Shown one piece after another: positions 1-64,000 of a stretch of 64,000 bases of DNA (position 1 is its first letter; each line of letters begins with the position of its first letter). Origin of the DNA: an uncultured virus (IMG/VR IMGVR_UViG_3300009164_000065) (Duplodnaviria > Heunggongvirae > Uroviricota > Caudoviricetes); IMG/VR virus record IMGVR_UViG_3300009164_000065; one strand, written 5' to 3'. The position numbers and the translations under genes were made by a program. Below the pieces are notes generated by a model. It was not told the origin of the DNA, did no database searches, and saw only the letters and a program-made list of their open reading frames with translations.

Positions 1-32
1 AACGCAAGTGCGTCCGTTAATCTTGTGTCCAT
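1..32 (-). CDS. 5' end of a hypothetical phage protein running off the window (MDTRLTDALA...)
   Basis: ATG at 32-30 on minus strand, open to window edge, preceded by GGGA and a TAAATA motif at 60-65. Confidence 0.5.
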   Translation of the reverse strand, partial: MDTRLTDALA

Positions 33-38
33 AGGGTT

Positions 39-86
39 CCCAGTATTCAGTACGTACTTTATTTATTTTACGTACTGATACTAGGG
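39..86 (-). promoter_or_regulatory. Inverted repeat with late-promoter motif TAAATA (60-65, minus) in its loop
   Basis: TCAGTACGTA (47-56) / TACGTACTGA (69-78) perfect, extended by CCC-AGTA / TACT-GGG; loop contains tattta. Confidence 0.6.
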
Positions 87-114
87 CAAGCCTAATTTAA
101 ATACTATTACAGTT

Positions 115-1422
115 TTATTCCCCGGCTCCACCTGCGCCGCCATCGCTGCCACCTGAAAATCCACAATAAGTGCTGTTTGATTCTAGAAATTCTTCGTATT
201 CACCACCTGTACCGTCGGCATATACTCCATATTTGTCAAATCCATAACAAGTTTCACGAAGTAATGTACCAGCTGGATCGTAAACTGGTGGAGAATAATT
301 GCAAAACTCACTATTTGGTTCTAGTAATTCTTCGTACTCGCCGCCGGTACCGTCGGCATATACTCCATATTTGTCATACCCATAACAAGTTTCACGAAGT
401 AATGTGCCAGCAGTTGGGTAAGTCGGGGGTGGAGGTGGTGGCGGAGGCGTTGTATTGGATTTATGCCAGGCTCTAACTACAAAGTAATCAGGATCTGGAA
501 TGGCCAATGTAACATTAGCTTCAGTCACAGTAGTAGGATGTGTAATTGATAGGGTTTGAGTAATTACGCCAGTGACGTCTGACGCTATAGTGCTATGATC
601 TAATAATACCCGAAAATATAAACGACCACTTGATCTATCAATTTTTCCATACAATTTTAAACGGCTTGACGAATACGAACCATAACCGCCCGGTCCGCCT
701 GAACCACCAACTGGACTGGTATAAAGTAATTGTTCATCATATGTTAATTCTACAAAACCTTTTTGTTGAGAAGTACCCTTATTGTTTAAGCTAACTGTAT
801 TATCAATATTAAATTTAATTGTTCCTGTGTTGCTAAAAACGCCTCTCCATGCAGTGTATCCTGCGCCAGCACCACTTTCAATTACATAATCAAATCGAAT
901 GTCGCCGCCAGCATTAAAGAAATGTCTTGTTTTTTCATACTTTTCCTGTGAAGTGTCATTGTCATCACCAAAATCCAATGTTATTGAATTTTCATAATAT
1001 GAATTCCACCGTTGGCCATCGCTTGCCAAGCGATTGGTATGTAGTGTAGTTAATGCAGGATCAACTACGTTACGTTTGGCTCTGGCAGTCTGTAATAAAG
1101 AAGAAGCTGTGTTAAAAAATTCAGCAGTGATTGTATCACCTCGCGACACAATATGAATTTCATCGTCAGAGCTGTTTGTTCGTAATGTGCTGATATTGAT
1201 TCTATGTGCTAATTCATTTACTAATGCAGCCGTAATCTTCTGACCACGAACTGTACTAGGTACAGCACTACCGCCCCAGCCCCAACGAATTGCATTTTCT
1301 TGCACGTTGGTCAGTGAACTAGGTCCTTCACCTTCGTGCGTATCAGCAAATAACTCATTGAGTTCATCTGCTATATTATTGAATCGCTGGTGCGTGATCT
1401 TATCAGCTTTATTAATTGGCAT
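115..1422 (-). CDS. Putative virion structural protein with C-terminal polyproline linker and two Cys-containing repeats
   Basis: 435-aa ORF at end of baseplate operon; poly-Pro run followed by two 46-aa repeats. Confidence 0.7.
   Translation of the reverse strand: MPINKADKITHQRFNNIADELNELFADTHEGEGPSSLTNVQENAIRWGWGGSAVPSTVRGQKITAALVNELAHRINISTLRTNSSDDEIHIVSRGDTITAEFFNTASSLLQTARAKRNVVDPALTTLHTNRLASDGQRWNSYYENSITLDFGDDNDTSQEKYEKTRHFFNAGGDIRFDYVIESGAGAGYTAWRGVFSNTGTIKFNIDNTVSLNNKGTSQQKGFVELTYDEQLLYTSPVGGSGGPGGYGSYSSSRLKLYGKIDRSSGRLYFRVLLDHSTIASDVTGVITQTLSITHPTTVTEANVTLAIPDPDYFVVRAWHKSNTTPPPPPPPPTYPTAGTLLRETCYGYDKYGVYADGTGGEYEELLEPNSEFCNYSPPVYDPAGTLLRETCYGFDKYGVYADGTGGEYEEFLESNSTYCGFSGGSDGGAGGAGE
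154..420 (-). repeat. Tandem 138-nt (46-aa) coding repeat, 2 copies
   Basis: AGTLLRETCYG(Y/F)DKYGVYADGTGGEYEE(L/F)LE.NS..C occurs twice with 138-nt period. Confidence 0.9.
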
Positions 1423-1427
1423 GACAA

Positions 1428-2447
1428 TTACCTAACGCCAACTGTGGCTTCTACCTTACCTACTCCTGCTCCGGAAAACGCTGATAAGCTACGTCCAATA
1501 ATGCTCCATGTTGGTTCATCGCCTTGTGCAGCCTGGGCCACTCCAGGTATGTCGCTAGACACTAACCTATCACCACGGTTTACAATACCTTTAACCTTAA
1601 CTGGAATACGGCCAGCAACAGCAATTGGCAATGCGTTCTTTTCTTTTTTCTTTTTAGCGTTCATTAAGTAAGCAGGACGAGTGGATACAATACCAAAAAT
1701 ATTTGTATCTGCATAATTTGTAGTTTGTGTAATTTCTGCAGGGCCGCCTAACGATACCAACGTACCTGGCTCATAACTAGCATCACCAACATAAATTTCA
1801 GCAACGTCGGCAAATTCTGCTTCGACTGCAACACCACGAATTTTAAAATCTCCGCTGGAATTTAAGTTAAGGCCTTTGCCAATTATACCAGTTTGATTAT
1901 AATCGCCTTCACCTAGGTTAGTTGCACCACTTCCGCAAAATGTTGTGTAATCATATCCGTCTACTTGTGAAGAAGCACCTGCTGGTGTAAAGTCTGCATC
2001 AACACTAATAATTGCGGCCATTACGGTTGTTGGACTATTCAACGGCTTAATTTTAATTCTAATACACTTATGTCTCTGGCCTTGTGTGTCAACAATGTTA
2101 ATTTCTTCGATGCCAGTACCATTGGTAAAAGATAGTAAGTGCTTCCAACTAGCTGGTGTATTCTTTCCGTCAATGTTAAAATACATTTCTTGTGGAGAAA
2201 ATCCATCTGCTAAGGTTAAACTATCAGTTTTGTTGTTGTACCAAAGCTGACCTTCTACTGGGATTAGATCTGTTCTGTTTCTTCCACCAAAGTTTTCTAG
2301 TAAGTGAAGGAAATTTTCAGCAATAATTTCGCCATAACCAAGATAGTTTTTACCCAATAGTGTCAAGTCGGTAGTTGTTGAATCAACTTCACCGTCTAAT
2401 AGGGTTATCAGGGTTAAACCGTTGCTTTTAGTTATTTCGTATGCCAT
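1428..2447 (-). CDS. Virion structural protein with C-terminal peptidase-G2-like intramolecular chaperone/autocleavage domain
   Basis: C-terminal ADVAEIY...YEPGTLVSLGG...GIVSTRPAYLMN...AVAGRIPVKVKG...GDRLVSS pattern typical of this domain; GAGGA RBS. Confidence 0.65.
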   Translation of the reverse strand: MAYEITKSNGLTLITLLDGEVDSTTTDLTLLGKNYLGYGEIIAENFLHLLENFGGRNRTDLIPVEGQLWYNNKTDSLTLADGFSPQEMYFNIDGKNTPASWKHLLSFTNGTGIEEINIVDTQGQRHKCIRIKIKPLNSPTTVMAAIISVDADFTPAGASSQVDGYDYTTFCGSGATNLGEGDYNQTGIIGKGLNLNSSGDFKIRGVAVEAEFADVAEIYVGDASYEPGTLVSLGGPAEITQTTNYADTNIFGIVSTRPAYLMNAKKKKEKNALPIAVAGRIPVKVKGIVNRGDRLVSSDIPGVAQAAQGDEPTWSIIGRSLSAFSGAGVGKVEATVGVR

Positions 2448-2499
2448 TTTTTTATTCCTCTTTGGCTAAAGTGCCATTATTATATTTAGTTTTCATTGG

Positions 2500-3126
2500 T
2501 TATCCTACCTGTACTCTTAGAGTATACACAATCTGAATACGCTGTTCGGCATTTTTTTGAATAGGATGAAAGATGAAATGTGTTAATAAACGACCTGTAT
2601 TCAGGCCTTCAGTTCCTTTGGTTTTTAATCCAATTTCATTGAACTCAAATTCTCCATCAAAAACTGTAGTTGGATCAATTTTGCCACTGGTAGTGTCGAA
2701 CAAATTATAAATTGAATCAACTGCCTTGGGCTCTTCATAATCTAATGTAGCTGTAACAACAACATCAGCATAACCAGTGCCACTAACGTGTGAGACTGAT
2801 ACATTATCCAATTGATCTTGCGCTTTATTGAAATCAAGTTCATCGACTACTTTAAAATATGTTGGAGTATGTAGGTCTGCATTGATACCAGTAACATTGG
2901 GAGTCCTGTATGTAACATCACCATCTGTTGCAATAATGGCTGCGCCACATCCAAAATGCATTTCGCTAATAAAAGTTCCTAGTCCATGTGACAATCCCTG
3001 TGCCAATGCTAAACTCATGTTTTCTTTGTGTATTGCGTTTGAGCCTTCGTGCAAAATTGAACCATTATTAAGGTCAATGATTTTGATATGAGTGCTAAAC
3101 TGTACTGGTAAATGCTGAATGTTCAT
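2500..3126 (-). CDS. Putative baseplate/virion structural protein
   Basis: 208-aa ORF in baseplate block; FNEIGLK...LLTHFIFHPIQK...IQIVYTLRV C-terminus resembles phage baseplate/collar proteins. Confidence 0.6.
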   Translation of the reverse strand: MNIQHLPVQFSTHIKIIDLNNGSILHEGSNAIHKENMSLALAQGLSHGLGTFISEMHFGCGAAIIATDGDVTYRTPNVTGINADLHTPTYFKVVDELDFNKAQDQLDNVSVSHVSGTGYADVVVTATLDYEEPKAVDSIYNLFDTTSGKIDPTTVFDGEFEFNEIGLKTKGTEGLNTGRLLTHFIFHPIQKNAEQRIQIVYTLRVQVG

Positions 3127-3131
3127 AATGA

Positions 3132-3137
3132 TATTTA
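3132..3137 (-). promoter_or_regulatory. Putative late promoter TAAATA, 5 nt before ATG
   Basis: T4-late-like motif in short intergenic gap; recurs upstream of most structural genes. Confidence 0.55.
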
Positions 3138-3158
3138 GCTTGTTTTATATAACCCACT

Positions 3159-6100
3159 TTAACCTTCGTCGGTTAAAACGTGCTCTGTAACCTCATCTTT
3201 TATGATAATTAAATTACCAGACTCGGTTAAAATGCGATTTGGCACATTGACAGTTACTGGATTGCCATTTCGTTTGTAGTCAATGACCCTATTAGTAGAG
3301 CCTTGTTCTGTGGCTAGATATACTACATCTGTTACACGCATTTTAATGCTTTCATTGATAGATGTATCTATCTCTTGCATAGAACTTGTAAAGGTTCCTT
3401 GATCAATGTACTTGCTATGATATGGTTTTACCTCATTGAGGTAATCTTTAATCAGCTTATCTTTCTTATCGTAGTATACTGCAATTTCTTCAAGTTCATT
3501 GTTGTTTGATTGGTTCACTGACAAGTATGTTGTTTTGTAAACCCAATCGGCGGCCGGAATCTGCGACAAGCTTTCACGTACCATATCAAAGAATGTCAAA
3601 TTAAAGTATCCAATATCACTACCAATAAAGATGTTTTCTCTAAGAGCATTAAGTATAATACCAAACATTTCACTGTAATCGCGGTCCCATTGGCTGCTAT
3701 CCCATAGCTTGGTATCCCATCCTTCCATGTACCATAAATCAACAAATTGGATGGTTCCGTTCTTTCTATAGATTAGATCATATTTTCCATTGTTTATTTT
3801 ATAAACTTGTTGGGTAATATTATTATCATCAACAATAGCAAAAATTGTTGCACTTGGATTATCTACTAAATCGTCAAACTTTGTAACTCGAATAGTTTCA
3901 TTGCCAGCTATGTAGTTGTCAACAACATAATCAGCATAATCCCAAATTTTAGTTGATCTATTAGATTCAGGATCAAGATAAATTATTGGGTTTGTTGAAA
4001 TGTGTACATCAATGATATCTCCTCTTGCCAAAGGAATCTTAATTACAAGTGAATCATTTATTAAGTCAAACCCTGTACCTTGCTCAATTATTGTACCATT
4101 TACTTTTACACGGATTGTGTCAGCAGGTTTTAATACATAGTGCAAATAAAATTGGCTGTCTAAAACTCCACTTGATTCAAAAGATTTAGTGATGAAACGG
4201 CCAAGCAATGGTATATATGTTCTTAAATTCTTGTCCCAATCAGGCTTACTTACAACATCAATTTTTAATAATTTATCATTGACTGCTTCCAAACAAGTTC
4301 GACGAGCTCGTTGTAAATCCTTGAACCAAGTTTGTGGATAAGGTACATAACTGTTACCATATCTGCGGGTTGGATGCAATCTACTGTCGGGCACACGTCG
4401 CGGATGTTCTGTTACAAGATAATATCTATTGTCTTCAATTAGGTCTTTGACTAATGCACCTTGTATTAGACCAAGTGATGGTCTAATACTTGACCATGTA
4501 CCTGCTGGTATATCATTTAATACTTTGAACACACCATATCGACTCTGCCCATCACTGAAGGATTGACCGTCAGCATCCGACTGATGCCAGCATTGAGTTA
4601 CACTATTCCGAGTGCCATTAATTGTTTTTAGAATTGGCATATCTAATCCGTGATAATCTGATGGAACAGTTACTTTTCTAATAGATGCCTGGGTACGGAT
4701 ATCATAATATGAAATTATATCACCTTCCTTGTAGCTAGAAGTTGAATCCCAGGTAAAGATTGGTTCTGCATGACGATACCCATCATAGCTTACTAAAGAA
4801 TCACGTAAACGAATATATAGGTATTCGGGTATCGTTGTACCTGTCATTCCTTCACTGACCAAGACGCCAGTGGTGTGTTTTTGCTCTGGATGAGTATCCT
4901 GTTCAACTCTGATAATTACGCTGTCTCTGCCGGTAAAATAATCTTGTATATTAGAGATTAAAAATGATGCAGAAGATAAATCGTTATCAATTGGCGAAAT
5001 CCAAGCAACTCCTTCAGAATCTGGATTATTTAATGTATCTTCAATTGCCTTAGCAGTGTATGGACGTGCAGTATACGTTGGCAATGATGTAACATTACGT
5101 TTCCAATAATAATACATTGTTATTGTAGCACCTTCAGGAGTAGTCTCGTCAATTTTACAATAGCGTGGTTGTCCAACGCCACTGCTGTCATCTAGATAAA
5201 TGCCTGGAGTTTCAAATGATGGAACATCCATACTTGACACCCATTCGTATATTCGTACTTCGCTGTCAACAGCTTGCTTTGCCCAGTTAACTGCACGATA
5301 TTCAAGTGTGCCTTGCTCGTATTCATTGTAACGAACATAGCTGATATCCCACCATAGTGTGCCAAGTTTTCTTAAATCCCATGGTTCAATAACAGAGCTA
5401 TCCAGTTGATCCAAATCATCAATGTTATAAACAGCTGGGTCAATTGGTTCTTTATAGCTAATGTATTGTGCCACTTCATCAATTATTTGTCCTTTATATG
5501 GATCATAAATTTCAAGTGTTGCCAACAATTCTTGGCTAGCAGTATCAACAACTTGAGCCTTATAGAAACTTTGGGTATCAATAAAATCTTGAGATACATT
5601 ATCTACCAGCGTTGAAATTAGAGTTCCTGTTCCATCATCTTGGAACTCATACACTTTAAAGTTATATGTTTGAATACCGGTTAATACTTCGTTGTCATCT
5701 TTATCAACATAAGCTTTCATTCCAGCTTTCCAGTCATAATAGTTTTTAGTTTCTTCGTAGTCATACGTTGAATCAAATTTCACTGGAAGTAGCTTGAATG
5801 CTACAACATTGTATGCAATTGCATCCTGCGAGCTACGTGCGGCTATAGTTACATTATAGTCATCAACCACTGCCTTGACTGCATGTACACTATCGTAACT
5901 GCCATCGTTACAGCCTGACAATACAAAATATTCGCCTTCTCTTAAACCATGCGGGCTTGCAAAAGTAACTTTACTTTCGTTTAATCCAGTGTTTAATGCA
6001 TTAGGACACACTTCCTCAACATATATTGGGCCAAATGTTTGTAGAATATTCCAGCCATATCCAGAGTTTTTAAGTACCCAGAATGATTTAATATTGGCTT

Positions 6101-9100
6101 GTAATATTGCTGGATTTGTAGATGACCCGCCACTGACTACTACAGTAGGCGAACTTACATATCCTGAACCACCTGTGTCGTTGGTAAATTGTGATGTTAC
6201 CTTAGATATAACACCATTTGCAATCTTGACTCCTATTTGGGCCCCGTTGCCGTTTCCAGTTGGATCAACCACTTCTACGGTAGCAGTATTGCTAAAGTTA
6301 ACATTTCTTGCATTTGGATAAATTGTAATATTATCAATATTACCTACTTCCAGTGTATCAGTAACTGCGGTTATAGTTTCTAGCGCAACACTAATTTCAA
6401 TTACATCATTTGCCCAATATGGATCAATGACTCTGACCAGTGGTGCTGTGGTATATCCGCTGCCGCCAGATACAATCTCGACTCCAGTTAATTTACCATT
6501 GGTAATAATTGGATTTGCAATCGCACCAAGACCGTTACCAATTATTTGAATTTTAATATCACTTGGTGTTACAACGTTGCCTTGGTCATTTGGATTAATA
6601 GTAATTTCATTAACACGACCATTAAGAACTGATGCAAATGCTCTGCGATACTCTTGCTTGTTGCTGTCAGAGAAAAATACAGTGGGCTTGCGAGAAATTC
6701 TAATTGTAGCAGGAGACGTATAATTTTTACCGCCATTGGCAACTGTAAATCCAGTGATTACTCCGTTATCCAAGATCTTAGTAGTAGTAACTTCTTCAGT
6801 TACGCTTGTTATAGTAACTGATCCGCCTGTACCAGTGCCGCCTGACAATTGATAAGTGCCGCCTGACAAATAACTTTGTCCAGGAGAAGTTAATGTTAAT
6901 GTTGCAATTGCTTTACTTGCACTAGATTGTCCAGAAACAGTAACAGTTGGTGGCAATGAGTCAACATAACCAGCACCTGCATCTACTATAACATAGGATG
7001 CAATGCTGCCTCCATTTGCTGATAGGATAGCTTGTGCAACTGCTTGTCTTGGAGTAACAGTTGATTTAACAGTATAGTTGAATAAATTTACTGTTGCACC
7101 AAAAGCTGTATTTGTATAGGCATGTGCAATTAGATCTAAAATATGACCAACTTCTGTTCTTACAATTTGTATATTAGAAGGATCATTGTAAAAAGAAGTA
7201 GTGTCGTTGTCGCCATTGGACATTCCAAGTCCTATGTATGCCTGTACTGCATTGTCAATTAATTGTGATCGTAGTCCAGCTGTTATTTGTGTGGTAGGAG
7301 ACCACTTCAATCCGCTTCGGGCTACTGAACTCTTTGTATAAGTCAATCCATTGACCGTAAATTCTCCATTGGTCACTTGACGCAATGTGCGCGGTACGTT
7401 ATCAACAACGTAGGTATTTGCAGAACCAATATGTCCTTGCATTGCTATATTTGCCTGATCAATTAGTGTATTGACAACTGTATCAGCTTGCCATAATTGA
7501 ACACCTACATTTCCCCACTTGGTGGCAATAGTTTCATCACCTTCAAGATTGTATAATACATTTTTAAATACCGCAGGATCAATGTCAAAACTATTGGTAT
7601 TAAATCCATCAATCCATGCTATCAATTGATTGGCAATATCTTGCCCGACCAATTTATTTTCTTGTTCAAAACTAACTGATGGTGAATAATTGACCGTTTT
7701 TGTAATTGTGCCTTGATTGTTAGGTGGTGCAATAGTAACTGTTGGTGGTGTTACATATCCTGACCCTGGTTGAACTACATTAACATTCGTAACAGAACCA
7801 TTTTGCACAACTGCGGTAGCTGTTGCTGATTGCACAGATGCAACTGTGGCTACTGTGGCAATAGCATCAACCGGCGAGTCAGCATTATTAGTATTACGGA
7901 TACGTACAACATCGCCAACACTGTATCCTAGACCGCCGTTTTTTAACGTCAACGATTGAATAATTCCTTTCTTTGACACATCTCCTGTTTGAATTTGGTC
8001 TTCAATGATCGGAACCAATACAGCACCGGTTCCATTGCCAACAATAGTTATTTCAACGTTGTTTCTGGTATAATTATTACCAATTGTAAATTTGCTTACT
8101 CCAGGTGCAGTTGGTTTTACTTTGCTTATGATTCCGTTACTGTTAGCACCTATTTCGATTATGTTTTTGTAATTAATTTTGTAATTGAAAGCTTCTAAAC
8201 GTTGGCCATTTACTTTCAGGTAGGTCTGTTTGGTTTCATAATTTGTACCAGACCGATTAACTGTGAAAGCCGCAATTTTACCATTGGCAATTTCTAAAAT
8301 GCGGGCCGATGCACCTGTGCCTCGATCTGATACAAAGCTAATAGTGTCACTGACCGTGTAACCTTCGCCACCATCAATGATAGTTAATGTATCTAATTGA
8401 CTTTGAATAAACTGACCCAATGAAGTATGAGCATGAGTACAGGTATAATACAAGCCGTTGCGGTATACCACATCATTTATACTGTAATCAACTCCAGGCG
8501 ACCATGCGCCTCTGTATTGTCTTCCTTTTTTGTTTGTTAAACTGTATGCAAAATCAGTGACCCAAATTACAGGAAGCAGGCGAGAATCAATATCCACTTG
8601 TTCATACAAATCTGGATCAATTACACTTGTACTACTAGCAGGAATATTGGCTTTGGCTCTAAATAGTACGCCACCACTCCAGGCTAGGTCATCAACATTG
8701 TATGATTTATTTCTGCTAAATCCTTGAGCACTAAAAATATCCCGTGTTGTTAACGTATCATAATATGAAATACTGTCTAAGTTTTCAAATTTATTTGATT
8801 GGTCTATTTTTTTAAAATCATCAATTGTAACTGACGAAATATTTCTGTGTTGAATATCTACATCAACAATACTGGCTACACCTGCACTTGGTAGCCATGA
8901 CTGTGTTTGTTCTAAAGTGGTGTTTGTTGCTCTATTAATCTTAATAAAGTTAAATGGATCTTGCGGCTTAGTAACCCAGCGTCGGTCATTCATGTTAATA
9001 TCAATGATATTGTCACTGAGCTTGTCAACAACGCCGTTGCTTAATCTTACAATTTGACGATTAGTTGATACGTCACTTTTACGAACTTCAAATTCCCATA

Positions 9101-12100
9101 TCTTTTGATCTTTGATATTGCCAAATTTTCCAGTATTAAATAACCATTCTTCATTGACAACAACGTCCTGGCTTCTTCCAGGAACATCAATATTAACGTC
9201 TCTAAATATTGCATTAATTGCCAAGTTGGTGCCTGCAGAACTTTGCAGACCTTGTTGATATAAATGAGATTGTGTTTTATCTTGGATAAGCTCAGTTAAT
9301 ACAGTGGCTTTGACTGGTACTACATCACCGCGAGCAATTATTGATTTATATGTATCAAATGCATTGTTCTCGGGAAAGTGGCTTTTTAATACATCATTAC
9401 TTAAACTATCAAATCCAGGCAATAGCCCATCGCTTTGAATTATAACACCTCGAGCATGTGGACGTCCGTCCCACTTAGTTGTACGTCGGCCGTTCAATGA
9501 TAATACATCAAGTCTATTGTTTGTTTGTAAATCTGCAACCAAGTCGCCAAACTTTGTAACCAAGTTCACATAAACAACATGTTCGTATTCGCGTTGTGCT
9601 AGATCTGCAAACAATATCTGTTCGCCTGTGATTGGTGTAATCTTATCTACATTTTTTTCATAATCACGAGTAATCAATAACTCACTGGCCAATGCCGAAC
9701 GTCCATTGGCAAATAAAATTTTGCCAGTTCGTCCCAAATCAGCATCTAATCTATCTAGAGTACCAGTGGCATGATAAATTTTTAATCCATTGTTTGTCAC
9801 AGGACCAATTATGCAATAGTTGTTGTTGTCCCATTGTTCATCAATCCAGGTGAATGCATCTAGTGCAGCCTGTTTCCAATCTGTAATTGTGCCTCGACTG
9901 TTAATTTCGTCAAGCAACAGGCCTTTTGATTTTTGGCATTCTCCTAATCCTAGTAAAAGAGTCAATAAATCTTGTTTATTAGTAATGTATGTGCCGTATG
10001 GTATACGAATACTAGTTGGAATCCAATTTAAGTATTCTGTAAAATCACCCGAGCTGGTTGAAATGCTTCGACGAGAAGAGATTTGATTTATTGAATTATC
10101 AACAACTGGTGCAAATACATCAAACCAATGATTTGATGGATCATATCCGTATACTCGGAATCCGGCGTCATCTTTTTCAAGTCGTACTGCACTGTATCGT
10201 AATTGCTCCATTGACACACCATTGTTTAATGTCATGAAGAAATCTTCATCTGGCACATAACTACCAGTTTGAAACTTTGCATAATACATCTTCAATGACA
10301 TACGCGAGTCAGCAAATCCTCCCAAGGCAAATTCTAGTCTAGGAGCAATTGACATCAATTCTTCCAATGGATTCTCACCAGGTAGGTTAAATTCTCTATA
10401 CGCTTCAAACAGCATTGCACCAATTCCAGTTACTGGTCTACTTTGTGCAAAGTAACTAGGATTAAATGTAATATCTCCCCTGGCTCTAGGACTATTTGTT
10501 GGAATTGTTCTAACAAACGGATCAACCCCAGATTCAACAAAATCACTGATTTTAGAATAATCATCCAATGGTTGCATTACAGTTGCCCAGTGACCTGCAA
10601 CACTACGACGCCATGCTAATTCAGCAGGACCTAGTGCTCCAATTTCCCAAGGTAAACGTGCAATGTCAGCAGTTGGTGCAAAATTAATATTCCATTCGCC
10701 TGGAGCCAATAGTTTACCAAATTGATTAACTGGATAAGTTGTAAAGCTTCTTGCAAATTCAGGTACTGTGGTTTCTGGTGTGCCTGGTTCGGTGACAATA
10801 CCATGTTGCAGTGCTCTAATCAGGGCCTGACGTTTACTTGCGTTTGTCCAGGAATAATGCAACTCCCACCAAGATGGTGCATCTGCATACCCTAAGGCTT
10901 TCCATGGCGATGTATGTAATTGGTCAGTTCCAAATAAATCAATATAAAAGGCTCTCCAGCTTTTGCCGTTATAGTTCCAAGTCCATGCATTGTCTGAGAC
11001 ATAATCATTGCGGTCACGATAATCTATGTTGTTCATTGCATACCAGGCAATTTGTGCATTTGCTATAGTTGGCGATACTGTAGTGGCCAAATAATTACTA
11101 TTCAATGTGTTGCCCTGGAATATGCATCCTAGGTAGATTCTATTTTCAAACTCTAAAATAATTTTATTTCTAATATCTTCTTCTGAATTACCAAATAGTG
11201 CAATTTTAGATCCATTATGTAATTGTATAAACTTACTTGTATTATCTCCCCATGACTCAGTTACGATTTGCGGAACGTATAATTCCGCTAGGCCTAGCTT
11301 GGTCGGACTTGCAGGGATGCCAGTTAATAATTGTAATGCATTACCGTAATAGATATCAACACGGTCTCCAATGGTCAATGCTTCATTGAAGATAATCTGA
11401 TTGTTGACAATACTAAACTGAGATGCAGATATTAATTCATCGTTGACATAAACATATACATGGTCTGTTCCGTAAGCGCCTTGGTATATACTATCAGTTC
11501 CGGTATTGATTAGATAATTTGTATTTTGTACAGCAACATATCCAGCATAGCGCATTGCATTTGTACTAAATGCAACGCCACTGATTGCATCAGCTGAACT
11601 GAATGTGATTCCTAATAGTAGTTCTTCTAATATTCTATCTAAACCACGACGTGGTCCAAATTGTTGTAAGTCTAATAGATTGTTATTAGACTCAATCTTA
11701 GAAATAAATTTTCTATACCAACGCCAAGCGGATACGGAACGTGCTGTTGCAACGTCCTGAACTGTTGGGCTCAATCTTGTGCTAGCCCAGGCGCTACGCA
11801 TTGCACTATGATCTACCATTAGTGCGCCATTAAATGCTGGCAGTTGAGGACACTCAATCCATTGTTGGTCGTCAAATAATTTATTACTGTTAATATTTGC
11901 AAGCATTGATGATGCTAAACGACTGACTGTAAATTTACCTAGACTAATATCCTGAGTGGGATTAAGTTCAAATCCTGGAATTGCAGAAATACTACTGCCA
12001 GCAGGTGCATTGATACCCTGGTGACATATTTCTAGTTTACCAATGCCGTTGAGCAATACTCTGACAGAGTCAATGGTCAGATCGGTATTGCGAGTAATAT

Positions 12101-14699
12101 TAAATGCATAATCAATTGGTAATCCGTTTAACTTTAACTTAATATTTCTTGGATCATTCTTGACATTAATGATTCTGATATAAAATTTCTTCCCAGCTAT
12201 TGATACTGTAAGCAAATTTCCCGAAGTTTCACTGACAGTGAAACCAAAGACACCATTCTGATTGATTGGAACAGTAACGGTTGTACCGTCTTGACTTGTA
12301 ATTGTTGCTTGGGTTGGCTTACTAGAAATGTAAGTTTTAAAAGTTACTGGCTCGCCTAAGGCTGCAATTGCATGATTGTCAACCACCTGTGAATTGTCAT
12401 CAGAATGAGCAACTACTAGATTTCCATCTTTGGTATGTAGTACCCATTCGTATGTAGGCCATGCAGAGTTATCAATTTGAACTTCAGTTTGCCCATTAAC
12501 ATCATGTAGTTGGGTTACCCAACTACGCAGTCTAAACCAGGCTTTACGATAGCCAATACTTAATTCGTCAGCAAGCTGACCTCCTTTAAAACGTCTAAAG
12601 GAATATGGTCCGCGAATGTTTTTAGTACTGCGATTTTCTTCATACGTTGATTGTTTATGCAATGTATGATTATAAACAATATCATACATTGCATTTTTAA
12701 TAGTATTATCCTTGCTTAGTTCTGTAAATTGACTAGGCAAAAATTCTAAATTATAACCGGACTCATTGTCGTACAGATCTCCGTCAGCAACCTTAATAAT
12801 TGTGGTATTAATTACAAGTGGTCTGATTGGGTTTGTACTTAACTTGACCTGGTTTGCATCATATAATTCAAAACGAGGTTGTTGAGTCCAAGTTGAGCGA
12901 AAACTGGCTAACTTTGCTTCTCCATTGAACCAATAAAATTCATTGAGGTAATAGTTGCTTGATGAATACGGAGTATCAACTACTACTGCTCTGCCGTCTG
13001 ACGGATGTTCATAATGAAACAAACTGGTTACATCACCATTATTAAAATAGGTAAGAATCTTGTCTTTGAAATTTCCATCAGCCAACCATAAAATTCTTAG
13101 ATCCTTTAATAGCACACCTTCAATTCTATAATTTATTGTAACAGTATGGCCTGGTGCTGGACTGTGGTCAGCAAGCCATTCAATTCTGTTCCCTTTTACT
13201 TCATATATTACTTTATTTTCTTCGTCTTCAATTTTCTTAAAATCAACAGTAGACACTCTGTTTTTGTCAACTGCAATCTTTAAACGATCCTTGAATTTAA
13301 TCTCAACATAAAGGTCTGGGGCGTACTTTAACTTGTTGATTAAATCTACATACCGTGTGTCAAGTGCCAACGATCGTTCCGTCTTTAACTTAATATTAAC
13401 AATATCAATTGGAGCCACAACATTGCTATCTACCACTAGATTTGGCCAGGCGCAATATGTTACGCCGTTGTTGAATAATTCTAATGTTCTATCAAATTCA
13501 ATAATTGGGCGCGATGCTTTATTATTGTTGTTGGCAATTGCACTAAATTCTAGCCCTAAGAAATCTGCAACCTGTTGTATTACAGTTTTATGGTACCATA
13601 CATTAACTCGGCTGTGTGCATTACGATTCTCAGCACCAACTTGTTCGCACACATAATGCTTTTGATTTATGCCACGAATTGCACCATCCCACTCAACACT
13701 GTCCCACGACACTGCTGTTTCGTCCCAAAGGGTTTGTACTGCCTTACTGTATACTGTATTTGTATATTGATGTGTGCGACCTAATAATTGAATACCACTG
13801 TGAGAACCAACTCCGCTTACTTGCCATCTGCGAAGAGTATTTAAAGCTGGATCATTTAAAAAGAAATTGTTACAAACAACTGTAATTGTGGCGCCGGCTG
13901 CCGGTCCAGTTGTTAACCATTTAATTGTATTTCCAAGAACAATGAAATCTACACCGTTTTGTTTGTTTTCATTGTTAATACTAATGCGAACATTAGTTTT
14001 GTTATATGCTGTTAATTCAACATTCAATGGCTGTTCAACTTCACCAGTGGCAATCATAGTAAAGGTATAATCTCCGTTGATGCCACTGGCCTGGCCTTCT
14101 CGAACTTGAAAAACAATTCTCATTCCATTTTTTAATTCTAATTGTTTTCCATTGGACTGAACTGGTGTTACATAATTACTTTTGCCAATAATATCATTCT
14201 GTATATCAATCAATTCTTCAACTGCACTGATATAAATTACCGGCATCCCTTGTTCAATCCAATAGTAATCTGTCCAATTGACAAATTTATCTGAATCAAT
14301 GGGAAGGTCAAGTACACTAACAGGAACAGGAGTTTCGTTGGAGCGATCATTCAATTCCCATGCGTCAGCAATGTTGTCTGCTGTTAGAGCTTTTGCACCA
14401 TTGTTAGTATAAACTACTAGACCTGCTTCTAATTGTCTACGTGCCGTTGGATGTGGCAAATAATCTTTTACTACAGTTTTACTTGTGTTGCGTCCGACTG
14501 AAAAATTTAAATCTTCCAAGGCGCTTGGTTGGAATAAATCTTCTGCTACTGCACTTAATACTTTTTTATTTGTATCAGTACGAAAGATAGTTGGTAATAA
14601 ACCTGTAACCAATGGAGCAACATATTCTCCATTGGTTTGTCCTGGATATGTTTTAATTCCTGCATCAGAAGGAGTTAGTGATTTTGGGTTCTTTTCCAT
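3159..14699 (-). CDS. Giant baseplate wedge / structural protein (gp7-position) with inserted GxGY repeat region
   Basis: ~3846-aa ORF (likely start MEKNPK at 14699) directly downstream of gp6-like gene; multiple G(S/G)GY..P repeats, CBM-like AW...Y...DVV...G..Y.C motif, C-terminal YLNEVKPYHSK. Confidence 0.7.
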   Translation of the reverse strand: MEKNPKSLTPSDAGIKTYPGQTNGEYVAPLVTGLLPTIFRTDTNKKVLSAVAEDLFQPSALEDLNFSVGRNTSKTVVKDYLPHPTARRQLEAGLVVYTNNGAKALTADNIADAWELNDRSNETPVPVSVLDLPIDSDKFVNWTDYYWIEQGMPVIYISAVEELIDIQNDIIGKSNYVTPVQSNGKQLELKNGMRIVFQVREGQASGINGDYTFTMIATGEVEQPLNVELTAYNKTNVRISINNENKQNGVDFIVLGNTIKWLTTGPAAGATITVVCNNFFLNDPALNTLRRWQVSGVGSHSGIQLLGRTHQYTNTVYSKAVQTLWDETAVSWDSVEWDGAIRGINQKHYVCEQVGAENRNAHSRVNVWYHKTVIQQVADFLGLEFSAIANNNNKASRPIIEFDRTLELFNNGVTYCAWPNLVVDSNVVAPIDIVNIKLKTERSLALDTRYVDLINKLKYAPDLYVEIKFKDRLKIAVDKNRVSTVDFKKIEDEENKVIYEVKGNRIEWLADHSPAPGHTVTINYRIEGVLLKDLRILWLADGNFKDKILTYFNNGDVTSLFHYEHPSDGRAVVVDTPYSSSNYYLNEFYWFNGEAKLASFRSTWTQQPRFELYDANQVKLSTNPIRPLVINTTIIKVADGDLYDNESGYNLEFLPSQFTELSKDNTIKNAMYDIVYNHTLHKQSTYEENRSTKNIRGPYSFRRFKGGQLADELSIGYRKAWFRLRSWVTQLHDVNGQTEVQIDNSAWPTYEWVLHTKDGNLVVAHSDDNSQVVDNHAIAALGEPVTFKTYISSKPTQATITSQDGTTVTVPINQNGVFGFTVSETSGNLLTVSIAGKKFYIRIINVKNDPRNIKLKLNGLPIDYAFNITRNTDLTIDSVRVLLNGIGKLEICHQGINAPAGSSISAIPGFELNPTQDISLGKFTVSRLASSMLANINSNKLFDDQQWIECPQLPAFNGALMVDHSAMRSAWASTRLSPTVQDVATARSVSAWRWYRKFISKIESNNNLLDLQQFGPRRGLDRILEELLLGITFSSADAISGVAFSTNAMRYAGYVAVQNTNYLINTGTDSIYQGAYGTDHVYVYVNDELISASQFSIVNNQIIFNEALTIGDRVDIYYGNALQLLTGIPASPTKLGLAELYVPQIVTESWGDNTSKFIQLHNGSKIALFGNSEEDIRNKIILEFENRIYLGCIFQGNTLNSNYLATTVSPTIANAQIAWYAMNNIDYRDRNDYVSDNAWTWNYNGKSWRAFYIDLFGTDQLHTSPWKALGYADAPSWWELHYSWTNASKRQALIRALQHGIVTEPGTPETTVPEFARSFTTYPVNQFGKLLAPGEWNINFAPTADIARLPWEIGALGPAELAWRRSVAGHWATVMQPLDDYSKISDFVESGVDPFVRTIPTNSPRARGDITFNPSYFAQSRPVTGIGAMLFEAYREFNLPGENPLEELMSIAPRLEFALGGFADSRMSLKMYYAKFQTGSYVPDEDFFMTLNNGVSMEQLRYSAVRLEKDDAGFRVYGYDPSNHWFDVFAPVVDNSINQISSRRSISTSSGDFTEYLNWIPTSIRIPYGTYITNKQDLLTLLLGLGECQKSKGLLLDEINSRGTITDWKQAALDAFTWIDEQWDNNNYCIIGPVTNNGLKIYHATGTLDRLDADLGRTGKILFANGRSALASELLITRDYEKNVDKITPITGEQILFADLAQREYEHVVYVNLVTKFGDLVADLQTNNRLDVLSLNGRRTTKWDGRPHARGVIIQSDGLLPGFDSLSNDVLKSHFPENNAFDTYKSIIARGDVVPVKATVLTELIQDKTQSHLYQQGLQSSAGTNLAINAIFRDVNIDVPGRSQDVVVNEEWLFNTGKFGNIKDQKIWEFEVRKSDVSTNRQIVRLSNGVVDKLSDNIIDINMNDRRWVTKPQDPFNFIKINRATNTTLEQTQSWLPSAGVASIVDVDIQHRNISSVTIDDFKKIDQSNKFENLDSISYYDTLTTRDIFSAQGFSRNKSYNVDDLAWSGGVLFRAKANIPASSTSVIDPDLYEQVDIDSRLLPVIWVTDFAYSLTNKKGRQYRGAWSPGVDYSINDVVYRNGLYYTCTHAHTSLGQFIQSQLDTLTIIDGGEGYTVSDTISFVSDRGTGASARILEIANGKIAAFTVNRSGTNYETKQTYLKVNGQRLEAFNYKINYKNIIEIGANSNGIISKVKPTAPGVSKFTIGNNYTRNNVEITIVGNGTGAVLVPIIEDQIQTGDVSKKGIIQSLTLKNGGLGYSVGDVVRIRNTNNADSPVDAIATVATVASVQSATATAVVQNGSVTNVNVVQPGSGYVTPPTVTIAPPNNQGTITKTVNYSPSVSFEQENKLVGQDIANQLIAWIDGFNTNSFDIDPAVFKNVLYNLEGDETIATKWGNVGVQLWQADTVVNTLIDQANIAMQGHIGSANTYVVDNVPRTLRQVTNGEFTVNGLTYTKSSVARSGLKWSPTTQITAGLRSQLIDNAVQAYIGLGMSNGDNDTTSFYNDPSNIQIVRTEVGHILDLIAHAYTNTAFGATVNLFNYTVKSTVTPRQAVAQAILSANGGSIASYVIVDAGAGYVDSLPPTVTVSGQSSASKAIATLTLTSPGQSYLSGGTYQLSGGTGTGGSVTITSVTEEVTTTKILDNGVITGFTVANGGKNYTSPATIRISRKPTVFFSDSNKQEYRRAFASVLNGRVNEITINPNDQGNVVTPSDIKIQIIGNGLGAIANPIITNGKLTGVEIVSGGSGYTTAPLVRVIDPYWANDVIEISVALETITAVTDTLEVGNIDNITIYPNARNVNFSNTATVEVVDPTGNGNGAQIGVKIANGVISKVTSQFTNDTGGSGYVSSPTVVVSGGSSTNPAILQANIKSFWVLKNSGYGWNILQTFGPIYVEEVCPNALNTGLNESKVTFASPHGLREGEYFVLSGCNDGSYDSVHAVKAVVDDYNVTIAARSSQDAIAYNVVAFKLLPVKFDSTYDYEETKNYYDWKAGMKAYVDKDDNEVLTGIQTYNFKVYEFQDDGTGTLISTLVDNVSQDFIDTQSFYKAQVVDTASQELLATLEIYDPYKGQIIDEVAQYISYKEPIDPAVYNIDDLDQLDSSVIEPWDLRKLGTLWWDISYVRYNEYEQGTLEYRAVNWAKQAVDSEVRIYEWVSSMDVPSFETPGIYLDDSSGVGQPRYCKIDETTPEGATITMYYYWKRNVTSLPTYTARPYTAKAIEDTLNNPDSEGVAWISPIDNDLSSASFLISNIQDYFTGRDSVIIRVEQDTHPEQKHTTGVLVSEGMTGTTIPEYLYIRLRDSLVSYDGYRHAEPIFTWDSTSSYKEGDIISYYDIRTQASIRKVTVPSDYHGLDMPILKTINGTRNSVTQCWHQSDADGQSFSDGQSRYGVFKVLNDIPAGTWSSIRPSLGLIQGALVKDLIEDNRYYLVTEHPRRVPDSRLHPTRRYGNSYVPYPQTWFKDLQRARRTCLEAVNDKLLKIDVVSKPDWDKNLRTYIPLLGRFITKSFESSGVLDSQFYLHYVLKPADTIRVKVNGTIIEQGTGFDLINDSLVIKIPLARGDIIDVHISTNPIIYLDPESNRSTKIWDYADYVVDNYIAGNETIRVTKFDDLVDNPSATIFAIVDDNNITQQVYKINNGKYDLIYRKNGTIQFVDLWYMEGWDTKLWDSSQWDRDYSEMFGIILNALRENIFIGSDIGYFNLTFFDMVRESLSQIPAADWVYKTTYLSVNQSNNNELEEIAVYYDKKDKLIKDYLNEVKPYHSKYIDQGTFTSSMQEIDTSINESIKMRVTDVVYLATEQGSTNRVIDYKRNGNPVTVNVPNRILTESGNLIIIKDEVTEHVLTDEG

Positions 14700-14700
14700 T

Positions 14701-17700
14701 TTAACCTTGTGATATAACAACTGGTGCAACTAGGCTTGTAATAACTTCAACGTCGGCCACAGTAGCACTACTAATAAACAATTCGTCATTGTCGCATTTA
14801 ATTTGAAATAAATCGCTTGATAATAATCCTGATTGTCTTGGTACCAGAACAATACTGCTAATAATACCGCCCAGGTCTTTATGAACCCATGCTGCCAAGT
14901 CAGTGAAGAAGAAAGTTTCTCCAAAATCCCAATTATCTGCCGCAAAATATCGATTAACACTAGCAATTACACGACTGCGAATTTCAGCGTCGCTGATACG
15001 TGTTCCGTCACTTTTTGTAACACGGAACGCGGCGCGATAACGAAGATCGCTTCCACTACCAAATAATACTTTATAATTTACAGGATGATAAACAATACTA
15101 TCGCTTACACTCTTATATTGTTCAATGCCTTGCATTAATTTACCTAATCCATAAGTTGTCAATGGCAATGGACGAAGACCGTCTTTTGCGCCAGCGGCAA
15201 TCCATGCTCTAAACGATTGATTAAATGATGATGTTAATACAAACATGTCAATGATGTTGGTAGTTGACGAGTCAACTCGATTATCACGTAATGGTACATG
15301 ATTATATTGTACCTTTAACTTTTGTCTGCCAGTTACATTAAAATCGCCATTGGTTTCTACTGGAACAATTGTGTATTGACCTGGTGCATCAACAAATTCC
15401 TGACGTTTCATTTTTAAATTTGTATCTAATGTTAAGCCAACCAGAGCAGAAATGACATCTGGATTTTTAGGGACCAGAGTATCTAATAGTCCTGGAAGTA
15501 AAACAGATACTCTTTTTGGGTCGTAACGGCCGTCATCAAGTCTGATATAGTCAGCAACGTCTAACTCGCTTTGCCCAACAATCTGTCCGTCGGCTACTGC
15601 TAAAAATTTAACAGAATCTTTAATCAAACGTTTTGTAGTTTGATCAAGTGCTGTGCCAAAACGCTGATTATGGAAATCTAATTGACCAGCACTGCCAAAT
15701 ACTGTTTGGTCTTTGCGTACTTCTGCTGACCACATACCAGCATTATAATAAAATCGAATCAACCAACCTGCGTCGGCCATTGGTGTAATAGTGTCTGGCT
15801 CAAAATCTTTATTGATATCGATATTGTCAGCTGTAATAACAAACCATCTATCTTTCTTTTGATCGTATTTTAATCCAAAGCTTTGTTGACTATTCAATTG
15901 TGCTGTAATGTCATTGACCTCATTGAGATTAAAAACTGTACGTAAGTTTGGAATCCACTTTTCAGCTGTGGCACCATCTGCAACAATTCCATCTAAAAAC
16001 ACAGCACCAAGTCCATTTGCTCGTAGTCCACTGTTGTTGCCATCGTTATCAGCCAGACCAAATCCTTCTCGATATACATCTAATATTTTAGACCATTTAG
16101 TACCAAAATTGACCAATGAATTTTTACGCAAACTGCGTTGTTCCAATATAACACTACCTTTACCAATTCTAATTGGAGTTTTGTTTACGTCGTCACTTGA
16201 GTAAAAATAGCCATGACTAGAATTTGTTGTATAATCAATATTTTTCCATAATATACTAACTACGCTACTTGCGCTTGTTACTCGAGGATAGGTTTTTGGT
16301 TCACGATTTTTATAATAGAGTTGGTGAGTTCCTCTATTCAATAATAAATTCTCTGCCCAGGTGATAATTCCATTTGTTCCGGCTATTTCACTTATAGAAT
16401 CCTGAAAGGTTGTTTCTGTAGTGTACAAAAATCCGTCATCGGCAAAAGTCAATACAGGACGATATGTACTGGTTGGATCTTGTATGTCTGCGTACATGCT
16501 TTGGCCAGCGTATGTACGATTAATTGTTTGAATTTTATCAACTCCGCCAATTCTTCCTTCAGGAAAAATGTTGTAGTCGCCAGCAGTAATCATACGGTCT
16601 TGACTGGCAGCCGTACGACTGGCACGATTTTTAATTTGATCTATTGACTCGCTGGCAGTACTGCTGACAACATTTATTAAATCAAGTGTGCAGATTAAAT
16701 CCTGCTCTAATCCCTGTCCGTCAACATAACGAATAGAAACTTGCAGTCCCGATACATCATTTGTAGTAAACACTACGCTTTCATTTGCACTTTGACGATA
16801 CCAAATACGAATGTTACCAACAGGAATTTCGGCAAATGTGCCATCGCCGAACTTAATTGAAATTGCATCATTTTCTCTGGTAATTACTTCGTAAATTTTT
16901 CTAGTATCTTTATTAATTGCATTAAACGCAATATTCTTACCAACAGTACTTGGAACCTGAGTCCATGTATCTAAAATTTTACCTTGTCCGTCAATGCTTT
17001 GTACCCATACGTCAGTTTCATTGATGCTACTTCCAGCCAAGTCAATTACACGATTTTCAACTCTTGATGTTAATACATAGTCTTCATATTTTAGATTACC
17101 CTGCTTAAACATAAAGAACCAACCGTTAGATACATTAGCATAACCAGTACCATCATTGTTAAACAATGCAGTCATGTAACCATATGGATTAGGTTCGCTT
17201 TCAACTGCCAAATGAGAATCAGCATCAATCATCATTGGCAATAATTCACAGTCGTAGCTTGTGCTATTTCTAGCACTTAATGTAAATGTTTCAACCATGC
17301 TTCGATTGTCCGGCTGATCAATTTGATATAGTTGACGTACAACACCATTACTAATAATACTGCTGATTGGGCGGCCAACAGGGTTCCCTTTGTTTAATGC
17401 TTCGTTGAGAATAGTTGTGAACTGCTCGGCAAAATCTGGATTCAGTGGGTCTGCCCACACAATGATTTGTCCAGCTAAATTTGCACCCTGACTGTCATAT
17501 AAATTTTGTGTAGTTTTAATTGCAGATACACGTAAGAAGCCGCCAGCGTTGCCGTTACGGAAAGGTTTATATCCCAATTGACGGGCAATACTTAATACGT
17601 TTCCACGAACTCTGGCAGTATCTAAGTATGTTTCACGCAAATTTAAATCACTACGGAATGCTAAATTTTGTCCCATAAATGCCAGCGTGTCAATCAACGC

Positions 17701-17886
17701 AACATATTCACTGCTATTAATAAAGTCATTGAAATCTTCAGGATAGTTTACCTGGACATGATTTAATAATGCAGTACGTAGACTTTCAAAGTCATAGGCT
17801 TTAAAGTCTGGATTAACCAGATAGCGATAGTTGTTTAACCAAGTTTCGGCAGCATATAGTTGCCCAAGTCTGCGAGTTTGACTCAT
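14701..17886 (-). CDS. gp6: Baseplate wedge subunit, T4 gp6-like
   Basis: DFESLR..L...YPEDFNDF...LAF..DL...E.YLDTAR...VLSIARQLGYKP N-terminus; IKFGDG; ESIDQIK...QDRMITAGDY. Confidence 0.85.
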   Translation of the reverse strand: MSQTRRLGQLYAAETWLNNYRYLVNPDFKAYDFESLRTALLNHVQVNYPEDFNDFINSSEYVALIDTLAFMGQNLAFRSDLNLRETYLDTARVRGNVLSIARQLGYKPFRNGNAGGFLRVSAIKTTQNLYDSQGANLAGQIIVWADPLNPDFAEQFTTILNEALNKGNPVGRPISSIISNGVVRQLYQIDQPDNRSMVETFTLSARNSTSYDCELLPMMIDADSHLAVESEPNPYGYMTALFNNDGTGYANVSNGWFFMFKQGNLKYEDYVLTSRVENRVIDLAGSSINETDVWVQSIDGQGKILDTWTQVPSTVGKNIAFNAINKDTRKIYEVITRENDAISIKFGDGTFAEIPVGNIRIWYRQSANESVVFTTNDVSGLQVSIRYVDGQGLEQDLICTLDLINVVSSTASESIDQIKNRASRTAASQDRMITAGDYNIFPEGRIGGVDKIQTINRTYAGQSMYADIQDPTSTYRPVLTFADDGFLYTTETTFQDSISEIAGTNGIITWAENLLLNRGTHQLYYKNREPKTYPRVTSASSVVSILWKNIDYTTNSSHGYFYSSDDVNKTPIRIGKGSVILEQRSLRKNSLVNFGTKWSKILDVYREGFGLADNDGNNSGLRANGLGAVFLDGIVADGATAEKWIPNLRTVFNLNEVNDITAQLNSQQSFGLKYDQKKDRWFVITADNIDINKDFEPDTITPMADAGWLIRFYYNAGMWSAEVRKDQTVFGSAGQLDFHNQRFGTALDQTTKRLIKDSVKFLAVADGQIVGQSELDVADYIRLDDGRYDPKRVSVLLPGLLDTLVPKNPDVISALVGLTLDTNLKMKRQEFVDAPGQYTIVPVETNGDFNVTGRQKLKVQYNHVPLRDNRVDSSTTNIIDMFVLTSSFNQSFRAWIAAGAKDGLRPLPLTTYGLGKLMQGIEQYKSVSDSIVYHPVNYKVLFGSGSDLRYRAAFRVTKSDGTRISDAEIRSRVIASVNRYFAADNWDFGETFFFTDLAAWVHKDLGGIISSIVLVPRQSGLLSSDLFQIKCDNDELFISSATVADVEVITSLVAPVVISQG

Positions 17887-18263
17887 TTTGTTGTTGTTCC
17901 TTTATCGTACGTCAACGGTAATATCACAGTTTCATCCGTGGGCACATACGTAACTATTATCTCAATATTCAATGCATTGGGACCTTCTGAAATTGACACA
18001 CTTGCAAGAGACCATCGTGGGTCATTCTTAATAATATTACGTACATCTTCATCTATTAATCTTATAGTTTTATCATCAAGCGGATCAAACAATAATTCCC
18101 AAACAATACTTCCAAATTCTGGCATCATTACACGTTCGCCGCGTCGTGTGTTAAAATGATTTAATAAGTCTTGGCGAGCAAGGTCTAGGTCGTAACGAGT
18201 AGGGGATAAGAAACTGGTCCCAATTGAACTATATCCTCGAAATCTTGATTTAAAAACTGGCAT
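17883..18263 (-). CDS. gp25: Baseplate wedge / sheath initiator, T4 gp25-like
   Basis: DLLNHFNTRRGERVMMPEFGS...LLFDP...DPR motif of GPW/gp25 family. Confidence 0.9.
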   Translation of the reverse strand: MPVFKSRFRGYSSIGTSFLSPTRYDLDLARQDLLNHFNTRRGERVMMPEFGSIVWELLFDPLDDKTIRLIDEDVRNIIKNDPRWSLASVSISEGPNALNIEIIVTYVPTDETVILPLTYDKGTTTK

Positions 18264-18268
18264 AAACC

Positions 18269-18274
18269 TATTTA
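18269..18274 (-). promoter_or_regulatory. Putative late promoter TAAATA, 5 nt before gp25-like ATG
   Basis: GGTAAATAGGTTTATG on minus strand. Confidence 0.55.
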
Positions 18275-18308
18275 CCAGTTTTTATTATCCTGGGTTTTAT
18301 CAATCGAG

Positions 18309-20423
18309 TCACTCCCCTGGAGAACCGTATTTGTCTTTTAATTGTTGCTCTGTTAGTCGCGAACCCTGAGGTACTTTTCCGGTGTTCAGCCAAGTACTGC
18401 GTTCATACTGTCCAAATTGTCGAGGTGTAGGAGCAGTGTATGCCGCTTCAACTTTGGTTCCTGTTGATGGCCCATTTCCGTCAGCAGTTCTCCAGGCGCC
18501 ATTTTGCGGATTTCTAGCTTTATTATTAATAACAGCATTAGTATCAGATTTTACACCGGCTGTCATACGACTGGCCGCTGATTTATTTGCGTCATCTGGG
18601 TTGCCGCTGCCTGTCATTGCATATCTTGCTTCGCTGTTCCTTTGAGTTGAACTATTTGAATACGATGCATTAGCCCAAATACCTGCAATGTCAGAATTTG
18701 TTGGTTTACCGTCGGGCTGTTTGGCGGCAGCGGCCACAAGCTGTGTTGCCATGCTATTTGCACTTGATGGATTTCCATATGCCGCTATAATCAATGCATC
18801 GACTTGGGCTTGAGTAATACAAACTTTTTTGCCAGTGGATTCTTTTTTCAGCGTACTGATTACTCCCGGAGCAACGTGCCTGTCAACAATTTGTCTGCTG
18901 GCTGTTCTTGCTTCGACTTCACTGGGACCAGCCAGTAGTGCATTCTTAATCTGACTGTCAAGTTTACTAGCAGAGTTTTGTGGACCAAAAATGTCAATTC
19001 GAGTCCCATATCCTATACTGTATCCTTGATAATCACTATATTGCATACCTCGATAAGCTTCACGACTCATCATTTTTTCAAAGCCAGTTTCACTAAGTCT
19101 TGATGCACTAAAATCAGCTACACAATCAATTGCATCTGCTGTTGTAGGTGGCGGAAGGTCTTCGTAGCTTTTTGGGTCAGGTGTAATTTGTGGATTACCT
19201 AAATTATCATCTTGTGCAACTCTGCCAGGAGGAGTTGTAATTTGTTCGCCGCCGGTGCGTGATACATGTCCACCGTACGGTTCTGCTTCTGGAACTCGAC
19301 CTGCAATACTTTTACCAACTGTTGTATTTGTCACCAAGCTGTTTTCTTGTGGCTTATCTGCTATATCCGCAGTTGGACCGTTAAGGTCTATACGTAGTGC
19401 AGTTGCTTTAAATTGGCTGTCTGCATAAACGTTCATATTTTGATTACTGGTCAGCTTCATGCCAGTTGTTCCAGTTGCGTTGAATACTTGGCAAGCTTCC
19501 ATTTGAATGTTATTGGTTGCAACGGCATTTATATTTGCTGCCGCTTCAATGTTAATATTATTTCCAGCATGTAAATTAATACTTTTTTCTGCGGCAAAAC
19601 TAATATCCCCGGCGGCATATATGTCTACGTTACCTTCTTTATCAAGTTGCATCCATGCACTACCATTGGCATTAATAAAGTAGATAAATCCTTCGTCATT
19701 GTCCATTATCATAGTGTTACCACTATTGGTACGTAAACGTATCTGGCCACCATTGCCTTTTTCTCCGTCGTCTAACACAAATTGATGTTGACCAGGTGTT
19801 AAAAAGCCGTATGCCAGGCCAGGATGTTTATCTTTATCTCTAAAAGGACCAGCATTGCTATGGCCGCGGCGCAAATCGTTTTCTAATCCTTGCTTTGATA
19901 GTATGTCACTTAGTAAATGTTCTGGTCTATTTTCTTTTTGTGGATCTTTTGTGTTATATCGGTTTCGTTCAGACAATGGCTTTACTTTTCCGTTGTGTGT
20001 AGACCCGCTTGCCACTGCTGGAATAGAGTGTGTATGCCCGTCATGTGGCAAGCAAGACCACCAAATACCCTGGTGTGATTCGCCGTTGATAAATGCACAA
20101 ATTACATTAACATTTTTATGCGGAGGAACAGCCCAAAAACCATATCCTTGATTTGTTTGTTCATATGCAGTGGCATTATTTGCTTGTGATTCATCGGCTG
20201 TATTACTGGCTCCTGCAAATGGCGGGCAATATCTAACGGTGTACCAACTAGATGCATCGTCTTCTCTAGCTGTACTAAGTTGTGGAATCCATACTCGCAA
20301 CCGGCCAAGGCCTTCAGGATCTGTATTTTCTTTTATCTTGCCAAGGAAGATACCAAAATGCTTGTTACTGTCAGATGTGCTGCCGGTACCTGCTGGACTT
20401 CCTCCTGATGAATTTACTCTCAT
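18309..20423 (-). CDS. gp5: Baseplate central spike gp5-like with C-terminal lysozyme-like domain
   Basis: N-terminal DPEGLGRLRVWIP OB-fold motif, beta-helix-like middle, then LSETG...REAYR...YSD...SIGYGT...TQAQVDAL...AY GH24-like motif. Confidence 0.75.
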   Translation of the reverse strand: MRVNSSGGSPAGTGSTSDSNKHFGIFLGKIKENTDPEGLGRLRVWIPQLSTAREDDASSWYTVRYCPPFAGASNTADESQANNATAYEQTNQGYGFWAVPPHKNVNVICAFINGESHQGIWWSCLPHDGHTHSIPAVASGSTHNGKVKPLSERNRYNTKDPQKENRPEHLLSDILSKQGLENDLRRGHSNAGPFRDKDKHPGLAYGFLTPGQHQFVLDDGEKGNGGQIRLRTNSGNTMIMDNDEGFIYFINANGSAWMQLDKEGNVDIYAAGDISFAAEKSINLHAGNNINIEAAANINAVATNNIQMEACQVFNATGTTGMKLTSNQNMNVYADSQFKATALRIDLNGPTADIADKPQENSLVTNTTVGKSIAGRVPEAEPYGGHVSRTGGEQITTPPGRVAQDDNLGNPQITPDPKSYEDLPPPTTADAIDCVADFSASRLSETGFEKMMSREAYRGMQYSDYQGYSIGYGTRIDIFGPQNSASKLDSQIKNALLAGPSEVEARTASRQIVDRHVAPGVISTLKKESTGKKVCITQAQVDALIIAAYGNPSSANSMATQLVAAAAKQPDGKPTNSDIAGIWANASYSNSSTQRNSEARYAMTGSGNPDDANKSAASRMTAGVKSDTNAVINNKARNPQNGAWRTADGNGPSTGTKVEAAYTAPTPRQFGQYERSTWLNTGKVPQGSRLTEQQLKDKYGSPGE

Positions 20424-20429
20424 TGTAGA

Positions 20430-22655
20430 TTACCTTTTTTTACTTGTACCATCTGCATTCCAGCCACTTGCGTATTTTGAATCCCATACTTGCTGACCTT
20501 TCCAGTCCTTGGAATCTGTAGGACGAGGCGGAACATTATTACTTGGATTAGCTGGATAATCTTGGCTTGCCCTTGTGTTGCTTGCATTAGCACTAGGGAA
20601 CGGTCCAGCATTACTAGGGCCTTTGCCAGCACCAGTGCCACCACCAACAGCTTCTTTGTTGCCAGCAGGACCTGCTTTTTTACTCCACGGATTAGATAAT
20701 GCATCTCTAAAACATTCTAATTGTGATGTAAACTTACCTTTAACAAATTTATTAACAACTTTTTTAATTGCATAAATTCCAGTGACTGCATCTGCGTTTT
20801 TTAAAGCCATTAGATCAGTTGAAGTCCAGTCGACAGATGGAACTACTGCTTCAAACCAAATAAAAGGTAACCAGTTATGACTAGCAGTTTTTTTGCGTTT
20901 CTCGGCAAGTTGCTCCTCGGTCAGTTGTTCCTTTTCATATTCCCATACATCTTCCTCCCAGGGAGGAGTTCCTGGCTTTCCTGGAATTTGAAATAACCAA
21001 TATGGATCACCAACTGTTTCTAAATTTAAACTAAACATGTCACTGCCACCAGTGGCTTGATTATTGCCAATTTGTCTAAAAATGCTGTATTCTTGGGCAC
21101 TCTCTTGATATACAGAAGATTGCTGACTAGCTTGGTCAACAGTTGTGTTCATGTGGTAATATCTAGGCATGTGTGGCCACCAGCCTGGTTTTGCAGTAAT
21201 TCTACGTTCATCACCCTTTTTAAAAGGAATGTCTTCTGCATAATATTGAGTTTGACCGTCGCCTAACTTTTCAACTTGTCTTGCTTCATTGCAGTTTATG
21301 GCCTTAGATGTTGCTTTACCAGCTTGGCCTTTTTGTGCAGGTTTAGGAGTAGAGCTAGCGGCAATGGGATTACCATTTTCATCAATCCATAATGGTCTTA
21401 CATTACGCCATAGGTTATCAATTTTAATGTCTGCTGAGATTACTTCAGTGTTTTCTCCAGTGTAAATCCATTTATATACTTTTCGCAATAGTCCTTTTTT
21501 AATCCAATTGTCTACACGTTTATCTCTGTTTCCTTGATCTTGTGCATCTTTATATTCTTGCGGACTAATAATATTTTTAGCATCTTCCTTGGTTGTGATA
21601 AAGTAATGCACTTCATATGCTACACTACCAAGCTTGTTATCAAATATAACTTTGCCACCTTGTTCTTGTGCCTTAGAACCAGAGATGATACTGATATTTT
21701 TCATTGGCATATGAATGGTATCTGGTTTAGTATCAGTTGCGTTAAATTCTTTTCTCTCTGGAATACGATGTAGGAATTTTAACAATTCTTTACTGTTTGT
21801 CATTGACCCCAAGATAAAAGTTTGAATTGATGTGCCGGTGTTGACTTGAATTTCTCCCTTATACAATCCCCACAAATGAGCAAGGTTTGAAAAAAATCCA
21901 TAATCAAACTTAAAATTTGTTATGTCTTTGTGTGCAGAAATTTTATACTTGTGGGGATAGCAACGTAATCCACTATCAACTTTATCTTTTTCCCGCTTGT
22001 TTAATGCTTCTTGAAGTTGTGAACAAAAACTTCCAATTGAATCTGGATGACCTTCCATCCTAAACCCTTGTTCTAAATTTGTAAAATCTGAAAGTTTGGC
22101 ATTGCCTAAGTCTGGGTACATTTCAAAGTCGTATGTACTTCCTTGATAGTTAAGCGACATCTTTAATTGTAGTAACTTAACGTACCAACGGAATACTAAT
22201 TCTTCATCGTCCCAGCCTTTACATGTCACTGGCATATCACTATTATCATATCCGGTAAAGTATACTTCTAATAGATACACTGCGTCACTGTTGTTGGGAT
22301 AATCAAGTGCCATAGCAGATAAACTAATTGCTTCAATTAATCTTCCGCCAATTGGCTCAATTAACTTACCTTGAAATTTATGGAAATCTTGCATTGCATA
22401 ATTGGCAGTCTCATTGCCCGTTCCAACAGTTTCAATTGTTAGTTCTTCTAAGAAAACAGTACCAGTACCCCCGGTTTCCCAAACAGTAATACCCTTTTTA
22501 AAATCATAAGATCTTTCACGTCGTGACTTGGTTGATTCGCCAGACGGCATCATAGTTAACCTTGTATTGTAGGTTACATTTCTATAGTTTTGTAAAGGGT
22601 TATAATGAGTATCGGGCAAGCCGACATCGTTGTTGTACGTTGGTTTTTCTGCCAT
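20430..22655 (-). CDS. Putative baseplate hub protein (gp27-like)
   Basis: 741 aa between gp53-like and gp5-like genes; LETVGDPYWL and GIYAIKKVVNKFVKGKFTSQLE motifs resemble hub/late-control-D folds. Confidence 0.55.
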   Translation of the reverse strand: MAEKPTYNNDVGLPDTHYNPLQNYRNVTYNTRLTMMPSGESTKSRRERSYDFKKGITVWETGGTGTVFLEELTIETVGTGNETANYAMQDFHKFQGKLIEPIGGRLIEAISLSAMALDYPNNSDAVYLLEVYFTGYDNSDMPVTCKGWDDEELVFRWYVKLLQLKMSLNYQGSTYDFEMYPDLGNAKLSDFTNLEQGFRMEGHPDSIGSFCSQLQEALNKREKDKVDSGLRCYPHKYKISAHKDITNFKFDYGFFSNLAHLWGLYKGEIQVNTGTSIQTFILGSMTNSKELLKFLHRIPERKEFNATDTKPDTIHMPMKNISIISGSKAQEQGGKVIFDNKLGSVAYEVHYFITTKEDAKNIISPQEYKDAQDQGNRDKRVDNWIKKGLLRKVYKWIYTGENTEVISADIKIDNLWRNVRPLWIDENGNPIAASSTPKPAQKGQAGKATSKAINCNEARQVEKLGDGQTQYYAEDIPFKKGDERRITAKPGWWPHMPRYYHMNTTVDQASQQSSVYQESAQEYSIFRQIGNNQATGGSDMFSLNLETVGDPYWLFQIPGKPGTPPWEEDVWEYEKEQLTEEQLAEKRKKTASHNWLPFIWFEAVVPSVDWTSTDLMALKNADAVTGIYAIKKVVNKFVKGKFTSQLECFRDALSNPWSKKAGPAGNKEAVGGGTGAGKGPSNAGPFPSANASNTRASQDYPANPSNNVPPRPTDSKDWKGQQVWDSKYASGWNADGTSKKR

Positions 22656-22954
22656 TAAATGACTCCGCTGATATCAGTGCGAGAAAGTACACGAAGGACC
22701 ATGCCTGCTTCTAAATCTCTAATAGGATCTTGTAACTGATTTCTGTTTAATAAAACAATAACCCACCAATAATTACTGTTGCCATAAAGATCATAACTTA
22801 GCAAGTCTGGCCTATGCTGATGCTTTGGTGTAACAGTATATAACTCAGGTGATTTATTTCTAAGTAGTTCTCTGACTTCAGGGAAGTTTGCAATATCTAA
22901 ATAGAAGTCAGTGATAGGTGTAAATGAATATTGATTTTTTCCAGTTGTTGCCAT
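22655..22954 (-). CDS. gp53: Baseplate wedge protein gp53-like (LysM-like)
   Basis: HRPDLLSYDLYGNSNYWWVIVLLN...DP motif. Confidence 0.85.
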   Translation of the reverse strand: MATTGKNQYSFTPITDFYLDIANFPEVRELLRNKSPELYTVTPKHQHRPDLLSYDLYGNSNYWWVIVLLNRNQLQDPIRDLEAGMVLRVLSRTDISGVI

Positions 22955-23505
22955 TAGATATACCCATCCCCTAATAAATCACCTTTAAGGAACTTGTCTA
23001 GGGTGTAATTTTTTACCGTGTCAACTAAGTTGACTTGCACAATTAATGATACTGACATTTCAAATAGAACAGGAACAGCTTGTTCTCCATCAAACAATGA
23101 TGCTGTGATATAGTCAACATCGTTTGGATAATCATATTGAAAAGTTTTGACAACTACAGGAGTATTATTATATAAACCGTGTGCATTCAATCTACCAATG
23201 GGTGGTGGTGTACCCTTCTTTGAATCTTCACGACCATAATACATGCTGGTAGCAGATCTAAGTATATGGATTGCCTGTAATGTTCTTGTTGCTTCTGCTG
23301 TATCTCTGCTGAACCACTGGCCAGAAATATTAATTGTTGGAGTTGCTCGACTACCAAATGCACTAGGCTGATAATTGGTATGTTGCAATTCCCAGGTACT
23401 GTAGTTGACCTCAATGCTTTGCCCAATGCGAGGAGTACTTGGCCACTGAATTGTGCTACCAAGAGCTTTGAACTCAATTGTAACAGGCGAAGATAAATTT
23501 GCCAC
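22954..23505 (-). CDS. Putative tail-tube initiator / baseplate tube-fold protein
   Basis: GTG start; PPP...RL...G.Y...PVVVK.F..DYP.DVDY pattern as in contractile-tail tube-initiator proteins; synteny with gp53. Confidence 0.55.
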   Translation of the reverse strand: MANLSSPVTIEFKALGSTIQWPSTPRIGQSIEVNYSTWELQHTNYQPSAFGSRATPTINISGQWFSRDTAEATRTLQAIHILRSATSMYYGREDSKKGTPPPIGRLNAHGLYNNTPVVVKTFQYDYPNDVDYITASLFDGEQAVPVLFEMSVSLIVQVNLVDTVKNYTLDKFLKGDLLGDGYI

Positions 23506-23506
23506 G

Positions 23507-24163
23507 TTATGCTCCTAACTTGGCATCAAAAATGCGTTTAAGTTGTTTATAAAACTCTTGACCATTTGGATAAAGTTCTTCTATGATTTTTAATCGGTCT
23601 TCATCAGATGATTCAGTGTACATTGATCTGATCGCGCTGGCGCTGTTTACTGTTTTTCCCAGAATAGGAAACTTTACATCAGCAACAGGAATAACATACC
23701 CATGACCTGCTCGAGTGCCATCTGTGTTCTTTTTGTCTGAAAATGGCATTAACTTGCGTTCGTTGCCTTTGTATGATTGAAAGTAACTAGGAGTCCCATC
23801 TTTGAGAGGTGCAAATCCAAATCTTGGATCTTCGGCCATGTCTTTTTGTCCAACACCAAATACTAATACATCCTTGCTTGGATCAAGTCCTAGTTTACCT
23901 GGTAAAATCCTTGGAGAATATGGAACTGTTTCTTCAATGACATGATCAGCTGGTACGCCTGCTGCCTGCATCATAGTTAGCTTTTCACTAAAATCAAATG
24001 GGCTTGTTCCTGGTACAACCTTGCCGCTGGTGGTAATATAAGTATTTGCAATGCCAAACTTTGAGGCAAGCTCGCGAAACACTTCCGCATGTCCACGATG
24101 AAACGGGTGGAAGCGGCCAGCATATACTGCAATAATACGAGGGGCTATATCAGTAATTTTCAT
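23507..24163 (-). CDS. Cytidylyltransferase-like (HxGH nucleotidyltransferase superfamily) protein
   Basis: YAGRFHPFHRGH (HxGH), SPF.FSEK, and C-terminal SASAIR motif; GGAG RBS. Confidence 0.8.
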   Translation of the reverse strand: MKITDIAPRIIAVYAGRFHPFHRGHAEVFRELASKFGIANTYITTSGKVVPGTSPFDFSEKLTMMQAAGVPADHVIEETVPYSPRILPGKLGLDPSKDVLVFGVGQKDMAEDPRFGFAPLKDGTPSYFQSYKGNERKLMPFSDKKNTDGTRAGHGYVIPVADVKFPILGKTVNSASAIRSMYTESSDEDRLKIIEELYPNGQEFYKQLKRIFDAKLGA

Positions 24164-24180
24164 GGTAAATTCTCCACTTG

Positions 24181-24186
24181 TATTTA
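24181..24186 (-). promoter_or_regulatory. Putative late promoter TAAATA for the baseplate operon
   Basis: GGTAAATA upstream of GGAG RBS of first gene of the minus-strand block. Confidence 0.6.
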
Positions 24187-24215
24187 CCGTTTGTGTTATA
24201 TACCTACTTTACCTA

Positions 24216-24244
24216 TTGACAACCTTAAACTAATGTGCTATACT
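24216..24244 (+). promoter_or_regulatory. Sigma70-type early/middle promoter
   Basis: TTGACA (24216-21), 17-nt spacer, TG-n-TATACT (24239-44). Confidence 0.85.
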
Positions 24245-24264
24245 AATAGCAAGGAGCATACACT

Positions 24265-25227
24265 GTGGAAGAAAAAACAAAAACAATTTATCTTAAAAAC
24301 AAAGATATCTTAGCAGAGATTCATCGTAGTAAAATGAACTATTGCTGGATGGAAAGTAAAGAATTTCAGCAATATGATTATATCACTTCCGATTTAAAAA
24401 CAGTTCATAACAGAAAAACTAAATTATGTCCCGAAGGTGCAATTAATCTAGCACGAGAAGCACGGGCCACCAGGTTGAGTCAGCAAGCACATCAGGCCGC
24501 ATTGGCATTATGGGAAGGTAAGGCAAGTAACAAACCCAAGGCTGACGAGTTTGCAATTGATCCTAAAACTATTCCAACATCTGATTTAGTAATTAGGGTA
24601 ATGACCTGGGACCATATTCCATTGGAACCTGGACGTAAAAATAATCCTAAGAGTTTGGCTGATCATCGATCCAAAGTAAACTTTCCTCCATTTAAGCATT
24701 TTGTACTTAATGCAGATGGATCTTGGCGTGAAGTATTACGTAGTCATTGGCAGGGTGACTTGGAAACTGGCGAGTTCTCTGTTGACCATGGTCGTATTAC
24801 CAATCGTTTGGGTGCCATGTTTTTGAAATTATGCGAGCGTTATAGTTTACGTAGTAATTGGCGTGGCTACAGTTATGTAGATGAGATGCGAGGCCAGGCT
24901 CTTATTCAACTTACACAAATTGCACTTCAATTTGACGAAGGCAAAAGTCAAAACCCATTTGCGTATTATACCGCCGCAGTTACAAACTCATTTACTCGAG
25001 TGCTTAATGTAGAAAAACGCCAGCGTGATATTCGAGACGACATACTGCAAGACAGTGGTCAAATGCCATCATGGACTCGACAAATGGACCATCAGCAGGC
25101 GCATCTGGCAGAAGTTGAACGACTTAATGCACTCAAAGACGCAGAGAAAGCGGCTGCCTTATTAACTGACGATGTATCAGATATCTTAGAAGAAGGGGAA
25201 AGTATAGATGTCCAATCAATTCCGTGA
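24265..25227 (+). CDS. gp55: Late-transcription sigma factor, T4 gp55-like (enlarged)
   Basis: YLKNKDIL N-terminus; NWRGYSYVDEM...FDEGKSQNPFAYYT...NSF.R.L..EK.Q; AAGGAG RBS, GTG start; upstream of gp47/gp46 as in T4-like phages. Confidence 0.85.
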   Translation: MEEKTKTIYLKNKDILAEIHRSKMNYCWMESKEFQQYDYITSDLKTVHNRKTKLCPEGAINLAREARATRLSQQAHQAALALWEGKASNKPKADEFAIDPKTIPTSDLVIRVMTWDHIPLEPGRKNNPKSLADHRSKVNFPPFKHFVLNADGSWREVLRSHWQGDLETGEFSVDHGRITNRLGAMFLKLCERYSLRSNWRGYSYVDEMRGQALIQLTQIALQFDEGKSQNPFAYYTAAVTNSFTRVLNVEKRQRDIRDDILQDSGQMPSWTRQMDHQQAHLAEVERLNALKDAEKAAALLTDDVSDILEEGESIDVQSIP

Positions 25228-25579
25228 TCAAGAAAAATTTATGAGGGCCTGCGATCAAACTGTTGGGACCCTTAACGAAGAGCAGTACAAGCTTTATCTA
25301 AAGCTAATGAGAGAAGAATTTGAAGAGCATAATGTTGCGTATGCAAATCGCAATGCCGTTGAGGAATTAGATGCTTTAATTGATATTCTTGTTGTTACCA
25401 TTGGTGCAATCCATAGTATGGGTGCCGATGCAGAAGGCGCATGGAAAGAAGTCATGAGCACTAACTTTGCTAAGATTGACAAAGAAACTGGCAAGGTCCG
25501 TAAACGTGAAGATGGTAAGGTTCTTAAACCTGTGGGTTGGAAATCCCCCGAACTTGCACAGTTTTTAACAAAGAAATAA
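25208..25579 (+). CDS. MazG-like / PRA-PH-like NTP pyrophosphohydrolase
   Basis: LMREEFEE...EELDALIDILVV...EVMSTNFAK...REDGKVLKP motif. Confidence 0.8.
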   Translation: MSNQFRDQEKFMRACDQTVGTLNEEQYKLYLKLMREEFEEHNVAYANRNAVEELDALIDILVVTIGAIHSMGADAEGAWKEVMSTNFAKIDKETGKVRKREDGKVLKPVGWKSPELAQFLTKK

Positions 25580-25584
25580 TCATA

Positions 25585-26262
25585 GTGTCTTATTGTTTAA
25601 GACCCATGCTAGTAGAGGAATTGCAACAATTGGTCGGGCATTCCTTTATTAGCATGTTTCAGTTAGAGATGGATGCATATCTTCAACCATACAGAAAGAA
25701 TGTTATTAAAGGCAGGCCTCTTAGTATGGGCAAAGAGTTATGGGAATATGCCGTAGCAGATAGTATCGTCGATGCAGAATGGTGCGGTGCTGGTAAAGGA
25801 ATTGCCGATGTTAGTCTTGGCGCAGATATTAAATGCGACGTTAAGAGTGTACAAATTATAAGCAAAACTACAACCGAAGCAAGTATGTATCAACCATTGG
25901 CATTACAAGAAGGTGCTTCAATTGACTTTACCAATAAAAATAAACAAGCATTATGGAATCTATTTGTAGGTGGTTGGTTAAAAAAGGTATCTGAAATCAA
26001 TGACTATTACATGTTAACTATTTTTCGAGATCATAAGCTCAATTGCTCATTGGCCGGATTTAAGGTAGATAACAGATCCATAAACTTTTTAGACAGCGAC
26101 TGTAATTTTACAAAAAAGTCCATGAAAATTTCTTCAATCATTGATCCTGCATTTGCCAACATCAAAGCATATTTAGGTAAAACCAGATTGGAAATTAGAA
26201 TCACAGACGCAATTTTTAATAATCCTGCGTATACCATGAACATATACAAATATGAAGCATAA
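25585..26262 (+). CDS. Putative PD-(D/E)xK restriction-endonuclease-like protein
   Basis: KELWE...GAGKGIADV......DVKS arrangement matches E...D...(D/E)xK catalytic spacing; start (GTG 25585 or ATG 25606) uncertain. Confidence 0.5.
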   Translation: MSYCLRPMLVEELQQLVGHSFISMFQLEMDAYLQPYRKNVIKGRPLSMGKELWEYAVADSIVDAEWCGAGKGIADVSLGADIKCDVKSVQIISKTTTEASMYQPLALQEGASIDFTNKNKQALWNLFVGGWLKKVSEINDYYMLTIFRDHKLNCSLAGFKVDNRSINFLDSDCNFTKKSMKISSIIDPAFANIKAYLGKTRLEIRITDAIFNNPAYTMNIYKYEA

Positions 26263-26297
26263 CGGCAAAATATACTGTATACATATACTAACGGAGA

Positions 26298-26306
26298 TGT
26301 TATAAT
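26298..26306 (+). promoter_or_regulatory. Extended -10 promoter (TG-n-TATAAT) directly before gp47-like ATG
   Basis: TGTTATAAT then 6 nt then ATG at 26313. Confidence 0.6.
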
Positions 26307-26312
26307 ACACCT

Positions 26313-27335
26313 ATGACCCAATCTTTTAAAAAAGCTGTCTGCTTTACAGACATACATTTTGGCCTACGAAATAATAGTCGTAGTCACAATGACGATTGTG
26401 AAAACTTCATTAAATGGATGACACAAGAAGCCAAGAAGGAAGGTGCTGAAACTTGCATCTTCCTTGGAGATTGGCATAATAATCGTGCAAACATTAATGT
26501 AAGCACTCTAAACTATACAACATCTAACATCAAATATCTCTCAGAGAACTTTGAAAAGGTGTATATTATTATGGGTAATCACGATTTGGCCTATAGAGAA
26601 AAGCGAGAAATTAACTCACTTCCTTTTGGTGATTATTTGAATAATGTTGTACTAGTCAATGATGTGTTAACTGTTGGCGACATGACTATTGTTCCTTGGC
26701 TAGTTGGTGACGAATGGGAGACAATGAAAAAGCTCAAGAGCCGTTATGTGTTTGGACACTTTGAACTGCCTCACTTTAAAATGAACGCCATGGTAGAGAT
26801 GCCGGATCATGGAGGTTTAAACGAAGGACATTTTCCTAACCAAGAACTTGTGTTCTCTGGACATTTTCATAAGCGTCAACAACGAGGTAATGTAGTATAC
26901 ATGGGAAATTGTTTCCCGCACAACTATGCTGATGCATGGGATGACGAACGTGGATGTATGTTTTTAGAGTATGGCGGTCAGCCTGACTTTAGAATATGGC
27001 CGGCTGCACCAAAATTTAAAACTTTGACATTGACTCAGGCAATTGACCGTCATGAAGAACTGTTTGATAGTCAAACATTTGCTCGTGTTACCATTGACGT
27101 TGATATTAGTTACGAAGAGGCAAGCTATATCAAAGAACAATGGGTAACTACCTATAACATGCGCGAGCTTAGTTTAATTCCTGGTAAAACTGAGGAACAT
27201 GCAACTGAGTGGGAAGGTGGAGAAATTCTCTTTGAAAGCGTAGATGCTATTGTACTAAATCAGATTCAAGCAATTGATAGCGATGTCATTGACAAACAAA
27301 TTTTAACCAGCATATATCAAGGGCTCACACATTGA
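26313..27335 (+). CDS. gp47: Recombination endonuclease subunit, gp47/SbcD/Mre11-like
   Basis: Metallophosphoesterase motifs DIHFG, LGDW, GNHD, GHFE, SGHFH. Confidence 0.92.
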   Translation: MTQSFKKAVCFTDIHFGLRNNSRSHNDDCENFIKWMTQEAKKEGAETCIFLGDWHNNRANINVSTLNYTTSNIKYLSENFEKVYIIMGNHDLAYREKREINSLPFGDYLNNVVLVNDVLTVGDMTIVPWLVGDEWETMKKLKSRYVFGHFELPHFKMNAMVEMPDHGGLNEGHFPNQELVFSGHFHKRQQRGNVVYMGNCFPHNYADAWDDERGCMFLEYGGQPDFRIWPAAPKFKTLTLTQAIDRHEELFDSQTFARVTIDVDISYEEASYIKEQWVTTYNMRELSLIPGKTEEHATEWEGGEILFESVDAIVLNQIQAIDSDVIDKQILTSIYQGLTH

Positions 27336-29110
27336 TCACTTTTAAAAATTTAACAATCAAGAATTTTATGAGCGTGGGTAATGTTACTCAGGCTCTTCGC
27401 ATGGATCAACATAGTTTGACTCTGGTGCTTGGTAATAATCTTGATTTGGGTGGCGATGGTGCCCGTAATGGCGTTGGTAAAACTACCATGGTCAATGCAC
27501 TAAGCTATGCATTGTTTGGCGGCGCATTGACTAACATTCGTAAAGAAAATCTCATCAATAAGACCAATGGAAAAAATATGTTGGTCACTGTTGAGTTTGA
27601 AAAGAATGGCAACAAGTATATTATTGAACGTGGACGTAAACCAAACTTATTAAGATTTATTGTTGACGACCACGAAGTTAACGAAGCAGGCACAGATGAA
27701 GGTGCTGGTGAAAATCGTGTTACTCAGGAAGCGATTGATCATGTGGTTGGTATGAGTGCTGACATGTTCAAGCACATTGTTGCTCTTAACACATATACAC
27801 AGCCGTTCTTAAGTTTACGTGCAAATGAGCAACGTGACATTATTGAAGAATTGCTCGGTATCACATTATTAAGTGAAAAAGCTGACATCCTTAAAGAACA
27901 AATTAAAAACAGTAAGGAAATGATACGAGATGAGGAGTCACGTGTTAAAGCCTTACAAGAAAGTAATCAACGAGTACAGACCAGCATTGATGATCTTGAA
28001 AGACGTTCGGGTGTATGGGCTCGAAAAAAGTCTGACGATATTAGAAATTTCAAAGCAGCCATCAACGAACTAGAAGGCACAGACATTGATGCAGAGCTTG
28101 ATGCACATCGAGCATTGGTAACATTTAAAGAAAATGAAAGTCGCCTAAAGTTAGCCAATAAAGAACTTGCAAATCGTCAAAGCAATGTTAAAAAGTTAGA
28201 AGATGCACTTGCCGTAGTTTGTAAAAATTTAGAAGATATTAAAGAGCATCGTTGCCCTAGCTGTGGACAAGGTGTGCATGATGTACAGCACGATCAAATG
28301 ACTGCATCAGCACAAGAATCAGTTTCTATAACTGAAAAGGCTCTTCGAGATGAACATGAGTTGCTGGCTCAAGCAATTTATATGGCACAAAGTATTGGCC
28401 AACTCGGAAACAGGCCAACTACAAAATATATCAGTGTTGAGGATGCTGCCGCTCATAAAAATAATTTAGAAAATATCAAGAAACAACTTGAAATCAAGAA
28501 TCAAGAAGATGATCCTTATCAAGAACAAATTGAAGCAATGCGTAACACTGCCCTTGCTGTGGTCAGCTGGGATGAGATTAATCGTGTAAGTAAACTTCTA
28601 GAACATCAAGAATTCCTGCTAAAACTGCTAACTAGTAAGGATTCGTTTGTTCGAAAACGTATTATTGAACAAAATCTGGCATACTTAAATCACAGATTGG
28701 GTCAATATTTAGATAGGTTACAATTGCCGCACCAAGTAATTTTTAAAAGCGATTTAGAAGTGGATATTAGTCAACTTGGGCAAAGCTTTGATTTTGATAA
28801 TCTGAGCCGCGGCGAAAGAAATAGGTTAATTCTAGCACTAAGCTGGAGTTTCCGAGATGTGTATGAAAGCTTTACAGAGCCAATGAATCTTATGTTCATT
28901 GACGAGCTAGTTGATTCTGGGATGGATAGTGTAGGCATTGAAAACTCAATGTCTGTACTAAAATCCATGGGAAGAGAGATGAATCGCAATATTTTCCTTA
29001 TTTCGCATAGGGATGAACTGGCAAGTAGGGTAAATAATGTACTCATGGTAGTCAAACAGAACGGATTTACCATGCTGGACACCGATACACAGGTGAATGA
29101 AATTACATAA
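27332..29110 (+). CDS. gp46: Recombination ATPase subunit, gp46/SbcC/Rad50-like
   Basis: KNFMSVGN, Walker A NGVGKTT, CPSC zinc hook, LSRGE signature, Walker B FIDE, ISH. Confidence 0.93.
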   Translation: MITFKNLTIKNFMSVGNVTQALRMDQHSLTLVLGNNLDLGGDGARNGVGKTTMVNALSYALFGGALTNIRKENLINKTNGKNMLVTVEFEKNGNKYIIERGRKPNLLRFIVDDHEVNEAGTDEGAGENRVTQEAIDHVVGMSADMFKHIVALNTYTQPFLSLRANEQRDIIEELLGITLLSEKADILKEQIKNSKEMIRDEESRVKALQESNQRVQTSIDDLERRSGVWARKKSDDIRNFKAAINELEGTDIDAELDAHRALVTFKENESRLKLANKELANRQSNVKKLEDALAVVCKNLEDIKEHRCPSCGQGVHDVQHDQMTASAQESVSITEKALRDEHELLAQAIYMAQSIGQLGNRPTTKYISVEDAAAHKNNLENIKKQLEIKNQEDDPYQEQIEAMRNTALAVVSWDEINRVSKLLEHQEFLLKLLTSKDSFVRKRIIEQNLAYLNHRLGQYLDRLQLPHQVIFKSDLEVDISQLGQSFDFDNLSRGERNRLILALSWSFRDVYESFTEPMNLMFIDELVDSGMDSVGIENSMSVLKSMGREMNRNIFLISHRDELASRVNNVLMVVKQNGFTMLDTDTQVNEIT

Positions 29111-29122
29111 AGGAAAATTAAT

Positions 29123-29362
29123 ATGTCTACTCCAACTCATGCCGCACTTGTTGCTCTATTAGATACATACAAGGCAGAAAGCGAAAAGTTTAACAATGGT
29201 GCTGTCAAGGCCGCTGGAAGCCGTGCAAAACGTGCTCTACGCGACATTACAAAAATGGCTAAGGTTCGTAAGGATGAAATCCACACGATCACTAATCCAG
29301 AAGGTTCCGCTCGTCAAGCTGAGAAAAAGGCTGCTCGCGTTGCCGCTAAGATTGCCAAATAA
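29123..29362 (+). CDS. Small basic histone-H1-like (Hc1-like) DNA-binding protein
   Basis: EKF..G.VKAAGSRA..AL..I.K.AK..K.EI pattern, Lys/Ala/Arg-rich; AAGGA RBS. Confidence 0.65.
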   Translation: MSTPTHAALVALLDTYKAESEKFNNGAVKAAGSRAKRALRDITKMAKVRKDEIHTITNPEGSARQAEKKAARVAAKIAK

Positions 29363-29377
29363 TCATTAACTTAGTTA

Positions 29378-29806
29378 ATGACTTGGTCATATCAAGGCAC
29401 TGAAGTTATGGACTTACCCGACGACACCGTCGGGTTTGTCTACTTAATAACAAACACAGTTGACGGAAGAAAGTATGTAGGTAAAAAGTTAGCTAAGTTT
29501 GCTAAAACCTCCTACAAGGTAGTAAAGCTTAAAAATGGTACCAAGAAGAAGAAAAAGATTCGTAGCAAAATTGATTCTGATTGGCGAGAGTATTATGGCT
29601 CAAACGATCACTTAAACAAAGATGTAGTAACCTTAGGCAAAGAAAAATTTACACGCGAAATATTACATTACTGCAATTCAAAAGCAGTGTGTTCGTATAT
29701 TGAAGCTCGAGAACAATTTGAAAGAAAAGTTTTAGAGTCAACTGATTATTATAACGGTCAAATTTCGGTTCGCGTACATGGCTCACATATCATAAACAAA
29801 CTATAA
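29378..29806 (+). CDS. Minimal GIY-YIG-family endonuclease
   Basis: GFVYLITN..DGRKYVGKK, YYGS, FTREIL, E...Q, YYN motifs; 142 aa with a poly-Lys insert, no separate DNA-binding domain. Confidence 0.8.
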   Translation: MTWSYQGTEVMDLPDDTVGFVYLITNTVDGRKYVGKKLAKFAKTSYKVVKLKNGTKKKKKIRSKIDSDWREYYGSNDHLNKDVVTLGKEKFTREILHYCNSKAVCSYIEAREQFERKVLESTDYYNGQISVRVHGSHIINKL

Positions 29807-29864
29807 CACCGGCTCCTTTAGTTCCCATAGCGTCAATCGCACACTAACACAATACTCCATCTCT

Positions 29865-30250
29865 ACCGATAGGCTTCGCGCAGGCCGGTTGTAATGCGCC
29901 CTAAACCTGGACACACGTATCGCAGGGACGGAAATTGTGCGCGGTAGCACAGACTTATCACCACTATCCTTAACAGGACGTAAGTCAAACGGTATGAAAC
30001 TGGCTTGGTGTAAGAATTGCAAGACCAAAATGAGTAGGCTCTGTTGAACTATTACAACCTACAAGAATACAAGAACAGTTTGGATTGTTGTTGTGTTCTG
30101 CGTTATTCAAGTCTAGTGTAAAAAGGTACAGCGTAACCGCCTTTACTGTGCAAACAGTTGCTTAATCCAAAGTGGCATAGGGGTCTGAGTCAAGAACCAA
30201 ATGTTTTCCTTAGCCTGTCAAGGCTAAGTGTGACTAGATAATCTAAGTCA
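29865..30250 (+). ncRNA. Candidate large structured non-coding RNA (family not recognised)
   Basis: Largest non-coding gap in window, relatively GC-rich, about ten contiguous helices with G-U pairs on the + strand and a possible pseudoknot. Confidence 0.6.
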
Positions 30251-30373
30251 AGTAATCATAATGTTAGTAAAATTTAAATCATATATCTGTATAAACAATA
30301 CAAAATATAAACTGTAAAAATACTAATTAAAAAATGAAATGAATGAGCAATCACGAAGTGATGCGATATTCAA

Positions 30374-30391
30374 GGGCGAAGTACTTCGCCC
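30374..30391. repeat. Perfect 18-bp GC-rich palindrome between convergent transcription units
   Basis: GGGCGAAGTACTTCGCCC. Confidence 0.85.
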
Positions 30392-30406
30392 GATTAAGAT
30401 AATACA

Positions 30407-30625
30407 TTATCTTCTAGCAATACCTTTCTTACCATACATTGTTTCTGTACGTTCTTTAATTGTTTCACTAAGGACTAATCTTTCTAAATATGTCATGTCC
30501 CATATGGTCTCTGGATTAATAGAACCCCATACACTTAGTTCTGACACTTCCCTTATTAAGGCTCTTGAGTCTGCTTCTATACCCTCGATAAAGCGAGCAA
30601 TGCTGGCTCTATCAAGACCTAACAT
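30407..30625 (-). CDS. Small baseplate hub assembly protein (gp51-position), possibly the frameshift extension of the upstream gene
   Basis: 72-aa ORF overlapping gp26-like stop (TGATG); W.M...ER...I.ER pattern like tail chaperone extensions. Confidence 0.6.
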   Translation of the reverse strand: MLGLDRASIARFIEGIEADSRALIREVSELSVWGSINPETIWDMTYLERLVLSETIKERTETMYGKKGIARR

Positions 30626-31530
30626 CAAGAGCCGATTTCGAAAAAACTTGTTGGGTCAAACAACATGTCACTGGTGTAGTCTTCACCGCAATAATCACAA
30701 TGTACCTTAATTGTTTTAATGATACCATATTCGTTAAAACGTTTTACTTCTTGATCTAGTCGTTCATGACTTGCTCGATCTAAATTCTTAACCCATTCAG
30801 CGATATGGCTTGGGTTTGATACTTCTGTACCGTCGGGTAACATAACGCTAATGATACATTCACCCATTGTTTCCTGACTCAATGATACTAAATCATTGTA
30901 ACCCTTGTTGGCAATTGCAGCCTTTTGATCAATTGTCATTCTTTCGTCTACTTCAGCCGCCTGTAATTGACGCATGGTAGTAAATTGCACACGTAACAAT
31001 TTACTTTGTGCTTCCAGTGTGTATGGTTTTAAATTTACTTTGATACCAGAACCTAATGTAACAATGCCAACGTCATCGGGTACATTACGTAGTGTACCTA
31101 ACACACTACCAAGTCCAACAACCACATGTTGACTTTTATTTTGATCTTTACTTTTACTTTGATTACATCCGTGATGAATGTTCAAGCTCATATCGTCACC
31201 ATAGCTGGTCATACGCATTGCAACTAAAATTGCATCAACATCAGTTGTTGGAATTTCATTTACGTTTGCAATGTCTGGACATACAGAAGTTATAACATGC
31301 TTCAATGCTTCGCCGTTGAGCAACGAATCTGGATTTTTTAAAATCAGCTCATCTTTAGCAGTCATTGGATAAACAGCCAATTCTCCGTTGTCGGAAAGCT
31401 TTGGCGGCGTTTTATAAAATCTCCCCTGGCTTGGAAGTTCAATATAGGTACCTGGTCGACGGTAATATTGTGACAACGGATTTGCCGAAGCTGACTTTAT
31501 TGGTCTATTAAGTGGGTTGGAGTTATCCAT
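30625..31530 (-). CDS. gp26: Baseplate hub assembly chaperone, T4 gp26-like
   Basis: NPL..Y.R.P..YI.LPS.G..Y, VYPMTAKDE, D.DAIL.A.R..SYG, C-terminal C..C and F.PTSFF; likely start MDNSNP after AAGGA. Confidence 0.75.
   Translation of the reverse strand: MDNSNPLNRPIKSASANPLSQYYRRPGTYIELPSQGRFYKTPPKLSDNGELAVYPMTAKDELILKNPDSLLNGEALKHVITSVCPDIANVNEIPTTDVDAILVAMRMTSYGDDMSLNIHHGCNQSKSKDQNKSQHVVVGLGSVLGTLRNVPDDVGIVTLGSGIKVNLKPYTLEAQSKLLRVQFTTMRQLQAAEVDERMTIDQKAAIANKGYNDLVSLSQETMGECIISVMLPDGTEVSNPSHIAEWVKNLDRASHERLDQEVKRFNEYGIIKTIKVHCDYCGEDYTSDMLFDPTSFFEIGS
30640..30646 (-). other. Putative -1 ribosomal frameshift heptamer T TTT TTC
   Basis: In-frame X XXY YYZ heptamer 5 codons before the stop; -1 frame is the downstream ORF. 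Confidence 0.55.
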
Positions 31531-31623
31531 GTAGTTAATCCTTGTTGGTAAATAGGCTATAGGTGCCAATTTATATTAAATGTATTTATGTGGTGTTTTA
31601 ACCAATATTAGGACCAAATCTGA

Positions 31624-34332
31624 ATGAGTGATGGAATAACAAAAGACGAACTCAATGAATCCTTAGATAGATTCTTTAAAAAGTTATCTGAATTGTCGTC
31701 TACTGTAGGCCGCGGTGGACCTACAGGCAATAAAGCTGGCTCAACTGGTGGAACTAAAGCAAAAACTCCCGATACTCCAGAAGAACGTGCTTATGCAGAA
31801 AAAATTAAACGTCTAAATAAGTTACACGAAGCTGGTATTAAATTAAGTAGCGAAGATGCAGAAGCATTAAAAGAACATACCAAGCAAACAGAAGATCTAA
31901 CTGATGCCACAAAAGACCTAGAGTCTAGCATGAAGTATACCAAGAAGCAACTGGTTGGCCTTGGTAAAGACATGCTGACAGGCAATGGCAGTTTAGGAGA
32001 AGCATCGGGACGATTGGCCAGTATATTTGAAGATAGTTCAAGTCGTGCAGGCCGTGCAATTTATGGATTTGCCGCTGGAGCCAGCTTTGCATTAGGCGCA
32101 ATGGAGAATTTTGCTAAAAGTGCCGCTGACATGGGTGCATTTGCGGACCTTGGAGCATTCAGTGTTGGATCACTTAGACAAGCCAAACTATTAAGTGGAC
32201 TTGGTGATAGTTTTATTAAAGTTATTGAGAACAGCCAAGGCGGGTTCAAAGCATTTGGTTCAAACAGTCAGGCAGCAACAGAAAATTTAAGTAACTTGGC
32301 ACGTGGCCTTCGTTTAGGGTCATATGCATTAAACAGTACACTACGTAAAAATCTTGGAACAGAACTGGTTGGAACCATGAACAAGGCTGCCAAGTCAACC
32401 GCAGCCATGGGACTAAGTCAAGAAGACCAAGCTAACTTGATGGGAACAATCTCCTCAAATGTACAATTGAATGCAGAAAACGAACAAGATGCACAGCGTA
32501 AGTTGGTTAAACAATACGCTGAAACTGTAGATTCAGCACGTACACTAAGCAATACATTTGGTACCAGTGCAAAAGAAATCCTAAAAAGTATTGAAAACTT
32601 TAATAAGAGTACCGCAGGTAAAGCTGCCGCATTACAAGGTGTTTCTGGTGCTCAAGAAATTAAGCAAGCACTGGCCGCTGCCGGTGTACAAGGCAGTGAA
32701 GAGGACATGAACAGAATGGCTCTTGCTTTGGCCAAAGGGCAAGGCATGGGTGTAGCTGGAACTTATACTACTCCTGAATCAATGGCAAACTTGCAAGCAG
32801 TTTCAAATGCAGTTGATCAAGCTAAACAAGCAGGCGGCGGCAAAGTTACAGCAGAAGGTCTTAGCCAAGGAATGCAGTCTCAGCGTGGTACATTTGAAGC
32901 AATTGGCCGACAACGTCAGGACTTGGGTGCCAAAGGTCAAGAAGGTTTATTTGACACTGGTGTTGCTGCCGCAGAACTTGCTAAAAAATTAGATTTACAA
33001 GCCAAAGCAGCCGCAGGTGATCAAAAAGCAAGAGACGAATTGGCCAAACAAGGTACAACTACCGAAGCAGATAATATTCAAACCATGGATAGATTAACTG
33101 GTGCTCTTGATAGTTTACGTGGATTTATTATTGGATTAACTGCATCTGTAATAGGACTAACTGGCATGCTTGCCCCATTGGTATTAGGTGGCGCAGGCGC
33201 CTTAATTGGCGGATTAACAGGCAAAGGCGGCGGACTATTAGGTGGTTTACTTGGTAAAGGTGCAGGAGCCGCTGGTGCAGGAGCAGCCGGAGCCGCTGGT
33301 GCAGGAGCAGCCGCTGGTGGCGGCGCAGGTAGTGCTATTGGTAATACCTTAGGCGGATTAGGTACTGGGTTAGGAACATTGTTAGAAGGGTTAGGAAAAG
33401 GTATCGGAAAAGGTGCTTCTGCAATATTAGAAGGACTAGCAACTGGCCTTAAATTCTTTGCAGATCCAATGATTTTATTAGGTGCCGCAATCCTTGGCGG
33501 CGCAATTACATTAATTGGCGCTGGTATTGCAGGTGCCACGTGGATATTAGGTAAAGCATTACCAACATTTGCAGAAGGACTTGCTTCGTTTGACAACATC
33601 AACGGTGACAATTTAATTAAAATTGGAGGCGGATTAGCTGCCATGGGTGCAGGTGCAGTTGTATTTGCTGCCGGTATGGCTGCGGCCACTGCTGGTAGTA
33701 TATTAACAGGTATCATGGGCTTATTTGGGGCCAAGAGTCCATTGGAAAAGGTAATGGAATTTGTGCCTTATGCAGATGCTATCAGTGCATTGGGGCAGGG
33801 CATGTTAAATTTTGGCAATGGTATCATTGCAATGAAGACTGGATTGGCTGGATTGGCTGGTGTTGATATATCTAATTTAACAACCTTATTAAGTGACAAG
33901 GGTCCATTGAGTAAAATCAAACAATTTGCTGAAAACTCCAATAGTGTCAGTATATTAGGCAAAGGAATATTAGATTTTGGTAATGGTATCATTGCCATGA
34001 ATACAGGATTAGAATCATTAGATGTAGAAAAACTAGCAAATTTCAAACAAAACTTAACTGAGATCAGTAGTTTAAATTTAGGAAACTTATCAAGCATTGG
34101 GTCAGTTATTGGATCTAATCAAGTAAGTGTTGATACATCTACTGTTCCTACTAAATTTGCAAGTGATGCTATTAATTCAAACCCTAATGCTAGTAACATT
34201 GCTCAAAGCACAGTAACTCCGGAACTAATTGCACAATTTACCAGCTATCTTTCAAACATACAGAATGATTTGCAAGCAATTAGGGGTAATACAAAAGGAT
34301 CACCTTCTGTTGCTCCGGTAAGATTATCGTAA
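31624..34332 (+). CDS. Putative tape measure protein
   Basis: 902 aa, helical Ala/Gly-rich, hydrophobic Gly-rich segments, adjacent to gp26-like chaperone and portal. Confidence 0.7.
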   Translation: MSDGITKDELNESLDRFFKKLSELSSTVGRGGPTGNKAGSTGGTKAKTPDTPEERAYAEKIKRLNKLHEAGIKLSSEDAEALKEHTKQTEDLTDATKDLESSMKYTKKQLVGLGKDMLTGNGSLGEASGRLASIFEDSSSRAGRAIYGFAAGASFALGAMENFAKSAADMGAFADLGAFSVGSLRQAKLLSGLGDSFIKVIENSQGGFKAFGSNSQAATENLSNLARGLRLGSYALNSTLRKNLGTELVGTMNKAAKSTAAMGLSQEDQANLMGTISSNVQLNAENEQDAQRKLVKQYAETVDSARTLSNTFGTSAKEILKSIENFNKSTAGKAAALQGVSGAQEIKQALAAAGVQGSEEDMNRMALALAKGQGMGVAGTYTTPESMANLQAVSNAVDQAKQAGGGKVTAEGLSQGMQSQRGTFEAIGRQRQDLGAKGQEGLFDTGVAAAELAKKLDLQAKAAAGDQKARDELAKQGTTTEADNIQTMDRLTGALDSLRGFIIGLTASVIGLTGMLAPLVLGGAGALIGGLTGKGGGLLGGLLGKGAGAAGAGAAGAAGAGAAAGGGAGSAIGNTLGGLGTGLGTLLEGLGKGIGKGASAILEGLATGLKFFADPMILLGAAILGGAITLIGAGIAGATWILGKALPTFAEGLASFDNINGDNLIKIGGGLAAMGAGAVVFAAGMAAATAGSILTGIMGLFGAKSPLEKVMEFVPYADAISALGQGMLNFGNGIIAMKTGLAGLAGVDISNLTTLLSDKGPLSKIKQFAENSNSVSILGKGILDFGNGIIAMNTGLESLDVEKLANFKQNLTEISSLNLGNLSSIGSVIGSNQVSVDTSTVPTKFASDAINSNPNASNIAQSTVTPELIAQFTSYLSNIQNDLQAIRGNTKGSPSVAPVRLS

Positions 34333-34364
34333 ATATAATAGGTAAGTAATTTAAAGGATAACAT

Positions 34365-36026
34365 ATGAGCTGGCGTAAACATTTTAAAATCTGGGACCCG
34401 GAGCAAGACCTAAGTCAAACCCAAGGTCGCCAGGGAGCCGGATCATCTGCAAAATTTTCAAGTTGGTTACAGGAAGTATATACTGGTCAGCCAAATCGTG
34501 TTGAACGATATGTTCAATATGACCAAATGGACATGGACAGCGAAGTAAATGCCGCATTAGATACCATTGCTGAATTTTGTACACAGGCAAATCCAAAAAC
34601 AAATCTGCCGTTTAGTGTTGTATGGAAAGAAGATCCTACTGACAGTGAAAGCACCATTGTACAAGAATCAATGAGAAAGTGGTGTGCAATTAACACTATT
34701 CATCAACGCATTTTTAGAATATTCCGTAGTACTATCAAGTATGGCGATCATTTCTTTTTACGAGATCCAGAAACATTTGAATTGTATTGGATAAATCCAT
34801 GTGATGTTAAACGAGCAGTAATTAATGAAGCAGATGGCCGTGCAGTTGAACAATATGTTATTGCCAACATACATCCAAACTTAGCAGTCAAAGTTGCTAC
34901 AAAACCAATTGAAAGTGTAAAAACTCTTGCAAGCACTGCAACAACCAGTGCCATGGGTCCGTATTCAAATCCATCAAACTATTCAAAGCCAGGTAGTCAA
35001 GGTGGAGAAGTAGCAATTGATGCAAAACATATTATTCATATTACATTAAACGAAGGTTTAGATGTTAGTTGGCCATTTGGCGGAAGCATCTTAGATAGTA
35101 TCTTTAAGATTTACAAGCAAAAAGAACTATTAGAAGATGCTATTATTATCTATCGTGTTCAACGTGCCCCAGAACGCCGTGTTTTTTATATTGATACAGG
35201 TAATTTACCAGCGCACCAAGCAATGGCATTTGTTGAAAGAGTTAAAAATGAAATCCATCAACGACGTATTCCAACACGAACTGGCGGCGGCACAGCACTA
35301 GATGCAAGCTATAATCCATTGAGTATCTTAGAAGATTTCTTCTTTGCTCAAACAGCAGATGGTCGTGGTAGTAAAGTTGAAGTGCTACCAGGTGGACAAG
35401 GACTTGGAGAGATTGACGACTTAAAGTTCTTTACTAATAAAATGCTTCGTGGCCTACGTATTCCAAGTAGCTATCTACCAACTGGCCCCGATGACACTGG
35501 CGCACAATACACTGATGGTAAACTTGGAACAGCAATGATTCAAGAATTCCGTTTCAATAGTTATTGCCGCAGATTACAAGGGCTAATTGCACCATTTTTA
35601 GATAAAGAGTTTAAGGTTTTCTTAAAGAATCGTGGAGTAAACATTGATAGTTCAAGTTTTGACATTGATTTCTTAGAGCCACAAAATTTTAGTGCGTATC
35701 GTGAAATTGAAGTTAATAATGCTCGTGCAACTACATTTACTCAGCTTGCAGATATTGCATATCTAAGTCATCGTTATAAATTGAAAAAGTTCTTGGGACT
35801 GGATGATGATGAAATCTTAGAAAACGAACGCTTATGGAAAGAAGAGAATGCTGACGAAAAAACAGCAGTTGCTGGTAATGAAAGTGCCGGATTCTCTGCT
35901 ACTGGATTGTCAGGACCATCTGAAATAGACCTTGAAACAACGGGTAATTTAGAAGCTGGAGCCGAAGCCGAAACTGAAGCTGGTGCAGAAGGTGGCGCAG
36001 CCGAAGAAACTGTTCCACCAGTTTAA
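34365..36026 (+). CDS. gp20: Portal protein, T4 gp20-like
   Basis: LLEDAIIIYRVQRAPERRVFYIDTGNLP, LEDFF, G.KVEVLPGGQ.LGEIDD motifs. Confidence 0.95.
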   Translation: MSWRKHFKIWDPEQDLSQTQGRQGAGSSAKFSSWLQEVYTGQPNRVERYVQYDQMDMDSEVNAALDTIAEFCTQANPKTNLPFSVVWKEDPTDSESTIVQESMRKWCAINTIHQRIFRIFRSTIKYGDHFFLRDPETFELYWINPCDVKRAVINEADGRAVEQYVIANIHPNLAVKVATKPIESVKTLASTATTSAMGPYSNPSNYSKPGSQGGEVAIDAKHIIHITLNEGLDVSWPFGGSILDSIFKIYKQKELLEDAIIIYRVQRAPERRVFYIDTGNLPAHQAMAFVERVKNEIHQRRIPTRTGGGTALDASYNPLSILEDFFFAQTADGRGSKVEVLPGGQGLGEIDDLKFFTNKMLRGLRIPSSYLPTGPDDTGAQYTDGKLGTAMIQEFRFNSYCRRLQGLIAPFLDKEFKVFLKNRGVNIDSSSFDIDFLEPQNFSAYREIEVNNARATTFTQLADIAYLSHRYKLKKFLGLDDDEILENERLWKEENADEKTAVAGNESAGFSATGLSGPSEIDLETTGNLEAGAEAETEAGAEGGAAEETVPPV

Positions 36027-36042
36027 TTTTTAAACTTTTAGA

Positions 36043-36048
36043 TAAGTA
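36043..36048 (+). promoter_or_regulatory. Putative late promoter TAAGTA, 5 nt before ATG
   Basis: GATAAGTAGTTTTATG. Confidence 0.5.
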
Positions 36049-36053
36049 GTTTT

Positions 36054-36260
36054 ATGAGATTTAACGACTTAATTAGAGCTGAAAATGAAATTGAAGAGGA
36101 GATTGATCCAGAAGTTGCATTCTATGGTGATCTCCGTCGAAAACGTCTGACCTTAGAGCATGTTAATCGTTTAAGAAAATTGCGCGACATGCGCGATTAC
36201 GAAAATAAACAACGTTTAACACTAGTACGAAAAATGTATGCTAGACCCCCAGCGGTCTAA
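36054..36260 (+). CDS. Small head-module protein
   Basis: 68-aa ORF between portal and prohead core genes; RK.RLTL..VNRLRK motif. Confidence 0.7.
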   Translation: MRFNDLIRAENEIEEEIDPEVAFYGDLRRKRLTLEHVNRLRKLRDMRDYENKQRLTLVRKMYARPPAV

Positions 36261-36284
36261 TACATGATTTGTTAAAAAATTATT

Positions 36285-36312
36285 ACTACTTTTGTCAAAA
36301 AAGTAGTTTTTT
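36285..36312 (+). terminator. Possible intrinsic terminator
   Basis: ACTACTTTT-GTCAA-AAAAGTAGT stem followed by T run; AT-rich stem. Confidence 0.4.
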
Positions 36313-36335
36313 CTGCCTTTATACCTCATTTTCTG

Positions 36336-36364
36336 TGCGCCAATAGTAAGTAGTTATTGGTGCA
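36336..36364 (+). promoter_or_regulatory. Inverted repeat with late-promoter motif TAAGTA in loop
   Basis: TGCGCCAATA / TATTGGTGCA (one G-T) flanking GTAAGTAGT. Confidence 0.55.
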
Positions 36365-36403
36365 TTGGTACTCTCGTACCCCTTAGCGCAAGGAGAAAAA
36401 ACA

Positions 36404-37159
36404 ATGAGCAAAACCATTTTAGAGCAGGCACTTGATCATCTTCTAAATAAAGAAGAAGATAAAGCTAGTGCTTTGTTACATGACTACTATGTAGGCATTG
36501 GTCGTAAAGTATACGAAGACATTATGACTGATGATATGGCCTTAGAAGATGAAGATCACTTATCTGACCTTGATAATTCAATCGACGAAGTTGATGCTGA
36601 TCTAACTGAAGAAGGCGAAGATATGGATATGGAAGCCGGTGAAGAAGCCGGTGAAGAATTAGAAGCCGAATTAGGCGCAGAAGAAGCAGTTAGTGCTGAT
36701 GCGGCTGATGTAGCTGATGCAATGCTAGATGTTGAATCAGCATTAGCAAAGCTAAAGGCAGAATTTGAAGAAATGATTTCTGGTACAGGCGATCACGACA
36801 GTGAAATGAGCGCACCAGAAGGTGAAGAAGAAACCGAAGAAGAAGTTCAAGACGAAATGGGCGAAAGCTTAGAAGAGTCATTGGAATTATCTAAAGTTTC
36901 AGCACCAGATAATAGCGACAAAGCTGATTCAACATCAAGCCCAGTTGCTAAACGCAATCCAATGATGGCTCGTCCAGCAACTAAGTTTGGTGGTTCAGCC
37001 AGTGGTGACGGTGTAGCTAGTGGTACTACCCCAGCTAAAGCCCCATCATCAAAAGATATGGCCAGCACAACTCGCCCAGCTATGAGTAAAGTAGCTAAGC
37101 CAGGTGTAGCACCAGGTCGTGAAGCAGGCTCAAGTCAGTCAGACTTGCCAAGAGGTTAA
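36404..37159 (+). CDS. Acidic prohead core/scaffold-associated protein
   Basis: Very Glu/Asp-rich, many L-x-E sites, immediately upstream of prohead protease; start MSKT after AAGGAG. Confidence 0.7.
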   Translation: MSKTILEQALDHLLNKEEDKASALLHDYYVGIGRKVYEDIMTDDMALEDEDHLSDLDNSIDEVDADLTEEGEDMDMEAGEEAGEELEAELGAEEAVSADAADVADAMLDVESALAKLKAEFEEMISGTGDHDSEMSAPEGEEETEEEVQDEMGESLEESLELSKVSAPDNSDKADSTSSPVAKRNPMMARPATKFGGSASGDGVASGTTPAKAPSSKDMASTTRPAMSKVAKPGVAPGREAGSSQSDLPRG

Positions 37160-37162
37160 ACC

Positions 37163-37804
37163 ATGACGAACCTTCAGCCACTACGTGAAAATTTAACATT
37201 TGATCAAGCAGGTATGGTTGTTGAAACCAAAGACACTGCTAGTGGCGGTAAGGATCTCTACATGAAAGGTATTTTTATTCAGGGTGGTGTACGTAATCAC
37301 AATCAACGTGTATACCCTGTAAACGAAATTGCCAATGCTGTAGAGAGCATTCGAAAACGACTAGATAGTGGTTTCTCCGTTCTAGGAGAAGCAGATCATC
37401 CTGATGATTTACAAGTAAACATTGACCGAGTAAGTCATATGGTTACTGAAATGTGGATGGATGGTCCCAATGGATATGGTAAGTTAAAACTTATTCCAAC
37501 ACCAATGGGTAACATTATCAAAACATTACTTGAAAGCGGTGTTAAATTAGGTGTCAGCAGTAGAGGATCCGGTAACGTACAGGAATCTGGTAACGTTAGC
37601 GAGTTTGAAATTGTTACTGTTGACGTGGTAGCACAACCTAGTGCTCCAGAAGCCTATCCAACAGCAATTTATGAAAGAGTAATGGGAAGTCGTCGTCGTG
37701 CCGCTCTAATGGATGTGGCCAGCGCGGTGAACCACGATAGGTCCGCACAAAAATATCTTGAAAATGAAGTTTCAAAATTCATTTCAAGTTTAAGAAAAGT
37801 CTGA
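37163..37804 (+). CDS. gp21: Prohead core protease, T4 gp21-like
   Basis: GIFIQ...N.N.RVYP, LGE.DHP, VSH, TPMG, LGVSSRG.G, D.VA.PSAP.A. Confidence 0.95.
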   Translation: MTNLQPLRENLTFDQAGMVVETKDTASGGKDLYMKGIFIQGGVRNHNQRVYPVNEIANAVESIRKRLDSGFSVLGEADHPDDLQVNIDRVSHMVTEMWMDGPNGYGKLKLIPTPMGNIIKTLLESGVKLGVSSRGSGNVQESGNVSEFEIVTVDVVAQPSAPEAYPTAIYERVMGSRRRAALMDVASAVNHDRSAQKYLENEVSKFISSLRKV

Positions 37805-37817
37805 GGAGATTACTATA

Positions 37818-38927
37818 ATGAGTCAATTTACAGAAATGCTCGGTTCAGTAGTTTTGTCCGAAGAGGTGCGAGATAACATCAACACCGCTTGGGAAAAACA
37901 CTTAGCCGAAAGCCGCGAATCAGTAACGGCTGAATTGCGTGAAGAATTTGCAACACGTTACGAGCACGATAAAGGTCAACTTATCGAAGCTATGGATACG
38001 TTGATGCAAGATACCATCAATGCTGGCGCAACAGAACTAAAAACTCTACGCGAAGAAGCAGTAGCACAGCGTACCAAGTATGCCGCTAAAATTAAAGAAG
38101 ATGCCAAGTTGTTACAAAAGTTAGTAACAGAAACTCTTGCAAAAGAGATTGCTGAACTACGCACTGATCGTAATGATCAGAAAGCAACAATTGGTCAACT
38201 TGAAGAATTTGCATTACGTAAACTAACAAGCGAATTAAGCGAATTACACGAAGATCACAAAGCTTTAGTAAACGCTCGCGTTAAGTTAGTAACAGAAGGC
38301 CGCAAAGCCATCGAAGAAACACGTTCAGCATTCATCAAGAAAGCATCAGATAAAGTGAATGGTCTAGTAACTGAATCGTTTAAGAAAGAAATGACACAGT
38401 TAAAAACAGACATTCGCGAAGCAAAAGAAAACAACTTTGGTCGTAAGATCATGGAAGCTTTTGCCGCAGAATTTATGGCAAGTAAGTTTGCAGACGGTAC
38501 AGCCGTTAGTCAGCTTACACGTAAAATCGAAGAAATACAATCAGAACTAACAGAGGCTCACAAAACAATCACAACTAAAGAAGTACAAATTAGCGAGTCG
38601 CTTCGTCGTCAGCGCATTGCGGAAGATCAAGCACAGCGAGTTCGCGTAATGCAAGATTTATGTGCTCCATTGTCAAAAGACAAGAGAGGCATTATGGAAG
38701 AGTTACTAGAAAGCACAGATACGTCTAAGCTAAAAGATCAATTCCAGAAATACTTGCCATCAGTCCTTAACGAAGAAATTCGTAAAGACAAGAAACAACT
38801 TGTTGAAGGACATCAATCACAGAAGACTGTGGTTACAGGCGACAAATCAACAACAGTTGATTCCGCCCCAGCCGATGCTGATGACACAATTCGTCAGCTA
38901 CGTAAACTCGCTGGAATAAAGAATTAA
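37818..38927 (+). CDS. gp22: Prohead scaffolding protein, T4 gp22-like
   Basis: Coiled-coil protein between protease and capsid; GRKIMEAF..EF motif. Confidence 0.85.
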   Translation: MSQFTEMLGSVVLSEEVRDNINTAWEKHLAESRESVTAELREEFATRYEHDKGQLIEAMDTLMQDTINAGATELKTLREEAVAQRTKYAAKIKEDAKLLQKLVTETLAKEIAELRTDRNDQKATIGQLEEFALRKLTSELSELHEDHKALVNARVKLVTEGRKAIEETRSAFIKKASDKVNGLVTESFKKEMTQLKTDIREAKENNFGRKIMEAFAAEFMASKFADGTAVSQLTRKIEEIQSELTEAHKTITTKEVQISESLRRQRIAEDQAQRVRVMQDLCAPLSKDKRGIMEELLESTDTSKLKDQFQKYLPSVLNEEIRKDKKQLVEGHQSQKTVVTGDKSTTVDSAPADADDTIRQLRKLAGIKN

Positions 38928-38944
38928 TATAGGAGACATACAAA

Positions 38945-40156
38945 ATGTCACAAGCTCTATTTGAAGCAAAAAATTGGTCAGTTACTAAAGAAGCCCTTTT
39001 AGAAGGTCTATCTGGTCAACGCAAGACCACTATGGAAGTATGTTTAGAAAATACTAAGAAGTATTTGACAGAAAGTGCAACTGCCGGCGCAACAGCTAGC
39101 GGTAACATTTCTGTATTAAACAAGGTTATTTTACCAGTTATTCGTCGTGTAATGCCAACAACTATTGCTAACGAATTAGTTGGTGTACAACCAATGCAAG
39201 GTCCAGTTAGCCAGATCCACACTTTACGTGTACGTTATGCTGAAGCTGCCGCTGCCGCTACAGGTGCTGGTTCATACGCTGAAGGTAACATTGGTAAGGA
39301 AGTTCTTGCAAATGATGAAGCTTTAAGCCCATTTAGCATTGCTAGCCAATATTCAGGTACAACAACTGGCCGTGCCGCTGCCACAAGTTCACTTGAAGGT
39401 CAAGCTGGTAAGAAAATGAACATTCAGATCTTGAAAGAGACTGTTGAAGCTAAATCACGTAAGTTAAGCGCACGTTGGACATTTGAAGCGGCTCAAGACG
39501 CTCAAGCTATCCACGGTGTTGACGTTGAAGCTGAAATCATGGCTGCTTTAGCACAAGAAATTACTGCTGAAATTGACCAGGAAGTTATTGGTTCTTTAAT
39601 CAACTTAGCCGGCACACCATTTGGTACGTTTGACCAATCAGCAGTTAGCGGTACAGCTAACTTCGTTGGTGACCAACACGCTGCCTTGGCAGTATTGATC
39701 AACCGTGCCGCCAACGACATTGCTAGCCGTACACGTCGTGGTGCAGGTAACTACATTGTTGTAAGCCCAACAGCTTTAACAATTCTACAATCTGCTACTA
39801 CTTCAGCTTTTGCTCGTACTACAGAAGGTACATTTGAAGCTCCAACAAACACCAAGTTTGTTGGTACATTAAACAGCTCAGTTCGTGTTTATGTAAACCA
39901 TTACGCTGGCGATGCAAGTCCAGTTCTAATTGGTTACAAAGGTGCTAACGAGATGGATGCTCCAGCATTCTATTGCCCATACATTCCATTGATGAGCTCA
40001 GGTGTTGTTTTAGATCCAAACACATTCGAACCAACTGTCAGCTTTATGACACGTTATGGTTATGTTGAGTTGTCAAACACAGCGTCATCTCTAGGTAACG
40101 CTGCCGACTACGTTAACACAATCGCTATCGATAGTGCAAACCTAAGCTTCATCTAA
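38945..40156 (+). CDS. gp23: Major capsid protein, T4 gp23-like
   Basis: LPVIRRVMP..IA.ELVGVQPM.GP, SRKL.ARWT.EAAQD, EI.AEID.E, FYCPYIPL, MTRYG. Confidence 0.97.
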   Translation: MSQALFEAKNWSVTKEALLEGLSGQRKTTMEVCLENTKKYLTESATAGATASGNISVLNKVILPVIRRVMPTTIANELVGVQPMQGPVSQIHTLRVRYAEAAAAATGAGSYAEGNIGKEVLANDEALSPFSIASQYSGTTTGRAAATSSLEGQAGKKMNIQILKETVEAKSRKLSARWTFEAAQDAQAIHGVDVEAEIMAALAQEITAEIDQEVIGSLINLAGTPFGTFDQSAVSGTANFVGDQHAALAVLINRAANDIASRTRRGAGNYIVVSPTALTILQSATTSAFARTTEGTFEAPTNTKFVGTLNSSVRVYVNHYAGDASPVLIGYKGANEMDAPAFYCPYIPLMSSGVVLDPNTFEPTVSFMTRYGYVELSNTASSLGNAADYVNTIAIDSANLSFI

Positions 40157-40183
40157 TCTAACAAGATTAGTTAAGTTTAACTT

Positions 40184-40209
40184 GAAAAGGGCAGGCAACT
40201 GCCCTTTTC
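40184..40209 (+). terminator. Intrinsic terminator after capsid gene
   Basis: GAAAAGGGCAG-GCAA-CTGCCCTTTTC. Confidence 0.85.
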
Positions 40210-40226
40210 TATTGAGTAAATAAAGC

Positions 40227-40457
40227 ATGTTTACAAGTATGAAAATAAGATTAGAACGAGCAGGACATTGCCAAAAATGCGAACACTATCGTAGAAGTAT
40301 AAAGCAGTGTGCTCAATGCGGATGTTTGGTTAATCTAAAAGTAACAATAGCAAACGAAGCATGTCCAATCAAAAAATGGGGTCCGGTTGAACCAGGCAAT
40401 GATTTTATGGCTGATATTTCTAAAAAGGTACAAGAATTTTTAGTGTTAAAAAAGTGA
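40227..40457 (+). CDS. Small Cys-rich putative metal-binding protein
   Basis: C..C....C..CGC....K......CP..KW pattern. Confidence 0.7.
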   Translation: MFTSMKIRLERAGHCQKCEHYRRSIKQCAQCGCLVNLKVTIANEACPIKKWGPVEPGNDFMADISKKVQEFLVLKK

Positions 40458-40490
40458 TATTGGTAAATAAAGGAACAAGGAGCGGACCAC

Positions 40491-40937
40491 ATGCCTAAAT
40501 TAGACAGCTACGACGATTCTGATGCATTTTCATCAGTAAGTCCATTTGCACAAAAAAGTATTGATACTAAAATTGCCGCCGGCGGCTGGTCAAGTGCCGA
40601 CGAAGCCGCAAAAACAAAGGCAGTAGCTGATGCCGCCGCTCAAGTAGCAGTCCAAGGTGCTACAAACACATTAACCACAAACGACAAGTTTGGTGACTTT
40701 ATCAATAGTAAATGGCGCCCAATGATGGCATTCATTTATATGATTACATGTGCCACAGACTTTATTATATTTCCAGTATTATGGAGTGTACTACAGGCTG
40801 TACAAGGTGGCCAAGTAACAAGCCAATGGAGTCCACTAACATTACAAGGTGCAGGTTTGTATCATATTGCAATGGGTGCAGTATTAGGATTAGCCGCATA
40901 CGGGCGTAGTCAAGAAAAAATTGCAGGAAAATCTTAA
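40491..40937 (+). CDS. Putative holin (3-TM, GTA-holin-like)
   Basis: SKWRPMMAFIY...DFIIFP hydrophobic helix and C-terminal GAVLGLAAYGRSQEK. Confidence 0.7.
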   Translation: MPKLDSYDDSDAFSSVSPFAQKSIDTKIAAGGWSSADEAAKTKAVADAAAQVAVQGATNTLTTNDKFGDFINSKWRPMMAFIYMITCATDFIIFPVLWSVLQAVQGGQVTSQWSPLTLQGAGLYHIAMGAVLGLAAYGRSQEKIAGKS

Positions 40938-42046
40938 TGTCAATTAAAACAAACCACGTAGAGGAATCATTAACACCTCAATCTGGGGTCTTACAAGTCA
41001 GGGCGTCAGGTGCGTTTGGTTTACCAATTGGCACACAACAACAACGACCAACCGGAGTTGAAGGTTACATTCGTTATGCTACTAATTTTACATCACCTGA
41101 ATTTTTTGATGGTAACAATTGGCAATTATTGACAAGTAAAGAATATGTTGACTCAGCAATGAGCAACATTACACTTGATTCCTTGGTTGATGTTGAATCT
41201 GCGGCCCCAACAGATGGGCAAGTGATTACATATGATGCTAATCGAGGACAGTTTAAAACTCAAACTTTAGCTCTTAGCATTGTTACACGTTTATTTACAG
41301 GTGATGGTAACACACTAACATTTGATATTATTACCAGTGTCAGTTCAGTACAAGAATTAGTAGTAAGCATCAACGGTATATCACAAGAACCTTATTATAG
41401 TTACACAATAATTGATGGTCACATTATTAATTTTGATGAAGCACCAGAAGTTGGTGATAGAATTCAAGTCAAGATTTTAAAAAGTACAACTGCAACTGAC
41501 AGACCACGTCCACGAATAAAACAAATTTCATATGGCAATGTATCAAATTTTACAACAATTTCTATTGTTGCAACAGACATTACATATGGCACTGGTGTAA
41601 AAATTGGCAACCAGGCAATTACTAGAATTGATTATCCAACCCCAGAAATGATTCAGGTCATGATTGAGACAGACAGGATGATTGACAGTATGTGGAACTC
41701 GCCGCAAGACCTGGTGCTAATAGACACCAGTGGCAACGAGTTTACATTTAAGAACTTAATTAATTATGGTCAGTCAAAACCAAACTGGTCTAATTCAAAT
41801 GCCTATATAGGCACTTTTTCTGGTGGAGACACCATAAATTTTCCAATTGGCGTAAATAACGCTACAAGCCTATCATTAGGGCCTGCTTATGCAGGTGAGT
41901 CTGGTATTTCTTGGCTAGCCATAAGTTACAACAACATTGTTGGAACGGCTCCAAACAATAGCAGTCCAAGCAGATATGAAATCTCTATTACGGCCACAAA
42001 CGGTAGCGTTGCTATAACGAAAAACTACTGGTTGCTGGTAATTTAA
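40937..42046 (+). CDS. Virion structural / fibre-associated protein
   Basis: LP.GT..QRP...G.IRY module, L..L.DV...DGQV, FTGDG..V.ING..Q.P domain, C-terminal Ig-like segment. Confidence 0.65.
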   Translation: MSIKTNHVEESLTPQSGVLQVRASGAFGLPIGTQQQRPTGVEGYIRYATNFTSPEFFDGNNWQLLTSKEYVDSAMSNITLDSLVDVESAAPTDGQVITYDANRGQFKTQTLALSIVTRLFTGDGNTLTFDIITSVSSVQELVVSINGISQEPYYSYTIIDGHIINFDEAPEVGDRIQVKILKSTTATDRPRPRIKQISYGNVSNFTTISIVATDITYGTGVKIGNQAITRIDYPTPEMIQVMIETDRMIDSMWNSPQDLVLIDTSGNEFTFKNLINYGQSKPNWSNSNAYIGTFSGGDTINFPIGVNNATSLSLGPAYAGESGISWLAISYNNIVGTAPNNSSPSRYEISITATNGSVAITKNYWLLVI

Positions 42047-42127
42047 AATTCTCAAGTTGGCCGGCACCATACTTAAAAATGCCAAAAACAACAAGTTTCA
42101 TTAGAAACTTTTTCAGAGGATAAAAAC

Positions 42128-45100
42128 ATGCCTTTAATTAAAGCAAGATCGAGTTCGATCATTAACTCAGTTGACCTACGTGGTACACCAACTGCTGTTA
42201 CTGCTCCTGCTCATACTAGTACAACGCAACTAGCAACAACAGCGTTCGTTTCATCAGGAATTACAGACTTAATTAACTCAGCACCAGCTTTGTTAGACAC
42301 CTTGTCTGAATTGGCTGCTGCCATTGCCAATGACGAAAACTTTGCAACAACAATTGCTACTTCAATTGCAACCAAAGTAAATCGTTCAGGAGATACAATG
42401 ACAGGTTCATTATATCTATTCCAAGATCCAACATCTCCAAGCGAAGCTGTTAATAAAAACTACGTTGATTCCCAAATCAACGCACAAATGATTTATGATA
42501 CAGACGGACTTACAGAAGGTTCTTTAAACTTATATTATACAGCCGCTCGTGTACACAACGCTATCAGTTTAGCAAGTGACAACACAAATGTTCTTTCTTA
42601 TAACTCAGCAACAGGTGGGTTTACCTACACACATCCATCAAGCGATGGTATTTTAGAAGGTCAAACTAACTTATACTTCACAGCTGGTCGTGTTCGTAAT
42701 TCAATTAGCTTAAATTCAGATGACAATCAGATTTTAGGTTATAGTTCAACCACTGGCGAATTTACATTCACAACTCCAGACACTGACAAGATTGTTGAAG
42801 GTACAACAAACAAGTATTTCTTAACAAGTCGCGCCCGTGATTCAATTAGCAATGGTTCAAATATTGATTATGACTCAGCCACTGGTATTATCAGTACACA
42901 GGCTGCTGTTTGGTCAGTTAACGGTCAAACTCATGATGTAGTATTAGATACAGATGATATCAACGAAGGTTCAACAAACCTATACTTTACTAACGCTCGC
43001 GTAGGTGCCGCTATTAGTCTAACAACTGATAACTCAAACATCTTATCATACAGCTCGGGTACTGGTACATTTACATTTGTAACTCCATCAACTGATGCAA
43101 TCAGTGAAGGTACATCAAACTTGTATTATACAGATACTCGAGTTCGTGCCGCAGTAAGTGCAAGTGGCGACATTAGCTACAACGGTACTACAGGTAACTT
43201 CAGCTACTCAACACCAACAACTGATGGTGTAGCCGAAGGCGCAACTAACCTATACTTTACAAATGCAAGAGCCGCTGCCGCAATTAGCCTAACAACTGAC
43301 AATTCAGATGCATTAAGCTATAACACTGCTACTGGTACATTTACATTCAGCGTATCATCAATTAACTCTGATGAAATCACTGAAGGTGCAACTAACCTAT
43401 ACTTTACAACAGCTCGTGCTCGTGATTCAATTAGCACAAGTGGCTGGGGTAACCTAAGCTACAACAGTGCAACTGGTGTAATTGCAATTAGTGCTCCAAG
43501 TACAGATGATGTAACAGAAGGTTCAAACTTATACTTCACAACAACTCGTGCTCGTGACAGCGTAAGCGCAGTTGATGCAGGCGGCGACGGTAGTTTCAGC
43601 TACGATAGTGCAACTGGTGCATTTACTTACACAGGTCCAAGTGCTAGCGAAGTTCGTGCTCACTTTAGTGCTGACACAGCAACTGGTGCTCAATACGATA
43701 ATACAACTGGTACATTTAGCCTAGCTAGTATTCCAAATGCAAGCTTGACAAACAGTTCAGTAACAGTTAATGGTGCTACAGTAAGTTTAGGCGGTTCAAC
43801 AAGTTTTGGTACTGATTCCGTAACTGAAGAAACAAACTTGTACTTTACTAATGCTCGTTCACGTTCAGCTATCAGCTTAACAAGTAACAAGACAAGTGTT
43901 TTAGATTACAACAGCACAACTGGTGTATTCACATTTGACTTAGGTAATCAAACTACTGATGATATTGCCGAAGGTACTACAAACTTATATTTCACAACAC
44001 AACGTGCTCGTGACTCTGTAAGCGCAGTTGACGCAGGCGGTGACGGTAGTTTCAGCTACGATAGCGCAACTGGCGCATTCACTTACACAGGTCCAAGTGA
44101 CTCAGAAGTTCGTGCTCACTTTAGTGCTACTACAGCTTCTGGTGTAACATATGACAGCGCAACTGGTGTATTTGCTCTAAGTGCTATTCCAAATAGTTCA
44201 TTAGCAAATAGCAGTATTACTATCCAAGGCTATAATACAGCATTAGGTATGAGCTTAACATTTGATACAAGTGATGTAGCTGAAGGTACAAACTTATACT
44301 ACACACAGGCACGTTTTGATACAGCTTTGGCTGGTAAAACAACAAGTGATGTAGCTGAAGGTACAAACTTATACTACACACAAGCACGTTTTGATTCAGC
44401 ATTTGCCGCAAAATCTACAGCTGACTTAGCTGAAGATCCAAGTGCAACAGCAACAAGTGGTACACAATATTTCACACAAAGCCGCGCTCGTAACACACTA
44501 AGTGGTGGTACTGGTGTTACATACACAGCCGCAACTGGTGAAATTGCAATTGGTCAAGATGTTAGCACAACAAGTAACGTTACATTCAACGATTTAGTTG
44601 TAAATGGTGACTTAACAGTTAACGGCACAATGACTGCTGTAAATTCTACAACAGTTACTATTGCTGACTTAAACATCACTTTAGCACAAGGTAGCTCAAA
44701 TGCCGCTCAAGCCAACGGTGCAGGTATTACTGTTGACGGCTCAGGCGCCGCTATCACTTACCAAGTTGGAATTGATGGCTGGTCATTTAACAAGCCAGTA
44801 TCAGTTACAGGAACTATTACAGCCACTGACGAAATTGATGCTCCATTATTCCGTGGTCCATTGGTTGGTGATGTCACAGGTAATGTTACTGGTGATTTGT
44901 ATGGTAATGCTACATCCGCTACAAGACTACAAACAGCTCGTAACATTCAAGGCGTAAGTTTTGATGGTACAGGTAACATCACTGTTGTTACAGCAGGTAC
45001 AGGTGTTACTGTTTCTGGTACTGAAGTTTCAATTGGACAAGCAGTTGGTACAGGCGATAGCGTTTCATTTGCTGGTGTAACATCAACATTTACTGGTAAC

Positions 45101-47028
45101 CTAACTGGTAATGTTCTTGGTAACGTTACAGGTACAGTAAGCAGCCTAAGCAATCACTCAACTGATGACTTATCTGAAGGCGTAACAAACCAGTATTTCT
45201 TGACATCACGTGCTCGTGATTCAGTAAGTGCTACTACAGCATCTGGTGTTACATACAACAGCGCAACTGGTGTATTTGCTCTAAGTGCTATTCCAAATAG
45301 TTCATTAGCAAACAGCTCAGTTACAGTCAACGGTGCAACTGTAAGCCTAGGCGGTTCAACAAGCTTTGGTACTGATTCAGTAACTGAAGAAACAAACTTG
45401 TACTTTACTAATGCTCGTGCTCGCAGTGCTATTAGCTTGACAACAAGCGACAGTTCTACATTAAGCTACAACAGCACAACTGGTGAATTTGTGTTTGACC
45501 TAGCTGGTATTAGCACAGACGAAGTTACAGAAGGCGTAACAAACTTATATTTCACAACACAACGTGCTCGTGATTCAGTAAGTATTGTTGATGCAGGCGG
45601 TGACGGTTCATTTGCTTATGATTCAGCAACTGGTGTATTCACATACACAGGTCCAAATGACTCAGAAGTTCGTGCTCACTTTAGTGCTGACACAGCAACT
45701 GGTGCCCAGTATGACACAGCAACTGGTACATTTAGCCTAGCAAGTATTCCAAACAGCAGTTTGGTTAATACTACTGTTGAAATCAACGGTACAACAGTTA
45801 CTTTAGGTGGCAGCAACAGCTTTGGTACAGACAGCGTTACTGAAGGTACAACCAACAAGTATTACTTAGACAGTCGTGCTCGTAATGCCATTAGCTTAAC
45901 TTCTGATAACTTAGATGCATTAAGTTATGATGCAGCCACTGGTACATTTGCATTCTCATTAGCAACAGTCGTAACAGATGAAATTACTGAAGGTGCAACT
46001 AACTTATACTTTACAACAGCTCGTGCTCGTGATTCAATTAGCACAAGCGGTTGGGCTAACCTAAGCTACGATAACGTAACTGGCATTATCAGTATTAGTG
46101 CCCCAAGCACAAGTGATGTAACAGAAGGCACAAACCTATACTTTACTGAAGCTCGTGCTCGTAGTGCAATCAGCTTAACAACTGATAACACTGATGCATT
46201 AAGCTACGATAGCGTAACTGGTACATTTAGCTTCACATTAAACTCTGTTGATACAGATGAAATTGCTGAAGGCGCTACTAACAAGTACTTTACAACAGCT
46301 CGTGCTCGTGATAGCGTAAACAACGGTAGTAACATTGATTATGATTCAGCAACAGGTACAATCAGCACACAAGCGGCTGTTTGGAGTGTTAATGGTCAAA
46401 CTCATGATGTAGTATTAGATACAGATAATATCAACGAAGGTTCAACAAACTTATACTACACAGATGCCCGCGCTGCCATGGCAATCAGTCTAACAACTGA
46501 TAACTCAAGCATCTTGTCATATGCACAAGGTACTGGTACATTTACATTTGTAACACCAACAACTGATGCAATCAGTAAGGTGCAGTAAACTTGTACTATA
46601 CAGATGCTCGTGCAGATGCACGTATTGGTAACGCAAGCGTATTTGATTTATCAGACGTTGCTCTAGGCGGTTCAACATTAACTGACGGTTATACACTTGT
46701 ATGGTCTTCAGCTACTCAGAACTTTGTTCCACAAAACGTTGCTGTAACAGCTACAACGTTAAACTTCACAGGTGATGGTACTACATTATCATTCAACACT
46801 GGAGTTGAAGTAACATCAATTGACAACACGCAAGTTTATATTAACGGTTTGATTCAAGCCCCAACATATTCTTACACAATGTCAACAGTTAACGGTGAAA
46901 CAAGTATTGAGTTTGATACAGCACCAGAAGCTAACGATTACATTTATGTTCGTGTAAGCGCAACATCAACCTTAACAGCTGGTGGTGTTCTAAACGAATC
47001 AAGTAATATTGATGGTGGTACATACTAA
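42128..47028 (+). CDS. Long repeat-rich fibre protein, split by a 1-nt deletion at 46576/46577
   Basis: GTPTA.T...TQLATTAFV and APALLDTL.ELAAA fibre motifs; about 20 EG.TNLY(F/Y)T..RAR repeats; ORFs 42128-46588 and 46591-47028 join if one G is restored. Confidence 0.8.
44267..44395 (+). repeat. Tandem 75-nt coding repeat (TSDVAEGTNLYYTQARFD), 2 copies
   Basis: Near-identical copies starting 44267 and 44342. Confidence 0.9.
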
Positions 47029-47059
47029 TTAATAACTGTTAGTTATTAAATAGGTACAA

Positions 47060-47092
47060 AGAAGGGTGTAGAAATACACCCTTCTTCTTTTT
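47060..47092 (+). terminator. Intrinsic terminator
   Basis: GAAGGGTGTA-GAAA-TACACCCTTC followed by TTCTTTTT. Confidence 0.85.
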
Positions 47093-47100
47093 GCCCATTG

Positions 47101-47108
47101 TATAAATA
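47101..47108 (+). promoter_or_regulatory. Late promoter, exact T4 consensus TATAAATA
   Basis: TATAAATA just after terminator and upstream of a structural gene. Confidence 0.65.
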
Positions 47109-47165
47109 TAATGCAACAACAATCAACAGATAGCCCAATGGTTAACTAGCAAATCAGGAATAACA

Positions 47166-47720
47166 GTGCCCATTTTTCGTGGTAAAAACTTTGTCAGCGC
47201 AGTATCTGATTACAAGGACAGCGTCCGAGTAGTATTGCGTTCCAATATTCAAATTAATGGAACCGTTTCTCAAATTGATGGAGTAGTATTAGAAGATAAG
47301 GATAGAGTACTGGTTGTTGGCCAATCAACCACATCAGAAAACGGAATTTATGCATGGGCAACCGGTACGCAAAAACTAACCAGATCTAACGATGCAGATT
47401 CTATATTTGAGTTAAGCACTGGTGTTAAAGTTTTTGTTGCTGAAGGAACTAATAATGCCAGATCTTCTTGGGTATTAATAACAAATGGTGTTATCAATCC
47501 TGGTGTTACAGGTCTAGTATGGACAAAAGAATTGCAATCTGGCAACGTTGCCAACGTTGGTGTATTTGGAGACAGCACCAAAACATTAAAAATTACAGTT
47601 GATGAAACTGGACAAGTAGATAGTGTTGAGGAAATTACTTTGAATGCAGATAACATTGCAGAAGGACAAATCAATCGCTTCTTTACCAACTATAGTAGTG
47701 TAGACGGCGGCGAATTTTAA
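47166..47720 (+). CDS. Fibre/head-decoration-type structural protein
   Basis: K.SVRV...IDGV.L...DRVLV..Q....ENGIY...LTRS.DAD module common in phage fibres; C-terminal DGGEF; GTG start. Confidence 0.65.
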   Translation: MPIFRGKNFVSAVSDYKDSVRVVLRSNIQINGTVSQIDGVVLEDKDRVLVVGQSTTSENGIYAWATGTQKLTRSNDADSIFELSTGVKVFVAEGTNNARSSWVLITNGVINPGVTGLVWTKELQSGNVANVGVFGDSTKTLKITVDETGQVDSVEEITLNADNIAEGQINRFFTNYSSVDGGEF

Positions 47721-47828
47721 CACCCAAAATACTTCTTATCAGTAAGATTATACATCAGTCAGGTAAATAGACACGGAAGAGCAAGACCGATCACCTTGCT
47801 ATAACCCCAATATGGAGTAAATACTCAA

Positions 47829-50800
47829 ATGGCCAATACAATCGTATTAAAGCGTAGTGCAACACCTGGCAAAACACCAACAGCCAATCAGTTGTCACTA
47901 GGCGAAATTGCTATCAACACCTATGATGGCAAAATTTTTATCAAGAAAGACAATGGTACGCCTAGCGTTATTGAAATTGGTGGCTTAACATCAGTTAACA
48001 GTATGACTGGCGCTGTTGTTTTAGGCACTGACGACATTGCCGAAGGTTCAAACCACTTATATTTTACAAATGCTCGTGCTCGTAGCGCAATTAGCGCAGG
48101 TGCAGGCATCAGTTATAACAGCGCAACAGGTGTTATTACTGCAAACATCAACAGTTCAGCACCAACATTCTCAACTTTAACGTTGACTGGCGATGCTACT
48201 GTTAAAAACATTATCCCAAGCGCAGATAACACATACAGCTTAGGTAGCGCATCAATGCAATGGAAAGACGTTTTCGTCGGTCCAGGTTCTTTATACATTA
48301 ACGGTAAAGAAGTTGTAAGCGAATCTAGCGGTACAATGACATTCAGTGCTGACACTGACCAGAACATGCGTATTACTACAACTGGTACTGGTTTATTACA
48401 ATTAGGCTCAAGCTCAACAGGTGTTAACGTTGACGGTACACTACAAATTGCCGCAGGCAAACGTATTACATCAAGTGATGGCGTTAAAGTTCAACTAGGT
48501 GATGACTTAGAATTAAATGGTAACAAAGTTATCGGTCTTGGTGCTCCAAGTGCCAATACAGATGCTGCCACAAAGAAATATGTTGATGACTCAGTTAGTG
48601 CAATTAGCACATCATCACTAAGCCAAGGAAACTCAAACGTTCAAGTTGTTGACACAGGTACTGGTCAAGTAACAGTTACAGTTGACGGTAATACTGCATT
48701 GACAGTTACAAGCGCAGGCGTTGTAATTGCTGGTAATATGACAGTTAACGGTACAACTACTACTGTAAACTCAAACACAATCGCTTTAGCTGACAACATT
48801 ATTACTTTAAACAGTGATACAACAGGCGCTCCAACACAAAACGCTGGCGTTGAAGTTGAACGCGGTGACGAAGCTAACGTTCAATTACGTTGGAACGAAG
48901 GTTCGGGCAAGTGGACATTCACAAACAACGGCGCTGTATACTACCCAATGGCAGTTGGTACAGATGACTTAGTAGAAGGTTCTACTAACTTATACTTCAC
49001 ACAAGGTCGTGCTCGTAACTCATTCAGTGTTACAAGTAACACTGGTTTAAGCTATAACAGCGCAACAGGCGTATTTGGTTTAGGTAGCATTCCAAACACA
49101 TCACTATCTAACAACAGCATTACCATCAACGGTGCTTCTGTTGCATTAGGTGGTACACGTACATTGGGTACAGACGATGTTGCTGAAGGTTCAACAAACT
49201 TATACTACTCAAACACTCGCGCACGTGGTGCAGTAAGTGCAACTGGTACAGGTTTAAGCTATAACAGCACAACTGGTGTATTCAGCTCAAATGCTACTAA
49301 CTTGAGCACAAATAGTGCAATCGTTGCACGTGATGCAAGCGGCAACTTTAGTGCTGGTACAATCACAGCCGCATTAAGCGGTAATGCAAGTACAGCAACA
49401 GCACTAGCCAACAGCCGTACAATTGCCTTAACAGGTGATGCAACAGCCAGCGGTTCATTTGACGGCAGTGCAAACTACAGTCAAGCATTGACACTTGCTA
49501 CAGTTAACAGCAACGTTGGACAATTTGGTTCAGCAACAGCTATTCCAGTAGTTACAGTTAACGCAAAAGGTTTAGTAACAGCAGTTTCAACAACAGCAGT
49601 TTCTATTCCAAGCGGTGCTTTAACATTCACTGGTGACGTAACTGGTACAGGTACAACAGGTAGCTCAACAGCGTTGACAATTTCAGCACTAGCAGTTACT
49701 AACGGTATGTTAGCTGGTTCAATTGCCAACAGCAAGTTATCAAACAGCAGTGTTACAGTTGGTTCTACAGCAATCGCATTAGGTGCAAGTTCAACAACAT
49801 TGGCTGGTTTAACAAGCGTTACATCAACAGCTTTCGTTGGTGCTTTAACTGGTAACGCAAGTACAGTAACTAACGGTGTTTATACAACAGACACAGGTAC
49901 AGTTACAAACACAATGTTAGCTGGTTCAATTGCTACAAGCAAGATTACTGGTTTAGCCGCATCTGCTACAACAGATACAACAAGTGCTACAAACATTACA
50001 AGTGGTACATTACCAAGTGCTCGTTTAAGCGGTTCTTATACTGGTATTACTGCGGTTGGTACACTAACAGCTGGTTCAGTTCCTGCTAGCTTAATCACTG
50101 GGTTGTCATCAAGTGCTACAACAGATACATCTAATGCAAGTAACATTAGTTCTGGTACATTGGCAAATGCTCGTACAACAGCTACTAACTTAAACACAGC
50201 AAGTGCTATTGTTGCACGTGATGCAAGCGGTAACTTTACAGCTGGCACAATCACAGCCGCTTTAACAGGTAATGTAACTGGTAACGTAACAGGTAACACA
50301 GCTGGTACACATACTGGTGCAGTAGTTGGTAATGCAAGTACAGCAACTGCACTACAAACAGCTCGTACAATCAGCGGAACAAGTTTCGACGGTAGTGCAA
50401 ACATTACGTTGACAACAGCTGGTATTACAGAAGCAACAAACTTGTACTTTACAGATGCTCGTGCAGTTAGTGCTAACGCAAGTGCTATTGCTACTGCCAA
50501 GAGTGAAGCGATCAGTACAGCCGCAGCCGATGCAACTAGTAAAGCAAATGCCGCTCAAGCAGCCGCTATTGCCGCAGTTACAAACGGTGCAGGTGCTGCC
50601 TTTGACACATTGAAAGAAATTCAAGATTTAATGGCCACTGATGCTGAGTTGTCAAGTGCTATTTCTGCTATTACTAACGTACCAAGTGCAACTAAATTGC
50701 AAACAGCTCGTACAATTCAAGGCGTAAGCTTTGACGGTACAGCGGCAATCACAGTTGTTACAGCTGGTACAGGTATCAGCGTAAGTGGTACAGCAGTTAC

Positions 50801-51533
50801 TAACACTGGTATTTTAAGTATTACTGGAACAGCTCCAGTTAGTGCAAGTACAACAAGTGGTGCAACTACAATCAGTATGGCAGCGGCAACAGCCAGTGCA
50901 AACGGTTATATGACAAGCACATACGCTAGTAAGTTAGACGGTATTGCCGCAGGTGCTACTAACGTAACTAACACTAACCAGTTAACTAACGGTGCTGGCT
51001 ATATCACTGGTATTACAAGTGGTAACGTAACAACAGCATTGGGCTTTACACCATATAACAGTACTAACCCAAGTGGATATGTAACATCATCTATCTTGTC
51101 TAGTACACACACTGGTGCATTGTCAACAAGTAGTGCTTGCTCAACAGGTGGCTTAACAGTTACTGGTGGTATTACAGCAACTGGTGAAGTTACAGCTTAC
51201 TACTCAGACGCACGTTTGAAGAAAGATGTTGCTCCAATTCATGATCCGATTGGTAAGGTTAAAGCACTTAGCGGTGTTACATTCCGTCCGAATGATGCTG
51301 CCTTAGAACTAGGCATTGTCGATCGTGAAGAAGTTGGTGTAATTGCTCAAGATGTTGAAGCAGTATTACCACAGTTGGTAGTTCCAAGTGCATTTGCTGG
51401 TTACAAAACTGTTCGATATGATAAGCTAACAGCTTTATTACTAGAAGCGGTCAAAGTACAGCAAATAATGATTGAGAATCTACAAGCTGAAGTAACAGCT
51501 ATGAAGATCACAGCGGCTAACGATAGCCTATAA
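47829..51533 (+). CDS. Long fibre protein with C-terminal peptidase-S74-type intramolecular chaperone
   Basis: N-terminal LKRS...P....L..GEIAIN..DGK; Ser/Thr/Gly-rich repeats; YSDARLKKD...GVIAQDVE.VLP...V.YDKL..LL.EAVK. Confidence 0.85.
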   Translation: MANTIVLKRSATPGKTPTANQLSLGEIAINTYDGKIFIKKDNGTPSVIEIGGLTSVNSMTGAVVLGTDDIAEGSNHLYFTNARARSAISAGAGISYNSATGVITANINSSAPTFSTLTLTGDATVKNIIPSADNTYSLGSASMQWKDVFVGPGSLYINGKEVVSESSGTMTFSADTDQNMRITTTGTGLLQLGSSSTGVNVDGTLQIAAGKRITSSDGVKVQLGDDLELNGNKVIGLGAPSANTDAATKKYVDDSVSAISTSSLSQGNSNVQVVDTGTGQVTVTVDGNTALTVTSAGVVIAGNMTVNGTTTTVNSNTIALADNIITLNSDTTGAPTQNAGVEVERGDEANVQLRWNEGSGKWTFTNNGAVYYPMAVGTDDLVEGSTNLYFTQGRARNSFSVTSNTGLSYNSATGVFGLGSIPNTSLSNNSITINGASVALGGTRTLGTDDVAEGSTNLYYSNTRARGAVSATGTGLSYNSTTGVFSSNATNLSTNSAIVARDASGNFSAGTITAALSGNASTATALANSRTIALTGDATASGSFDGSANYSQALTLATVNSNVGQFGSATAIPVVTVNAKGLVTAVSTTAVSIPSGALTFTGDVTGTGTTGSSTALTISALAVTNGMLAGSIANSKLSNSSVTVGSTAIALGASSTTLAGLTSVTSTAFVGALTGNASTVTNGVYTTDTGTVTNTMLAGSIATSKITGLAASATTDTTSATNITSGTLPSARLSGSYTGITAVGTLTAGSVPASLITGLSSSATTDTSNASNISSGTLANARTTATNLNTASAIVARDASGNFTAGTITAALTGNVTGNVTGNTAGTHTGAVVGNASTATALQTARTISGTSFDGSANITLTTAGITEATNLYFTDARAVSANASAIATAKSEAISTAAADATSKANAAQAAAIAAVTNGAGAAFDTLKEIQDLMATDAELSSAISAITNVPSATKLQTARTIQGVSFDGTAAITVVTAGTGISVSGTAVTNTGILSITGTAPVSASTTSGATTISMAAATASANGYMTSTYASKLDGIAAGATNVTNTNQLTNGAGYITGITSGNVTTALGFTPYNSTNPSGYVTSSILSSTHTGALSTSSACSTGGLTVTGGITATGEVTAYYSDARLKKDVAPIHDPIGKVKALSGVTFRPNDAALELGIVDREEVGVIAQDVEAVLPQLVVPSAFAGYKTVRYDKLTALLLEAVKVQQIMIENLQAEVTAMKITAANDSL

Positions 51534-51560
51534 TCCGCAAACTGAAGGAGGAGACAAAAA

Positions 51561-51755
51561 ATGGCAATTCTTCCAGCAACCGGATCGGCTATTGTTATGG
51601 GTGGAGTTTATAGAGCATACTATAACTCCGTAGCTGGCGCTGGTACTAACGTGGCTCTTCGTAGCACACTTGGTAGCAGAATCAGTATCAGTACTGGTGC
51701 AATCAGTCTAAGTTCAAACTTTGGCGGACGCACTACACCATACACATATCCATAA
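51561..51755 (+). CDS. Small fibre-associated protein
   Basis: 64 aa, AGGAGGAG RBS, MA.LP.TG.AI.M N-terminus seen after chaperone-bearing fibres. Confidence 0.65.
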   Translation: MAILPATGSAIVMGGVYRAYYNSVAGAGTNVALRSTLGSRISISTGAISLSSNFGGRTTPYTYP

Positions 51756-51776
51756 TAGGGATTGATGTAAGTCAGG

Positions 51777-51807
51777 GAAAGGGTGGATTATTCCACCCTT
51801 TCTTTTT
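51777..51807 (+). terminator. Intrinsic terminator
   Basis: GAAAGGGTGGA-TTAT-TCCACCCTTTC followed by TTTTT. Confidence 0.85.
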
Positions 51808-51862
51808 GGTTAAATTTTCTACTAGTCCGGTGATATATAGTGCATTAAAGGAGAGATATCTC

Positions 51863-52369
51863 ATGCCATCACAGAGTGAAATTTTAGCTAAAACAACAAA
51901 CTTGCTAAAGCAGGTTCCTTATCGTACTACATTTGAACGAGACAATTTTTTACTTGGTACCTTAAGTGGTCCAAGATTACTTGTTGAACTTTGCCACGAA
52001 ATTGAAAAATTAACAGTAGAGTACAACAGCAATACACAGGATTGGAAGAAAGAAATTGTGCTTGAAGAAATGAATATCATTAATGCTAAAATTGATGATA
52101 TATTAACTGAAATTGGTACTACGGATATTCGTAAAGCATTAGAAGACGCAGAACCAGATCACTGGGTTGAATTGTTGGCACGCCGAGCTTCAATTGAGGC
52201 ATTATGTCAAGAAGTTACACCACAGAATATGTCTGACATGCTAAAGCTTCCTGCAGAACTATACGAATCGTCTATTACAAAAACTCAGCAATTCTTAAAT
52301 ATTATCAACAAAACAACTAGAATTGCAGAACGAAAAGCAAACATCAGTAACATTCAGGATGATGAATAA
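51863..52369 (+). CDS. Hypothetical helical protein
   Basis: Start MPSQSE after AAGGAG; coupled to glycosyltransferase gene. Confidence 0.65.
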   Translation: MPSQSEILAKTTNLLKQVPYRTTFERDNFLLGTLSGPRLLVELCHEIEKLTVEYNSNTQDWKKEIVLEEMNIINAKIDDILTEIGTTDIRKALEDAEPDHWVELLARRASIEALCQEVTPQNMSDMLKLPAELYESSITKTQQFLNIINKTTRIAERKANISNIQDDE

Positions 52370-53009
52370 TATTCGTCGCAATAGTATATTTGATAAAACA
52401 CTACCTACCAGTTCAATGGTAGTGGTGTGTGTGCCAACAAACGGACTAGTACACGCTCGGTTTACCTATTGCTTAACAGCACTAATGGATTATACACGTA
52501 CTCAAGGAGTTCCAATTATTTTAGAAATGGATGAAGGTACAGTATTAAGCAATCAACGTCAAGTCTTACAGGACAGAGCTATTAAAGAGTACAATGCAAA
52601 CCATATCATGTGGCTTGATAGTGACATGACATTCCCTCCACAAACTGTTATCAAACTATTATCTCATAATAAACAAGCAGTTTGTGCCACTTACTCCAAA
52701 CGAGTTCCGCCATTTCATTCAACTGCATTTGAAAGTATTGATCCAGTAGTTCCGGTTGATGTTTCCCCAGGCGGCCTAATCAGTACCAGGTACGCCGGGA
52801 TGGGGTGTATGCTAATTAATTCAAATGTGGTATCTCAAATACCTCGCCCACACTTTCCATTGAAGTGGCATGAGCAATCATCAACCTGGCACGGTGAAGA
52901 TATGGGCTTTTGCGATTTACTGCAAAAGGCAAATATTAATTTGTATTGTGACTTGGATCTTAGTAAGAAGTTGGGTCATTTAGGTCTACAAGAACATCGA
53001 TTGAATTAG
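52359..53009 (+). CDS. GT-A fold (GT2-like) glycosyltransferase
   Basis: VVVCVP, HIMWLDSDM (DxD), GMGCMLI, GEDMGFC, LGH motifs. Confidence 0.8.
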   Translation: MMNNIRRNSIFDKTLPTSSMVVVCVPTNGLVHARFTYCLTALMDYTRTQGVPIILEMDEGTVLSNQRQVLQDRAIKEYNANHIMWLDSDMTFPPQTVIKLLSHNKQAVCATYSKRVPPFHSTAFESIDPVVPVDVSPGGLISTRYAGMGCMLINSNVVSQIPRPHFPLKWHEQSSTWHGEDMGFCDLLQKANINLYCDLDLSKKLGHLGLQEHRLN

Positions 53010-53391
53010 GTAAGCTTGTAAAGAATGCACACCATTTAGTAGTCTTCTTTAAATTGACACTTGCAGATATTTGATATTGTGGAAATTCATTTGTAGTAAG
53101 TACACTACGCATCAAAGCACCATCAATGATGGTGCTTTTTACTAATTCTGTTTTTAACTTAGAATCATATATTATACTTTGTAGTAGCGGATGATGCCAG
53201 TTGCCTTTGTTAATAATACTACGAACTTCTAAGTACCAACGTTCAGTGAAACAAATTGATTCTTTATATAATTTATTAAGCAACGGGTTATTCAACGGCG
53301 GGTGCCAACATGCTTGGAATGAAAGTTGATGATGCGGTCCCAAGTAACAGTTATATTCTAGATTACTTTGATTTTTAATTACTCTTAACAT
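52960..53391 (-). CDS. Hypothetical protein
   Basis: 143-aa ORF overlapping end of Nudix gene, same strand. Confidence 0.55.
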   Translation of the reverse strand: MLRVIKNQSNLEYNCYLGPHHQLSFQACWHPPLNNPLLNKLYKESICFTERWYLEVRSIINKGNWHHPLLQSIIYDSKLKTELVKSTIIDGALMRSVLTTNEFPQYQISASVNLKKTTKWCAFFTSLPNSIDVLVDLNDPTSY

Positions 53392-53806
53392 TACCTAATA
53401 GACCCTCTAACGCCAAGCGAAATCCCTTACTTCCAAACATCTTAGCTGTATTTGTATGTAATGGTTGCGGCCAACATCCAATATCTACCCAACAATACCC
53501 TGCACTTTCGTTATCTAAGGTTGGAACAAATTCATCTTCGCATAAAATTAGATAGCTTACATGTCTAAATCTTTTATCTCTGGTAATAAAAGTATAAACA
53601 TGACTAATTGCAATAGTATTGGGTACGCCTGGATATCCTAATTCTTCACATAACTCACGCTGTAACCCATTAAGATCACCTTCTTCGCGTTCTAGTTTTC
53701 CTCCCCAAGTTCCCCATGATAACCCATGTGTTTCCTCAGGACTACGTAACTGCATCATAGCCCTTCCAGTACGTTTACTAACAATTAATGCGCCAACTGC
53801 TCTCAT
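53375..53806 (-). CDS. Nudix hydrolase
   Basis: GGKLEREEGDLNGLQRELCEELG Nudix box. Confidence 0.85.
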   Translation of the reverse strand: MRAVGALIVSKRTGRAMMQLRSPEETHGLSWGTWGGKLEREEGDLNGLQRELCEELGYPGVPNTIAISHVYTFITRDKRFRHVSYLILCEDEFVPTLDNESAGYCWVDIGCWPQPLHTNTAKMFGSKGFRLALEGLLGNVKSN

Positions 53807-53814
53807 ATATTAAT

Positions 53815-55173
53815 TTAGTTCACAATACGCCATGAACCTTGCTCATAAATGCCTTCAATTGCAAGTATCCAATCGTTGCCATTGAAAAATAATTTTTTCA
53901 TGGTATTTGCATTGGTAGTATATGCAGTAGCATTTACTGATTGTGCATTAAAGCTAACAATCCAATTACTGCCATTATATTCAATAATATCATTTGCATA
54001 GGCAACAAGTGTGCCCCACAGTCCATTTTGTACAACTTCACTAGTGATCAAATATCGTTGACCCAGTGCCGCAGTTGGAATATTGCCAACTCCCGGTGCA
54101 CCTCTACTTGGATCTATTATACCATTGATCATCTGAATTGTATCTGCTGGCAATGTTGAATTGTCAATTGAGTATTGGAGTACGTTTTCATTTCCAGTTA
54201 CTTCGCTTACACGTAAAATAACTTCATGCGGGTCTAATAGATCGCCTAGTTTTAATCTAATCTCTGTAATGCCATTGTTTAACCCACCGTAATGAGCCAT
54301 ATGCTTGATCCAGCTTAATGTGCCACCACCTTCAATACTACTGGCATCAACAGTTCCATTAGAACGATTTAATAACTGAATAAAATCAGAATTGACCTTT
54401 ATATGCCTATCTTCAAATGTAATAAATTTTCTATTTTGATAATTACTACCAATAACAATGTCATCGATAAATCCTACATCGCCATCATTACCGCTTAGAC
54501 TATTAATGATTGTATGAATCAAGACTTGGCGTTTAACCTTTGCAGGCGGAGTTAAGAAAATTGGTAAAGAAAATATTAAACTAGACACATCAATGATATC
54601 ATCTGTGCCTTGTGGAATACTACGTGCAGTCCATGTACTGTTTACCAGTTCAACAACTGCCAAACTGGTCCAGTCATAAGGATTTTGACTACTTTGCAAG
54701 TTAACACTTGGATTGAATAAAATTAAAATTTGTTCAAGTAATTGTAGCTTTTGCTCGGTATTACTGGTCCAAATATCTACGTTAATAGTAAGATCAAATG
54801 GAATTGGACTAGTTCTTTCCAGTGTATAAGTCTCCCCAACTGCATCCTGTCTGGTCCCAGCAGTTGGATCAAATGCTTTTTCGTAAATTTGTACACTGTC
54901 TTGAAAAGTTGGAGTCATTCTTCTATCTGAACTTGGCACAAGTTCTGCAATATAACAACTAATTGCAGGCACACTTAAAATAGTATTTTCACTGTTCTGT
55001 CTTAGAATGTGTTGACTCATACGAGTAGTATCGCCATAACGAACAGGAACCTGATGATAGTGATCATTACCTGCATTATCCTTGCCCATTTTAACACTAA
55101 ATCCCCCAAACAAGCGCATGAACTGCAATAGCCATCGTCTTATTTGTTGGTCATAAAAATATTGTTGACTCAT
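53815..55173 (-). CDS. gp15: Tail terminator / sheath stabiliser, T4 gp15-like, with C-terminal extension
   Basis: YFYD.QIRR...QF..LF, VPV.YG, P.PFDL...IW...Q..QLLEQIL..FNP. Confidence 0.75.
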   Translation of the reverse strand: MSQQYFYDQQIRRWLLQFMRLFGGFSVKMGKDNAGNDHYHQVPVRYGDTTRMSQHILRQNSENTILSVPAISCYIAELVPSSDRRMTPTFQDSVQIYEKAFDPTAGTRQDAVGETYTLERTSPIPFDLTINVDIWTSNTEQKLQLLEQILILFNPSVNLQSSQNPYDWTSLAVVELVNSTWTARSIPQGTDDIIDVSSLIFSLPIFLTPPAKVKRQVLIHTIINSLSGNDGDVGFIDDIVIGSNYQNRKFITFEDRHIKVNSDFIQLLNRSNGTVDASSIEGGGTLSWIKHMAHYGGLNNGITEIRLKLGDLLDPHEVILRVSEVTGNENVLQYSIDNSTLPADTIQMINGIIDPSRGAPGVGNIPTAALGQRYLITSEVVQNGLWGTLVAYANDIIEYNGSNWIVSFNAQSVNATAYTTNANTMKKLFFNGNDWILAIEGIYEQGSWRIVN

Positions 55174-56276
55174 TAATTATCTGCCTTAGGTTTTGTAAAC
55201 ACTTTGCTCAATGGTTGTTGTTCAGGCATTGGCTTTGCATTGGGAGTTTGATTGTTTGATGATACAAAAAGTGTATTGTTAATAAATGAACCTGCATTAA
55301 CTGTGGCTGTTTTCCAACCAAGCTCATTGACACTATCCATAATTCGTTGCCAACGTTTACCTCGATAAACAAAAAGACGATTTGGTTGAAAATCCATTCT
55401 TAGGAAATAGTCACCAGGCTCTGGGCTTTGTGGAAAACTTAATCCACTTTGCACATTACTAACATCACCTTGTGACACTGCATGTTCGGTTGTATTAACA
55501 ACAATATCAGAACTTCCACTTCCGTCAAACCCATTGATAGTTGGAGTAAATGATGTTGCATTTACTATTGGATTATTGTATCCAGCCGCAGGCGTAACAA
55601 TTTCTGCACTGGCAAGAATGGCGTTAGAAATTTCCATTTCTTTATTATATGTGCTAAGTGCATTTTTTAAACTATCTTCATCTTCGGGGTTACCAAGTAA
55701 TCCTCGATATTCTTGTGCGTCGTTGATAGGGCTTACTTTTACACGCCATAAATGTGGCCACCATGTTGGACCAAAACCCTCTGCGGCCCTTGACGCATCT
55801 TGTACTGCATAAAATTTATTAATGCTTTTTGCGGTAGCATCAAGTAATAAATCATCATTCAAATGCGGCAACTCAATTACATCACCGGGCATAAGTTTAC
55901 GGCCAATGTGATTAACCATATTGTTGGTATGAAATGTAATAAACAGTGTGTCTGCATTTAAAAATAAACCAAATTGACTTAGATCAAAGTCTTGGTCAGT
56001 TACATTATATGTGCCTCGTAGTTCGTAAATATCAGTGTCATATACGCGGTCACGATTTTCCATAAACAAGATATCTTGAATGTCTAATTCAGTAATTTGG
56101 TCCTTTGCACCTAAATTGGGCTTTGCAGGATCACTTCCATCCTCAACTGCGGCTGGGCCAAGATATTTGTGGACCAACATGGTAGTACCGCCAGCGTCAA
56201 TTGCTTCGCGAATGATTCGGTCCTGAAAATGGTAATCCTTAGTCTTTGCGTTTTTCCAAAGTGATATTTTTGGCAT
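55173..56276 (-). CDS. gp14: Neck / head-closure protein, T4 gp14-like
   Basis: LF.ENRDR.YD, LSQFGLF...D.LFI.FH, PGDVIELPH; next to gp15- and gp13-like genes. Confidence 0.65.
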   Translation of the reverse strand: MPKISLWKNAKTKDYHFQDRIIREAIDAGGTTMLVHKYLGPAAVEDGSDPAKPNLGAKDQITELDIQDILFMENRDRVYDTDIYELRGTYNVTDQDFDLSQFGLFLNADTLFITFHTNNMVNHIGRKLMPGDVIELPHLNDDLLLDATAKSINKFYAVQDASRAAEGFGPTWWPHLWRVKVSPINDAQEYRGLLGNPEDEDSLKNALSTYNKEMEISNAILASAEIVTPAAGYNNPIVNATSFTPTINGFDGSGSSDIVVNTTEHAVSQGDVSNVQSGLSFPQSPEPGDYFLRMDFQPNRLFVYRGKRWQRIMDSVNELGWKTATVNAGSFINNTLFVSSNNQTPNAKPMPEQQPLSKVFTKPKADN

Positions 56277-56305
56277 AATTGTTAACTGGTCCTTGTTTAC
56301 TAGCT

Positions 56306-56311
56306 TATTTA
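56306..56311 (-). promoter_or_regulatory. Putative late promoter TAAATA for neck/Nudix operon
   Basis: GGTAAATA upstream of AAGGA RBS; back-to-back with sigma70 promoter. Confidence 0.55.
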
Positions 56312-56315
56312 CCGC

Positions 56316-56344
56316 TTGACAGGTTCTAAGAGATAAGTTATAAT
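56316..56344 (+). promoter_or_regulatory. Consensus sigma70 promoter
   Basis: TTGACA (56316-21), 17 nt, TATAAT (56339-44). Confidence 0.9.
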
Positions 56345-56375
56345 GTCCATGTTAGGTAAACTTTTAGGAGCAAAA

Positions 56376-57620
56376 ATGGCAACAGGAACAGCAACAAAAT
56401 CACGTGCGATAAAAGCGCCAGCAAAACGCAAGCCAGTGCCGCGAGCCAGGGCCGTTCGTCAACCAGCAAAATTTGATGCGTCTGGTCAAATCAAACTAAC
56501 ACCAATTGCGGCTTCTGATACCAAACACTTAGGATTTGAGCCAACTTGGGAAAACATTGCAGACCTCAGTGAGGAAGCTCGTAAAATAGCTAAGATTCGT
56601 GCATTTAATTGGTACAATTATAATTGTGATAGCAAACAATCACGTAGTTTCTTAGAATTGTACTTTAGTACAAAAGAAGAATTTGCACATCTTCCGGCGA
56701 AATTTAAGCCTCTGTCTGACACTGCATTTAGTAGTACAGCTGGATGGCTGTCTCGAATGATTATGTCAGGCTTCACTACAACTGATTCCGAAGATGCATT
56801 TATCTTTAAGACAATTGATGCACTTGAAGCTCGGCTATCAAAAATTGAAGTTCCAAAAGAAACAGCGCCTACGCCAAAAAAAGAAACAATACAAGATCGT
56901 TTGGCTGAAAAGTTTAGCGAAGCAATGGGCGAAATTGAAGGGGCAATAGATGAGTTTGTATTAAACAAGACCGAATTTTCCACTTACCGATTCTTACAAG
57001 AGCAAAATATTGCAGTACAGTACATAAGCAAGATTCCTGAACTTATTAAGCCACGTATTGATGAACTAAACGAACTGCTAGAAGGCAAAGATGCCCAGCT
57101 TCTTGAGGGTTATAGACTCTACAGCAAGCGCGACATTAAGGCTCATATTAAATTTTACGAGTCAATTATCAACGATGCAATGGCTTATAAGACCAGTAAG
57201 ATTGCCACTCGTGCCAAGCCAAAACGCAAACCAGTGCCACCTGAGCGTCAAGTTAGAGGCCTTAAATATCTTAAAGAGTTTGCAGAACTTGGGCTTAAAA
57301 GCATTAACCCGACTGAGATTTTAGGCATGAGCGAGCTATGGACCTACAACACAAAAACTCGCAAACTAGGACGGTTCGTAGTGTCAATGCATGGCGAAAT
57401 GACAATCAGTTTGCTTGGTGTTAAGGGTAGTGCAATTACCGGATTTGACGAGCTTAAGAGTACTTGCAAAACACTTCGTAAGCCGTCGGAAAAGCTTGCA
57501 GAATTCAAGACTCAAGGCAAACCAGGATTGCGTAAATTCATGGACACTATTAAATCGGTTGAAACCAAGCTTAAAGGACGCATTTCTCCTGAGACAATAC
57601 TGCTTCGGGCAATCAAATAA
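56376..57620 (+). CDS. Hypothetical early-expressed protein with basic N-terminus
   Basis: Start MATG after AGGAG; 414 aa; no recognised catalytic motif. Confidence 0.75.
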   Translation: MATGTATKSRAIKAPAKRKPVPRARAVRQPAKFDASGQIKLTPIAASDTKHLGFEPTWENIADLSEEARKIAKIRAFNWYNYNCDSKQSRSFLELYFSTKEEFAHLPAKFKPLSDTAFSSTAGWLSRMIMSGFTTTDSEDAFIFKTIDALEARLSKIEVPKETAPTPKKETIQDRLAEKFSEAMGEIEGAIDEFVLNKTEFSTYRFLQEQNIAVQYISKIPELIKPRIDELNELLEGKDAQLLEGYRLYSKRDIKAHIKFYESIINDAMAYKTSKIATRAKPKRKPVPPERQVRGLKYLKEFAELGLKSINPTEILGMSELWTYNTKTRKLGRFVVSMHGEMTISLLGVKGSAITGFDELKSTCKTLRKPSEKLAEFKTQGKPGLRKFMDTIKSVETKLKGRISPETILLRAIK

Positions 57621-57626
57621 ACTTTG

Positions 57627-57669
57627 CATAGGTATCTCCATTAGATAAATAATACAGGAGATACCTATG
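57627..57669 (+). promoter_or_regulatory. RBS/start-sequestering hairpin with late promoter in loop
   Basis: CATAGGTATCTCC (57627-39) / GGAGATACCTATG (57657-69) perfect 13 bp; TAAATA at 57646-51. Confidence 0.8.
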
Positions 57670-58416
57670 GCAGACCTTACTACACAACGTTCTAAAGCAA
57701 TCAAGTACATCGAGTTACAACTTGGTGGAGGCATGGTTGATGTTGAATTAGACAGAGAACACTACGACATGGCAATTGATAAAGCCATTGCAAAATTTCG
57801 TCAACGTTCAAGTAGAGCGTTCGAAGAAAGTTTTATGGTATTAAATTTAACAGTTGGTGAGAGTGTGTATATATTACCACAGGAAGTCATTGATGTTAAG
57901 GTAATTTATCGACAAAGTGCAGGTGGTGTTAGTACAACAGCCACAAACTTTGAACCGTTTGAAGCCGGTTACTTAAACATGTACATGTTAAACGCCGCAC
58001 GTGGGCAGGGTCTAGCTACATTTGAAATGTGGATGGGACAACGAGAATTACTTGGTAAAATGTTTGGAGCCTATGTAACTTTCCAATGGTCAAACACCAG
58101 CAAGCGTTTGCACATTGATCGATATGTAAAAGCTGGCGAACCAGTAATTCTTCATACCTATAACTATCGTCCAGATGAGGATCTGTTGTCAGATATAAGT
58201 GCTGGGATTTGGTTAAAAGATTATGCACTTGCTAACTCTAAGTTAATGCTAGGCCAGGCCAGAAGTAAGTTTGCTTCTTTAGCAGGCCCCCAGGGAGGAG
58301 TTACCTTAAACGGTGCCGAACTAATTAACCAGGCAACAGCAGAGATTGAGCGACTTGAAGAAGAATTAAAAACTTATGTTGATGGTGGTACGCCACTTGG
58401 TTTTATTATTGGTTAA
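57667..58416 (+). CDS. gp13: Neck protein, T4 gp13-like
   Basis: LG...VDVEL..EH...AID.A; WLKDYALA..K..LG..RSKF....GP.GGV.LNG. Confidence 0.85.
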   Translation: MADLTTQRSKAIKYIELQLGGGMVDVELDREHYDMAIDKAIAKFRQRSSRAFEESFMVLNLTVGESVYILPQEVIDVKVIYRQSAGGVSTTATNFEPFEAGYLNMYMLNAARGQGLATFEMWMGQRELLGKMFGAYVTFQWSNTSKRLHIDRYVKAGEPVILHTYNYRPDEDLLSDISAGIWLKDYALANSKLMLGQARSKFASLAGPQGGVTLNGAELINQATAEIERLEEELKTYVDGGTPLGFIIG

Positions 58417-58424
58417 ATTTCTTC

Positions 58425-58453
58425 TTGCTTTTTCTGTCATATTTTGTTAATAT
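58425..58453 (+). promoter_or_regulatory. Possible sigma70-type promoter for dNMP kinase
   Basis: TTGCTT, 17 nt, TG-n-TAATAT ending 6 nt before ATG. Confidence 0.45.
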
Positions 58454-58459
58454 CAACTT

Positions 58460-59083
58460 ATGAACACACAAATTATTGGCGTATGCGGTTTTATTGGTAG
58501 CGGCAAAGACACTGTCGCAGATTACCTGGTCAACTTTCACGAATTTCGACGAGATTCGTTTGCGGCAACTCTTAAAGATGCTGTATCCTCAGTATTCAAT
58601 TGGGATCGGGAACTCTTAGAAGGCCGCACAAAACAAGCCCGTGAATGGCGCGAACAAGTAGATTCTTGGTGGGCCGAGCGGTTGAATATGCCCAATTTAA
58701 CACCTCGACTAATTTTACAATTATGGGGTACAGAAGTTTGCCGTCGCGGATTTCATGATGATATTTGGATTGCCAGCGTAGAAAATAAAATTAGAAATTC
58801 TAAAGATAATATTGTAATCAGTGATTGCCGTTTTCCAAACGAAATTAAATCTATTAAAAATGCAGGCGGGAAAGTAATATGGGTACAACGAGGTGTATTG
58901 CCGCATTGGTATGATATTGCTTGTCAGGCAAACAAAGGATTACCAAGCGCGGCAACCTGGCTTAAAAACGAAGGAATCCATGCAAGTGAAACTGCCTGGG
59001 CCGGTACCGATTTTGATGTTGTTATTAACAATAATGGGACAATTGAAGAACTATACAATCAACTTAAAACGATTGTCCTGTAA
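58460..59083 (+). CDS. gp1: Deoxynucleoside monophosphate kinase, T4 gp1-like
   Basis: IIGVCGFIGSGKDT P-loop, SFA..LK, TPR..LQ..GTE, ISDCRFPNE, HASE, N.GT.E.L. Confidence 0.9.
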   Translation: MNTQIIGVCGFIGSGKDTVADYLVNFHEFRRDSFAATLKDAVSSVFNWDRELLEGRTKQAREWREQVDSWWAERLNMPNLTPRLILQLWGTEVCRRGFHDDIWIASVENKIRNSKDNIVISDCRFPNEIKSIKNAGGKVIWVQRGVLPHWYDIACQANKGLPSAATWLKNEGIHASETAWAGTDFDVVINNNGTIEELYNQLKTIVL

Positions 59084-59188
59084 AATTAAAATAATAAGTT
59101 TCCGCTAAATAGGTTCAAAAAAATAATTTAAGCTAAATATTTCTGTTATAGGGAATGAACACTCCCTTTAGTTTACGGAGATATTATA

Positions 59189-61567
59189 ATGGCTCAGCTA
59201 GTTTCCCCAGGCGTAAGCGTATCAATTATTGATGAAAGCGCATACGCATCTGCAGGTAACGGTACTGTACCTGTTATTGTTTTAGCTTCTCGCTCAAACA
59301 AGAAAGCGCCGGACGGAACAGCCGCGCTATACACTACAGCACCTTACGCCACACGACCACTAATCGTTACAAGTCAACGAGAGTTGGTACAATTATATGG
59401 CGAACCAAAATTCACTATTGTTGACGGTACACCAGTACACGGGCATGAATTAAACGAATACGGCTTATTGGCCGCGTATTACTATTTAGGTGTTGCTAAT
59501 CGTGCAATTTTAGTACGTGCAGACTTAGATTTAGCTCAATTAGAGCCACAAGCAACAGAACCAGTGGGCCCAGCAACCAATGGACAATATTGGTTAGATA
59601 CAAATGATAGCGTATGGGGGCTTTTTGAAGCTGACGGTACTAAATGGAATGCAGTATCAGTGACACCATTTGATGGTGTGCCAGGCGCCGGCGTAGGAGC
59701 CAATGGGGACTATGCAGTTGACGCAAGTTCATCAGTTAAGAAATTCTATAAGAAAGTTGCAGGTGTGTGGTTACCAGTAACTTCATCGGCACTTAGTAAA
59801 ACAGTTACAGTTGCACCTCACTATAATGTGCCTACTCCAACATCTGGTACAGTTTGGTTTAAAACTACAAGTCCAAATGCTGGTTTTAGTCTAAAGCTAA
59901 AAAAGTACAATAGTAAGACACAAAGCTGGTCATTACAAACTGTTGGCGCAGGTAAGAAGCATGGCAATGTTGTTTATGTAGATAATGCAACAGCAATAGC
60001 TGATTTTGGTTCCGAGTTAACAACCAATGATGTTTACATTAAAGTCAGTGACAACACTAAAGCTGAATTCCAAGTTATGCGTTGGGACGGTGCCCAGTGG
60101 TCTGCAATAACTCCAAGTGCCAGCAATGACGCACCTACAGGTGCAACACCAAATGGTACATTATGGTATGATGCTGGTAACATGGTTGACATTTATATTA
60201 AAGACACTGTTGGGCCTAATGCAGTTTGGCTACCTGTTGAAAATGTAACAGTAAACACAGAAGAGCCAAGCGGACCAAGCAATGGCGATGTATGGGTTGA
60301 TACCAACGACATGGTAAACTATCCACTGATTAAAGTATACGACGGCAGTGATTGGATTGCACGTGATAATGCAGACCAAACTACACAAACTGGTGCATTA
60401 TTTGCTGATCTAACTGCAACTCCTGGTGATACAAGCGGAACAGGTGGCGGCGCAACAGCAATGGACAGTGAAGCCCCTAATCCAGCTTTTTATCCAGAAG
60501 GAATGATTTTATGGAATTCAGCAGTAAGTTCTGGAAACGTTAAAATGTATAACGCTACAGCAGGACACTGGCAAACTGAATCAGGTAACATTGATAGTGG
60601 ACCAAAAGCAGGCGCTCCATACATGTTTGACAAAGCACAACGTCGTGTTGTTGTTAAGCGTTTACAGGCTGCATTATCAAGTAACGAAGATTTACGTGCA
60701 GAAACATTGACATTTAATATTATTTCTACACCAGGCTACGTCGAATGTATTGATGAGATGGTTACATTAAACTCAGACCGTAAAGATACCGCATTTGTGA
60801 TTGCTGACACTCCAATGAAGTTATCAGACAAAACTACTGATGTTGTAAATTGGGCACTGGGCGCAGATGCTGGCACAAACGGTGCCGATGGTCTAGTAAC
60901 ACGCTCTGGTAGTGCCGCAATTTATTACCCAAGTGGTTTATCAACTGACTTGAGTGGAAACGATGTAGCAGTACCAGCAAGTCACTCAGTTCTACGTGGC
61001 ATTGCATACAATGACCAAATTGCTTATCCATGGTTTGCCCCAGCTGGTTTAACTCGTGGTGCATTAAGCGGTATTAGTAATCTTGGTGTTGTAACTAGCG
61101 AAAATGAATTTAAATCATTGGCATTGAATCAAGGTCAACGTGATGCTTTATATTTGAAGAACATTAATCCACTAGTAAACTTCCCAGGACAAGGTTTGTA
61201 TATTTGGGGTCAGAAGACATTATATCCATATGATTCTGCACTAGATCGAGTTAACGTTGGTCGTTTATTGGCTTACTTGCGTGAACGTTTTGATGTAATT
61301 GCTCGTCCGTTTATCTTTGAACCAAATGATCAAAAGACACGTGATCGTGTTTTAGCAGTGTTCAATAACTTCTTAGCTGACATGTATTCAAAACGTGCAG
61401 TATACGACTTCTTGGTTGTATGCGACAAGTCAAATAATACACCAGCACGTATTGATAAAAATGAATTGTATATTGACGTGGCAATTGAGCCAGTTAAGGC
61501 AGCAGAATTCGTTTACATTCCAATCCGAGTTGTTAATACTGGCGCAATTGCCAACAACACTAAATAA
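59189..61567 (+). CDS. gp18: Tail sheath protein, T4 gp18-like
   Basis: LVSPGVSV...DES, PWFAPAG..RG, RD.LY...INP, WGQKT, SALDRVNV.RL, FEPND..TR. Confidence 0.95.
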   Translation: MAQLVSPGVSVSIIDESAYASAGNGTVPVIVLASRSNKKAPDGTAALYTTAPYATRPLIVTSQRELVQLYGEPKFTIVDGTPVHGHELNEYGLLAAYYYLGVANRAILVRADLDLAQLEPQATEPVGPATNGQYWLDTNDSVWGLFEADGTKWNAVSVTPFDGVPGAGVGANGDYAVDASSSVKKFYKKVAGVWLPVTSSALSKTVTVAPHYNVPTPTSGTVWFKTTSPNAGFSLKLKKYNSKTQSWSLQTVGAGKKHGNVVYVDNATAIADFGSELTTNDVYIKVSDNTKAEFQVMRWDGAQWSAITPSASNDAPTGATPNGTLWYDAGNMVDIYIKDTVGPNAVWLPVENVTVNTEEPSGPSNGDVWVDTNDMVNYPLIKVYDGSDWIARDNADQTTQTGALFADLTATPGDTSGTGGGATAMDSEAPNPAFYPEGMILWNSAVSSGNVKMYNATAGHWQTESGNIDSGPKAGAPYMFDKAQRRVVVKRLQAALSSNEDLRAETLTFNIISTPGYVECIDEMVTLNSDRKDTAFVIADTPMKLSDKTTDVVNWALGADAGTNGADGLVTRSGSAAIYYPSGLSTDLSGNDVAVPASHSVLRGIAYNDQIAYPWFAPAGLTRGALSGISNLGVVTSENEFKSLALNQGQRDALYLKNINPLVNFPGQGLYIWGQKTLYPYDSALDRVNVGRLLAYLRERFDVIARPFIFEPNDQKTRDRVLAVFNNFLADMYSKRAVYDFLVVCDKSNNTPARIDKNELYIDVAIEPVKAAEFVYIPIRVVNTGAIANNTK

Positions 61568-61584
61568 GGGTAAGGAGAAATAAA

Positions 61585-62202
61585 ATGGCAGTCAATTTAG
61601 ACAAATTTAATGTACCAAACCCAGATGGTGGCTTTGGTGTTTTGGTTCAGCCAAAACTAAGCTATCGTTTCCGTGTTAGAATGGCTGACTTTGGTGACGG
61701 CGATACTATTGAACTAACAAGTCAAGTTGTTAGTGTTACTCGTCCAAGTTTAACACATGATGATATCACTCTTGATGTTTATAACTCAAGAATTTATCTA
61801 GCAGGTAAACATACTTGGGACCCAATTACCATTACAGTACGTGATGATATTACAAGCAGAGTAGCTAGATCAATTGCGGCTCAGTTACAACGCCAAGTCG
61901 ATCATGCTGATCAAGCATCGGCAAATTCAGGAAGTGGATATAAGTTTGCAATGTCGATTGAAAACTTAGACGGCGGCAATAGTAATCCAACAGTGTTGGA
62001 TTCGTGGCAATTGGCTGGTTGTTATATCCAAAATGTAAACTACGGTGAAAACAACTATTCAACCAGTGATGCATTGACAATCACTATTGCTATCAAGTAT
62101 GATAATGCTAACCACATGATTGACGGTACGTCTGCATTAGAAGGCGGCCTAGGCGGCAATGGTGATTCACCAAGTTCAGGCGGTACAGCACCAGAAGCTT
62201 AA
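61585..62202 (+). CDS. gp19: Tail tube protein, T4 gp19-like
   Basis: PKL.YRFRV, AGKHTWDPITIT.RDD, W.L.GC, I.I.YD; directly after sheath. Confidence 0.85.
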   Translation: MAVNLDKFNVPNPDGGFGVLVQPKLSYRFRVRMADFGDGDTIELTSQVVSVTRPSLTHDDITLDVYNSRIYLAGKHTWDPITITVRDDITSRVARSIAAQLQRQVDHADQASANSGSGYKFAMSIENLDGGNSNPTVLDSWQLAGCYIQNVNYGENNYSTSDALTITIAIKYDNANHMIDGTSALEGGLGGNGDSPSSGGTAPEA

Positions 62203-62234
62203 TATACAGCTTTAATTTAAAGTGATAAGTAAGT

Positions 62235-62291
62235 GCAAGCAGAGATGCTTGCCCTAACATAGAAGATAAAGGGCGAGAAATCGCCCTTTAT
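62235..62291 (+). terminator. Two GNRA-loop hairpins; the second is terminator-like
   Basis: GCAAGCA-GAGA-TGCTTGC and ATAAAGGGCGA-GAAA-TCGCCCTTTAT. Confidence 0.6.
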
Positions 62292-62301
62292 TATTGGACA
62301 C

Positions 62302-63642
62302 ATGTATACTAACCTTGCAACAAAGTTATTTTTAAACGGAAAAGATTCACATGCAGAGAACTCACCTCTGGAAGATGGGATGATTTTTGTAAAGTATGCA
62401 TGGGAAGTTAAAATAACTGGCGATGGAGAATCAGGACTGGCAAGTGCACCTCCAATGGTTGCCAAGACATGTGATTTACCAAAATGGCAAATTGATACCC
62501 AATTGGTAAATGTGTACAATCATAAGACTATTGTACAAACAAAAATGACATATGATCCGTTGACCATGACTTTTTATGATCAAGCGGGCGGGGAAGCAGA
62601 AGCATTAATAATGAATTTTATTAAGGCTCAATTTGATTCCACAGATGCAAGTAAAGCACCAACACAAAGTCCATTAACTATTGAGATTAAAATGAAAAAT
62701 CTCAGTGGTCCTGGCGCAACTGATAAAGTTTATACATTAAACAATGCTTACATCACTGATGTTCAACATGATACATTAGATTATTCAGCAAGCGATGCGG
62801 TTATGTGGACTATTACTGTTCGTTATGAAGATTTAGTAACTGCTGGATTTGATACACCACCACCTAAGGTAGGAACTGGTATTGCGTCAAAGCCAAAACC
62901 ACCAAAGCCAAAACCACCTGTTACAGTAACTCCAGTGGTTAAACCACCTCCTGCTGATGCAGTTAATAACGAAATACCCTACGGTAATCCAATGGGCGAT
63001 AATATTGGTGGAGGTTACGATGGACAAGGGTTAGGTATAGGTGATGCAATTATGTCTAATAGGAATAATGCTCCTGTAAAATCTACCCCAGCTAAAGAAT
63101 GGCCAACTCCCGCAGTTACTGGAAACAGTACATATCCTGCAAATGCAAGTGCTCCAGTTGCGGCCCGTCCAACAGAAGGATGGAAAGCTCAGCAGGTGTG
63201 GGATTCAAAATATGCAAGTGGATGGAATGCCGACGGTTCGTCAAAGATTGGAACAGCGGCAACACCAAGCACCGGAGCTCCAACAGCAAATACGCCAAAG
63301 ACATTGCCTGACAGTTATACAAATTCTCCTTCGGGATTTAACCCAGAGTGGCAAAAAGCCAGGGATGATTATTTGAAAGCACATCCACCGTTGACCAATT
63401 CTCCACAATCAAAACTGGCAGCAGAGCATGTTGCGGATGCGGCAGCACTAAGAGTTGCACCTAGATATGCCGCTCAAACAAGAACTGTACAATCAGACGG
63501 CACCATCGTAGATCGTGCAAATCTTTCACCAGGTGGAATGAATTCGACCACGACATCACAGGGGCAGTCAATTGCCAACACACAGGCACAGCGTGAGCAA
63601 TTGGCTCAACAACAAAAAGCAGGTCGAGGCAAAGATTATTAA
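62302..63642 (+). CDS. Tail-tube-fold protein (tube initiator-like) with long Pro/Ala/Thr-rich C-terminal extension
   Basis: K..DLPK..I.T...N.YN.K......YDPL.MTFYD and N..IT...HD.LDYS...T.RYE tube-like motifs in first ~180 aa. Confidence 0.7.
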   Translation: MYTNLATKLFLNGKDSHAENSPLEDGMIFVKYAWEVKITGDGESGLASAPPMVAKTCDLPKWQIDTQLVNVYNHKTIVQTKMTYDPLTMTFYDQAGGEAEALIMNFIKAQFDSTDASKAPTQSPLTIEIKMKNLSGPGATDKVYTLNNAYITDVQHDTLDYSASDAVMWTITVRYEDLVTAGFDTPPPKVGTGIASKPKPPKPKPPVTVTPVVKPPPADAVNNEIPYGNPMGDNIGGGYDGQGLGIGDAIMSNRNNAPVKSTPAKEWPTPAVTGNSTYPANASAPVAARPTEGWKAQQVWDSKYASGWNADGSSKIGTAATPSTGAPTANTPKTLPDSYTNSPSGFNPEWQKARDDYLKAHPPLTNSPQSKLAAEHVADAAALRVAPRYAAQTRTVQSDGTIVDRANLSPGGMNSTTTSQGQSIANTQAQREQLAQQQKAGRGKDY

Positions 63643-63644
63643 TT

Positions 63645-63932
63645 ATGGCATATAAAGTAATTCCCCAAATTGAGTTTGACAAAGCAGTACAGCAGGTACT
63701 AATAACCGGTATAGCTAGAACTCCAGCTGAGAATATTGTTATTGCTTTTTGGAAAGCCAGCATTGACTTAAACAAGAATTTTAAAATTCTAATAGAAAAA
63801 GCAACAGCATCAGGTAAGCTTAATGTTGATCAGGACGTACTAGATCATATCAATACTACGTTACCTAATACAATCTCTTATCATGTAAAAACATTAACAA
63901 CTGTTCCTCCTATTGCTAGACGTGAATTATAA
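63645..63932 (+). CDS. Hypothetical protein
   Basis: 95-aa ORF tightly packed between neighbours. Confidence 0.65.
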   Translation: MAYKVIPQIEFDKAVQQVLITGIARTPAENIVIAFWKASIDLNKNFKILIEKATASGKLNVDQDVLDHINTTLPNTISYHVKTLTTVPPIARREL

Positions 63933-64000
63933 TGGCAAACAACTATTCGCAAGGTTTTTACACAGTACTTCATCCTGAAAAATATGTAGGAAAAGGCGCC
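63932..64000 (+). CDS. 5' end of head-completion protein, T4 gp4-like (truncated by window)
   Basis: TAATG overlap; MANNYSQGFYTVLHPEKYVGKG matches QG.Y....P.KY.G N-terminus of that family. Confidence 0.6.
   Translation, partial: MANNYSQGFYTVLHPEKYVGKGA

Follow-up and report, generated by a model that had tools for sequence, protein, structure and literature searches.

The RNA motif Polynucleobacter-1 (Rfam RF01718) was introduced by Weinberg et al. in 2010 with 16 members, from Burkholderiales and fresh water, and is described there as a probable RNA that is probably cis-regulatory (PMC2864571). In ColE1 and the ColE1-like replicons of Vibrionaceae, as they are described in PMC5043065 and PMC5703827, a folded transcript (RNA II in ColE1) forms a persistent hybrid with the DNA; cleavage of this transcript yields the primer, while helicase is loaded on the displaced strand. 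In the OMEGA systems (TnpB-reRNA, IscB-omegaRNA/HEARO and RAGATH-18), a small nuclease lies beside a large pseudoknotted RNA. The locus presented here invites comparison with all three, as it has a nuclease gene followed by a long folded RNA. The 5' third of this RNA was already known as RF01718; its full length, its twin boxes and its carriers are new. No account of the full RNA, the boxes, the bacterial islands that carry it, or the resolvase swap beside it was found in the open-access literature.

The window, i.e., the whole stretch of 64,000 nucleotides that was analysed (IMG/VR record IMGVR_UViG_3300009164_000065), is a piece of a T4-like phage genome, relatives of which are found on IMG/VR records of up to 355 kb. 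On the + strand, a gp55-like sigma factor, gp47 and gp46 (the SbcC-like recombination nuclease subunit, 27332-29110; phrog_77, phrog_100, phrog_12791) are followed by a 79-aa Hc1-like protein (29123-29362; PF07432, 27.1 bits) and a single-domain GIY-YIG nuclease of 142 aa (29378-29806; PF19835, 113 bits; phrog_447). Next comes a gap, past which lie the convergent T4 baseplate-hub gene (30625-31569, - strand; PF12322, phrog_150) and the portal gene. A first-pass annotation, made from the letters and a list of ORFs, had pointed out that the gaps of this DNA are mostly below 150 nt and that about 600 nt after the nuclease are free of credible ORFs. Both statements were borne out: at an ORF cut-off of 80 aa, 37 of 42 gaps are shorter than 150 nt and the gap after the GIY-YIG gene is the largest of the window, with 600 nt up to a 73-aa minus-strand ORF that ends at 30407. 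Two minor features are recorded here for the same region. An ORF of 241 aa (25537-26262), located between a MazG-like gene and gp47, has no Pfam or PHROG match, and two hairpins with perfect 8-bp stems, of which the first spans the GIY-YIG start codon (29363-29381) and the second lies within the gene (29416-29435), possibly serve in translation control.

The gap encodes a folded RNA of about 390 nt on the + strand, at about 29863-30252, its ends being placed by conservation. RF01718, the sole Rfam match in the whole window, covers 29873-30012 (+) with model positions 1-141 and a score of 94.7 bits (gathering threshold, 37), while the remaining ~250 nt are without an Rfam match even at E values up to 10. 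The first-pass annotation had not recognised the RNA family and overlooked RF01718 in the 5' 140 nt; the Rfam match that would count against its idea of an undescribed system exists for this 5' third. The RNA is indeed some three times longer than the catalogued fragment, and in the regions downstream of 80 GIY-YIG relatives, conservation reaches far past the Rfam model. Spanning about one third of the RNA, the model is without the four pseudoknots, the twin boxes and the downstream DNA hairpins described below, and many homologues with different 5' domains evade it (10 of 20 loci match; the phage records G007 and G010 do not). Homologues were found in records titled Polynucleobacter, Limnohabitans and Comamonadaceae, which fits the freshwater Burkholderiales range of RF01718; blastn of the RNA against named phages gave no match. 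In a lake metatranscriptome (X1; assembled contigs, low depth), pieces of the neighbouring genes were found and no piece of the RNA, a result that speaks neither for nor against its expression. Among other candidates considered, the Rfam models of group I and II introns, RNase P, cobalamin riboswitch and T-box do not match, and likenesses noticed by eye to K-loops, group IIC domain 5, RNase P, T-box and cobalamin motifs had no Rfam support.

Folding energy taken alone was unremarkable, the weak z values being -1.32 on the + strand and +0.13 on the - strand. Covariation was examined in two alignments, namely A1, consisting of 30 window-type RNAs, and A2, consisting of 86 of the 96 non-redundant type-I RNAs, from which ten with long insertions were excluded. 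In A1, a 74-pair structure built from the window was 87.9% paired, with 41 pairs showing two-sided changes. None of 500 shuffles equalled its covariation, and slid versions were 34-48% paired, although the structure, drawn from one A1 row, has an advantage over these. The covariation across A1 thus backs the structured + strand RNA that had been noticed from a single sequence. Of the individual helices drawn at that stage, those at 29935-52 (P3), 30034-62, 30122-44, 30145-58 and 30209-28, the three-way junction at 29959-30010 and the outer part of 30064-99 were retained; those at 29865-89 and at the very end were not. The former is 65-70% paired, whereas 29863-68 pairs 100% with 29942-47; the latter is not kept in A1 or A2 by eye, and its 3' arm is one of the two boxes. 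Another of these helices, at 29906-26, is 43-65% paired and poorly aligned in A1.

Covariation also documents a compact core with four pseudoknots, all on the + strand. Pseudoknot 0 (29863-68 with 29942-47) is 100% paired in the 30 rows and pseudoknot 1 (29991-93 with 30024-26) is 91% paired, each with two pairs that show two-sided change. Pseudoknot 2 (30079-86 with 30164-71) had already been proposed in the first-pass annotation. It was confirmed, with 7-11 bp in all 30 rows (mean 8.4, versus 6.0 for cross-paired rows) and 97-100% pairing over six columns of A2; its column-wise pairing in A1 is only 59% because the register is offset. Pseudoknot 3 (30102-05 with 30134-37) is 98% paired in A1 and shows two-sided changes in A2. 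Outside the core, the hairpin between the two boxes (30209-30228, +) is 97.6% paired.

The nuclease and the RNA had been read as possible partners, the RNA guiding or scaffolding the GIY-YIG protein in the manner of TnpB or IscB. Within the clade, adjacency is strong, and the protein bears a basic hairpin, both of which speak for such a system. When the protein was searched first, 73 of 80 loci carried the RNA, three were without it within 2.5-3 kb, and four were too short to tell; in four of the 73, a gene of ~1 kb is inserted before the RNA. When the RNA was searched first, with patterns that came from GIY-YIG-linked RNAs, the 1.2 kb upstream contained GIY-YIG in 119, PDDEXK_15 in 18 and neither in six of 143 loci among the matches listed. 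It is to be noted that locus counts include near-identical contigs unless marked non-redundant. PDDEXK_15 (phrog_244), labelled a RusA-like Holliday-junction resolvase by PHROGs, is unrelated to GIY-YIG and sits in the same slot after gp46. None of the loci tested had both, and whole records contained either GIY-YIG only (G007, G008, G009, G011) or PDDEXK only (G010). The swap argues against a partnership, since the RNA is also borne by 52 of the 72 PDDEXK loci that extend 1.5 kb downstream and near-identical RNAs are found behind either nuclease, e.g., in the window and in L221. Moreover, in G012 and G013, both complete records, some 140-150 kb separate the RNA from the PDDEXK gene, and no nuclease is found in the flanks of the bacterial islands described below. 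Five named phages with GIY-YIG, out of 458 with a relative of the protein, have no RF01718 match, their gene being packed among ORFs with no room for the RNA. Five RNA loci without an adjacent nuclease have no GIY-YIG in their records, although these are only 7-26% complete. Two RNA copies each occur in G010 and G013, and one in G007. The variable segment that a guide RNA might carry was also looked for, and no variable end of guide length stands out in A1 or A2. Thus, small nuclease and large pseudoknotted RNA lie side by side here as in OMEGA, but no obligate coupling, variable guide or transposon ends were seen. A role of GIY-YIG as RNA partner is not supported, and a guided nuclease is the least credible reading of the locus, to be regarded as very improbable.

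Some local variation was seen around this slot. The ~1-kb gene is inserted after GIY-YIG in L006, L019, L033, L035 and L369, and a small ORF or spacer of ~250 nt lies between nuclease and RNA in L012, L036, L040, L060 and L073. By eye, the ORF lists show a similar-looking small helical ORF upstream of either nuclease type, and an RNase H-like gene downstream of the PDDEXK gene in L093, L347 and L391, which in L093 is the last long ORF ahead of the RNA.

The GIY-YIG protein itself was modelled from an alignment (pLDDT 97), as the single-sequence AlphaFold model reached only pLDDT 42. The model shows no domain other than GIY-YIG, which has a long basic hairpin, in agreement with the first-pass view that these 142 aa are a catalytic domain only; the 'poly-Lys insert' mentioned there is, by contrast, a family-wide beta-hairpin (residues 40-66). 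The best structural match was I-TevI (Z 8.4, rmsd 2.7, 82 aligned), followed by UvrC (5.5) and EndoII (5.3); Foldseek gave no match at E 0.001, and a PDB sequence search gave no real match. Residues Y22, Y33, G35, E109 and N126 are invariant in 93 sequences, 36 close relatives have a mean identity of 81%, and each record searched has one copy. A homodimer was predicted with a score of 0.73, against 0.00 for the best of three controls, with a pLDDT of ~91 and agreement of the runs in all contacts; 20 of 30 solved dimers come up to this mark, as against 1 of 23 single chains, although these counts apply only roughly to a prediction from an alignment of our own. The fold is common to T4 SegE-type GIY-YIG proteins (PF19835), the catalytic domain of I-TevI and T4 endonuclease II. 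Seg-family homing endonucleases, however, have a DNA-recognition domain, which the window protein lacks; they are also patchy and optional, whereas the GIY-YIG gene has a fixed slot and, in the records tested, is replaced and not lost. The single copy, the fixed slot and the swap for a PD-(D/E)XK enzyme thus amount to housekeeping behaviour and not to that of a homing endonuclease. All nine phage records examined from the clade lack endonuclease VII (PF02945), and endonuclease VII domains scored above the cut-off in one of the five named phages. Because of the slot swap with phrog_244 and the absence of PF02945, we consider it likely that the predicted dimer is a branched-DNA or Holliday-junction resolvase of the gp46/47 module, replacing T4 endonuclease VII. 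The label 'NAD synthetase', given to phrog_447 in many phage records, is contradicted by the GIY-YIG fold. Relatives occur in 458 named phage records and, at 50% identity, form 2007 clusters; phrog_447 (so labelled in many cyanophage records) is a candidate for the missing resolvase of those T4-like phages that have no endonuclease VII.

The most distinctive feature of the RNA had been overlooked in the first-pass annotation. Near its 3' end, the same 7-nt sequence occurs twice, as box 1 (30188-30194, +) and box 2 (30246-30252, +). The boxes vary among genomes, and within an RNA they are identical in 86 of 86 A2 rows, against a mean of 16 and a maximum of 29 in 10,000 shuffles. When the tree was inferred with the boxes removed, the minimum numbers of changes at their four variable positions were 21, 7, 14 and 15; those for positions 1 and 2 are near the shuffled counts. 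The joint count for both boxes was the same as the count for a single box, and therefore each change hit both. At least 43 whole-box changes took place among the 86 related RNAs, all four bases occur in the concerted changes, and single-base switches were seen between near-identical phages. In a wider census, 120 of 143 distinct units were fully identical, with 22 variants and 79% purine; the parser takes the best-matching pair of boxes, and some of the 23 non-identical units are mis-parses. For a box, the only strongly covarying column in A2 is the other box. The duplication in fact comprises a whole 22-nt unit (a GUGAC-like motif, 10-12 nt and the box), the motif upstream of the box showing concerted change as well, though less of it. 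Within 2.5 kb, no fixed position was found to hold a sequence complementary to the box. A wobble-direction test gave few mismatches in the clean parse, mostly A>T at position 1, while the loose parse leaned to G in box 1 and A in box 2, a lean inflated by register shifts. Use of the boxes as genome-wide promoters was also considered and rejected: the 64 kb of the window contain 12 copies of its box, counted over both strands, but only two of the longer unit, and no enrichment was seen in G007 either.

Three ways of keeping two boxes identical have to be weighed. First, the boxes may pair together in the fold as a parallel, like-with-like duplex, purely structural in an RNA that is otherwise regulatory. 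This would need no outside partner and would suit purine-rich boxes, but such duplexes are rare in RNA and the concerted changes involve all four bases, which makes the idea improbable. Second, the boxes may be twin cut or jump sites of a ribozyme or template-jump RNA, with which a 50-60-nt hairpin is excised, circularised or recopied. Direct repeats serve jumps in some reverse-transcriptase defence RNAs, and exact repeats around a hairpin would suit such a jump; likewise, the core, given its four pseudoknots and the many unpaired bases that never vary, has a catalytic look. However, a reverse transcriptase (RVT_1, PF00078) was found in 0 of 5 phage records, four of which are at least 90% complete, in a search that detected its controls; the RNA has no internal guide complementary to the box, and no Rfam ribozyme matches at E up to 10. 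This possibility is therefore doubtful in our judgement, if somewhat less so than the duplex. Third, since the boxes are identical and have no visible partner, the partner of box 1 may be the template strand at box 2, which is always complementary. Such template pairing would explain at once why the boxes are identical and why no complement is found nearby.

The DNA behind the RNA is also unusual in composition and structure. An AT-rich stretch (30256-30340; 86%, versus 61% for the window) might act as an unwinding element; it is much shorter in many homologues. Two DNA-type hairpins follow at 30340-30391 (+), one with a C-GAA-G triloop (30350-62) and the other a perfect 7-bp palindrome (30374-91), without a U-tract, and no intrinsic terminator was found after the RNA in the window. 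Of 134 non-redundant loci, 127 have a perfect hairpin no farther than 220 nt from box 2 on its 3' side, compared to 6% in shuffles. Its triloop is C-GNA-G on the RNA strand in 62 of 94 cases and on the other strand in three. In the 347 kb of record G007, a single such hairpin has a stem of at least 7, and it directly follows the RNA. DNA mini-hairpins are described for the G4 and ssiA priming sites and the N4 promoters, and as far less stable in RNA form (PMC13037366). Since A-rich runs precede the stems, these may also function as a terminator on the minus strand.

The RNA is not confined to the giant freshwater phages of this clade. A scan of bacterial genomes listed 83 pattern matches, of which 33 were true by profile search: three phage contigs inside bins, and 30 copies of one island type. 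The three (L442, L449 and L451) are contigs of the phage clade that were binned into bacterial genome records, and hence the titles of these records are not to be read as hosts. In all 30 islands, TAAATA, the T4-type late promoter motif, stands upstream on the RNA strand, mostly ~50 nt before the RNA; 29 have a divergent DUF6641 gene, and neither nuclease was found in the flanks (up to 3 kb) of any. Longer island regions contain a large and a small tyrosine recombinase and further TAAATA-led small genes, along with tRNA genes at the edge of some and a clamp-loader-like AAA protein in some; capsid or terminase genes were seen neither among the ORF clusters nor by eye in the regions examined. 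The island-type RNA pattern had no match in viral contigs. DUF6641 itself, on which no publications were found in the open-access literature, is present in 61/121 and 33/121 genomes of two freshwater genera. Overall, these small tRNA-linked islands probably replicate upon infection by giant T4-like phages. They resemble the PLE and PICMI-like phage satellites, which lack packaging genes, in being small, integrase-bearing, near tRNA genes and equipped with phage-type promoters; they differ in DUF6641, the two tyrosine recombinases, the AAA protein of some, and the RNA or Rep-like gene behind TAAATA.

This last alternative was seen when 65 DUF6641 loci were compared. Behind TAAATA, 15 of them have the RNA (ten as full matches, five as divergent forms that keep the twin boxes) and six have a Rep-like gene in this slot; none has both. 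RNA and gene share one physical slot, and 15 versus 6 of 65 are too few for significant exclusion. The remaining loci have other ORFs in the slot, are too short, or have no slot. One further ORF family, behind a non-coding leader, fills ~17 slots, and in view of these other ORFs the slot is not solely for replication. The proteins of the six are Rep-like (HUH) as judged from HxH and YxxK motifs and from leads in the ESM Atlas, where look-alikes with PF23343 REP_ORF2-G2P were retrieved (features 0.96-0.97; structure TM 0.66; PF23343 on 16-39% of members); searches of Pfam, PHROGs and PDB did not name them. A GCGAAGC mini-hairpin follows the gene in four of the six.

Several other observations were made on the islands. 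The AAA protein (e.g., L507:4438-5115; phrog_168) is clamp-loader-like, and the islands that encode it have late-type promoters. As the T4 clamp is required for late transcription, the protein may help or hinder this process. Small island genes (e.g., L495:1722-2153) and phage genes after the RNA have a common M-R/K-I-x-E-I start behind TAAATA, which suggests a shared late-gene or head-targeting signal. A second non-coding element of ~200-250 nt, repeat-rich and apparently pairing, lies after TAAATA and ahead of an ORF family of 150-210 aa in L528, L530, L533, L537, L550, L559 and others. Lastly, L583 has a long non-coding stretch after TAAATA with pieces like the 5' domain of the RNA, and no match to the RNA profile.

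The islands bear on two further explanations. One is a trans-acting scaffold or decoy, whose two similar modules would each hold a copy of one and the same protein or nucleic acid, and which islands would use to interfere with the phage or exploit it. The duplication of the whole 22-nt unit, with its weaker concerted change upstream, would be natural for such an RNA, as would the late-promoter control in islands, which suits an infection-triggered RNA, and stand-alone copies with promoters of their own. Against this, the many whole-box changes and single-base switches are hard to square with the co-evolution of a protein, and the strand-specific DNA hairpin and the Rep-like slot alternative are left unexplained. 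We regard a scaffold or decoy as unlikely, while granting it more weight than the other rivals. The other explanation is that the RNA forms part of a signal for DNA packaging or genome ends, which islands have copied so as to be packaged by a helper phage. The islands have no capsid or terminase genes in the regions examined and a late-type promoter stands ahead of their RNA, as this would predict. However, stand-alone phage copies have sigma-70 promoters, the alternative gene in the slot is Rep-like and not terminase-like, and T4-type headful packaging is not known to involve RNA; this explanation seems a poor one.

When considered together, the fold, the boxes, the promoter motifs, the hairpins and the two slot swaps fit a cis-acting replication-initiation RNA that would work like ColE1 RNA II, with box 1 pairing to the template at box 2. 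This is the reading that we favour, at a strength slightly short of an even chance. A replication primer RNA was also among the options offered in the first-pass annotation, and is preferred here for the twin boxes, the downstream hairpins and the island slot. Transcription would be by read-through from the gp46 operon; stand-alone phage copies would instead use a sigma-70 promoter of their own, and islands a T4-type late promoter. Two stand-alone copies (L103 and L429) indeed have, by eye, a consensus-like sigma-70 promoter just upstream. Ahead of the phage GIY-YIG gene, TAAATA has no conserved place (15 of 72). The RNA would then fold into its compact four-pseudoknot core and present box 1, which would pair with the template strand at box 2 just behind the RNA polymerase and nucleate a persistent RNA-DNA hybrid. 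On the displaced + strand, the GNA mini-hairpins would form and load primase or helicase, and the RNA would be cut to yield the primer. Islands with the same RNA behind a late promoter would replicate when a giant T4-like phage infects.

The logic proposed is that of ColE1 RNA II, from folded transcript to hybrid to primer; in ColE1, a G-tract pairs with a C-tract of the template. The RNA is not a member of that class, however, as it has no sequence or Rfam likeness to ColE1 RNA II or RNA I at E up to 10; ColE1 replicons are plasmids, whereas this RNA resides in giant T4-like phages and chromosomal islands and has twin, variable 7-nt boxes. Some findings speak against a replication role, namely the other ORFs in the island slot and the presence of two RNA copies each in G010 and G013. 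In G007, the GC skew follows gene direction and does not switch at the RNA. A broader proposal, more tentative than the ColE1-like mechanism itself, is that the RNA may be a new class of replication initiator, which finds its own template via a changeable 7-nt address, primes giant T4-like phage genomes and was captured by late-promoter-triggered satellite islands as a stand-in for Rep that needs no protein, with a fold that may also cut itself into the primer. If true, RNA-based origin firing of the ColE1 kind would extend to giant lytic phages and to the common DUF6641 island family. In any case, a motif left orphan since 2010 is now known at full length and with its carriers, together with a proposed function that is open to experiment; the twin boxes are well suited to a clear-cut test, and the island copies lie in records titled as cultured strains. 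As a separate observation on G007, which has 27 tRNAs in the record, its contig C1 carries a tRNA cluster at 102805-116353 with a permuted tmRNA at 110821-111310.
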